DNA of 56,816 nucleotides, filler included, from Perkinsus olseni (Eukaryota), in the NCBI GenBank assembly GCA_013115125.1. It is 3 parts of 3 records of this genome, joined end to end, with 100 filler letters (N's around TTAATTAATTAA, not from the genome) between each part and the next. Parts side by side here need not be neighbours in the genome. Positions count along the whole stretch, not along the records: positions 1 to 19,026 come from JABANN010000605.1; 2 more parts are not named here. The stretch is one strand, 5' to 3'. The notes below the pieces were generated by a model that made no database searches, was not told where the DNA came from, and worked only from the letters and a program-made list of their open reading frames with translations. Both the position numbers and the translations under genes were made by a program. Position 1 is the stretch's first letter. Each line of letters starts with the position of its first letter. Shown in pieces: positions 1 to 56,816 of the stretch.

Positions 1-37
1 TCAAACACGTAGTATGTGCTGAATTAGACTGATTTTT

Positions 38-589
38 GTGATTTGCATATCGAATTGGAACACCCTGTATATTCATACCGACTTCTTGCAAGCTTCCAGA
101 ACCGGTCTCGAAAACCCCTGGAACGTATGGAAGCCAGATACGATAAAGCGAAAAAGGGACAAGTGCGTTACCATCTGCGTCAACTACGAAGGACTCGAGG
201 TCGCTCTCCGGGAATTCAGCCGAGGGGCATGCACCTCGCACCCCAGCAAGCCAAGCATCATGGGCGTCCCTCCCAGGGCCAGATTCCGGGACTACATGGA
301 TGGACGCCGGGTCATCTATATTGGGGTGAAGATCAAACCAGTCAGTTTGGTACGGAGTTGCGTCACCACACTCCATAGAAAACATACCCAGGCCGGTGTC
401 GTGGTCGGCGAGGAGAACAATTCTAAAGAAGAAGCGCTCGTAGACGAATTCATCAGAACTTTTTTTGATGCCTCGGGGCCTCACGGTTGTGGGGCACCGC
501 GTAGGTTTGGTGGTGCCGCCCTTTCCACAACCATAGGCCAGTACGGCAACAAGATAGACGGAGATGATGAGACGAAGGGCCATTATTAG
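38..589 (+). CDS. ORF of unknown function, possibly a retroelement pol (RNase H-like) remnant
   Basis: 183-codon open frame with non-ATG start; segment FIRTFFDASG...GGAAL loosely resembles the RNase H 'TDAS..G.GAVL' motif; no other support. Confidence 0.2.
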   Translation: MICISNWNTLYIHTDFLQASRTGLENPWNVWKPDTIKRKRDKCVTICVNYEGLEVALREFSRGACTSHPSKPSIMGVPPRARFRDYMDGRRVIYIGVKIKPVSLVRSCVTTLHRKHTQAGVVVGEENNSKEEALVDEFIRTFFDASGPHGCGAPRRFGGAALSTTIGQYGNKIDGDDETKGHY

Positions 590-956
590 TCAATGGACAA
601 CTCCCTGTAAGAGAGGGCCAGCTTTGGTAATGATATCGCCCATTCATGTATCAACACAAGTCCCTGCCTACTGTGCAGACGATGCTACCACTTACTCATT
701 CTAGGGGTTAGGTTAACTCAATAGGTAGAGATGGTATACTGCTAGTACACTGCCTCGTCAGGTATGCTTCTGTTCGTTCAGTAAGAGTTGGTATAAAACG
801 CTTAATTCCCTCAAAATATTATGGTGAGTGCGAAAACCTGCTGCCGTGCCGCTTTGCAATACGTCGGTCCCTTTCTCCTTAGCCCTAGTCTCTGATGATG
901 ACCATCATCCTATCCCATCATTTTCCTCTCATGCTCATCCTTTTCTCTCGCCCTCT

Positions 957-1286
957 CGTGACGTGACGCGTCCAATGAATCAGGTATGTCACGCTATTGA
1001 GTTTTCTTACCTCTTTCCTCAAGTCTCGGACCTAGATTGCCGTCGCCCTCCTCACGCGGAGTTCGTAAGATGACACACTGTCCGCTCGTGTCCTTTTCCA
1101 TGTACTTCCCCTGGCTACATGGCTCGTCAGCAGGGAGCAATGTGACTGTGAATTGACGCCCGACTGCTCAACAGGAGTACTCATGTAGGAAAGTGTGGTA
1201 CTGAGACCGTAACCGCTGTGATAGCTAATAGCAGCTAGCAAGACGCCATCAGCCGCAGCGATGGAGACGAGACGCGTCACGTCACG
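957..1286. repeat. 16-bp perfect inverted repeat pair enclosing ~300 bp (MITE-like)
   Basis: CGTGACGTGACGCGTC at 957-972 and its reverse complement GACGCGTCACGTCACG at 1271-1286; GTGACG/GAGACG hexamers recur nearby; no target-site duplication seen. Confidence 0.4.
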
Positions 1287-1581
1287 TGACGAGACGTACG
1301 GGAGCTAGGCGTGCGCACATAGCCGTGGCGTGCGCGCATACACATCTCACAACAGTGACCCCTGTGCGACCCAGGCGAGCGAGATGGTTTCTCGTCTTTG
1401 ACCGTTCGAACGCGGGTGACGGACGGCGCGTGGGGTCCCTACGGTGGGGGATGAAGAGTTCCATCGAGGACGTACCTACAATCAACAACTCCCGATTTGT
1501 CACTCAATGACGAAAACTGATGTAGGGAAACTTCTGTGTAAGTCTTAGTTAAAACAACTTAGTAAGACTTACTTAGTAAGT

Positions 1582-2895
1582 CTACCACTCCTTTTCCTGC
1601 TTGTCCTTATACATCTTCCCACTCATAGTGGTGTCATACTCACATTCAACTGCCAACCAGCTGATAACCTCGGCGCCTTCTGCCGCTGATCGATCGCCTC
1701 GGTACCTATTGGAGTGATGAGATGCAACTTCACATGCACGGGACGGTCAGTCCAATACATGCCACCCTAGGGACCTGCTCTTACTTCGTCATGTCTGTAG
1801 CGCAGTAACCTGGGGTGCAGCTTGTCACGAGTATCCGCCTCGGGTCCTCCATCGCCTCCCGAGCGAGAGCTTTGGTCCATGCGATGAGTAGGAGCTTCGA
1901 GGATCCATACATGCCATCGGCGAACCCAGCTTCTGCAAGGCGCCCTCCTTTGACTGCTTCGAGATACTCATTCCCAATTTCCATTATCTCTCGGACAGTG
2001 CAGTTCTTCGAAGCTGGTCTGCCCTGTAGGGCCTCTGACACCTGAGCGCTTCGAGCATACAGCGGGCGAGAGGGGGCAACCAACCTGGGAGAGGTTGCCG
2101 AGGCCGCTGCCGACGTTGACCACTCTCCCCTTGCCGGCCATCATCGGCTTCAAAGCCTCCGTCACCTTCATGCAACCGTAGAGGTTCACTTCGATGGTGA
2201 GGCGCGCCTAGCAGGAAACAGGACAAGCTCAGACTCTGTAGGACACTGAGGCTGCTCACTCGATCGAATGAGGGTTTTGAGTCGTCTTCGTCCAACAGCA
2301 CCGCCGCGTTATTGATGAGCGCGTCGATTGATGGCGTTAGCCTGGCAATCTGCAAACGAGACCAACGCACAATTTCCAGTGGAGATTCTCCATTTATCCG
2401 GGCTTTGAACCGCGAGCCGCCGCTGTATCGACTGCTTTTGCCCTACTTGTGACTTCCCTGCCCCGATGGATGCATCGTCAGCCACGTCGAGTTGAACGGC
2501 TGCATACGGTTTGAGAATATCTGAAGCACGCTAGGCGATAGGTAATCATATTGCAATGCACGAATACAACGGCTTGGAGGCACGAAGTACACGATAAGAG
2601 TACACGGTAAGTCCATGAATATCATCAGCCCTGCTGGCCCAATGGATAAGGCGCCACCCTCCTAAGGTGGAGATTCCGGGTTCGATCCCCGGGTAGGGTA
2701 TTATAAAACGAACCATCACCTCTGCGGATCTATCCTGTCATATTCCAATCCTAGTCTACCTGAAGCCGGTTTGAGTCGCTCCTCATCCCTAGCGGTCATA
2801 ATCACCCTAACGCCCTCTCCAATGAGTCTCTTGCAGACCTCAAAACCGATGCCTTTATTGGCCCCTGTGACCACCACCACAGGTGAACGAGACAT
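1582..2895 (-). CDS. Short-chain dehydrogenase/reductase, carbonyl reductase-like (multi-exon)
   Basis: Exon 1 MSRSPVVVVTGANKGIGFEVCKRL (TGxxxGxG); later exons QLDVAD, IDALINNAAV, RVVNVGS, catalytic YGSSK, CTPGYCATDMT; GT-AG introns keep frame; stop TAG at 1582-1584. Confidence 0.9.
2628..2700 (+). tRNA. tRNA-Arg(CCT), inside SDR intron 1 (2521-2759), antisense to host
   Basis: Cloverleaf: acceptor GCCCTGC/GTAGGGT, D-arm with TGG, anticodon stem CCACC/GGTGG with loop CT-CCT-AA, T-arm CCGGG-TTCGATC-CCCGG. Confidence 0.95.
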
Positions 2896-3053
2896 TCAAG
2901 GATATAATTATTCAAAACAGCACAACTGCCGTGGCCGGCCCCACTGGAACTAAAACCGAATCGATCAGCTACGTGTGCCAAAGCCATCGAAGTGCGTCTA
3001 AGAGGACCCTCCCCGACTCCGGAACACAACACTCAAGAGAAACCGATAGACTT

Positions 3054-5748
3054 CTATGCACCAGTAGTTTCATCGGGGACCGCTTGATTCGCATCCCTCG
3101 GCATGTTTTCTAATTTCAGTGGGCTCTGTGGGGCCCTGAGGTTGAGTTCCAGATTGGCCACCTTGTCCTCCATTAACTGGACTCGCTTCTCAATCAACTC
3201 CATCGTCCTCTGAATAACCTGACTCCGCCAGTGCACTCGAGCGAACGGCTCTTCGATACCAGAAGCTGGTCACCGACGGCCTCCATCGCTTTGGGTACAG
3301 CCTCCGTAGTAACACTGCCGAGGTCCAAGGTTCGGCTCATCGCAGCTGATGAGACCACATCGCTCACACCCGCCGTTCCGTACACTACCTGCAGCCTCCG
3401 ATCTGGTGAACGCTACGGGAGCTGGCGAAGTCGCATAGCCCCTTGAAGGACCCTCTGACGGGCGGGGATCTGCGAGCACTGGAGTAGGCGCTCGCATTGG
3501 GAGGACTATGGAGTCCTCGATGTCCCAGATATAGACCTGCCGCACAGTGAGAACGCCCGACATTCTGTAGAAGCGTATGGAAGCGGATCCTGCCGGGAGG
3601 AAAGAAAGTATCTCAAGTCTGCCCTGCCCTGTGCCCGAGCGCTACTTCCTGTGATCAATAAACTTGCCTTAACTCATCCCTATCGAAACAAGATAGATCG
3701 GTGCTACTCTGACTAAGCCGGATTTGGCGTTGGACTTGAAACTCACACACACGTCCGACCCGCCATCGAGCCCGGGGTCTCGGTATACCCTGCCTTCCTC
3801 ACCTGTCCGTCAGCCGAGCCAATAATGAGTTCGTACCGACCATTCACATCTTGACACCATCGGACCTAGCCAAAGGCACCCACCTCCGTTGAAAGGATCA
3901 GGAAAGTTTGCGCAGGTCGAGTAGGACCACGACGAAACCTACGCTATTGACAGGAGGCAGCCGAGCAGCTGCCTCAGCCTTCCCTTGGGCCACACACGCA
4001 ATGCGACGCCCTTCTCGCAGGTCCCAAAGACGGATGTCTCCCTGCCGGCCACCCGAGGCCAGGAGGTGGCCGTTATCGGGACGAAGGGCGATGGAGAGAA
4101 CCGACCCTACCAGGGCAGAAGATTTGGTAGAATTGTGGTATTCTAGCGGACCTCGGTCGTGAGCGGGAGAGTATCTTTGAACTAGCTGCTTCCCGGTCGG
4201 CAACCTTGTGTCCCAGAAGTTGATCGATCCATCGTCACCGGCGGCCCCCACGAGCTGTGGGGTGACCGGCGAGAAGGTAACCGAACGGACGGAGAGGGTA
4301 TTATCGTAGAAACTGAAGACCACAGAGACAGCAAGCCTAGACTGATGATTGGGCTGATGGCTTCTATGAGAGGATGACCACTACGGTGGCAAAGGGAAAG
4401 CTTTCTTCTGGCTGTCAGCAAAGCCAAGCTACGGGCGGCGTGGCAAATTACAAGGAGACACTCAATGCCAATAGATGATCGGCCATGATTCGAGTTCACT
4501 TGTTCTTGCGACCCCAATTAATTCGGTGAAGAGTTCTCGAGCAACTCCCTCAGAGCCCCCGAGTAGGGATCACCAGGCGAAGTTGGTCTTGGTCTCGATA
4601 TCCCATACCCTGACGGTGCGGTCTTCCCCTCCGCTCACAGCTGACGCAGCATCAGCCGAGAAAGCACACGTCAGCACCCAGTTAGAGTGGCCAACGAGAG
4701 AACAGAGAAATCTGATAACACAATGATCTCCTAGTAGCAGCGGAACAAAGTAGTACTTTCGATCCTGCAAGTTGGATGATTTCCTGTCACCACCGACGGG
4801 CATCTTCCACAACTTCACAGTCTTGTCGTCCGAACAGGTTAGCATCAGGTCCTGAGCAACCGATGGGACAGGGCGGAGGCGTCGGGAGTGTATCATTTTA
4901 CCAGGCTTTCGCTCAGCTCGGTTAGTCACTTAATCCATCGAGCATTCGTAGACAATTCAGACGTTTCCATAGGAGGGTAATTCATAGGACATTTTTCACT
5001 CAATTATATACTCTCACACAGGTTGTCCGAGATGAGTCGGTGTTATGCGATTTCCGCGCGCTCCCCTCGGACGGAGAGAGGAGAGCACTACCGTTTGAGT
5101 TCGTGACCAATCGAGATCGCGGATAACTCCTGTATGGCAGCCTTTGTAGACAGCCGAGCTGGCACCATTCGAGCTGGGAGCATTGTACCATAGGCGTATC
5201 TGACCTGACCAGCTCCCGGTTGCAGCTATCATGGCTGGAATGGTCTAGTTGGTTATGACGATCGCCTCACACGCGATAGGTCCCGAGTTCGATTCTCGGT
5301 TCCAGTATCTATCATTTCTCATATTACCTACCGTCTTGTCAACTCCAGCGCTCGCAATCCATCGCCCCGATGCATCCGCCGCCACCGCTGTAACTCTATC
5401 ACTGTGGCCCTCACAACGCAGCGGTCTACAACAACAAAGAGACCGATGACGATAACACAAGCTGCAGCAGCAGTCGCTCCACTGAAGAGTGATGAGCGTT
5501 GACTTGCCACCTGGTGTTGTGTTTGGTACTCCAAATGATGACACTACTATCGCCTCCCGAAGAGGCGTATTGGCTGAAACCTAATCATAGACCGATGACC
5601 ATCTACTGAGGCAGACAGACATACCCGCTCCCCCTGACGGTACCGGTACGGCACGAGTGACCGGCCCTTTATGACCCTTGAAGACTCTTGCTATGGACAA
5701 GCCCGGGTTGATGGGGACTGATGCTGAGCCACAGTCGGCAGCAGACAT
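3054..5748 (-). CDS. POC1: POC1-like centriolar WD40 protein (multi-exon)
   Basis: Series of WD40 repeats (VFKGHKGPVT; CEGHSDRVTAV...AGVDKT/IRLW; LTCSDDKTVKLW; RFLCSLVGHSNWV...GEDRTVRVWD; GDDGSINFWD; GRQGDIRLWDLREG) plus C-terminal coiled coil VIQRTMELIEKRVQLMEDKV typical of POC1. Confidence 0.8.
5234..5307 (+). tRNA. tRNA-Val(CAC), inside POC1 intron (5200-5331), antisense to host
   Basis: Acceptor GCTGGAA/TTCCAGT, anticodon stem ATCGC/GCGAT with loop CT-CAC-AC, T-arm CCGAG-TTCGATT-CTCGG. Confidence 0.95.
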
Positions 5749-6127
5749 TACGATCGGCCACGGTCTGTGATAGGCTACAGAAATTAACCAACGCAACCGA
5801 TGTGGAGTAACTCGTTGCCAGATCCACGACACCTTAGGGGTGGATACCTAGGCGCTGCGACTACATCTGACTCAGCCCCGATTCACGATGCCAGGTTCCC
5901 CCTCTCAACCCTTCGTGGTCGACCGAGATACTCATTAGATCGAGGACGCCAGTACTGTTCAATAGACTAGCATTTCCGAGTCCCAACAGTAACTGTATGA
6001 CCCCACGCCCTCCCAGCAGTCACTTCAACTCAACTCGGTATCCCTATGACCAGTAGCCTGTGACCGTCAAGCCGTCGCTTTCACCGCTGTAGTTGTTATT
6101 AATACTAATAGCATCATCAGCACCACC

Positions 6128-6672
6128 TTAGTCAACCTGAGCCATGGCGACGTCCTTCTCAGTGTAGCTCTTCTTGCCAGAGTCCTTGGAGCGGTTCTTG
6201 CGCTCAAGGAGGGCCTTGCGGTCCTTGTCCATCTTTAGCTTGGTGATGACGACCTTGGAGGGATGGACACCGACGTTGGCGTGGGAGCCGTTGACCTGAA
6301 GAGCGACCATAAAAAATTACCGAGAGCGGACTGACTCATTACCTTGTCGCGGGTAAGGCGCTCGATGTGGATGACGAACTTCTTACGGTAGCAGGCGGTG
6401 ACCTTGCCCTCACGGTCGCTGTAGTGGCCGCGGACAACCATGACCTCATCATCCTTACGGATGGGGACGGACCTGGTGGATGATGATAACCCGAGTAGCT
6501 ACTAGAGGTGTCAGAAACGTCCCTTGTGATGAAATTACCTGACGTTGTACTTGGCCCTCAACTCCTTGGACAGAGGGGCGGACATGATGATCCTCCTCTG
6601 GTCCGAAGGGGCGGTGAAGTGGGCCTTACGGCTCTTACGACGAGAAGACGACACCGCGGGCGAGAACTTCAT
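6128..6672 (-). CDS. RPL26: 60S ribosomal protein L26 (uL24), 3 exons
   Basis: [23 protein letters not shown]...[30 protein letters not shown]...[26 protein letters not shown]; two short GT-AG introns. Confidence 0.97.
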
Positions 6673-7343
6673 GGTAAACAACTACGGCTACTACCAAACA
6701 TTAATCAACTCGGCCTCCATCTTGACCTATTTGGTATCCTGCAAGGTCGACCTCGTAGATATTCACAGCAAGCAACCCACGCATATGATACGTCGAGAGC
6801 ATCGAGCACACTGCTACACCTCGAGTCTGCCCTACTACTGGAAAGACGTCTGCCACACCACCGGGGCCGAAATTGGCAAAGCCAGGGCATCGCGTTGGCG
6901 CGCTGGGATGAAATCGATCACGTGATCGATTATTCCGCGCATCGTGAGAGATGGTGGCAGATGAGCGCGACGAGCCTACCCCGGCCACGAGTGGCAGTCC
7001 GATATGGCATACTTGTGCATTGACATACGCTTCCCGTATTTGTACACTACCCTTGGAAGATGATCTTCCGAAGATCTCGGTGTCGCGCGCCACAAAATTC
7101 ATGCGTCTTTGTGGATTGGTCGGTAGAAGACAACACCGCTACACCCTAGTGAGAGGAGCAATTTTTGATCGTTGCGGCTGCAATGGAGGACACTGTGAAA
7201 TGTCTCACTTCTCCACACTGCCGACAGTCGGATGAGGGAAGGTGAACGGCTCGAAGAAGTTCCGGGGAGGAAGCACACCAACTTGACCCATTTCGTATCT
7301 TGCACGCTCAACCTAAAGATACATTTCAGTTCCTCTGTGCCCC

Positions 7344-8240
7344 ATGTCCTCTCTCCCACCCTTGCCCACTGTGAAGGAGTACAAGCCGACCTCAGACGAT
7401 CTCGCCGAGGCTGTCCAAGTCATCTCACAGGCCGCCGAGGTCCCCGAATTTTGGGCCAAAAAATACGAAAGAGATGCGGTGAAAAATTGGGACCTCTTCT
7501 ACAAGAGAAACAAAACCAACTTCTTCAAAGACCGACACTACCTCGTCACAGAGTTTGGCGAAGTTGCTCGCAGTGACTCATTCCTCGGTTCCAAAGAGAC
7601 GGGGCTGCTGGTGGAAATCGGCTGTGGCGTCGGTAACGCTGTTATCCCTCTAGCGGAGGCCTGCCCGAACCTCTCGATCCTCGCCACTGACTGCAGTAGT
7701 GTCGCGATTGGGCTCCTCGATGAGAGGTTGAAGACAGAAGAGGCCTCGGTGGCCCAGAGGATCTCTACCAGGGTGATCGATGCCACCAGCGCTGAGTTCC
7801 CTCCGAAGGACTTGGTCGGGTCGGCTGACTTTGTGTTGTTGCTCTTTTGCCTGAGTGCGATTTCGGAAGCTCATTACTCGGCCATTGTGGACGGGTGTCG
7901 AAAGATCCTCAAGCCCGGTGGAATAGTGCTGTTCCGAGATTACGGAAAATACGATTTGGCGCAGTTGCGGTTCTCTAAGGACAAGGGAAGAGCAGCGACG
8001 GCATCGCGGCTGCCCGGCGAGGAGGACTTCTACGTTCGCCAGGATGGGACTCGGGCCAAGTTCTTCACCGAGGGATCTTTGGCTGACCTGTGGGAAAGGC
8101 AGGGAGGGTTGGAGAGAGTGGAGCTGCTTACTCACCGAAGATGCGTTGTTAATAGGAAGCAAGGGAAGGAGATGAAGCGAGTGTGGATCCAGGCTAAGTG
8201 GCGAGTTCCTCTTCCCAATGATAGTCACGTTTCTCTGTAG
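7344..8240 (+). CDS. tRNA N3-methylcytidine methyltransferase (METTL2/METTL6/Trm140 family), intronless
   Basis: KNWDLFYKRNKTNFFKDRHYL, EIGCGVGN SAM motif, LFCLSAI, LKPGG.VLFRDYGKYDLAQLRF, YVRQDGTRAKFF, MKRVWIQAK. Confidence 0.93.
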   Translation: MSSLPPLPTVKEYKPTSDDLAEAVQVISQAAEVPEFWAKKYERDAVKNWDLFYKRNKTNFFKDRHYLVTEFGEVARSDSFLGSKETGLLVEIGCGVGNAVIPLAEACPNLSILATDCSSVAIGLLDERLKTEEASVAQRISTRVIDATSAEFPPKDLVGSADFVLLLFCLSAISEAHYSAIVDGCRKILKPGGIVLFRDYGKYDLAQLRFSKDKGRAATASRLPGEEDFYVRQDGTRAKFFTEGSLADLWERQGGLERVELLTHRRCVVNRKQGKEMKRVWIQAKWRVPLPNDSHVSL

Positions 8241-8832
8241 CTCGGTGCTGTTCTCGTTACAGGTGGAAGTGTTAATTACAGCGGTGAGGGGTTTTTTGGG
8301 GATTGGCCCTACCTCAACGATCGGACGATCCACCGGAGTTGCCCCGGCTTCGGCTCTCTTCCCATCTATAGGAGTAGTTCTCCAGGTTAATCGATACAGT
8401 GTCTCTTATCGATGGTCGAGTGTGGGGCGGATGGTCGCCTTGTATTTGAGGGATTCTAGCGGTGGTGGTGGTCAGTGTGTGGTTGTACCGTGATTCTTAG
8501 TATGTTGCATCAAGTTCACGACAGTGGGAAGATTCCTGGCTTCAAATCCCAACTCACTCGTAACTGTAATTTATGGTTTACGAATCGACGTTGTTGGTTA
8601 GAACGCCATGTTGCTGTTATTGATGGTTTGGTTTCTTCATACTGCTCCAAGTGTAACAGACTTTCTGCTGTGATTCGGACGTATCTTAGGTCGACTCACG
8701 GCGATCGCAGAAAGGTCGATTCGGTCGGAGGGGCCACTGCCATGGGAATCTTTCTAGGGTGATACCGTGCGTTCGGGTGTGTCTTATTTCCAGCCGCCGA
8801 CTGCCCTCCGGCCCTGAAGTTCATATTTTTTC

Positions 8833-11800
8833 ATGTCATCTGTGCGGACATCAACGAGAGGCTCATCAGGCCGGCGACTGACTCCAGCGAAGCGGTGCTC
8901 ATCAGCTAGAGATGAAGATATCACTTGGTCTCCTGGGAAGAGGAAGAAATTGGAGACGTCTAAGGGGCCTCCGAGCATGGGGACTGAGAGGGAGGCGCAG
9001 TGTTACTTGAAAAGTAGTCAGAGTGGGGTCACCGCTGCTACGCTGAGCTCAACGCCGAGGATTGTGCGGGTGGCGAGGCTGCGGGAGAGAGTTAGAAGTA
9101 ACGGTAGTCAGCTGGGGGATGACGACGGACTCGCGGCGAAGGAGGAGCAGGAGTTGATGAGGAATATCAGGCCTTGTGCAACGCAGATGGACACCTTCGA
9201 TCGGGAGGAGGAACTGGAGCTGTTGGAGGCAGCTGAGATGATAGAGGCGGGGGAGATGAGCATGGGGCAACAGTCAGGGGGCAGCTCGTGGAGTAGCAGT
9301 TGCCAAAGGAGTGGTATGAATCAATTCCCGACGCAAGTGCAAGCGTCGTCAATGCCGGTGCGTGAGAATCAATTTAATGCTGTCAATGTTATTCGGAGCC
9401 CTCCTCCATTGACTGTGAGGGATGGCCTATCTTCGTCATCACCTCCGAGTGCTCCATTACGGAAGCCGGCGAGACCTTCGGGAGAGAAGAAGCTGATCCC
9501 CGGAACACAAGTTAATGACGATTGGAGTGACATCGAGCTTGATGACCTAGAGGCGGCTTGCACTCAGGTGAGAGTTGGTGGAGATCTGGTAGTGAATGTT
9601 GCTTCCCTTTGCCGCTTCCCGTGCTAGGTTGAGTGTGCAGTAGCAGCATTGAAGGATCCAGCAGCGGAAACTGCTAAGGGAGTTGATTATGATGACGACT
9701 TTGGATCATTGGTTTCGGAGGACCTTCTAGCTGCGATGGAGGAGATCGAGGCTGCGGCAGAGCGAGCAGCAGGTGAGGGCTGGTGGCTGCGGGGTGGGAG
9801 GGCCTCGAGTAAGTTTGCGCAATTGCAGAGGGAGCTCTTTGGCTTTAAGTGGTGGGGATTCGTTCGAAAGAGATGGGCTTGCGGGACAAGGTTGAGAAAA
9901 ATCGCGAAAATAATTCCGCCGCCGGGAATTGAACCCGGGTCTCCCGCGTGACAGGCGGGAATACTCACCACTATACTACAGCGGATCTGTTTTTGTAGGT
10001 GTTCATTTCAAGTAGTGCAGTCGAGCCACCCCCAGGTACCGATGAGCAACCCCCGTGGGGCAAATGGGCGAAGCACATCGAGAGCCGCTTGAGCAGCGAA
10101 AAGCCTCAGATCAACTCACCGGCTCACGAAGTGAGTCAATTGTGGTAACAGCGTTGGTCCGAGGTGGTAGGACGATCAATGCTGCTAACGCTGAATGAAG
10201 CCAATATTCACCATCTCTCCTCACGCCCTCGTTCAGGTTCACTTGACTCTTGAGAATGGTAAAGCGGTGGTCCTGAAAGGTCCTTGGTACTGGTTCTGGC
10301 AAGGTCACTGCAATAAGCTCGTGCTCGCTGGGGATCCGGTGAACCTAGTGTTGGCGGATGAGAAGGACGCCGAGGCTCCTGTGGTCATCTGCGGGGAGAC
10401 CGGCAACTTCCTCATATTTCACCCGTCTATTCTCCTGTCCGGGACGACGGTCTCGAACGCTCTGCCTTGCCACAGAAAGACGCTGCTGCAATACCTTCTT
10501 AGTGATGTTGGTTACGGAGCGCAGAATAACATCTACGCAACAGTCGGCAACGCTGTTCACGCGATACTGCAAAGTTCTCTGATGTTCGGTCGAGGTCGAC
10601 TGGATGAGGGATACGTCCGTCAGGCTATCGAGGAGTCTAAGATGGATTTGTGGTTCAGTGGATTCAGTAATGCCTCCGTACTGGAGCGCCACGTGCGGGA
10701 AAGAGTACCGCAAATAGCCAAGTGGCTGAGTGAAGTAATACCTGCGAAATTTAGTCGAATGATTGCGGCTGAGCAAAACGTCCACTGCCAAAAATTTGGA
10801 CTGAAGGGGAAGATCGATGCCGTGATGGAGCTGACTGGAGGGCAGGGGAAGGCCTGTCTCGAGATCAAGACGGGGAAGCCTTGGCACACTCATATGGGGC
10901 AAGTGATGCTGTATCATCTCCTCATGATGGACCTGTACGGGGAGGAGGCAGTGAAGGGCGGTCTGCTGGAGGTTGGGTATTTCAATGGGAATAGAAATCA
11001 GAGGGGGCCTCCGGGAGGAGCTCCACCGTCCGCCGAGGTCAGCGAGGTAGGCTTTCGAGTTCAGTTGACAAAGGAGTGGTATGAAGCTCTATATTTCCGT
11101 CGAGAAAATTCTAATTTGGTCCGAGTTAGCCGTACTCGTGATAGTAATTTCCCCATACCATAACTTTCGTACTCCTGGAGCCACGTCAACAATGCTTCCA
11201 GTTCTCATTACCGATCAACAGGAGAGATGGGCAGAACTGCGCTTCCCACTACGGAACGGTCCGGCTCACTTACACTGATCGTTAGCCTGGCAAGTACTGT
11301 TGATTCAGTCATGCTACTATCTGTTTTTCACTTAGAAGTTCTTCCGTGTACCTCCCCCCTCTCCGCCCATCAGTAGCCCCCTCCCCTGCTATCCATATTA
11401 GGTAACCCCCAACCCTACTGAGCTCGATAATCTGGTTTGTGTCCGAAATACATTGGCGTTGCATCTAGCGCGGAAAACTCTACCGCCTCCCATCGGCTCC
11501 AAGTGGGAGTGTGAGAGGTAGTAGGGGCGTGGGAACTGGTAGATAATATTTTTTTCGAGCGGAATTGTATTTCCACCATGCTGTTGGTGAGAATTCCTAC
11601 TCTGATTTTTAACGCTACATTTTCAATAAGGTTCCATGCGAAGTTGTGTTATCCTGTTGATCAAAGGACCTCTTTGCTTCTGCTATTAATAACATGTTGA
11701 TCATGCATTGCGATCATTGCTGATGCTAAGGCGAAATAACCGGAGGGAAAAGCTATCGCTTTACCTTTGGTTTTTATGTGTGTCTTTTGGAGGTGGGCGA

Positions 11801-14800
11801 CAGTGCGGGTACGATCTAGTACGGAATACGGTACGGGTACGAGTACGCCTCCGTAACCGTACTACCCGTCGCGCGGGTTCCCTCAGTACCGTACTAGTAC
11901 GCCGTACTTGAAGTACGGCGTAATTCAGTACACGCATGCGTTATTTAATATATTTAATACGTACTAGTTCTCCGTACCCGTAATAGGTGTTCAGTTTGAA
12001 TCGTACTGCGTACCGTACTTTCCTCGATCCCAGTACGCTTGCCCAACTCTAGTGTCTTTTGTAGCCTAAAATATTTCTCGGCATCTCAGGTGTCCCCTCG
12101 CTTCTCACTGTGTAGCCGCACATGTCGTATTGGAGAAGCGGTGAGAGGGAATTTCGTGGCGCGCGGTAATTCCACTAGTGTCGTCCTCAGAAGCGCAACA
12201 GAATTTGGCTGTGCTCCTCCTGTTGTCGTTGATTCGTCCGGCGGCCTTTTGGCTGAGTATATACGGAAATGGTGGAGGTGGTTGCGGAGGGAAGAGCGCG
12301 CTGGTACTACGGGATTGGGTGGTGGTAGGGGCCGCGACCAACGTAGAGGTTCTCAAGGGACCTGCGGCACTCCTCCCTCCCTCCGTCGAGTATTCACGCC
12401 TGCCGTTCCCGCTATTGGCGCGAGACGTGAACTGGCTGGTCGTTGGTCGCGTCTTAGTTTTTTACTCTATCGCAGCCTCGATCCCCTTCCCACTCAGTTT
12501 CTCTGTTCGTTGCGCCTTTAGTCGTCGTAGAATTTCTTTACGAAGGAAGTATTTTTGGTGGGGTTTTTTTCCGGAATGTTTCCTCTGGTATTGATGTGTT
12601 CGACTGTATGTTCTTAACCGGCGCCTTGTTTATTAGTCATATTTTTACTATTTTATATATATTATCACGTAAGTTATCGATAATATATATTATAGCCAGT
12701 GACTTATATTTGTTACCAATATAATATGGAAATGAAACCATGGGCATAAAATATGAATATTATTTAGTATTAATAAATAATGGTAGGCATTAGCTGGCTT
12801 GTATTCATTCCCGTCAGCCGCGGCCTCTACGCCTGAGAGACGGTTATGGTCGCGTGTGTAGCATAAACATGAACTTGGATGGTTATTGGAGGTCGATGGC
12901 AATCAACGACACGACCGTCGCTGTTATCGTGGCATAATAATAGGCATAATTTAGCGAGAATCATTTGGGCAATCAGTAGTACTGTATAATTTACAGCGTA
13001 CATATAATATATACAGTACTACTGATTATCCTAATATATATTATATGTAGCGCCTTTTTCGGAAAGTCCATTATCACAAAACATGATACATTCAGCCATG
13101 CAAGACAACAAGTCTACTTAATCTGTCTTATTCTGCGAGCTGGGGCTAGTACTGAGCGGTCCGACTTCAACTATATAGCGCTTTAGGAAACCAACACCAT
13201 GTCGTTATGTATTAGTGAGAGGATGCGGGGGATGTATGGTATGAGCCAGCGTCTCCAAGCGACTGTCTTCGATGCCATAGCTCGATCTCTCAACTTGAAA
13301 AGTCGCAAGAACAGGAGGAGGAGGTTATCTATTGTTAGGTGACCATGCTCCAGTAGACGTCCTCGAGAACGCTCGTGTGATGGAAATATTGCTCGGCGAG
13401 GGCAAGCAATTATGGCGGGTAGAAGGAGATGCTTGTGGCCAGGAGATCTCCTCAGGAGACGAACTGCACGTGAGGTTGTGCGGGACGCTCGGAGGTGTTG
13501 GTTGTTGAGCGGTTCCACTCGAACTAGCATGCAGAGGCCTGGCTGAGTCTGAATCGGCGCTGTGGGGGCGATAGTTACCGAGGCCGCAAGGCTGGACACT
13601 GAATGCCTATCGATGACTTAGAGAAGTCTTTGAGCTTCTTAGATTTTTATCGGAAACCCGAGAAGAACGTGTTCCCAGTTTTTTCGCTCGGAACTAAATT
13701 TCTGAGGCGTTAATGGAATTCGTGCTAAGTATCATTCTGAGTTCAATATTGGGCGGAAATAGAAATAGCATCAGACCTGTTTGTAATCAATAGCATTAGC
13801 AAGAAATGTGTTCTTCGACTGTGGACGAACAGGAGTGGTTTTCCACAGACTGCGTGGCTGCATATCGCTTTTGGTTGATCACGCATGATCTTTCGCAATT
13901 ATGTAGATGGTATCTTCAAAATCGATCACGTGATCGATTTAGGTATCTTATCAGCGTTATGGTCCACGTAACATAGCCACGGGCGAGGTCACTGAAGTGT
14001 CAAGTCAAGGGTCGAGAATAATAGTGGTTCTGTCCATGAGGGATGACGGAATGCCGGACATCCCTCCCACTCATGGCGACATCGAGGACCTCGAGCGCAT
14101 GGCGACTGATGCGAACAAAAGTGTTTACGTCAATTCCAAGCGGTTGTTTAAGCTCACGAGAGTCGACTGGGGCAGTGCTGGCCAGACCAAGCGGAATCGA
14201 TCTCTCCTGCTTGAGCTCGCTCACGATAGCAGTGGCAGGGGATGGGCGGCTATTTTGGCGGGAGCAGCGAAGGTGCAGCTGCCGAGATTGCGGCCGTGGG
14301 TGGCGGTCCCGGTGCCGTACGAAATCAGACCGGCGTTCGAGACGCTGAATGAGGGACAGAAGCGGGCTGTGTGCGCAGCGCTAGAGCTAGTTCGTCAGGG
14401 TGGCTCAGAATTGACTGGAGATCGATGGGCTCTGCCGGTTTGTGGATACCCTGGGACGGGGAAGTCGAGTATGCTGGCTGTGCTGTTGCTCGGGCTGAGG
14501 TATGGCAGTGAAAGAAGAGTACTGCTGGTCAGCCATACTCATACGGCTGTTGATAATCTTCTGTTGAAAACTAAGGAGTTGGCAGGAACCAACAACTTGA
14601 AGGACTTCGAGTAGGTTGGGAGTGAGCTGGTTCATCAGTTTTAGGCTTGGGTGGGGTGCCGTTCTGGCTGTAGAAAAGTGTGGCCGAAAAAAGGGAAAAA
14701 CTTCTATGTTTCCACTGTTGATAGTAGTGTGAGGATTGTGCTTGTTTTCGTCTTAAGTACGTAACGCCTGGCGCTGAAGTCCTCGGAAACTCTTAGAAAA

Positions 14801-17800
14801 TTTACGGAATACTACCTCTATGAATGAATATCGCTTTGCTGTTTCTACTATAACAAATTCTGATCAGGGTGGGAATCATAGCCGTACGGACGTTTTATTT
14901 TTTCATGTGCTACGCTCGCTGACGTTCTCTCTGCGTCGCTCTGTTCAGCTTCGTGCGCCTGGGTCGGTCCTCATCGACCTCGGTCAAGCCTGAGCTGGCC
15001 GAGCACTACCCTCCGTCAGAATGGCCGTCGGTGGAGAGTATCTCAGACTTCCTCCGCACGAGGGTGAGCAGGTGAAGCAGGAGGAATCTTTTTTTCTGTC
15101 CGTTGCCAGGGCGGTCGGCTTGTGGCGTGCACAGCTCTAGCGTGTCACAATGCATTGCTTTGGCCGCCGAAGCCGCCGAATGAGGAAGACGTCCCCACAC
15201 AGCCGCCCAGAGTTAATTCGAGCCAACCGAAGGTGCTGATCGGAGTTGGCAATTTTTGTTGCTATGATGAATTGCGGTATCAGATTTTGGATAAAGGATT
15301 GCCACAGCCGCCCGATTTCGATATAGTATTGGTGGATGAAGCGGGTCAAGTAAGGTTATCGGGGATCTTTCCGGACAATGTCGACCGTAATTCTCGTATG
15401 CAATGATCTTGTAAAACCGCCCTCCGTTTCGACGCGCACCCGACCCCCTGCAAGGCTTGCTACTGACCGACCCTGGGGCTCGGGAATACGGTTCTTCTTT
15501 ACCTACTGAAGGGTGTAACTACGATGAAGGTCCTCTTTCTGTACTGTATGTATCACTCACTCTTGCATACGTAAGAGCGACCACTGGCCGTTTGATTTTG
15601 ATTGTTAGGACTGATTCCGGGATCGACCCGGTCTGTTTTCAGAACACCTTGTGTAACTAGGACTCTATCTTCCGTGAATTATTCTTGAAGCCTTTGGGCG
15701 TTCCAATTGAACATGACAGACGCTCTCTGTCTGAGAGTCTCTGTAACAAAAATCGATTTATTGAGCTCTCAATATTCGAGCCTCCGCCACTGAGAGACTC
15801 GCTCGAGCCCGGTCAGGATAGCCACGAAAATGAGCTGTCTGATTCTTGTCCCCTGCAAGACGCCCTTTGGTCCATGTTATGGGTTTATCAGTATGGGGAC
15901 GGCGACGCGGGATCGGGGCACCTGCCTAGCGAGAGCCGCGATCTCTACGAGAGCTCCATAGTGGGGTCAGTCTCGGCCTGTCCCCTATTGTCCATTGCAG
16001 CGGCCGAGTGCCGAGCAAATATTCCGCGTAGTGTTGTGGCATTTTCGCAATTGGCAAGCCTGGGGCTGGCAGCTTGGATACGTGCCGGTAGATTCCCGCG
16101 TTAATAGCAGGAAGAAGGTCCCGGTGGCTCCGGGGCCCGTCTACGTAGCCCTTTCTCGAGCACGCACGTCGGAGACCTTGATCATTCTGGGCACGTTATT
16201 ATTGTCACCGAGCTTCTCGTAAAGCGAAAGCCGAAATGGAGCGGTTGAGAGCTATTCCGACTCACCTTTCCTCGAGCAATGTTTCCATGTCGCGGCATTG
16301 CATACGTTTGCCTAACGTACCTTGACGTAACTGGACCGAGTTCTGGCAACGAGTCGTTTGGTTCTCGTTGCCAGAACTCATGAAAGACAAGAGGTGTTCG
16401 GTAGATGAGTTGTGTATTTACGCTCGGTATGTCTTGACCGTCGCTCTACGTGTTCGGCGAGCAATGGGTCCGACACGGACGATATTCTCCCGCAAGTGTT
16501 CAAGAAGGCCTCATAAGTCAACGACCAGAGTACCTAAGTTACTCTAGGAGTCATGGCTCAACGATGATGGATGATGCTCCACGATTTAATCGTCCTTGGT
16601 ACCCATATTACGGATAATGTCAAAGATATCGTCGAAGGGTTGAAGCTTCTGAAGATCTGAACGGCTCATGGCGATTGCCACCTGTGCTTCGAGCTGACAC
16701 TACCAAGAGCAGAAAGGCATCGCTCGAGTGGTCGTTAGTTGTTCGTTGTCAACTTCGTCTTATAGAGTTCCATTCTCGATGATCACTTTCAGTAATTTTC
16801 TAGGGGGCTTGCCATCTGGGAAAATGATGTTCTTCATCGGAAGGCGCCGTCTCAAAAAGCCTCTCTCTGGCACGGGCTGAAGGCATTGACAAATAGCACT
16901 TCCTTCCTCTTGATGGGAATTAAGATGCGGATCTCATCGCAGGCCGCGGACTCGACGTTGTGGTGCTCTTTGAAGCTGGCCACTCGGGGAGCGATTCTAG
17001 TAGGAGATCAATACCAGTTGCCGCCTGTCGTTAAGGACAGGTGAGAAGAGGGCGCTTGCTATCAACTGTAGAAAATATTCTTCGCGGTTGTACGAGAGAA
17101 TGGTTTATCACCCACGCTGTATGTTCGCTTCAGGAAGTGCCGCGATGAGGGCATGTCGGAGACCCTCTTCGCTCGTTGCGCTCGCGAAGTGGCGTCGATA
17201 GAGCTGACGGCCCAGTACAGGATGTGCCGTGGTATACAGAGATTCGTGAATGAGCTCTTCTACGAGGGGAAGTTGAAATGCGGCAGTCGGGAAGTTGAGG
17301 ACGCCAAGATGCCGGTAAGGACTCTGTGTGCTGCCACGTGTATCGATTCTCACTTCATTCGTGATACGAGGGAAGTGAACAACCGGTGGCTAAAGTCCTA
17401 AGACGTTGGTCATGAATTAGGCGTTCAACTGGACGTTGTGAATTCTCTTTTTGATTGGATTGATCGAACTGGAAGTCGGTCGTATCATCACTGATGATTC
17501 ACCAGTGATATTGTAGAGTGGATAGGGCGAGTCGAAGTTCCCATTCGGAACTCTGTTCATTCGCCTATTGTATGCAAACCTCACTAGCGTACTATTTATT
17601 TATTGTTCATGCGAGAGAGACAATTGCGCAGTCACACAGAATTCTACGCTGTATTTTATCGGGACAATTTTGCTACCTCGCGGATCTCCCAGGGTTGATT
17701 GTAGCAGCTCGTGAAGCATCGCGCGTTCGTCCAGTGGACATATGACGTCTTCACGACTCTGCAAAACTAGTTATCGAATGGTCCTTCTTAGCGTGTCTTC

Positions 17801-19026
17801 ACCACAGCCCTGGCGGGTCCCTGGATAGAGGAGATGTGGAATCCCGAGCAGCCTGTTGTGATGATAGACGTTAGTCAATGGCGATCAGCTGCAAAAGAGG
17901 AGTTCATATCGGCCGCGGATGAGAAAGAGGATGGCAGGGTTTACAGTCGAGCGGAGGCCCAGGTGACGTGACGCGCTTATCTCCTTGAGGGAGACTCCCT
18001 CCTTGTGACTGTATCGCGTCCGATTCGTGTGTGCGTGTGCGCTTTCTCTTGTCAGTTTACCGCTTAGTTGCGCTAGTGTACTTCCGGTGATCAGGTCATC
18101 AAGTCGTTCGTAACAACAGTACCGCGACACAGCGTGGCGAGTGAAGACATGGTGATTCTCTCGCCTTACGTGAAACAAGTCAAATTAATACAAGGCTTGC
18201 TGGCTGCTGGTGACAGATCAGGTAGGTTCTCTCTAGCTCGCGAGTTTAGCTTGCGTTCTGTGTATAGCCACTGTGGGTGGTATCATTAACGCGAGACTTC
18301 TCGTTTCATTGAGCACTGTATGTCCGGAGGCCACCCTCATTGTAGTGCTATTCCGTTCGACGCGGGTAGCTGGTGGTAGCCCCCTTCACAGGGGCTGCCT
18401 CACACTGGGCGGCTACTAGCTCCCCTGTGAAAAGCCTTTCGCTGGAAGAAAGCTGGGCGCCTCGGTCTCCCTGAGAATGCACTAGTGGGTGTGTTGATTG
18501 AACTTATGCTCCGCAGATGTCGAGATTATGACGGTCGATCGGTCTCAAGGCAGAGACTGGAAGGTGGTGGTCATCTCGCTAGTGCGGTCAAGGAGCCTCG
18601 ATAATGAGCGTGGTGGCGACGCTTCCACTGATGTCCTTGGTGAGTATTTTCCTGCTTTCACATAATTTCACTTGGCCTGCGTACCGCTCCTCTCCCAACT
18701 TCCCCCTGTACCACAGGTGTGCTCGTCTGTCATTGGTCCGTGAATTACAATTTGCATGTCTATATTAAAATTCTCAGTGTTGAACTCTGCATGACCATAT
18801 CAGTGTAGTAGAAAGATGAACTTATGACTCATAAGTTATGAGCTATACAGAACAACAGGAAATCACAGAGACAGAGTGATTGTCGTTATAGTAGAGATGT
18901 CTCTGAATCACAACATATCTTTGCTGCTTCTTGAAAGATTGAGGTTCCCAAAACAGGTTTGTTGGACGATTGGCGTCGGCTCAACGTGGCAATTACTCGA
19001 GCGAAAGTGAAGGTTATCATAGTCTG
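8833..19026 (+). CDS. DNA2: DNA2 nuclease/helicase (multi-exon, several very long introns, 3' end cut by gap)
   Basis: Nuclease exon 10237-10971 (PCHRK, GNAVH, FGLKGKIDA, LEIKTG, HMGQVMLY); SF1B helicase motifs in later exons: LNEGQKRAV, GYPGTGKS, HTHTAVDNLL, FVRLG, FDIVLVDEAGQ, LVGDQYQLPPVV, LTAQYRM, TVDRSQGRD, DWRRLNVAITRAK. Confidence 0.9.
9914..9985 (-). tRNA. tRNA-Asp(GTC), inside DNA2 intron (9891-10236), antisense to host
   Basis: Reverse complement TCCGCTG-TAGTATAGTGGTGAGTAT-T-CCCGC-CTGTCAC-GCGGG-AGAC-CCGGG-TTCAATT-CCCGG-CGGCGGA-A, followed by TTTT and TTTTT runs (Pol III terminator). Confidence 0.96.
11788..12052. mobile_element. GTAC-rich MITE-like insertion in a DNA2 intron
   Basis: Dense GTAC/CGTAC motifs in both orientations; degenerate termini TGGAGGTGGGC ... 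GCCCAACTCTA; internal palindrome at 11898-11922. Confidence 0.45.
15995..16222 (+). pseudogene. Degenerate PIF1/Helitron-like helicase C-terminal fragment inside a ~1.6 kb DNA2 intron
   Basis: GWQLGYVPVD...PGPVYVALSRARTSETLII resembles PIF1/RecD motifs V-VI (QG.TL..V.VD...GQ.YVALSR); DNA2's own motif VI lies at ~18970. Confidence 0.45.
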
Positions 19027-19126
19027 NNNNNNNNNNNNNNNNNNNNNNNNNNNNNNNNNNNNNNNNNNNNTTAATTAATTAANNNNNNNNNNNNNNNNNN
19101 NNNNNNNNNNNNNNNNNNNNNNNNNN
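19027..19126. other. Assembly gap with artificial six-frame stop spacer
   Basis: N-run flanking TTAATTAATTAA (19071-19082). Confidence 0.97.
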
Positions 19127-19150
19127 TGCATCTCGCGTGCCGACTAAATT

Positions 19151-19240
19151 GCTCTGGGGTTTTACTAATTTGGTCTGGGCTTTATTAAATCGCTCTGGGG
19201 TTTTACTAATTTGGGCTGGGGTTTTACTAAGTAGGTCTGG
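19151..19240. repeat. ~20-bp tandem repeat (CTGGGGTTTTACTAATTTGG-like, ~4.5 copies)
   Basis: Directly visible next to the gap edge. Confidence 0.8.
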
Positions 19241-20399
19241 AAATGGTGTAGAGAGAGTGCATCAGGGGAAGAAAGTATTTTCATTCAGCGTTTTTGAGAA
19301 TAAATTTGTATTACTATTAAGATGGGGATGGAAATTTTGTTTGGTTCGGTAGTACTCGCCCATGACTTTTTACGGTGTGAGCCTAGTTCGTTACTAGTGT
19401 TCAGCGCTCAGCGTGTTCATTACCTGCTTTTTCTTGTGGAGGTCGATTTTGTGTTCGATCGTGGAAGTTGCGTAAAACTCTGAAATGGCGTTCTCCGCAA
19501 CTCATTTTTCTCATCCACTCCGATTTCAGTGCGGAGACGGAGGGCCTGCGATTTGAAGTTCAAATTCAAAGTTCAAATTTTGACCCGAGGACTGTTTCCT
19601 TTTGTCAGAATCCTCAGCTCCGATGGAGTTCGGAACCATTTCTAGTGGGCTTAGTCCTTCACGGCATGGCGAAGGTAGTAGCTACTTCGTATGTTGCCAG
19701 AGTCAACCTAAAGATTCTCCTCAGGTCGATTTACGACATAGCGGCTCGTTAAAGATTCTCTCTCGTGCTTTCACCCACCATTGCAGAAGATACGCTGAGC
19801 TTCAACGACAGGAGGTAGTAAAGATATGCCAAGGCTGATTAACATCTGGGATTTCCATTTCTCGTCTCTGGAAGCCCGTGGTCCCTCTGGGGCTCCCCGG
19901 AAATGCGACCCCTGTGAAAATTAAGTTATGGTCCCGGTGGGCCACTGCACCACTTCCCTCACTAACGATTTATGATTTCATAATGGGAATTCATTGAATT
20001 CATGAATTTTCTGATTTTATGAAAGGGCACTTGCGACTCACTAATTTGCTTTTCAATATAACAAAAGTTTTTCTCGTGAAACGGAAGCGAAAAGATACAT
20101 ATCGATCACGTGAAATTGAAGTGGAAAAATGTGAAACGGAAGTGGCAAATCATCAAATCGAACGGGAATGGTGCGGTACGGATCATCACAATGACACGGC
20201 GCAGAAAGATGTATCAATAGTATATAAATATTGTACCGCACTTGGACTGGGCTATTAAGGAGCATTGATGGTACCAGTCTCAGACTGGCAGTCTGGGTAT
20301 ATAATGGCTGACGGTCACTTTTGTAATTGGCCATTCATCTTAAGCGACCATGCCCCGCATACAAGTTTTTTTTCGCGGCGGACCAACGGAAAATTGGAA

Positions 20400-20860
20400 G
20401 GGCGGCGTTTGGAGCCGGGGGGCCATCGGAAGTTCACTTTGAGAAATCTGGTGACTGCTCCCGGAGTGAGTCAGGATGTGAGCGGTGAGACAGTGGGGTG
20501 GTTCCCAAGGATGCTGCGGGAGTCTGGGGAGCCGAGACGAAGTTGAGTTGGGGATTGAAACCCACCCACAAGGCTGCCAGAGTAGCATGGGCCTCGAAAC
20601 CTGTCATCGGTGGAACGAAATTTGGTGAGTTTGTTTTCTTCGATGAAAAGAATTTCTTTCTGGAGGGTCCTATGGGGTGTTCCATCACTTGAAGCCCACT
20701 GAGACAGCCGACATTCACAGTCACGCACGTATAATGGGGGGCACAATTATGGTCTGGGGACCCATCTGCGGCAAGTGTTGGGCGTATGGCTGTAGTGGAT
20801 ACTCGTCTGGACTCAATGAAGTATCATAACCTGTTCTCTTACCATATACTGCCACGCTGC
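20400..20860 (+). mobile_element. Degenerate Tc1/Tc3-type transposase fragment
   Basis: LKPTHKAARVAWA, FVFFDEKNFFLEGPMG (cf. VIFSDEKKFNLDGPDG), GTIMVWG (cf. GGSVMVWG), RLDSMKYHNLFSYHILP; interrupted by stops and frameshifts; truncated before the second D and E of the triad. Confidence 0.75.
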
Positions 20861-20890
20861 CTAACGTTGAATCAACGTTCAACAAGCTTG

Positions 20891-20963
20891 TGCCAGCCAA
20901 GGAAGCCTTGACAGCCAAGGAAGCTTTTGACAGCCACGGAAGCCTTGACAGCCAAGGAAGCCT
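20891..20963. repeat. 18-bp tandem repeat TGACAGCCAAGGAAGCCT x4
   Basis: Four near-identical adjacent units with no spacers. Confidence 0.9.
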
Positions 20964-21588
20964 GAACAACGTCGTTGATGAGTCTCGTAATTTCTCCTAC
21001 ACGAGAGTGCACTGCACTGAGTGGAGCACCATATGATTGTACTACGATCATCGTAGTACGAATCGTACTACATCGTACTGTACGATGGAGATCTATGACC
21101 ATGTCCAAGATGCTTGTTGACGACATGTTTATTAGGAAGAAGCACCCCTTGCTCATTCAAAACAGCGCGATACCCTTCGAAGCCGATCTTCTGTTCGCTG
21201 ACATTGATCGTCGCATTGATCGTACGTCGGAGGCTTCTTCGCCAAGCTTCGCATTGACGCCAGATCGGTGATCAGGGCGGTAGAATTCAAGGTTGCGGAT
21301 AGTCTCTGCCGGCAGCTACTACTACGCTCCAAAATTGCCTTCAAGGGTATTGGCAGTACACTTTCGACTGGCGAGAATGTGCATGAATAATTGATGGCGG
21401 GATAGAACTCATCGTCTTCTCGTGATGCCACGGTACCATTCTCAGTGCCACTGAGTCAGTGACAAATTGTCACTGACAATGTATTTTTGTGTTACACTAT
21501 TCTTGACAATGGCATTACGATACAGCCTCGTTATTAATGATAATCCGCGTTCATGCTACAATACCGTTGTCAATGATGATTTACTCAG

Positions 21589-24118
21589 ACACTAGCGGTG
21601 GGCCTCAACGCCTTGGCTCGATTGGATTGGCGGTCGAGGAAGATGCGGCTGTACGCGGAACAGGCTGTAGCCACTCGATTAAGAAGGGCATTGCAGTTGG
21701 ATAATGGTATGTGAATTTGAGTTGATCTCCATACCACTCCTTTCGTAACTTAGCATTGGATCGGACTAAGGGAAGGGATAATGATACCTTCGATATGCAG
21801 TCCCTCTCACTGCTGGCCCAGAGGTAACGGGGAAAGCAGGTGCGTTGCTTGAACTCTGCTCATCCGTTCCTGTTCTCAGCTTGTTTCCAAATTTTCATAC
21901 TCGCATCACACGGGGAAGATAAGAACAGCGATCACAAATTGTAGTTGGAACTCTGAATGAAAATTCTTTACGTTTTTGCTCTTATCGTGGCCGACTGGCA
22001 AAATCAGTTGAATGCTCTATCCCTCGTTGGTGAAACGCAGTTTGTGAACCCTAGTTTACAACACTGGTAATAGCCGGCGGTTCTAGCCTATTAGTCAGCT
22101 ATTGGCGGACTATTTTTTAACCATTGCGCCATATGATCGTGGATAGTTCGTCATTCTCTTCTCTTCCCTCAGTCTAGTTTCCCTCGCTGATGAGCTCCCG
22201 TCCACCTCGGTATTGAGAGATTTGTTCTCCCTTGCCAGTACATCCACCATGGGAGTGATGGGCAGGCGACTACACACAAAAGAAGGTGAGCAGAGGGCAC
22301 TCTGAGCGTTACGGATGTTGTGGTACTCCGTGGTTAAGCTGGTGAGAAAGTGATTTCACTAGCTAAGCTAGTGCCACTACTAACTGCTACTAGCACTAGT
22401 GCTACTGCTAAGCTACTAACTAGTTAAGCTGATACTTCATGAAAAGAGTTATATTGTTAAGCATGATACCTTGTAACATTGAAGGTGATCGACGTAGTTT
22501 TATTTCGGGAAGGTCCCGTTTTCGGTCCTCGGTGGAGGTGATTTTCGGTATTTAGTTGGAAGCAATCAAGTCCCTGCCGGACAACTTGCCCAACTCCGAG
22601 TATTCAAGAATGCGTGTCAAATTCTCAAATACTGCCGACCGAATGCAGTTGAGGAAATGTAAGAGAGCAAGAGAGTGCAAGGCTTCGCTAAGCGCCTATC
22701 GGTCAGGTTCAACGATGCTGAGTTTGGTGAAGATATTCGGCAATTTTTTGAGGCGGCGTTGGCGAACACGAAGGCGCCGACAAGACGGATACGCCCTCGC
22801 TGGGCCAACGAGATGTAACGAGAATTGGCGGAAGCCAGTCGTTACCGTAACTATAATCGAGCACAGCTCGGACGGACTAGAGTCGATCGGTGGGAGACAC
22901 AACTGCCATTTGCATATTTGCGCCGAACTGTGATGGCTATACTAACAAGTCGCATTTCCTAGCATTTTTGTAATTTCGTGGCGCGGTGACGGTAGGTAAT
23001 GACGAGTGCATAGGGTGATCAATAGGCTGCTGCCTCTCCTGGATTTCCGTAGCGCTCCAAGGATTCAATTTAACGTGTAAACGGTGATCTTGAGAATGCT
23101 GTTGAACTGAGGAGAGGCGGCATTCTACTGGGTACTCGGTATGCTGTTACTTTATTTTGAATGGGTGTTGGGTAAAATATTCGTTATATTTCTTCGGAAT
23201 AATTTCGTGGCGCAGTGACGGTTGCTGTTGCTCAGCTACTGGTTACTGAAGGACCATATGAAAGTGCGTGTGAAAAGTCGGTCGTTGGTCGATAATGAAT
23301 GTATGGATATCTTAATGCATGCTGACCCTAGAGGGGTTGAGCCGGGAGAGACCACGATGGAAGAAGATACGCCGGGGCGAGCGAAAAAGCACAAAAGGAG
23401 GCGGTATGAGGTTGTTGTGGAGTGCTTGGGGCCGTATGCGTAAGAGTTGAGAAAATGCAAGAATTGTCAAGATTGCAAGATTTCGGGACAGGTTTTACGC
23501 GGATAGCACTAGGAGGACATCAGTGTCGAAACTTCATCAGCGGTTGCTGGAACTTCAAGGGTGAGATGGTATCTTAGGTTGATCATGGTAAGATACAAAA
23601 TAGGTCAACGTGAGTCCATTGCAGATATGTGGTGATGGCAATACCCTATTACGAGTGGCGTGAGTTGAAGTCGCTGGATGATAAATTACTTTATTTATAC
23701 AGTCTGGGACGGAAGGTTTATAAGCGGATAAAAGAAAAGGAAGAATTAACACAGAAGGAAGCAGCAAAGGGGATGACTGTTAGTTTTAATACAGGTGCGT
23801 TGAGGAATTGCAAGTGATGGTAAGATTACGAGATTTTACCTTATAGCTGAAGTCCAAGCTGCAATGCCAGAGGATGACTGGTGGTCTTCTGACTCTGATT
23901 GCTGTGATGAGGGAGTTTACTTGTCAACGGGTTTGATTAGAAACGCTGAGGGAGTTCACAAGTGAGTTGGGGAAATGCAAGATTGAGCAAGAGAGCAAGA
24001 TTTCAGGTTATCGCCGTTGATGGTGGAGGGAGATCCGAGGCCTTCAGCAACGGTCCTATCAGAGTTGACCGCTAATTTGATGGAAGATTATCATCAAGAT
24101 GATGAGGAGAAAGGATGA
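21589..24118 (+). CDS. RAP-domain protein with helical-repeat-like N-terminal part (5' partial, multi-exon)
   Basis: Spliced RAP domain EVVVECLGPYA/FYADSTRRTSVSKLHQRLLELQG/YVVMAIPYYEWRELKSLDDKLLYLY; upstream exon TLAVGLNALARLDW resembles HPR/OPR repeats; intron phases consistent from 22172 to stop TGA 24116-24118. Confidence 0.8.
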
Positions 24119-24693
24119 TTCGAGGAAAACATATCTTAGGTTGACCCATGCAAGACGCGGAATATGTCGTTTCTGAATTCATTCACATGTTTCGGATACA
24201 TCACATTGCTTGTGTACTTTAGTGTGGTAATAACTGTTCGCTTTTGCACTCCTCATCATTTATCAGCTCTTCCAAACAGTGTCCGGGTGTCCTGTGGCGG
24301 ACCGATGGCTGGAATACGGTAAGTATCCGTGAAGCATCAACAGCTACATCCTTGTGCCTGTTTTCGGCAATTATCTCGCGGCCATTGATTCGTGTCATAG
24401 GTGACGGCTGTCTGAGTAGGGTGGTCCGACCACCCAGACCCCCAGGTGCTAGAAACATCTCCACTGGGGCCAGTATCGCTAGTTCTCCCACCCTCTGTCC
24501 ATCGCCATGTCCACGCAGTCTGCACGGTCATATATGCGCAGTCATTGTATGCTTTGTCATAACGGCCCAACAAATATGTATCTCAAATCAACTTAGGAAT
24601 GAAGTGTCCAAATTGATAGACGTCTTGACCTTGTGACTAGCGCTCGCCCCGGCGATCGATTATTGCAGTTCTGCCAGGGTTGCTTTTTATTTT

Positions 24694-25678
24694 ATGAGTT
24701 GGGGCGCCGTTTATTTGGATATTCATCGTCGTCGTCCGGGGTTTCCACGTGAAGATTCGATCAGTTCGGATGACGAATCTTGGGAAGAGTGGGAGGAGTC
24801 CGACGAGGAGTCGGAGGAGCAGGATGGAAGTGTAAGCTGCAGGGATCGATCCGGGGACCTTTCGATGGAAGAATGCCCTCGGTGAACTCGATCGTTTGGT
24901 AGGTGGTAATGCCGCCTCCCTGGCGGAGAGGATCTCCTCGGCGATGGATGGGTGGGATGATGCCGCCCCCCGAGCGTCCACCGCCCCCTTCCAGTGATGA
25001 TGATAGCGATAGTGACTATGGTAATGGGAGGGCTGAGAGCTTCTCGAGGCTAATTAGAGAGGGGATAGGGGTTTACTAGGAGGTCGCAGGTTCTACTCCC
25101 ACAATCCTCGTTTTTCGCCTGCTCGCTTGACTGGGAATCGACTTGTCATCGCATTTCAGTCGAACCACCACCCCGCTGGAATCCTGCCGCCGCCAACTGG
25201 TCCGATCGTGACAGTCCTGTCTGGCGCGGCCCTCCCTGGACGCGAGGTGAGACATTTTGCTGTAAATTGCCGTCACTGTTTTCATCACTCCGCAAGAAGA
25301 TGGAAAAATTGTAGTTCGAATAGGTTCTTCGGAACTCGCATTTGCTATGTCAGCTATACCCTATTTCCCCTCTCTCAGGCCCTCCTTCTCCTCAATGGTG
25401 GTGTAACTCTCCTTCTGGATACGAAAGAGATACGACCACTGATGATGACGGAGGCTCGTCTGAGGATGATAGAAGTCCATCGCCGCCGAGGCAGCGCCGA
25501 AGGATTGTAATACCAGAGGGAGCACCTGTTGTTGCTGGGCTGCTTCGTTACTGTCTTATTCGTGCTCTTCCAGTATTCCCCGTCGAGCCCTCAAGTTCAT
25601 GTAACGGAATTCAGCCCTGGGTTGTGGAGGGCGGCTGCAGATGTCGCTCGGGGAACGTTCAATCCTCCGCGTCCGAGT
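24694..25678 (+). CDS. Low-complexity acidic/Pro-rich exons of a hypothetical protein, possibly the 5' part of the U-box gene
   Basis: ATG at 24694; exons DDESWEEWEESDEESEE, PPPERPPPPSSDDDSDSDY, DDDGGSSEDDRSPSPPR separated by short GT-AG introns. Confidence 0.45.
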
Positions 25679-26479
25679 AGTTACCGTCCAGAACAGAGTA
25701 GGGTCAAACGGGATGGGCCTTGGGGTTTCGGTATCTCATCTCGATCATAGACCGAGGATGATGTAGATGATATTGTGAAACATTTTCGAAGGTCGTAGGA
25801 TAATATCTTAGATTTACATATTTCTTGTGTACTTCGTGATCGAAATATGATAATGAAAATGACATGAGACTGTGGAGCATACGAGTAGTCGGATCTACAT
25901 CGTTGCCATCGCTAAAATCGCAATACGTCAAAGCTTTCCGAATAAATGTGAAATGAGCTTGGCGAACAGTGAAAAATCGGTGAAAAATCAGTGAAAAAAT
26001 CAGTTTAAATTGAATCAGTTCGCTCGTTAATTTTGCGCTACTCGGATCAAGGCAAAAATGCTAAGTGAACGCATTCAACTCAGAGTTATCTCCTCTCCAT
26101 GTGCAATGATACGCCTCGAATCACGAACTTTGTAATGCAATATATTGTGCTCACGCCGCACACGACGGCTCGTGTGTTGTTTGGTGGTTTTCGAGATAAG
26201 CAAGCTCAGTTGGGTCAGGCTATGAGATCATGGCGAGTATGAGACCACGATCTACCCCAGCGGCAGCCATTTCGAGGCGCATTCACTGCATGTTGAGAAT
26301 AGCTGTCGCTCTCACTGGGTAATGGTTGCTCGAGAAGCGGCCTTGCATGATGCAAGGTGCTATAGTTGATGCAAGTTGCATCAACTATAGCCACGACCTC
26401 CAGTCGAGGAGAGCAGTGCTCTTTGGCTAATGCCGGTGAGTGCCAACCTCCACTACTCTGCGCCGCGGTTTGCGATGAG

Positions 26480-27070
26480 TGCGCCTAACGGCACCCTAGG
26501 TGGTTGAGGCTGTGCATGATGAGACTATGGAGCACCGTGGATCTTGACTTCAACCCTCGATGGTCTGTCGCTCCTGCGCTTGTGAAGTGCTGTCGGTCAT
26601 TTACTGAGCCCCAGATCGTCTCGAGGCCGGAGCCATGAGACTGTTGTCACGGGAATGGATCCTCAATGTGGGGTGTTGTTGCGTCCCAAATGACACATCG
26701 AGTAGAAGGATTCAACTTGAGTCATTCAAGTTTATCGTAGCCGCCAATCTCAGGAGCGGCGCGAGGAGGGATGGAAATTCCATCATGTAGAGAAGAAGCC
26801 TTAACGGATCTGACCGATTTAGCGTGGTCGGTTGAAGGCCGGAGGGCTCTGTCAGCAGTGACGAGGCCCACGGAATTGTTGACGTTGATGAGTGGTGGGA
26901 GACAAGTTTACGCTGCCGATAGAGGAGAGCACATGACTCCCTTGGTCCTCCATCTGTTCTTCGTCGTTTGAAGTTAGACGAACATCTAGCTAAGTACGTG
27001 TGTGGACCTGAAGAACGAGTGATCGCTCGGTAGTGTCACCCACGGAGTGCTTATGGTGGGCATTGGGATA
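26480..27070 (+). mobile_element. Possible decayed LTR-retrotransposon integrase fragment
   Basis: VEAVHDETMEHRG resembles the integrase HH zinc-finger half; many stops and frameshifts; no LTR seen. Confidence 0.25.
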
Positions 27071-27106
27071 TCCGTACATCATCAGCAACGAGGATTTCGT
27101 CCTCTG

Positions 27107-27204
27107 CCGTACGAAGCCACTGTGCGACCGAGGAGGAGTAATATCTAAGAAAAACCGTACGAAGCCACTGTGCGACCGAGGAGGAGTGATATCTTAGAAA
27201 AACC
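27107..27204. repeat. 48-bp tandem duplication
   Basis: CCGTACGAAGCCACTGTGCGACCGAGGAGGAGT-R-ATATCT-W-AGAAAAA at 27107 and 27155, two mismatches. Confidence 0.92.
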
Positions 27205-27456
27205 ATGACAACATAGAGAACCACATGACGTATCGGGAAGCTGCAGGGCTACCAGAACCACTGTTGGTTTGATCTCAGTGGCGTGAGGCTGATTAACTAT
27301 CATGTTCATACGATATCCCTAGTACACTGATAAGAGTCGCTAGGAGTGCTTTACTACACTGAGTTGTCCGTTCCACGTGGATGTTATCAATTCATGCTAC
27401 TTCTGGGAAAACAGTAACACAATGGTGGGGGCGAAATCCGCCGCAGCACCCTTCAG

Positions 27457-28764
27457 CGCTGTTATCGGCAGTATGAGTGCTGTCTCCGAAGTCGACCTTA
27501 TCGGTATTTTCAGGAGACGTCCCGGATCGGGCAGAGGACCGCAGGTGGAGGCCGCAGAGCAGAGAAGAGCCTCCGGGACGGTGAGTGAGATGCGGCGTTT
27601 TCGCCGTTGAGTTGTCTGACGTCAGGAGGTCACCATCTGTGAGAGACTCGAGCCCTGGATCAGTTATGAGAGGACGAGAACAGTGGGGATATGAGAGTGG
27701 AGGAAGTGTAAGTCGAAGCAAGATGAGCAAGATAGAGAGCAATTTCTGATTTTGGGCCAGATATCGGACGACAGCAGTGACTTTTATGATGGTTATTCGG
27801 ACGCATCATCAGTGTACTTCGAGCGGCGTTGGAGGCCTCCTACCATTCATATAGAGTTCAGTAGAGGCCCCTCCCCAGCAAGGCGACCATCCCTCTCGCC
27901 TCCCCCTCCTCGATACCGTCAGCAGGTGGCAGCAGCCGAGTGGCCACCCATGCTACCGGAGATTGCAGAAGAAAGGCTGAAGAGGCTGTGTGAAGAACGA
28001 GGGTAAGGCTTCCTGTCATACCTTAGTTGTCCAAATTTGGTAGAGAGAAACCAGTAGTCTATGGAGGCGTGTATACGAATCTTTCGGACTCTAATTAGTA
28101 TGATGAAATCAAACCGTGTGACAGACGCGAGAGTTTCGAAGCGTTACAGTTAATATTGACACGTACAGTCGGAATCGCCCTTAATGAAAGCGCAATGTTC
28201 GTAGTTCGACCTGAACGATGAGCATCAGCTCACGAGTGTGATGGAATTGGACAGAGTTTGGCCTTCCCTTCGGTAGTGGAGCTTGAAATCTGTTCGGAAG
28301 CTGGAGTCTTATGAGACCACCCTCGCGTGCTGCTCATGTATGGATCAATTCTCGGCTATCGCGCCGCTGGTACCACGAGCGAGTCTTTTGGGTAGTCGTT
28401 CGCGATTCATCATCCCGATTGCCATGGTAGCTATTTGAAGATTTTTCGCAGCAGAGCAGCTGTCCAGTCGAATATTGTTATACCTGTTGGAGTTCAGGCT
28501 AGATCCAGACACGTTCATGTGTCCGATCACTCGAGCTCCAATGAGGTCCCCAGCAGTGGCGTGTGATGGTCACACGTACGAGCGAGGAGCTATAGAAAGG
28601 TGGCTAGCGGGGAATGATAAATCGCCTATCACTGGTAGGCTTCGGCAGGAAGTTCGTATGGTGTGGTATGAGTTTATCCTTCAGGTTCGAGGATGATGAC
28701 TAGATTGGTACCAAACGTCTCGTTGAGGACGCTCATGTATTCACTGTTCTGTGGTAACAATTGA
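27457..28764 (+). CDS. U-box domain protein (putative E3 ligase); 5' extent uncertain
   Basis: LDPDTFMCPITRAPMRSPAVACDGHTYERGAIERWLAGNDKSPITG/SRMMTRLVPNVSLRTLM; stop TGA 28762-28764; Ser/Pro/Arg-rich upstream exons. Confidence 0.78.
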
Positions 28765-30320
28765 TATCTTATTTTTCACAAGTCGCCGCGTATTTTCTAC
28801 AATCACTCTCGTTGAGTTGAAAGATTTATAGTGTCGGGGAGTTGTAGAGCATTTCGTTGAGGCACGGCGGAGCGACGCGTATCTAAGCTTGAAGCTGGGA
28901 AGTCGCGGGAGGAGGCTGACCAGGCTGGTCAGATCAGCACTGTTCATGGTGGGGGTGTAGAAGAAGGACTTACGATTGGGACGGGGCTGCAGAAGCGAGC
29001 ATGATGGGAGGTCGCTGTACAAGCGTATCATCGGCGTAAGATATGCCTTTCCGCGGAAGTGACCACATGATCAAGACTTAGTACCATAAATTTCTCAACT
29101 CGCTATCGCTCTCCGTTATGCTCCCCTCTCATTCCACCAATAGTGATTAGAATTCATAGAAATGAACAATCGCGATCATCTCGACACTCCGCCAGACAAT
29201 GGCGCCGTCGGAAAGCCGGGCGTCCCCCAAGGTGGGCGCTTGCTGCTGATGGGACAAACACTCTGGCTTCCTTGTGTCCCAGGGTATGCACCCAAACCGG
29301 TGTTGAAGCATACGGGCACCATCAAAAGAACAATGTCTCTCGAAGAGCTTTTTAGTGAGTCTCCCGGACACCCGAAAATTCTTTGCGACCTCGAAGGCCT
29401 TCCAGGCCTTAGCGTACTTATGAAAAAGCTTAAAAAAGCTTGGTATGGCATTAATCCAGGCGCCCGTCACCGATTTTTTCTCCTTATTTGTAATTCACCC
29501 AGTTTTCGCGCTTTCTACCGGCCAACAGCAATTTCTTTTGAAGCATTTCTCGAGAACGTCTGAGCATAGTACGTTCCAACTGAGTGGATGTTAATTGCAA
29601 GTCACTTCGGATTTACGGTCATTACTTCCGCTGCTGAGCCCATCGTAGAAGATCCTTTCCTGCGCTCAACACCTTGTGAGGGAGAATCCGTGCACCCGGG
29701 CTTGAATCGATGCAGACGCATCCGTTGATGCTCAGCTGCTCTTTTACATCGGAAAGAAGGATATACTAAATTGAATGGAGCGATCGAAGGCTTAGTGTAG
29801 TTTAGCCTGAGAGCCGACGCAGCGGTGTCTGCATACCGTAACGCACAATCGTACCGTTCTACTACACTTGGACACCCGACCTTCGACACGAGAAATAAGC
29901 TTATAATCGGCACGCTTGGCTCTCAGAGGCGTACGACGAAGACGACTCAGGATGCCTGGACATAAAGGAGCTCGGCCATCTACTGCGATCCATCGGCTAC
30001 TCTCTACCTCAACGTTGTATAGAAGAGTGAGAATCGGGCCATGCACACCGCGGGATGTGAGGGACTCGACAGGCACGTGTTACCCCAAGTGACCACTGGC
30101 GAGGGCAGTAATGCAGTGAGAGTCGAACAGCTCTCTCGCGTTGTAAGAAGCCACCTCGGCATCACCTTGCGGGATGCGACCAATCTCTCTTCAAGGGAAG
30201 AGGAATCTCAGAAATTTCAGCGCAGAAAGTTTACACTGTAAAGTTTGATCCTTCCTATTCTCGACCATACCGAGGGTTTCCGGAATCCGGATCATTCAAC
30301 CCTTTCTCAACTTTTCACGT

Positions 30321-31553
30321 ATGCAGATAGAGTTGGTCAAGGAAGTGTCGAAGCGACGCGATGCACCTCCAGATGGGCTGACAGATGGATCGGAACAGGA
30401 GGAAGACCTGGCGTCTGCTGCCCAGCAGCTTTACCGTGCACTCAAAGAGGTGTCCATCAGCCTCAGTGAGGCTGCCCTTCTAGAGTTTAGGATTTCGAAG
30501 TCGCTGTTGGTAGATGGAGAGAAGTCTCTGTGGGGTCGACCGATCGAGGAGCTCGTCGATGAACGCATAGCTACTTGGGATCCACGGACATGTCGAGGAA
30601 GTGAGCACAACTGCCACCAGACTGCGATGACTGAAATCATCGGTACCGAATGATCATTTGACATAGATGAGTGACACGCTCGTTTTACTGAGCTCCTGCT
30701 TGAAGAAAAGGTCGCAGTGAAACTCAAAAACGCGGTCCGAGCGTACACCCTTCTTCAAACCGTTACAAATTTTGTAATACAAAACTCAAGAGGGTTGAAG
30801 AAACCTTGAGACTCCCAAGGAACCTAGCGTTGAGCTTGGCTGAGATGTCCAAACTTGCGAGATTCCCATTGCTATCTTCTCAGCCCGTAAGGCACCGGCA
30901 CCAAAGCAGCGTGAGATCGCTCATGAAAGAGCTAAGCTGTAAACTAAGATACCCTCACTCGCTGCACTTATGCAACAGGTACGCTCTCGCTAAATACACA
31001 TTAGAAATGATAGGCCGAGAAATAGACATGGGCCAAGCCATGTATAATTCTTTGAGAGGGGATCTCAATCAGAGCCACAGTGGGTGCCTCTGCAATCGTT
31101 AAACCCTCGAAAGATACGCTTTCGAGAAGGTACTTTCAAGCGAGCTGCGAACCGAGGCAGGCAAATATTCGAAGGATTCGCACAGGAGAATGTTAGGCGT
31201 TGCGAATGGATGATGCGTCGGGCGATGGGCCTCCGTTCTCCAGTTCGCCCTAGTATCGGTCCGCGATGCTCTGGGGGCTGAAGTGCAGTCTTTGGACAAA
31301 GTATACAGAGACACCAAAGCCAGACACGAGGCCGAACAGGCTGAATATCATCAGGAAAAGAAGAGTGGGTTTGAGTAGCTTTCTGTTGCGAAGGCAATTG
31401 GGTGTAGGGCATGAGAGGTTTATTGAACGCTGTGCTGAGCGGAAGAGGGCGAGCGAGGCCCGTGGCGATCTGCTGGCTGAAACAGCGGTTGAACTCGTGA
31501 GTTCGTGGGAGCCTCTTAGTGGGAGGCGTGGGAAGCGAGGTCGTAGGTTGTGA
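30321..31553 (+). CDS. Hypothetical spliced protein (helical, unknown)
   Basis: Protein-like segments (IELVKEVSKRR...EELVDERIA; RYALAKYTLEMIGREIDMG; RFIERCAERKR...) near plausible splice sites; full structure not resolved. Confidence 0.3.
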
Positions 31554-33193
31554 TGAGTGGGTATCTTAGGTTGAAGAGCGGAACTTACGAGTTGCCGAGT
31601 ATTCTGAACTCGTACGGGATAGAGAAGTTCAACTTCAACTTGACCGCATCCTTCAGTTAGAAGAAAGCAAGCGACAGGTATTCAGACTTCTTGTGGCCAC
31701 CACCTTATCTACCGCGGGCAAGGTATCATGCTCGACATGCTCGGATATCGCAGGCATATATAAGATTCTAATTGTTGGGGATTTTCATCGACAGATTGGA
31801 AACGCGGTTTTGCTTTTCCGAGCAAAACGCGTTTTGCACCGATCATTCATCAAGTGAACAGTTGCTCGGCAAAAAATCAATGGATTGTTTGTTTACGATA
31901 TGATATCGTATTGATCTAATCATTGTGTACTTTTTGCGGATGGTTCAATTTTGGGTCCGCGACGGACCCTAGTAGGGTCACACTATGACAAAGTCTGCTT
32001 CGCGCAGTACGCTTGAAAGTGTCGAAACGTGGAAGGTGGCCACGGAGTTGAGGTTAGTAACCTCAGGGTAATACCCAGCCTCTTGCATGTGAGATGAGCA
32101 GAAGTCGTTCATTGTGATGCATCCGGGACTAATTTGTACCGCGAGAAATTCCAGCTGCTGCGATGGTCCAGTCTGCGCAGTAGACAATCCGAATTCGGCA
32201 GATCTTTCTCGTGATCAAACAAGTCTCGTTACCGTAAGTGTTGGTCTTAGATACTACTCGGGCTGCTTGAAGATGTCAAGACATTCATTGATGATAGCCT
32301 CTCGGTATGCCTTGACAGCAGGAATTCGGTGAGTTATGGTACGACTGGCGGCGCAATTGCCTCGCCTGTTCGGACGCTGACCCAATTGAATCCAGGATCC
32401 CGGCCTCGATTGACTTCCTAGAAGTCGCGGAGTTCGTCAACAAATCGGAAAAGATGGAAAATCAGAATACGGGATATGATCGGTTTCCCCTTGTCTAACC
32501 AGGTTCAAGCTGAGGTACATCTCTTGCAACATGAAATCGAAGATCTCATCTCCCACGAACGGCAAGAAACTCCATCCATGCCTTAGTTATGTACCGTATA
32601 GCATCTCTAAGCTGCTGTTTTTGCTGTTGCAATGGTATGGAGTTGATCAGTTCACGAAACTCCTGTTCGATGATCTAATTAGCTCGATGATACAGGGTGT
32701 TTGAAGAAACCTCCTAGCCTGAAAAGACGAAGTATAGCCGGACGGAGAACGCAGGCCGCGGGTGGGTGAGAACGAACAAATCTTGTCCGACAGCGCGGTC
32801 ACCGACGGTTGTATGCATTGATCGTCTTCTGTGAACCCTTCGGTAAAAATATCCCACGGTCTTCCAGGCTAGACTGATGAGAACACTAGTCCAGACTTGT
32901 CTCAATAACAATATCAATACCCACTATGATAGAGAATACCCATTCTTAGCCACAATATAAATTTATATCAACGTAGGTGGCTGATGGTAACCACGAGAGT
33001 GATACTTGATATACATTTACTTAACGATCAATGATTAAGATCACAACTGGCGTACTAGTTTGAGGATACTTCAGCCATCCGCTGAGTGTCCTGAGGACCA
33101 CAGGGTAAAAGAGACAGTCTGCATAATTTTCGCAGCTTCCTTTGCGTTTTTGGGGACACGATTTGCGCAGTATTTGTTTCCTCTGTTGTGTGA

Positions 33194-35872
33194 ATGCCGT
33201 TATTATTCTCCAGCAGCAGCCGCAGCCGCCGCGGTCGGAAGGTCCCTATTGGGTTCGGGCTGTTGGCCCTTGCCGTCACTCTGTGCATCGGAATGTAACA
33301 ATCAACACTCGTTGCCTCTTGCCGAGCTCAGCCTCCGCCTTCAGTGAAATCGGCGTCCTGTGGTCGGAGATGATGGTGGGCTCGTCAGTCCAAGTAGGAG
33401 AAACCTTCCTACCAGATGGGAGCTTCCATTCAGGAAGACGGCGCTCGAAGTTCAGCGTCATTCCCTGAGAGTATGCCACTTGGCCAGGAGCCTGATATGC
33501 GCAATTACGAGCGCGAGAGGGACGAGTTGAAAAAGAAGGCAAGCCTTGTGGCGATCATCTCAGTTGGGGAATCTTGACCAAGGTTGCCTCCCTCCAAGAG
33601 GAGCTCGCGGAGATGAAGAACAGTTTGAGAAAAGAAACTAAGCCGAATCCTATAACGACACCCGTGCCGGCTGCAAATATCCGAGGTTGACGCGAAGTTC
33701 CGACAAGCTCGATGTCAGTTGTCTTTTGCGCAGGGTCGGGGTCTCGCGAGGAGCGTCTGCACTTGGAGACCTTGAAGGCGTCCATTGCGGCTAGTGAATC
33801 GTCCACACCACTGATCGGCGTCCTAGTGATAGCCTGCAGAAGAGCTCAGTACTTGGACAGAGCCCTCACGTCGTTCACCAAGAATCGTCCCGATGGTGGG
33901 CGAGGTCCCGGGTTCTACTCCCAGCTGGGTCATTTTTAGCAACCCACCTGCCAATCGTTGTGTCCCAAGATGGACACGACCCGGGAGTCAAACAACTCCT
34001 TGAAAATTCCCAATGGTCGTCTATAGTGTAAGGACACTGAGGCGACGGCGTCGAGAGACGGTCCGATCAGATATAGCATGCGCCATGAACAAGGGCATGG
34101 GAATGGTTACGAGAAACTAGCTCAGCACTACGGCTGGGCTCTCGGAAGGATGTTCGATTATCTTGGCTTTAAGCAGGCAAGATATGTTTGAGCTCGCCTC
34201 AGCAGGACACCTTTCCTCTGCTCGGAGGTCGTCTTCTCGGTCCAGGATCAAGCTTATCATGTCGCTCACGCTGTGAGCTAAGATACCTTTGAGCATCCCA
34301 CAATTATTCTCGAACACTTTCAGCTCACTGATAGGTTATCATCCTCGAGGAGGACATGGAGATCGCCCCCGATTTCTTCAACTACTTCCTCGCCTCCCTC
34401 CCCCTACTAAAAACAGATCCGAAACTCTACTGCGTCAGTGCATGGAACGACAACGGCTACGAGACGGCTGTACATGACCCCAGGATGATGTACGGGAGTC
34501 ATGGTTGGGCTTCCCTAGCTCAAACCTCTCCTTGATAGATACCGGACGGACTTCTTCCCAGGCCTGGGATGGATGCTGACGTCAGAGCTGTGGGCTGAAG
34601 TTAGATCTCGATGGCCATCAGGGTACCTCGCGGCCCGCCTATCACACTCATAGGAGTATCTTTAGTTACTGGGACGAGTTTATGCGTCGTCCTGATGTGC
34701 GTAAGGGTAGACACTGCCTTAGACCGGAGATAAGCCGGTAGGTCGCCCTTGATCCGCCTGGGAATGCAGAGGCTCCTCACCTTACCATGCGCATACGATG
34801 ATAAGATTTCAGCTGATCTGATCAAGCCCACATCTGAAATCTGATCAGATCAGAAATTAGGTCGATTCAGCTAATTTGTGATCGGTGCGTGTTAAACGTT
34901 TTGGCAGCGGTGTAGCGAACTCTTGGCTACACTGGCACCAGCAGGTTACGCCGAGAGGGATTAGATCGTGAAGAACTTCCTCGGACCGCAAGCTCAGGTC
35001 GTATACATTCGGCGAAGAGGGACAATCCCAAGGGCAGTACTTCGCAGCACACCTGTCGAGAATCAAACTCAACACCGATTTTGTTGACTTCCTCTCGGAC
35101 ACTGCTCGTCCGCTCCGTCATGTTGAGAATGAGGAGACCTTCGATCGATGGCTCATGAATGAAGTAAGGGATTACTGTTCTGAGCAGGAGCATAGCCGGT
35201 CTGTGCGAGTTCGAAGTCCAACGCTGGTAACCAGCGGCTGGTCCCGGCTTACAATCGTGGCGATGTGCTCGATAAGGGGCTGTCTGCAGCGCTGCTGTTC
35301 GCAGTGCAACGGTTCGTCCAGAAGCCTTTATAAAGGCTACCTTACAATTGGTGTATTCAGATGGACCAACCTTCGTCTTACTTGGGTTTGTTCATTCAAA
35401 GCCATGATGTTTCTTCGCGCTTCCTTTTCATATCAATATTGACTAACGTCGCGTCTCGCACTGAAGCTTTATTGTTATTCGCGTTGGAATAACGATGAAG
35501 CTTTTGTTGAGTGTTTGTGTGTAATTTCGATGATTATTATAACCTGTTCGCTCATCATACTCGGAGCAGTAACTTTTCAGATGAGCTCGTGTGTGAAGGT
35601 TACTCTGGCTGCCTTCGACGGTGAACTCGCCGGGGGTCAGGGGAAATGCTTTCGGATTGAATATCGGGACAGCATGTAAGGACCAGTACCATCAGGCACG
35701 CTCAAAGACCATTGTTGTGTCTCTTAGGTATCATGTTTTTGCTAGTCGTTTCGGGCTGATGCCAGACGAGAAGGAAGGCATTCGGCGAACTGCTTACAAG
35801 GGTGTTCTGATATTCTACTTCCAGAAGCATAGGATATTCCTGTATGACACTTGGCCAACCTCATTTTCATAA
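33194..35872 (+). CDS. MGAT1: Alpha-1,3-mannosyl-glycoprotein beta-1,2-N-acetylglucosaminyltransferase I (GT13), multi-exon
   Basis: Type II anchor GFGLLALAVTLCIG; VLVIACRR, PIVVSQDG, YEKLAQHYGWAL, VIILEEDMEIAPDFFNYF, LYCVSAWNDNG, YRTDFFPGLGWML, YWDEFMR, CLRPEISR/SYTFG, RTAYKGV. Confidence 0.92.
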
Positions 35873-36514
35873 CAACTGCGCACGAATGGCTGGATGACCG
35901 TCATGATGTTTGTAGCATGGACAATGCTTCCTCGAAAGATGCAATTTTTTGTGTCTCGGAGAGTGTGGGTTCTCCCGTCGGTCCAGGGACGTCAACGCTG
36001 GCGTCGAAGGCTTGTGATAACCAGTGACCCGCACGATGCCTTTCTCTTTTCGGCTCTACTCGACTATTATCGCAACTTGCAGTACCAAAGGTCTGAAGGG
36101 CTGAAGTGTGCAGGGTATTCCGCTATATCGAGTGTGGGCAGCAAGGCACTTTCTAGATATAATTTGAGATCGTTTGGACAGCGGTAGGATGAACCCAGCT
36201 CAATGTAGACCGTGGCACAGTGCAAAAGCGTCTGCCACCGTTTTTCAGAAAACTTCCGAAACGTCTTCTCTGTACATGTCCCGCCTGGGACTTGAACCTG
36301 CGGCCAACCTAGAAAGCCCAACAATGGTTTCGATCGATAAGACACAAAGTCGCGTGAATTCAGATTGCAGTGTCCCGAAGGAAGCTAGCGCATGACAAGC
36401 CCGCGAGACACGTAGTTCGGTCATATCTTGGTCAGTAAGGCCGTCTTACTTGAATGGTTCCACTAGTTGGTTTCGAATACTTAGTTGATCTTCCTCATTG
36501 TTTTTTCGTTACCA

Positions 36515-37231
36515 ATGCGTTCCTATCTCTTCGCGGTTATTGCTGCTGTAGCAGCTGCTACGGAAGATCCGTGTGCTCAGATGTGCTCTGATGTCAGCGG
36601 GTGTGGTAATTCCAAGTACGGATCATATTGCAAGTCGTGGCTGAGTAGCCCCATCTGCTTCGGTCTGATGAAGAAGTCTGATGGCTCAGTTTGCTTCCAG
36701 CCAACAGACTCTTCCTGTGTCGGTGATGCGATTCCCTGCGACACAGTAAGTACTCCAGCTGTCACTACAACGGCCGAGCCTGTCACGACTACTACGAAGG
36801 CCGCTGTTTCTACGACTACTACGAAGGTCGCTGTTTCTACGACTACTACCAAGGCCGCTGTTTCTACGACTACGGAAGCGACCACGACCACCGCAGTTCC
36901 CACGTCTGCCACGACGGTTGAAGTAACAACTACCACGACTACTACCACAGTTACCGACGGTTTCGGTGGGAAGTACTGTGGTGACCTCTACGGCCAAAGC
37001 TTCAGTGTTGACTTCGAGGAGGGTCGCGCTACTGTAAGCGTCCTCGGTCAGAGTGCAGGTGCTGACTACGAAGTTGAGGGGACCAAGATCGTCTTCTCGA
37101 ATTACGATCCCATGCTACAGAAGTTGATGAATGCTTTCCATATCAAGGGTATCGATGGTACCATCATCAGTCCAACTGAGGTTCATATTAAGGCTGGCTT
37201 CCTCATTGACACCACTCTTACTAGCTGTTAA
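36515..37231 (+). CDS. Secreted protein: signal peptide, Cys-rich domain, Thr-rich mucin-like linker, C-terminal domain
   Basis: MRSYLFAVIAAVAAA signal; 8 Cys around SYCKSW...ICFGL; TTTTKAAVS repeats; GKYCG...LTSC Cys pair; intronless. Confidence 0.85.
   Translation: MRSYLFAVIAAVAAATEDPCAQMCSDVSGCGNSKYGSYCKSWLSSPICFGLMKKSDGSVCFQPTDSSCVGDAIPCDTVSTPAVTTTAEPVTTTTKAAVSTTTTKVAVSTTTTKAAVSTTTEATTTTAVPTSATTVEVTTTTTTTTVTDGFGGKYCGDLYGQSFSVDFEEGRATVSVLGQSAGADYEVEGTKIVFSNYDPMLQKLMNAFHIKGIDGTIISPTEVHIKAGFLIDTTLTSC
36785..36875 (+). repeat. 27-bp coding tandem repeat (TTTTKAAVS) x~3
   Basis: ACGACTACTACGAAGGCCGCTGTTTCT-like units. Confidence 0.88.
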
Positions 37232-37619
37232 GGACAGCAGCTGTTACTTGGTGTAGATACTGTTCTCAGCATCCCCCTGTCACGAGATCTTTCTGAATTC
37301 TTCTCATTCATGCCATTTCTTGATGGCTCTAGTTTCACATTCTGGCTAGTCTTGTCGCATCCTGTGTAGATGCTCATATATTGGCGTTGTCGAGTTGGCG
37401 AGGATGCCGCTTGCTTATCATTGGTGATGGAACGATTCGGACTGTCATTGTCCGTGTTGTAACAGTTTGCTCTCAATACGACTCTTCGCGTTTCGCTGTG
37501 GTTGGTTGGCAGTAGCAATCGACTTCGCTGTTCTCGTGCGTTGACTGTGTTGGATCTTCTTTTGTTAGCAGCCCTACACTGAACTGTTCGGTCGAGGAAG
37601 GAAACTTATTATTAATTAA

Positions 37620-38033
37620 TTACACTTCATCACTCCATGGGAAAGCATTCCCAATGGACATCTTTTGAGAGGCTTGTAGTGTCCTCGAGTACACCGGTTG
37701 AATAAGGCCACCCTCATCTCCGAGATCCTCAGAAGTCTCATAGTCAGTCATGTCGACACTCGTGCCCTAACAAGAGTGAGGCTCATCGAAGAAGTCCTCA
37801 TGGTGGACTATCACCTCATCAGTCCTCGGTGACGTACCACCTCCATCGAGAACATCAAGTGAACTCTCCGACAGGAAAGTTGAACCTTTGCCGCCGCCAA
37901 GTCCTCTCGCGGGGCTGAATGGTTGGCTATTGNNNNNNNNNNNNNNNNNNNNNNNNNNNNNNNNNNNNNNNNNNNNTTAATTAATTAANNNNNNNNNNNN
38001 NNNNNNNNNNNNNNNNNNNNNNNNNNNNNNNNG

Positions 38034-38101
<68 letters not shown>

Positions 38102-38206
38102 GCTGGGCCATTCGGCAATTTCTCTCCTCAACGCGATCAGTGTTGTGTTGACGATAGAACGGGTCATCTCAGCAGCCTCTCTAGCCGGCCTCTGCTCACC
38201 ATTCAT
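37620..38206 (-). CDS. Hypothetical protein with poly-Asn tract, spanning the gap
   Basis: ATG 38206, MNGEQRP...EWPSNNNN into gap; after gap NSQPFSPARG...TDE/GTSVDMTDYE...WSDEV with TAA at 37620-37622 and one short intron. Confidence 0.5.
37933..38032. other. Assembly gap with artificial six-frame stop spacer
   Basis: N-run flanking TTAATTAATTAA (37977-37988). Confidence 0.97.
38033..38102. repeat. (GTT)n microsatellite, ~23 units visible
   Basis: Pure trinucleotide run abutting the gap. Confidence 0.97.
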
Positions 38207-38457
38207 GCCACTGTCTTACGGTTGGGTTCATCGTATAACATCATTACGGGACAGCCATTGTGCCACTCCTGTTTCGAATCCAACAAACGGTTAGCCCGCC
38301 GTGGGGGACACTGGATTCGGGTTTGTGTGGAAGTTCCGTTTTTGTGTCCATCGTCGTGACCCGCCCTAGCTTTCTGACTATAGTGTAATAAGGGATTTTT
38401 GCCTTCTTACTTATCGCCTCACAGGCAGCTTTTCTCAATCAGATCTGTTCCTCCACA

Positions 38458-39324
38458 ATGGGTTGCTGCAACACCTGCTCAAAGGCTATTAACTACATCT
38501 ACAACTTCTTCCTCTTCGCCCTAGGTGGAGTAGTGGCTGGTATCGCCATCTGGTACCTACAGTCAGACTGGCGTGACCTTATGCAAGTGTGGTGGGTGTG
38601 GATAGCCATGTTCATTGGCTTCATCATGATCATATTCGCCCTCCTCGCCTGCCTGGCTACTAAGAAGCAGAATCGCTGTATGCTTTTGGTATTCTGGCTG
38701 GTGACCTTCGCTTTGTTGTGTCTCTTCGTCATCGTCGCCTGTGGCGCTAGTTCTTTCTATGCCACCTCCACCAACCTGAGGCACATGACGCCCGGTCAGC
38801 TCAACTACCTCGGCGGCAGCAACAAGCATGCTTACGACCATATTCGTGAGGGTTACGGTAACGTCTTCCGCGATGACAACTGCGATGTGACTTGTACGCC
38901 TGGTGACGTTTTTGTAAAGTGCGACCAGGTTACTTGTGATCATGACGATATTCAAGATAGGATGCAAAAGTGGATTACGAGCGGGACGACCGTCAACGAT
39001 GATGACTTCGTCATGCAAGGCTCCAGAGCCTACAACCAGTGCATGCGCGAGTCCCTCAACGCCGATGGTATCAATGGTAACAGCGCGGCGGCTGCTGGCT
39101 TTTGTGCTAGCAATGTCGAGGTTGTCCAAACCGTCAGCTACTATGCATTGGGCGCACTGATTGGCCTTTGGGTAGTCGCCTTCTTCACTCTACCTCCGGC
39201 TATCTTCACCTGCGTTCTTATCTGTGGCAAAAAGAACCACAAGCATTCTCACGACAAAGCCCAGCCTGCAACAGCGACCTCTGTGCAAGTGCCGCCGTCA
39301 GGCGTCAAGGTCGTCGAAGTATGA
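38458..39324 (+). CDS. Tetraspanin-like four-TM protein, intronless
   Basis: Three N-terminal hydrophobic helices, large Cys-rich loop, fourth helix near the C-terminus; N-terminal MGCC; canonical CCG motif absent. Confidence 0.75.
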   Translation: MGCCNTCSKAINYIYNFFLFALGGVVAGIAIWYLQSDWRDLMQVWWVWIAMFIGFIMIIFALLACLATKKQNRCMLLVFWLVTFALLCLFVIVACGASSFYATSTNLRHMTPGQLNYLGGSNKHAYDHIREGYGNVFRDDNCDVTCTPGDVFVKCDQVTCDHDDIQDRMQKWITSGTTVNDDDFVMQGSRAYNQCMRESLNADGINGNSAAAAGFCASNVEVVQTVSYYALGALIGLWVVAFFTLPPAIFTCVLICGKKNHKHSHDKAQPATATSVQVPPSGVKVVEV

Positions 39325-40069
39325 CGTAGCGAGCCATCACGGTGACTAACATCGATTAACTGATATTTTGTACGTTGTTTGTAGGATGCATGAAGAACAC
39401 TGAGGCTGCCCTCCTAAGTGAGGAGGCCTTTTTCATCCACAGGGTTTAGTGTTTGATTTGTAGCGGTCAACTTTGTTGGTCAGCTGCTGCTACGAAGAGG
39501 GGTAAATTATCATTCTTGTTTCTCTTCCTCGTTACTAAATACAATTCTTTCGTCTCTTCCAGCTCGTTCTGTTGTTGATGCTCGAGAGACTCGGCATATA
39601 GTTTCCAGTTGGAGTATACGTTTTACCAACATACCGAATGGTGTTATCACACAACATGCGTGTTTAGTTTACTAAGTTGGGTGGTGTCGGGCGAGGGGTC
39701 ACAAGTGTGTCATCGTACCGCGCAAGAGCCTTTCGTCTTCTGTGCCTGAAATCCATCCGCGACTGCTATTCTCTGAGTTTCGCCTGGCCGGACGCCCTTC
39801 AAGTTCACATTTTTCGAATCATATCTCCGCCTCCTATGAACACCACTTCGCCCATCGAAGAAGCGGACAACAGCAATAGTGCAGCAGAGGTCAGGTGAGT
39901 GCATCGGTGGTCCTCGGCCTGATACTAGCTTGTTCATGTGCTCTACTGAGCCTGCGGTTTAGTATTAAAAACTGTTACTTTTTTGTTGTTGTGAAAGTGC
40001 CATCAAAAAATATACAAAAGGTGAAACGCCAATACGAATACTACTGCAGTACTCGTCTGAAACCGGCCA

Positions 40070-42016
40070 ATGCACTCGAACCTCCTGGCCAGGCCCAGTG
40101 CTTCCGATTCGACCGAGTCAGAGGCTCCCAAGGACCCCTCCTTCGTCCTCGTACCGCCCCGATTCCAGACCGTCATTGACGACTCAGTGGAACGGTTCAC
40201 CAAACCGTTGTCGCAACACTTATTGATGCAGAGACCTAGACAGAGGGTCCTCAATGAGAACATCGCCGAGGCGGTAAGAATCTTTTGCCGCTGCTTCCCA
40301 AGGACAGAATCCCACTCGCGTTCTTTCAGGCACATCTGTCATTCTCAGTAGCGCCAGAGCAGCCCCCGTTTGCTAAGGTGGAGGCGAACGTCACAGTAGG
40401 GTTTCGAACTTCGTGGCTCTAGTCGGGCAGCGGCTATGTCAAAGGGGCTCGCCTAGGAATGGTTCGCGCCTCTTAAAGAAGGGTAACAGGATTTTATACG
40501 CCGAGATCGGCGACTAAACTCTGAAAATCTCATTCTCCCATAGCCTCAAAAAATATTCCGAAAAATATTCGAACTCTCAATTTACGCGTAGATTTATTTG
40601 CCTGCCGAGGCCCTGCGATGCCATTAGATACCCTACAGTGTGGACCTCAAGGGTGCTGTGACGAAGGTGGAAGATTTGGATACCGGCACGGATGGCCTTC
40701 AAATCAAAGCCTCGTTGCCAGCTGAGTAGGTCGGAGTGCGATAGTACTCCTCGAACGCCCTCTGTTGCTCAGTGGCCCTTGGTCTCCGCTTGATGCAGCT
40801 GGAAGTGTACGTCTTACCACCTCGGGTGGCCTCTCAGCCAGTGGTTTTATATCCCGTCCGATTGGTCTAAAGGACGAGGGCACCGCCGCTGTCTTCGGCA
40901 CCCTGGGTCAGGGAAAGACCGCCGAGGACAACAATATTGGTAGCCGCGCGGCATACTCGTGCTTCCACCCATTGGGGGTATCTTAGGTCTACGCGTGGAC
41001 TACACAAATGCTTCCTATGGTGTTTGCTTGGGCTCTAGTCATCACAGTGCGGCACCTCTCGCCATTGCTGGCTCCAGTACCGCAACTTCCACTACAAGTG
41101 AGAGCTGCGGGGTCAGCGGCAGCTCAGTGGCTTCCTCCTCTTCCACCATCACAGAGGACGTGGCTTCCCCCTTGTTTTCGGGCTGGCTCTGGGGACGGAC
41201 CCAATTCGGTAAGTTCAGCCGAGTTTTCACTGTGCTGCTCTGAGCGACTCTATCAGGTCTCTCGGCGGGTATCCAAGCCGCAGTAAGCATGAATGGCGAA
41301 CCTTTTGGGTAGGTTGAGTGAGGTGAGGCGTATCTTTGGTTGACCCCTGCATCCTACAGATACCGTTGCGTGGGAGCCTTCTCCTCAGCGTCCTCGGGAG
41401 ATTCTAATTATATACCAAGCGGTGGGGACTATCAATTGGTCGGGGAGTACAATAGCGCCACCAAGTCAGTCACGGCTGCCTATCATCAACTTATTGTTAT
41501 GCAACGGAAGGTGCCGGGATTGAACCTCTGCGGGTTTCGACACATCGGCTTTCAGTGCTACAACATCCTCGAAGATAAGCATATCGCAGCAGTAGCCAAC
41601 TATGTCGACCTAGCAGTAGAGGCAACTCGTCACGGAGATACCGACAAATCCGAGGTCGCAGTTGGAGCATCATGGCAGCCCAACAGAGTGAGATCTCTAC
41701 GACATACCGCTCCTTTCCCAAGTCGTCCCTCAGACATGGTTGTTGAAGGCTCGACTTTCGACCATCGCCGGGGTCGGAGTGACCGTTGCAGCCAAGTCCT
41801 GGACGCAGATGTCTGGTGTGATCGCTGCTACAGTTGGAATGCGAAGCACAGGGCCGTAACATGCCTCTCTTGTAATCTTGCTCACTCTTGCATTTCCTCA
41901 ATTTCAGTTACCTTGGCCTGCGATGCCACTTCCAAAATTGGGGATCGGAGGCGTTCGGCAAAGCTGACGGTGACAGCAGTCCAATCGGGAATAAATGGGC
42001 GCCTTTAGACGAGTGA
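40070..42016 (+). CDS. Putative outer-membrane beta-barrel, similar to plant mitochondrial OM47 (multi-exon; start uncertain)
   Basis: DPSFVLVPPRF; AYHQLIVMQRK/CYNILEDKHIAAVANYVDLAVE; VAVGASWQPNR/WLLKARL; VAAKSW; YLGLRCHFQNW...GKAD, colinear with the OM47 family as I recall it; stop TGA 42014-42016. Confidence 0.6.
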
Positions 42017-42162
42017 TTCCAACGCCTCTTAGGCAGCCCAAAAATTTCGCGCGCCACGAAATTATTATGAAGACCTTTTCTCCGCATAATGCGTCGAGTT
42101 CCCAGTCAACCCAGAGCCGTTAAAAAGGAAGTAGGAAACGTTGGGCGGGCGAAACAACATCC

Positions 42163-44451
42163 TTATGAAGGCAGCCTGTTCTGCCAGTCCTTGGCGGCGG
42201 TGACCGGCCTGACAGGAAAGTCATCCCGACAGACGCACACAGCGAAGGCTTACTGGAAGCGCGAGGCGGCGTTCTTGAGGGCGGTGGCGCTACTGGTAGA
42301 GTTCATGGCGGATACCCTTTGTCGTTTGCTGCGGAGGGAGTCGGACCAAAGCCAGGAGTCCTCGAGGACCGCGGAAACCTCATCAACATCATCATCACCT
42401 GTCAAATGCGTGGATGACAATACTATCAACAACGCCGTCACTCGAGGCCTGCTTCGAGCAGCTAAGGGTTCAGAGTCGGTATTACCTGTTGCCACTACAG
42501 CGCGTTTAACAGAGATGCTGCTAGTCGTCTGGCTGCTGCCGCCGCGGCGGTTGCGGTCCAGATCCCGGGAGAATCGGTGGAGTTGTGGTATGATAACTTT
42601 CGAGCACTCGGGGTCGTAATGGAACCTGCAGTGAAGAGGAATACTCCAACGCGGTACCATCGTCATTACCCTGCAGCGACGGCGGTCCAGTAGAGACACA
42701 CCGGATGGGTGTAGTCAAGGCCGACTATCATACCCTCTTCATCGAGGCAGCCTCGGACAGACCCGAATCTGAGAAGACGGTCCAGCGACGCAGATTCTGA
42801 CACCTCTAGCTCACTTTGTAAGTATCTCCAACAGAGTGTGTGCCGACTCCTTCCCGAAGGGCGTAGTGACTATCGCCTCCCCCATCGCCTTGGCCATCCA
42901 CGGCGCAGCGTTCTTACTGCCACCGAGGGTGGCGTCCACGCCCATGACCCCCCGGCAGAGGTCGTCCAGGAGGCCGATGGCATCCTCTTGACTTAGCAGA
43001 AGTCGTAGTAGCTTTGGTAGGGACTCGAGACAGGTAGCCAGAGCCCCTTGGACGGGCTGAGGAGGATGGCGAAATGATGATGGCGCGAACGCCACTCGTA
43101 CGTGCGGGAGCGACGAAGTGTGGAATATAACGATCGTCAGGCAGCAGTCAGGCCGATGCCATCTCAGACCCGTAACTCCTGTTCAATCTGAGTCAAGAAT
43201 CTCCCTTGACTGAGATTCTCAGTCAAGCGATTGAACAGGAGTTGCGGGAGGAGTGGTACGCTCCTGTCTCCGAATAAGAATCGAACGATGGATTCGCGTC
43301 CTAGGCCCCAGGAATCAGGTCCACTGACTTTGACGGTGGGTTTTGACTTGTTCGCTACAGCAATCCCTAACCCCTGTCCCCGATACTACCTCTCCTATCG
43401 CCTTTCCTGCCGAAGAGCCTGCCAGCTTGAGTAGGGCTAGGGCAGCATGGGCGGCCAACAGCGGTTCATTATCACTGCCGCTGGCGAGTTGCTCAGCGAA
43501 GACATCCCGCAGTTCGTGAGCTATTTCAATAACCAATTCCAAATTGGCTGCATCAGCCTTCTCCCCGATCCCCTTCAAGCACTCTACTATCACCTCCTTC
43601 GGATACAGATGGGCCGTCCGTAGCACCCTCAGGTAGACCACCAACACCTCGGCCAGGACCACCGCCTCCGCCTTCCGAACCCGCTCCTTGTTAAGACCAG
43701 CGAAGCCAGCGTCCAAGTCGCGGTTGATATCGGTATCTTCCTCTCCCGAGGCAAGTTTAACGGATAGGTTATGCTGTTCTTCGATGATGTTACTACTGGT
43801 ATCGGTCCTGGCCAGCTTCAGTAACGGCGCCAGGTGGACCAACTGCTGCGGACTTTTCACCTTGCCGATCATGATTACTATCTTCTTCGTGGCAACCTCG
43901 ACAGCCTCATCATCCTTCAGCACACCTTCGATCGCTCTAATAGCCGCCGTGTCACCACCGGCAGCGCTCGACACCACCATCGCCAACAGTCGGTCGAAAT
44001 CGTTGAAGGTCCACAGGGAAGCACACTCGAGGAGAGCACACATCCCTCGGACCTCTCTCATCGTCTTCAATCGAGTTAGAAGGTTCTGGTAGGCCTCGAA
44101 GAGCTTGGTGTCGTAGGTGAGAATCTCCTCAGCCTGTTTGCTCAATTTCTTATTCGTTTTTTGCACCCCCACGCCAGTGCTCTTGTACGCTGGTATGATG
44201 TCCTTAACAACGGCGACACCAGTAAGGACGGCCCGCCGACTTAGTCGTTTATCGACCTTTGCGGAGTTGTCGCAGATGGCCCAGATGACCTGAATCCAGT
44301 CTATGTTCTCGTTCGGGTTGGAACATATCTTGTCGGCCGCCGCGGCCAGCCACCGCTCCATCACAGGAACGGTGTCGGCGGTGATGGCCGATGGCTTCCT
44401 GAGCCGCTCTAGGAGGGGCCACAGCCGATGCGCATCATCTTTGGTAGCCAT
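42163..44451 (-). CDS. NOC3: Nucleolar complex protein 3-like
   Basis: ICSNPNEN, VVKDIIPAYK, KLSKQ...LTYDTKLFEAYQNLL, MCALL...FNDFDRLL, LVVYLRVLR, CLKGIGEKADAANLE match the NOC3 layout. Confidence 0.72.
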
Positions 44452-44536
44452 GTGGGAAGATGAAGAACCCTGAAGCAACGATTGGTTAAACCACTGGACC
44501 AATCATTGGTCCAGTGGTGCGGATCGGTAGAAAGGT

Positions 44537-44581
44537 GTCGGGCCCGGGGATCGAACCAGGGTCTCACGGATGACAACGCGC
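44537..44581 (-). pseudogene. tRNA 3'-half relic / isolated B-box
   Basis: Reverse complement TTGTCAT-CCGTG-AGAC-CCTGG-TTCGATC-CCCGG-GCCCGAC; no matching 5' half. Confidence 0.45.
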
Positions 44582-44871
44582 TCGAAATGGAATCGATTGT
44601 CTGGGCGTGTGCGAAATGCGCCGCGGTCGTAATCGCAGGCGGTTGGTCGCTCTTCACTTGAGGTTAACCTCTACAGGGGCTGTCGTGCTGGCTAGGGGTC
44701 TCTAGAGGCCCGCAAATGGTCATCATTATGCGTGTAGGGCAGCGATTGGGGCCTGGGGGGAGGTTGAAGAGGGGAAGATACGTTTGAGGTCGGCTGGGAG
44801 TATCTTGCGCCGTTTCAGTTCGTTACGGCGGTTCTTTCCGTTAACCTACCATCCGGTCATCCGATCGGGTC

Positions 44872-44906
44872 AAAAAGCAACTTAAAAGAAGCTCAAAAAA
44901 AGAAAA
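44872..44906 (+). promoter_or_regulatory. A-rich 5' leader of PABP (candidate autoregulatory element)
   Basis: AAAAAGCAACTTAAAAGAAGCTCAAAAAAAGAAA directly before the ATG. Confidence 0.5.
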
Positions 44907-47608
<2,702 letters not shown>

Positions 47609-47789
47609 TTGATGGAAGTGGTGGTCCATTATTACGAATTTGATATTTCTATTTTCTATATATCACGAATGACGTGAATGCAGGGCTATGGAAAGCCTTG
47701 ATGGCTTTATATTTTTCCGTTTTCATTTTTACTTATTATTTTCTGTTGTTACCTCCCGATCGGTGATGCGATCTTGGCGGAGAAATTGT

Positions 47790-47985
47790 GCGATGAAGAT
47801 GATGATGCGATGGTATCGGCATTCTGATGATGATGAAGACGATGATGATGAAGAAAGGTGCGAAGGTTAATAATTTGATAGAAGAAGCATAAAAACGGTA
47901 ACTAGGCAGCTGCTGATGACGATGATAATAATAAATGCTTGTGGATGGATGGAAGATGATGAATACTCGAATATGATGATGATGC
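47790..47985. repeat. Imperfect (GAT)n-rich tract downstream of PABP
   Basis: Multiple GATGATGAT/GAAGAT runs. Confidence 0.7.
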
Positions 47986-48069
47986 GGTGAACGTGATTTT
48001 GTTAAACCTTCTCACTGTGTTGTGTCCAGTCTATTGTCACTAAGGGAACTCTCTCTGTAGGGGGAGGTC

Positions 48070-50699
48070 ATGGTTGATCATGTCCCCGCTTCAACCGAGG
48101 AGGCCGCGGCCCCGCAGCCCCCGCAGCGGAGATTGTTAGACTCTAGGTTTGGCGTGCCTGTAGCGAGCGATTCTGATTATGTTCATGATGTAAGCTTCAG
48201 TTACTACGGCGATAAGGTGTAAGTCGAGAAAGTATCTTGGGGTTGAGCGTGCAAGATACGAATTATGTCAGGGCGATGTGCACGTCAGCGCAGAATATAT
48301 TAATTTGGAAAGTGAGCGAGGATGGTGATGATTGGGAGCTGGAGGCTTGCATAGCATCGGCACATAACGCCCCCATTTGGAGACTAGGTAGTAACTTGGC
48401 AATAGATTCTTTGATGATGAGCTCTATTGTTCTCGACCATTCCTAGATGGACGCCGTAGGTTGGTCCTTACTAGAGGGCAAGCGCTGTTGGGATAGTGAC
48501 ACCTCTCAATGAGAGGTTTCCTTTTGTTCTGAATCGCGGAGCGGGATTGGATATTTCGGCTCAGATTGGGCTTATCCGGAATTCGGTGAGATTATAGCGA
48601 GCTGCAGCGAGGACCGAGTGGTTTCAATATGGAGTTGCGAGGAGTATGATGATGATACAGAGAAGCAGAAAGGAATGAGGGGTCAGGGATGTAGTACAAG
48701 GGTGTATCTTAGGTTGACTAGTGAAAGATTCGGAGTGAGTCAAGTTGTGTTGGTTCAGCTACCAACACTCGATGGAGGAAGAGGGCGTGCCTGACCGATA
48801 GTTCCCATGCCGTAACTGACATCCAGTTTGCCCCTCGTCGATGGGGGCTCAAGCTTGCGTCATGCAGTGCAAGCGGATGCGTGCGAACGTAATAAATAGC
48901 GGAGGACGATTGGGTTCGAAGGACACCGAAAACGATTGGAAAACATTGGCTTTTTTCCCTCGACTGTGAGCGGCGCCTCGTCGGTGCAGATGACGGCCGT
49001 TCCAGGATTATTCATCCTTCGGGATTTAGAAACTGCTGTGTAACTCAGTACTCCTTCGGGTGACGAAATCGCCTTCGTCATTTGACACATAATGAAGTGC
49101 GCCACCTTTTTCCGTAGCCTAGTTGTTCATCTCGATCCGAAGTTGAATCTCCGATTATATCGTTCGCCCAGGTATGAAGCGATGGATCCGGTTAATCTGG
49201 CGACGTGGGTGTTGGAGGATGTCATCACCGTTAGTAGACTGCGGGCCAACTCCCTCAATACAGCAGCTGCTGTCTCGCCGGTGCCGTCCAGCGTCATCGA
49301 TGGGAATGCGAATAATAACGAGAAGACGTACTACGGGGGGAGTGTATGGGCGGGGGGAGAGTTTCGCCTTGCCACCCTATGGAATACATTTCCGATTTCA
49401 TTTTTGACCCGTCTCTCGGAACGAGCTTGCTCAGCTACGAATAAATCCTGTCGTGATTACGGTGAATTACCAGAATACTGGTGTGCTGAAGACTAGCACT
49501 GTGCGCTTTTCAATGTTATCGAACCTTCCCAGGGGTCTCACCCACCCAGTTCCCCTCCTCGTTTGACTCTGGCTGCTATATGGAGCCACTTGATGAGTTT
49601 CTCTACTGTTCAGGATGCTTCCTGTAGGGGCAACAGCTCTGTCGTGGTGCACCAGTTCGATAGTGCAGTGTGAGAGGTTGGTCGTAGTGGGCCACAGCGG
49701 TCTGGTGAAGCTACTTGACAATCAATCGGGGCGGCAAGGCAGCGGTCGGTCGGAGATTGCGGCTGCTGGTGGCGGAGGTGGTGGTGGGAGATGGGTGGAG
49801 AAGTCATGCGTAGTTGGCTGTAAGGACAGCACTGGGCGGATGGCGGCTGCCAAGGATGTCGCCTGGGCGCCGAACCTATGCAGGTAGTTGGAAGGGGCAT
49901 CGGGGGTTCTATGAGGGACCCGAATGCTTGCCTCCTGAGTGTGGCCACTCCTAATAGTATTTCTGAAGGCTCTTTCAAAATTTCGTGAACAATTTGAAGA
50001 TCTCGTAATCGGTGCAGTCGGTATGAACTCATTTGGAACCTCATGTTGTTGGCACACTAATCACAGCTATTGAAAAATCGCATTAGGGTCGTTACCGCTC
50101 GTCCAACACTTCCCCCCGATATCTCCCAACGCTCGAATTCGTATCACAACGTGGTACTATTGAGCAAGCATAACCCTACTACTCGCAACTAACCGGCTTG
50201 TGGCGCTGATGGGGGATGCTTGCTTGGTTGGTTCTTACGAGTGGTACACGGCGGCGATTGTGAGTCGTATGATAGGGTCCTCATCAGACATGTGTAATTC
50301 TGATATGAATTGCAGAACGCCCCAGGAGGGCCTCCTGAGGAGGCCTTCCCCTCTCAGTCTCTTACTTTGTTTTAGGCCTTTCGACGTTCTAGTTGTCTGC
50401 GGCAGCAGCAACCTAGTGTGCATATTCAACTGTTCGGTGGCCGGCAACCTCTCCCGTGCTCAAACTCTCGACCTCGGTCCCAACGCTGGACCTGTCTGGC
50501 GAGTCGCTTGGGACTTAACAGGAACCATATTAGCGACGGCACAGGAAGGAGGCCAGGTAATTTCGTGGCGCGTGACAGCTCCTGTTAATTGTTGATGAAG
50601 GTGCGGATATGGCATCGCGAGCGGACAAGAGAGGGGAAGTGGGTTGAGGACGTGAAGGGTCGAAGGTCTCCCGCATCAGCAGATACGAAACGTTCTTAG
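48070..50699 (+). CDS. SEH1: SEH1-like WD40 nucleoporin (multi-exon)
   Basis: DYVHDVSFSYYG, AHNAPIWRL/DWAYPEFGEIIASCSEDR, LTDSSHAVTDIQFAPRRWGLKLASCSASG, YEAMDPVNLATW, KDVAWAPNLCR, VWRVAWDLTGTILAT. Confidence 0.88.
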
Positions 50700-51278
50700 T
50701 AGTCCTCCGTCAAAGTCGTAACCATTTTTGTGATAATTTGTATTCAGCTTGAAGCCTGATGTGTTTCTTTCTTAATCACGATGGAGGGACGCGGTCGCGG
50801 AGGGATTTGATATCTGGACTGGTTCGGCTTGCCTCCACCTCTGCCTGCACCTCAATGATGAGGTGGTCCTCACGAGGTATAGGGTAGCACCCCCAGACAT
50901 CCCTAAAGTTTTTCGGTGACGCGATTAAAGCGCCAGAAACGCATCGCCTTGACTTGCTTCAGTAGACAGTAAATTTCTATAGTACCGCCGCTGTACGCTA
51001 CCGGACACACTGCGTCATCTCGGTGTGTCCGGTAGCGTGTGAGGAGCGTGTGAGCGATGACTAAGCCTCTCACGGAGGAAGGTGAGCGTCTTCTCGGTCA
51101 CAGATTCCGCAGAATCATCAGCCCTCATTGGCCTTGAGTCACGCTGTGAAGCTTCCGTTAGAGCTATTTTATCTCTCGATGGGGTTGTCGATTGGGCGCT
51201 CGGATGGTACGTGTTGTCTGCGTTGCTGACGGAGAATCAACAGCGGTTTTCCCAGGACAGTCTGATTCTTTTCTGCCG

Positions 51279-53127
51279 ATGATGGTGTCCACGCCCCGGC
51301 AGCTCATAGGCGGTCGGTCGTGCCTCATCTCTATTGTGAATGTACGGTCGCTTGAAACACCGTGGTTGCATCTGGGCGGTCGTCGGTGGTTTGCGAAGCC
51401 GAAACAGAGGAAGCAGAAGAAGATAATCCCGACAGCGGAGCATTTGGCGACGAAAGGCCTCCCACCGCTGCGACTGGAGGACCGAATTGGCAACCCGCAG
51501 AGCCCTTATGAGATCTCTAAGAATATCAGGCAGCATATATCGAGGCTGACGAAACAGGACAGGAATCAAGTAGGGAGATGTGTTATGAGGTTAGCCGAAG
51601 GTGGTGGGCTCAATAGCGGTCGTTATGCTATTGGTTGTCACTAAATTGATTGAGTAGTGTGAATCATCAGTGAATTCTAATTTATGATTTTCATACAGGA
51701 ATTTTCTAATGATATATAGGGATTGAAAATGGTTTGATCCAGAGTATGTTGATACCTTCACCTATATGAATAGGTGGAATTATGGTAGAACGTTGGAATG
51801 GTACGGCGTGATGGTCAAACCCCCCCTTGTGGAATGACGACATCGATGCATGTGGGGGCTACTGCAGTGCGAGGGTTTGCTTAGTAGTTGGCTAGCCGGC
51901 AGTGCCTTCAGCAGAGCAGGGAGATAAGGAGTCGTTAGGGCAGGCGGGAAGACAGAAAGCAATGAACTGTTGACCATCTCCATCAGATACGCCGTAAGAA
52001 GGACTTCCGTCGCTACACGCTCCATCGGATGTATGAGTTTGCTGGTCTCACTCACACTACTCCGACTTCGCGTGAATTTGAAGAGGAGAAAGCTGGCATG
52101 TAAGGATGGTCAATTACCATTGGTGGCCAGTGCGGTCGTCGAGCGGTTCCGGTTCGATACTATCGAGCTAGAGCTGTTCGACGACCGACCTGCCGCGATT
52201 GAAGGGCTAGCAATGTACTTCCTTTGATGGTGGAACATTCTTCGTGCGGCTTGGATACTGTTAATGACGACTGGCGACGACCCGGCACTCGTCTCTTCCT
52301 TCAAGAAAAGGCGTGGCTGTTATCAACCCGAGAGAGAGTCGTGGAGTTCTTCTGGGAAGTGTTTCACCTTCCTCTTCTGCTTCTGCTTCTGCTGCTGTTC
52401 AGAGATCAATCCCAATTCGTCACGGGTCTGACGGCACTGCAGCACGGCAGCCATCTGCCTAGGAGTCCGACTGAGGACCATAGATTCCGCTTCCCTCATA
52501 CCATACATTACAAGGCGTAGGCAGTCTACCCTCCATCCGACCGCTGTGTCTGATCGATTTTAGATGGTGGGGCCCTCCGACGGTGGAGAGGAACCCGAAT
52601 CGTTACGAGGGTTCGATGGAAGGGGTGACTGCTTGCTTTAAGGCGACTGATGTTGCTGACAGAAGTCATGCGGATACCATGGCAGAAGTGGTAGGGCCGA
52701 AGCGATACGATAAGGAGTCGGGAGTTATAGCGGTGCGGGCGGACACTTTCGATAACCGCAACCAGGTGAGTGACGGCACCGTCGTCGTTGTGGTGAACCG
52801 TATATCAATTCTGTTCGGACCGTGGCATCCGCTAGTGCGTGTGGGCGTTGCTCCTGTCAAGTCAACGGAGGTTATATCGCTGATCATTTCCATCAGCATC
52901 CTTTGGAGTGGAGAATCCCGCTTCAGAACGCTGCATATCTGGGAGATCTGGTGGAGCTGCTGGTCAGAGAATGCGGATCGGCATCACCTCGAGGAGATGA
53001 GGGTGATACTGTCGCGTCGACCACTACGGTGGAGGCCGCTGCCCCACCCCCGCTGACCGCGCCGATAAGGCGTGGGGGCCGTGGAAGGAGGAGGAGGCGG
53101 GGCACGCTGGAGCTCAGCAGGGCATGA
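51279..53127 (+). CDS. Mitochondrial small ribosomal subunit protein mS35-like (multi-exon)
   Basis: Basic presequence-like N-terminus ending GRRWFAK; C-terminal VVGPKRYDKESGVIAVRADTFDNRNQ/NAAYLGDLVELLVRE resembles the mS35/Rsm24 conserved domain. Confidence 0.65.
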
Positions 53128-54420
53128 CTTGCGTCGTTGTGATGTTTCTGATATACGTTGGTTGTCTAGTTGCGGTTTTTATCGTCGATCACCGCATACA
53201 GCAGCCCTGCTCTCCGACTGTGCCCTTGCCAGTGGATTTGTTTTCCTCCCTGGGTCATGTCCCGTCCGCCGGCGTGCCTGGTGGTGAGGGGGTTCCTGCG
53301 ACCGAGTGGGTTGAGGCTGTCTGATGCAACAACCGGAGGGAATGCAGATATACTCGCCGCTTTGGAAAGAGTTCGACGGCAACGGCTAAAAGGAGAGGAT
53401 GGCAATAGTGGTGAGATCGATATTTGTTCTTAGCGGAAATAAATCAATCGACCACGAGGAATACGCTGGCGTTTGATCTCTTGTTTCATCCTGCGTCGCT
53501 CCGCGCCTAACATAGGTGGGTCCAGATACTCTGAAAGCTGCCCGTTCTCGGAGCCACCAGTCGTCGGGCAGGGCACAGAGTCGAACACAACGGCACCACG
53601 GGAACGGTAGTGGACGGACGTTGGCACCGGAGTACAGCGAATGGCTGAAGGTCATAACAGTGATCGTGATGAGCGGGGATGCTGATGAGGGCTTCCTCAG
53701 GCTGCTGTCCAGCACCTTCCGAAGCCGCAGACCGCCGAGAGTATGTGGGAACACTACAAGTCATCGTTCGGGGTTAGACAAACTCAGCAAAGGCCCGGCG
53801 CCGACCAGATCGAGTGAGGGGGGCGGCTGATACCATTGCTCATCCATCCTGCTGGAGCGGATCACTTTCATTCCCTCAGTCCGTCCCTCCCAGTTGGTAG
53901 TAGAGTTCCTGAAGGCCGAGAGCTTGAACTGCAGGAGAAGAGGTGGGCTTCGAGCTCGTCCTGAAGAGACGTTACCTTCGACTTTGGCAGGGCCTTCATA
54001 GGAGAGTACAATCGTTACATGGCGCAGTTCTGGGCGGGCCGTCGACGAGGACGGATGACCAAGAGGCGGCAGAAAATGGCGAAGAAGATGCAAACGACGG
54101 AGAACGAGGGCTACGAGGAGCCGGAGCCCACTTACGTTGCAGCCCACTGGCGATTTAAGGATGGTGTGGTAAAGTCTTTGGTGGAGGACGTGTTCAAAGC
54201 GGAGATGTACTCGGAGGTCTATCGGCACGCCAGTGATAGTCTGGGTGCCGATGAAGTACCTCATGATAGCGACAGATTCGTGGACGTATTGAAGCAGGCC
54301 TTCAGGAAGCATGTGACCAGCGAGGTGGGTGGGGTGATGATGACAGGCTGTCGTCATGGACTGCGGGAGGGTCGTGGAAGTCTTGAGGTGTTTCGGAGAA
54401 GCAGAGCGCTGTTTGAATAG
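53124..54420 (+). CDS. Hypothetical protein (exon structure unresolved)
   Basis: Protein-like segments EYSEWLKVITVIV...FLRLL and YVAAHWRFKDGVVKSLVEDVFKAEMYSEVY...; may join the downstream gene. Confidence 0.35.
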
Positions 54421-54527
54421 ATGGTGAATGCTAGAGTGCTTGAGGAGCGACCGTTGTCATCACAACCGGCTTTTATTATTTTGCTCGTGGGTTATTTTCA
54501 CGTGACGATTGACGCTTCTCGAGGATG

Positions 54528-55906
54528 AGGACGATTTGCCCCGACGCGCCTCGTATGCCTGGCCGGGGTCGCTGCCCCTTCACTGAGGGATGTTGAATAC
54601 GTCACCGCTTCCTCCTTCCTCTGTCCGCTTTCGCAGGCCCGCCCTGTACTCACCAATGAGCTGTCGGACTACGAGGCTCCGTATATGATGAAGCGACAGA
54701 CGCGGGAGCGGCTGCTGAGAGACGAGTGCGCCAGGAACCAGCTTGATGAGAGCATGATCGATTACACGCTGGACACTAGTGATGGTAGTAGGGATGGGGT
54801 ACGAGGGGGCAGCGAACTTGGGTGGCTTCAGATTTGCTAAGGCTCCGCAGCAAGGCCCCTATGCCTCCCGACCTCCTCGAACCCCTTATATCATTTAGAG
54901 GGATCACCGAGTGGGCTCATGACCCTAGGGACAGACTGAGGCAGAAGCTGGATAGAGTCACCGATGTGCGGATGCCTGCTGGCCAATTCTTAGCGGAGCG
55001 AAGCATTCATTTTCAGGTCCTCGACTGGATTAAGAAGACCAAGGGTGGCATCTTGAAGTAGATCTGTACTTGTGCAGCGCTCCCCATCTTGCCCTTTCAG
55101 GACGGCGGCAGGCTACCCGGAGTTTCGAGCGCCCCAGCCCCAGTGGAGATACTTCCACCCCTTCAATAACCATTTCGGCTTCACTCCTGCTGCGCAGCCT
55201 CGGGGTGTTCTGGGCGGCACCAAATTCGGTCGCGATATTGATCCTGAGGAACGCATGATGAGGTTAGTGCAACTGGATGACAGATGCCGGAATCGAACCT
55301 GCGACCTCTGCGAGGTACCCCACTCTGCAGCGAGTTGCTCATAGTCTCTCCAAAGACCCCGTGTACCGTCGTCTGACTCGTCATCAGATTAACGTTTTAG
55401 AGCGGGCCTACGGGTGGAAGCACTCCAGCCAGACGCAGGCTATCAACACTCTCAAGGAGGTGTTGGATGACCTTCCCCCTCACGCACACTACAAGGCCCG
55501 ACTCGACTGGGCACTACCGATTCAGAGGCACTAGAACGCCCGCCGATCCCTCGTGAAAATCTCGGATTTTTGCAGATACCAGCGAGGTGCTGGTCGGAAG
55601 TTCGCTGCTGGGAAGTCGTTCTCTCGGCGGGTCCTCATGAATTGGCCAGGCAAAATCAAATGGGGTTTGTGAGTGTCATTACCGATGGTGTGTAGTCGAC
55701 GGAGCGTCTTTGCGGTCAGTCACTTTAACTCATTGAGAGCTACCACGCCGATGCATGAAAGGAGGGCAGCGAGGATACAGAAGAGACGTGAGAATTGGTC
55801 GAAGGCGATGACTCGGGGTGTGCCTCGGTCACTTCAACGGTGGCGAGAGTATGAATCGAAGAAGCTGAGTGGGAGACGGAAGTGGAATCGGCTTCTGTAT
55901 ATGTGA
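54528..55906 (+). CDS. Basic hypothetical protein, possibly mitochondrial RNA-binding (multi-exon, start not located)
   Basis: Exons ARPVLTNELSDYEAPY, DLLRLRSKAP, QWRYFHPFNNHFG...PEERMMR, RVAHSLSKDP...ALPIQR, HFNSLR...KWNRLLYM-stop joined by short introns. Confidence 0.6.
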
Positions 55907-56816
55907 TTCGACAAGCATGTCTCACAAAGGGTATGTTTCTGGGAAGGCCCGAAAGTCGTTTTAAGTATCAAACCAAAGTGGAAGGGATTTCGTCCGAGTC
56001 AGGAGTAGTCGAGAGACCGTCGGCCGCCTCCGGGTCCACTCTAGTAGGGGTATGCTGGTGGGCGCGGTCTCGGGCTTAGTGAAAACACAGCACGTCTATA
56101 ACAAAAGGTGGCGTAATGACTTAGCACGTGGTGACTTCCCTATCCTGTTTGGCGCTGAAGACTAGCTCAGAGTGCTGACAGGTCGGACTGGAGGTGGGGA
56201 CGATGATTCGGGTTTCTGAGAAATCCAACAACCAGGTTGTCGCGCGGCTCAAGTTTCTTCAAGCGATGAGCGCACCGAATGATAACACAAAAGGTGGTGC
56301 CCCGCTAACGGTAGGCCGGTGCTGCAGTATCGAGGGCGTCGACTGCCAATGCGTACATCACACGGGCACAAGCCGACCATACTACTCGTAGTCGAGAGAG
56401 TAAACTCAGACCGGACTGGCCCCTCTGAGTGCTTCGTCTCCGTTGATTCAACCGAGATGGATGGCAACTCGTAGTGATGTTCACCGCCATCCTCGATACA
56501 TCCCATCACTGACGTCTATTCTCTTCTCGCAGCCGAGCCAGACAGCACGTATCCATTTCGACGATGGACGCCGGACTGTCGAAGAGGGAACTGGCCCTAA
56601 CCGATGCGGATAATTATCTCGCCATAACCGCGTCCATCTTCAAGATGGGTTCCTCACCTCACCTCGGTAGGCGATGTATGATCAATTCGAATCCTTACTC
56701 TCGAAACCAAGGTCGGGCATACAGTTCAAAACCAACTAAGCCGGCGATAACTTCTGGACCTCGAACTGGCACACACCGGATGTGTATCCACACTATTTGC
56801 CAACTGTGATATCGAA

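Follow-up and report, generated by a model that had tools for sequence, protein, structure and literature searches.

Three tRNA genes lie antisense within introns of conserved protein genes in Perkinsus olseni

Results

tRNA genes and their host introns

The DNA analyzed here (the window) is a stretch of 56,816 nt in which three contigs are joined by N44-TTAATTAATTAA-N44 spacers. It carries three tRNA genes which, judged by their sequence, are ordinary nuclear genes; each occupies a spliceosomal intron, antisense to the conserved protein gene that hosts it. This antisense intron arrangement is real and of a known kind, and it is near chance expectation, with no excess over chance. All three genes are located on contig 1 (1-19026) of Perkinsus olseni, a parasite of molluscs. 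ARAGORN placed tRNA-Arg(CCT) at 2628-2700 and tRNA-Val(CAC) at 5234-5307, both on the plus strand, and tRNA-Asp(GTC) at 9914-9985 on the minus strand. The Rfam model RF00005 matched them with 56.3, 64.7 and 65.1 bits, respectively, well above its gathering score of 29 bits, and each match was full-length (model positions 1-71 of 71). The coordinates and strands proposed for them in a first-pass annotation of this DNA thus proved exact. Each of the three also contains A- and B-box-like internal sequences. An Rfam search of both strands of the whole window at E<=1 returned four matches, namely the three tRNAs and a sub-threshold mascRNA match overlapping tRNA-Asp. No further tRNA or tRNA fragment was found in this search, in agreement with the earlier statement that no intact intergenic tRNA was found, and no tRNA-like signal was detected on the host strand of the introns at E<=1.

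The host genes are found on both strands: a carbonyl-reductase-like SDR gene (minus), POC1 (minus) and DNA2 (plus). In P. chesapeaki, their counterparts (locus tags FOL47_001527, FOL47_001528 and FOL47_001530) share a single contig of 65,941 nt. Their GT..AG introns were set by exact spliced alignment together with orthologue collinearity, with protein homology as the basis. The SDR intron 1 (2521-2759, minus strand; 239 nt, GTAGAC..CAG), defined by spliced alignment and the proteins P0127 and P0128, hosts tRNA-Arg in antisense orientation. It separates exon 1 (MSRSP...LKPAS; 2760-2895, minus), identified from the ORF list and by tblastn with the same two proteins, from exon 2 (DILKPYAAVQLDV...; 2447-2520, minus), identified by tblastn and spliced alignment. 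The orthologues P0127 from P. chesapeaki and P0128 from P. marinus are collinear across this junction with no residue gained or lost, which bears out the originally proposed intron and its PAS/DILK join. A second, diverged P. olseni SDR model, P0126, displays 87% identity over the query exon. P0126 begins with the translation of the 5′ half of tRNA-Arg, read in antisense, and of the adjoining upstream flank, with 30 of 31 residues identical to the window ORF 2443-2661 by manual count. Hence, the same tRNA lies in the same intron of that copy.

The POC1 intron that hosts tRNA-Val in antisense orientation is only 132 nt long (5200-5331, minus strand; GTAGGT..CAG). The tRNA gene occupies 74 of these 132 nt, so that only 24 nt and 34 nt separate it from the two splice sites. 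We placed the intron using P0008 across DKT|IRLW, with the donor taken from the spliced alignment, which also defined the upstream exon (...AGVDKT; 5332-5425, minus). The downstream exon (IRLWYNAPSS...SRTQT, 36 codons; 5092-5199, minus) was recognized by identity to P0008 and by tblastn. It is present in this P. chesapeaki protein, to which the translation of 5092-5199 is 89% identical (32/36, manual count), and its presence there supports both the intron and the DKT/IRLW join of the first-pass annotation. Both P. olseni POC1 models seen, P0006 and P0007, skip the exon and thereby draw a 480-nt intron around tRNA-Val. Hence, tRNA-Val is intronic under either POC1 model.

The boundaries of the third host intron had to be revised. 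tRNA-Asp had been assigned to a DNA2 intron at 9891-10236 with an RDK/VHLT join, which is in frame only via a 41-nt micro-exon at 9850-9890. We rejected this micro-exon, as it has no counterpart in P0001 (P. olseni) or P0002 (P. chesapeaki). Exact spliced alignment of P0001, a DNA2 model with 100% identity to the window across the query exon, instead defines DNA2 intron 2 at 9773-10035 (plus strand; 263 nt, GTGAGG..CAG), and P0002 has the same junction. Spliced alignment further yielded exon 2 (...EEIEAAAERAAG; 9628-9772, plus), exon 3 (TDEQPPWGKW...SPAHE; 10036-10130, plus), which was overlooked in the first reading, and intron 3 (10131-10236, plus; 106 nt, GTGAGT..CAG); exon 3 and intron 3 are used in P0002 as well. 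The P. chesapeaki counterpart of exon 3 likewise has 31 residues, 13 of which are identical (13/31, manual count). The antisense, intronic placement claimed for all three tRNAs therefore stands, with different boundaries for the host intron of tRNA-Asp. With DNA2 intron 2 at 9773-10035, the 3′ end of tRNA-Asp and the 5′ splice site of its host are 141 nt apart and not 23 nt, so that the distance of 23-24 nt previously noted for both tRNA-Val and tRNA-Asp is true of tRNA-Val only.

Location and orientation compared with chance

To assess the placement of the tRNA genes we considered the composition of contig 1 (1-19026), of which exons make up 42%, introns 43% and intergenic DNA 15%. Because 74% of the non-coding DNA of the contig is intron, intronic location is the base-rate expectation, and three of three intronic tRNA genes has a p-value of about 0.41. 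The intron fraction used here is that of contig 1 only and is inflated by the large DNA2 introns. Antisense orientation in all three cases has a probability of 1/8 by itself and, jointly with location on contig 1, of 0.05. When only positions 1-10300 are considered, the probability of intron given non-coding DNA is 0.45, that of three intronic genes 0.09 and that of location and orientation together 0.012. All of these values refer to a sample of three tRNA genes on one contig. For the other two contigs, a Pfam scan of 50 long ORFs matched 7 of them (GNT-I, tetraspanin, NOC3p, two RRM, L26 and a methyltransferase).

Flanking sequences and terminators

Next to tRNA-Val we found a 7-nt direct repeat that represents a candidate target-site duplication. 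The motif CTATCAT occurs upstream at 5226-5232 and downstream at 5309-5315 (both plus strand), that is, at -8..-2 and +2..+8 of the tRNA gene. In shuffle tests, P for the repeat rose from 0.003 to 0.024 and 0.10 as the flanks were extended from 15 to 30 and 50 nt; the repeat was noticed post hoc, and at one locus out of three. The POC1 intron minus tRNA-Val, 2 nt and one CTATCAT copy would measure 49 nt, which falls within the commonest intron length class on contig 1 (41-60 nt, 13 of 35 introns). No flanking repeat beyond chance was found at tRNA-Arg or tRNA-Asp (shuffle P 0.46 to 1.0), and at none of the three loci is the discriminator base followed by an encoded CCA, an A-tail or an A-run.

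Comparison of the flanks of the three loci gave no local alignment scoring at least 26 (shuffle mean 14.9, maximum 21), which argues against a common element. Likewise, no introner-type common element was found among the three introns compared and no transposase was found in the window. Metagenome scans resulted in 67 pattern matches with the large DNA2 exon, 0 of which were confirmed, and in 0 matches with 52 nt of tRNA-Val.

As terminator criterion we used a run of at least four T shortly downstream of the gene, which is textbook for Pol III but may not be the rule in Perkinsus. A sequence scan detected terminator-like T-runs for tRNA-Asp (9897-9910, minus strand), with TTTT at +4 and TTTTT at +13. 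The first such run downstream of tRNA-Arg is at +406 and that downstream of tRNA-Val at +1855, and the lack of a nearby run makes these two genes atypical of a textbook Pol III unit.

Discussion

We consider it fairly probable that the three genes are stand-alone Pol III genes that have lodged in introns, the main dispensable DNA of a compact, intron-rich genome. Introns would provide the main stretch of dispensable DNA, and tRNA genes would end up there as a result. At least tRNA-Val may have been inserted into a pre-existing short intron. That all three are antisense might then be due to chance (1/8) or to a mild filter that removes copies in sense orientation, as a sense copy would place an RNase P/Z substrate in the host pre-mRNA. 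The gene identities, the intron positions, the orientation and the base rates come directly out of the analysis; Pol III transcription, the history of insertion and selection on orientation we infer. Several points sit less easily with the explanation that we favor: all three tRNAs are antisense with hosts on two strands, the joint probability in 1-10300 is as low as 0.012, and tRNA-Arg and tRNA-Val have no nearby T-run. The small sample, the inflated intron fraction and the post hoc nature of the repeat at tRNA-Val weigh against it too.

Nesting of this kind is known from Caenorhabditis elegans, where intact tRNA genes also lie wholly within introns of protein genes. Of the 609 tRNA genes there, 44% are intronic, a share at the chance level, and 56% of the intronic ones share the orientation of their host, with no antisense bias (PMC4999229). 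The intronic share matches the expectation from the intron fraction in both organisms, and both perform spliced-leader trans-splicing. Both orientations occur in C. elegans, whereas all three tRNAs are antisense here, so that intron nesting need not bring an antisense rule with it. The Perkinsus case further differs in that one host intron is only 132 nt long, and in that expression and cross-species conservation are documented for the nematode genes, while the Perkinsus loci are known here from sequence alone. In deuterostomes (sea cucumber, zebrafish and acorn worm), for which the same density question has been asked, tRNAs are depleted from introns; in the sea cucumber 49 of 1032 tRNA genes are intronic, with an intron to intergenic density ratio of 1:2.9 (PMC8580430). 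Unlike in those genomes, three of three are intronic here, in a region with scarce intergenic DNA. A search by title and abstract start, whose scope did not include the P. olseni/P. chesapeaki genome paper, found no paper on nuclear tRNA gene placement in Perkinsus.

An alternative that we regard as unlikely, though the best of those considered, is a genome-wide rule. Perkinsus tRNA genes would be preferentially intronic and antisense, since sense copies would be purged when RNase P/Z cuts the host pre-mRNA and since a densely transcribed, trans-splicing genome would offer little DNA free of Pol II traffic. The antisense orientation in hosts on both strands and the low joint probability in 1-10300 fit such a rule, and intergenic room is scarce, as the spacer between POC1 and SDR is only ~160 nt. 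In addition, Pol III occupancy in C. elegans is lower at intronic tRNA genes in sense orientation than at those in antisense orientation (PMC4999229). On the whole contig, however, intronic location is expected and orientation alone amounts to one chance in eight, and the majority of sense genes among the intronic tRNA genes of C. elegans indicates that the proposed selection is not general. Still somewhat more doubtful is an extension to the genus, with its unusually large tRNA complement and its compact, intron-rich, trans-splicing genome. Perkinsus would insert tRNA genes into short introns of about 45-60 nt and keep mainly the antisense ones; most tRNA genes would then be antisense residents of introns, and their insertion would be one source of longer introns.

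We find it improbable that tRNA-Arg and tRNA-Val are inserted copies, retroposed or transposed, that are poorly expressed or silent, leaving tRNA-Asp as the sole working gene. The distant T-runs of the former two, compared with those at +4 and +13 of tRNA-Asp, and the 7-nt repeat flanking tRNA-Val would agree with this. Against it, both genes reach scores expected of intact, full-length tRNAs (56 and 65 bits), neither has an encoded CCA or A-tail, and tRNA-Arg lacks a flanking repeat. Moreover, many human tRNA genes are reported to have no nearby T4 run and to terminate non-canonically (PMC3141230). In the same genus, the Dada DNA transposons of Perkinsus marinus use tRNA genes as targets into which they insert (PMC3706591), whereas the tRNA genes are intact here and the 7-nt repeat surrounds a whole tRNA gene.

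The antisense orientation results in a head-on geometry of Pol II and Pol III, and a coupling of the tRNAs to host expression is conjectural. We consider it quite improbable that transcription or splicing of the host is tuned by head-on Pol III units or by the antisense tRNA folding into a cloverleaf-like structure within the pre-mRNA. Intronic tRNA-like cloverleaves raised the level of spliced mRNA in human reporters, sometimes as the reverse complement too (PMC7722341), and tRNA-Val leaves little room to the splice sites of its intron. These human nimtRNAs resemble our loci as intronic cloverleaf-forming sequences; they are mitochondrial-derived look-alikes acting as pre-mRNA structure, while the Perkinsus genes are cytosolic-type tRNA genes by sequence. 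No sequence feature of our loci requires such regulation, though, and among the three predicted whole-intron folds, that of the tRNA-Arg host alone shows the antisense tRNA as a closed domain, whereas 19 (tRNA-Val) and 40 (tRNA-Asp) bases of the antisense tRNA are predicted to pair with other parts of the intron in the remaining two. When the antisense tRNAs are folded by themselves, they reach z-scores of only -1.7 to -2.3, and SDR, POC1 and DNA2 are functionally unrelated.

That the tRNAs are intergenic and the introns a gene-model artefact joining separate genes is very improbable. Automated gene models of Perkinsus do contain errors: POC1 is fused with SDR in P0007 and a methyltransferase with DNA2 in P0002, and a POC1 exon is missing from both P0006 and P0007. 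Each junction flanking a tRNA, however, lies within one conserved domain or protein. The N-terminal part of the SDR Rossmann fold aligns collinearly in three species, among them P. marinus with a protein that was annotated independently, DKT|IRLW belongs to one WD repeat, and the DNA2 exons on either side are conserved in P. chesapeaki. We therefore rejected an intergenic position. Intronic snoRNAs and mirtrons are, as here, small RNA genes in a host intron. They share the strand of their host and arise by processing of the spliced intron, whereas all three Perkinsus tRNAs are on the opposite strand and cannot derive from the host transcript, which rules out a host-processed small RNA of this type.

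If the arrangement is local only, these loci provide a clean example of intron-nested tRNA genes in an alveolate parasite. Three automated models are corrected along the way, concerning the skipped POC1 exon, the POC1-SDR fusion and the methyltransferase-DNA2 fusion. Should both the bias towards antisense and the footprint of insertion hold genome-wide, Perkinsus would be a natural system for studying how Pol III genes are accommodated amid dense Pol II transcription. It would then test whether intronic tRNAs in sense orientation are selected against through RNase P/Z cleavage, and it would link the spread of tRNA genes to the evolution of intron length.

tRNA genes in the window

Within the 56,816-base window, ARAGORN and the Rfam tRNA model recovered the same three tRNA genes, with the coordinates and strands given by the first-pass annotation: tRNA-Arg(CCT) at 2628-2700 (+), tRNA-Val(CAC) at 5234-5307 (+) and tRNA-Asp(GTC) at 9914-9985 (-). 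All three are located on the first contig (1-19026), within introns and opposite to the host strand. The Rfam model matched each gene over its full length with 56.3, 64.7 and 65.1 bits, respectively (gathering score 29), and A- and B-box-like sequences are present in the three intact genes. A permissive search of both strands of the window (E<=1) detected no further tRNA or tRNA fragment, confirming that there is no intact intergenic tRNA. Its sole extra match was a sub-threshold mascRNA over tRNA-Asp, and the host strands showed no tRNA-like signal at this threshold in the whole window.

The three contigs are joined by N44-TTAATTAATTAA-N44 spacers at 19027-19126 and 37933-38032, in which TTAATTAATTAA is a six-frame stop linker. 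These spacers are artificial, and gene neighbourhood across them is not biological. The edge of contig 3 (38033-38070) is a (GTT)n simple repeat, a likely cause of the assembly break there.

Host introns and gene models

To define the host introns, proteins of P. olseni and its relatives were aligned to the window with tblastn and a purpose-written small exact spliced aligner. In the carbonyl-reductase-like SDR gene, the P. chesapeaki and P. marinus orthologues P0127 and P0128 read TARDE..L..AA followed by DILKPYAAVQLDV, and the window reads TARDEERLKPAS followed by DILKPYAAVQLDV. Since this is collinear with no residue gained or lost, the intron around tRNA-Arg is fixed at 2521-2759 (-; 239 nt, GTAGAC..CAG), as first drawn. 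A second, diverged P. olseni SDR model, P0126, is a partial model from a 4,474-nt contig of another assembly, 87% identical over the query exon. Its N-terminus is the translated antisense 5′ half of tRNA-Arg with the upstream flank (compared with 2569-2661, -), and it matches the window ORF 2443-2661 at 30 of 31 residues (manual count). The match of its start to antisense tRNA-Arg therefore places the same tRNA in the same intron of the diverged copy. A model that begins within the antisense tRNA would also be expected if the assembly had broken at this gene.

tRNA-Val fills 74 of the 132 nt of the POC1 intron 5200-5331 (-; GTAGGT..CAG). The two P. olseni POC1 models seen, P0006 and P0007, run from VDKT straight to DLML across a 480-nt intron, while the P. 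chesapeaki protein P0008 holds 36 additional residues between these points. This segment is matched by the 36-codon exon 5092-5199 (-), whose translation is 89% identical (32/36 residues, manual count), and is followed by a 240-nt intron at 4852-5091 (-). The 132-nt intron of the first-pass annotation is therefore the better model. The exon is skipped in P0006 and P0007, and both lack the 36 residues of the P. chesapeaki protein. P0007 also fuses POC1 to SDR through a 197-nt pseudo-intron (2865-3061, -), which bypasses both the stop codon of POC1 and the start codon of SDR; the true spacer between these genes is only about 160 nt.

Exact alignment of the P. olseni DNA2 model P0001 yielded exons at 9628-9772 and 10036-10130 (+), separated by a 263-nt intron at 9773-10035 (+; GTGAGG..CAG) that hosts tRNA-Asp. 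A further intron at 10131-10236 (+) precedes a large exon, 100% identical to the P. olseni protein and 71% to that of P. chesapeaki. The P. chesapeaki model P0002 has the same layout; the counterpart of the middle exon is also 31 residues long (13/31 identical, manual count). An intron at 9891-10236 with an RDK/VHLT join had been proposed, which is in frame only via a 41-nt micro-exon (9850-9890) found in neither P0001 nor P0002. With either intron, tRNA-Asp stays intronic and antisense, but the 9891-10236 version was mis-drawn and the supported one is 9773-10035. A distance of about 23-24 nt from the tRNA 3′ end to the host 5′ splice site stands for Val but not for Asp, where it is 141 nt under the supported model. 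Save for this one intron, the antisense intronic arrangement is real.

Genes neighbouring DNA2 have named relatives in P. olseni, P. chesapeaki and P. marinus. A single 65,941-nt contig of P. chesapeaki holds the SDR, POC1 and methyltransferase+DNA2 models under locus tags 1527, 1528 and 1530, which shows that the two species share this gene order. Two metagenome scans, one with the large DNA2 exon and one with 52 nt of tRNA-Val, yielded no confirmed related DNA. The methyltransferase gene is single-exon in the window (7344-8240, +; Pfam Methyltransf_12/25/23/11), and automated modelling fused it to DNA2 in P0002 (window 8241-8832, +). It starts about 670 nt from RPL26 (6128-6672, -) on the opposite strand, forming a divergent spacer towards which all three tRNA genes are oriented.

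Placement, insertion and termination

A feature table of contig 1 was built from the aligned models, with RPL26 splice sites read by eye, and assigned 42% of the contig to exons (8,085 nt), 43% to introns (8,148 nt) and 15% to intergenic sequence (2,793 nt). For random tRNA placement in its non-coding DNA the probability of an intronic position is 0.74, with the intron fraction taken from contig 1 alone; a Pfam scan meant to annotate the other two contigs matched only 7 of 50 long ORFs to a family, too few to extend the table to them. Three of three intronic genes then has p=0.41, and three of three antisense adds a further factor of 1/8, giving 0.05 overall. The same three figures are 0.45, 0.09 and 0.012 for the first 10.3 kb, which leaves out most long DNA2 introns. 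Placement and orientation statistics thus do not set the arrangement apart, and the local figures are compatible with chance.

Common flank sequence among the three loci was not detected (no local alignment of at least 26; shuffle mean 14.9, maximum 21), which argues against one mobile element or introner. Copies of the 7-nt direct repeat CTATCAT stand on both sides of tRNA-Val (5226-5232 and 5309-5315; -8 to -2 and +2 to +8 of the gene). Compared with shuffled flanks, a repeat of this length has P=0.003 (15 nt), 0.024 (30 nt) or 0.10 (50 nt); by the same comparison, Arg and Asp have no flanking direct repeat beyond chance. The 35 introns of contig 1 form two groups by length: 13 are 41-60 nt long and the others 77-1,593 nt (median 97 nt). 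Two very long DNA2 introns, 12304-13338 (1,035 nt) and 15350-16942 (1,593 nt), both +, occur beside many of 41-60 nt. Without tRNA-Val, its two adjoining bases and one CTATCAT copy the POC1 intron would be 49 nt, a length typical of the shorter group. Insertion of tRNA-Val into an ordinary short intron with target-site duplication is suggested by this, though not proven, in a post hoc reading of one locus of three.

A textbook Pol III terminator is present at tRNA-Asp alone, with TTTT at +4 and TTTTT at +13. Runs of at least four T average about 2.7 per kb per strand on the contig, and the nearest downstream run is 406 nt away for Arg and 1,855 nt away for Val (2701-3106 and 5308-7162, + strand). 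Many human tRNA genes are reported to have no T4 run nearby (PMC3141230).

Discussion

Pol III would start at the internal promoter of each tRNA gene and run head-on against Pol II. Splicing of the host introns would proceed normally, because the tRNA is present on the host strand only as its reverse complement, a form that the tRNA model fails to detect. In host orientation, the antisense tRNA forms a closed domain in one of three predicted intron folds, and the folds add nothing firm. In reporter assays of human introns, cloverleaf-forming inserts reportedly raised spliced mRNA, some also as the reverse complement (PMC7722341).

The arrangement is of an already known kind. The C. elegans study reports 44% of 609 tRNA genes as intronic, no different from chance, and 56% of intronic genes in host orientation; Pol III occupancy is described as lower on sense intronic copies, and intronic tRNA expression as influenced by host promoters (PMC4999229). 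For a sea cucumber, 49 of 1,032 tRNA genes are given as intronic, a depletion of 1:2.9, with a similar trend in zebrafish and an acorn worm (PMC8580430). Judged by title or start of abstract, we found no paper on nuclear tRNA gene location in Perkinsus. Two details deserve attention in a genome-wide scan: tRNA-Val with its possible insertion footprint, and the Arg and Val genes without terminators.
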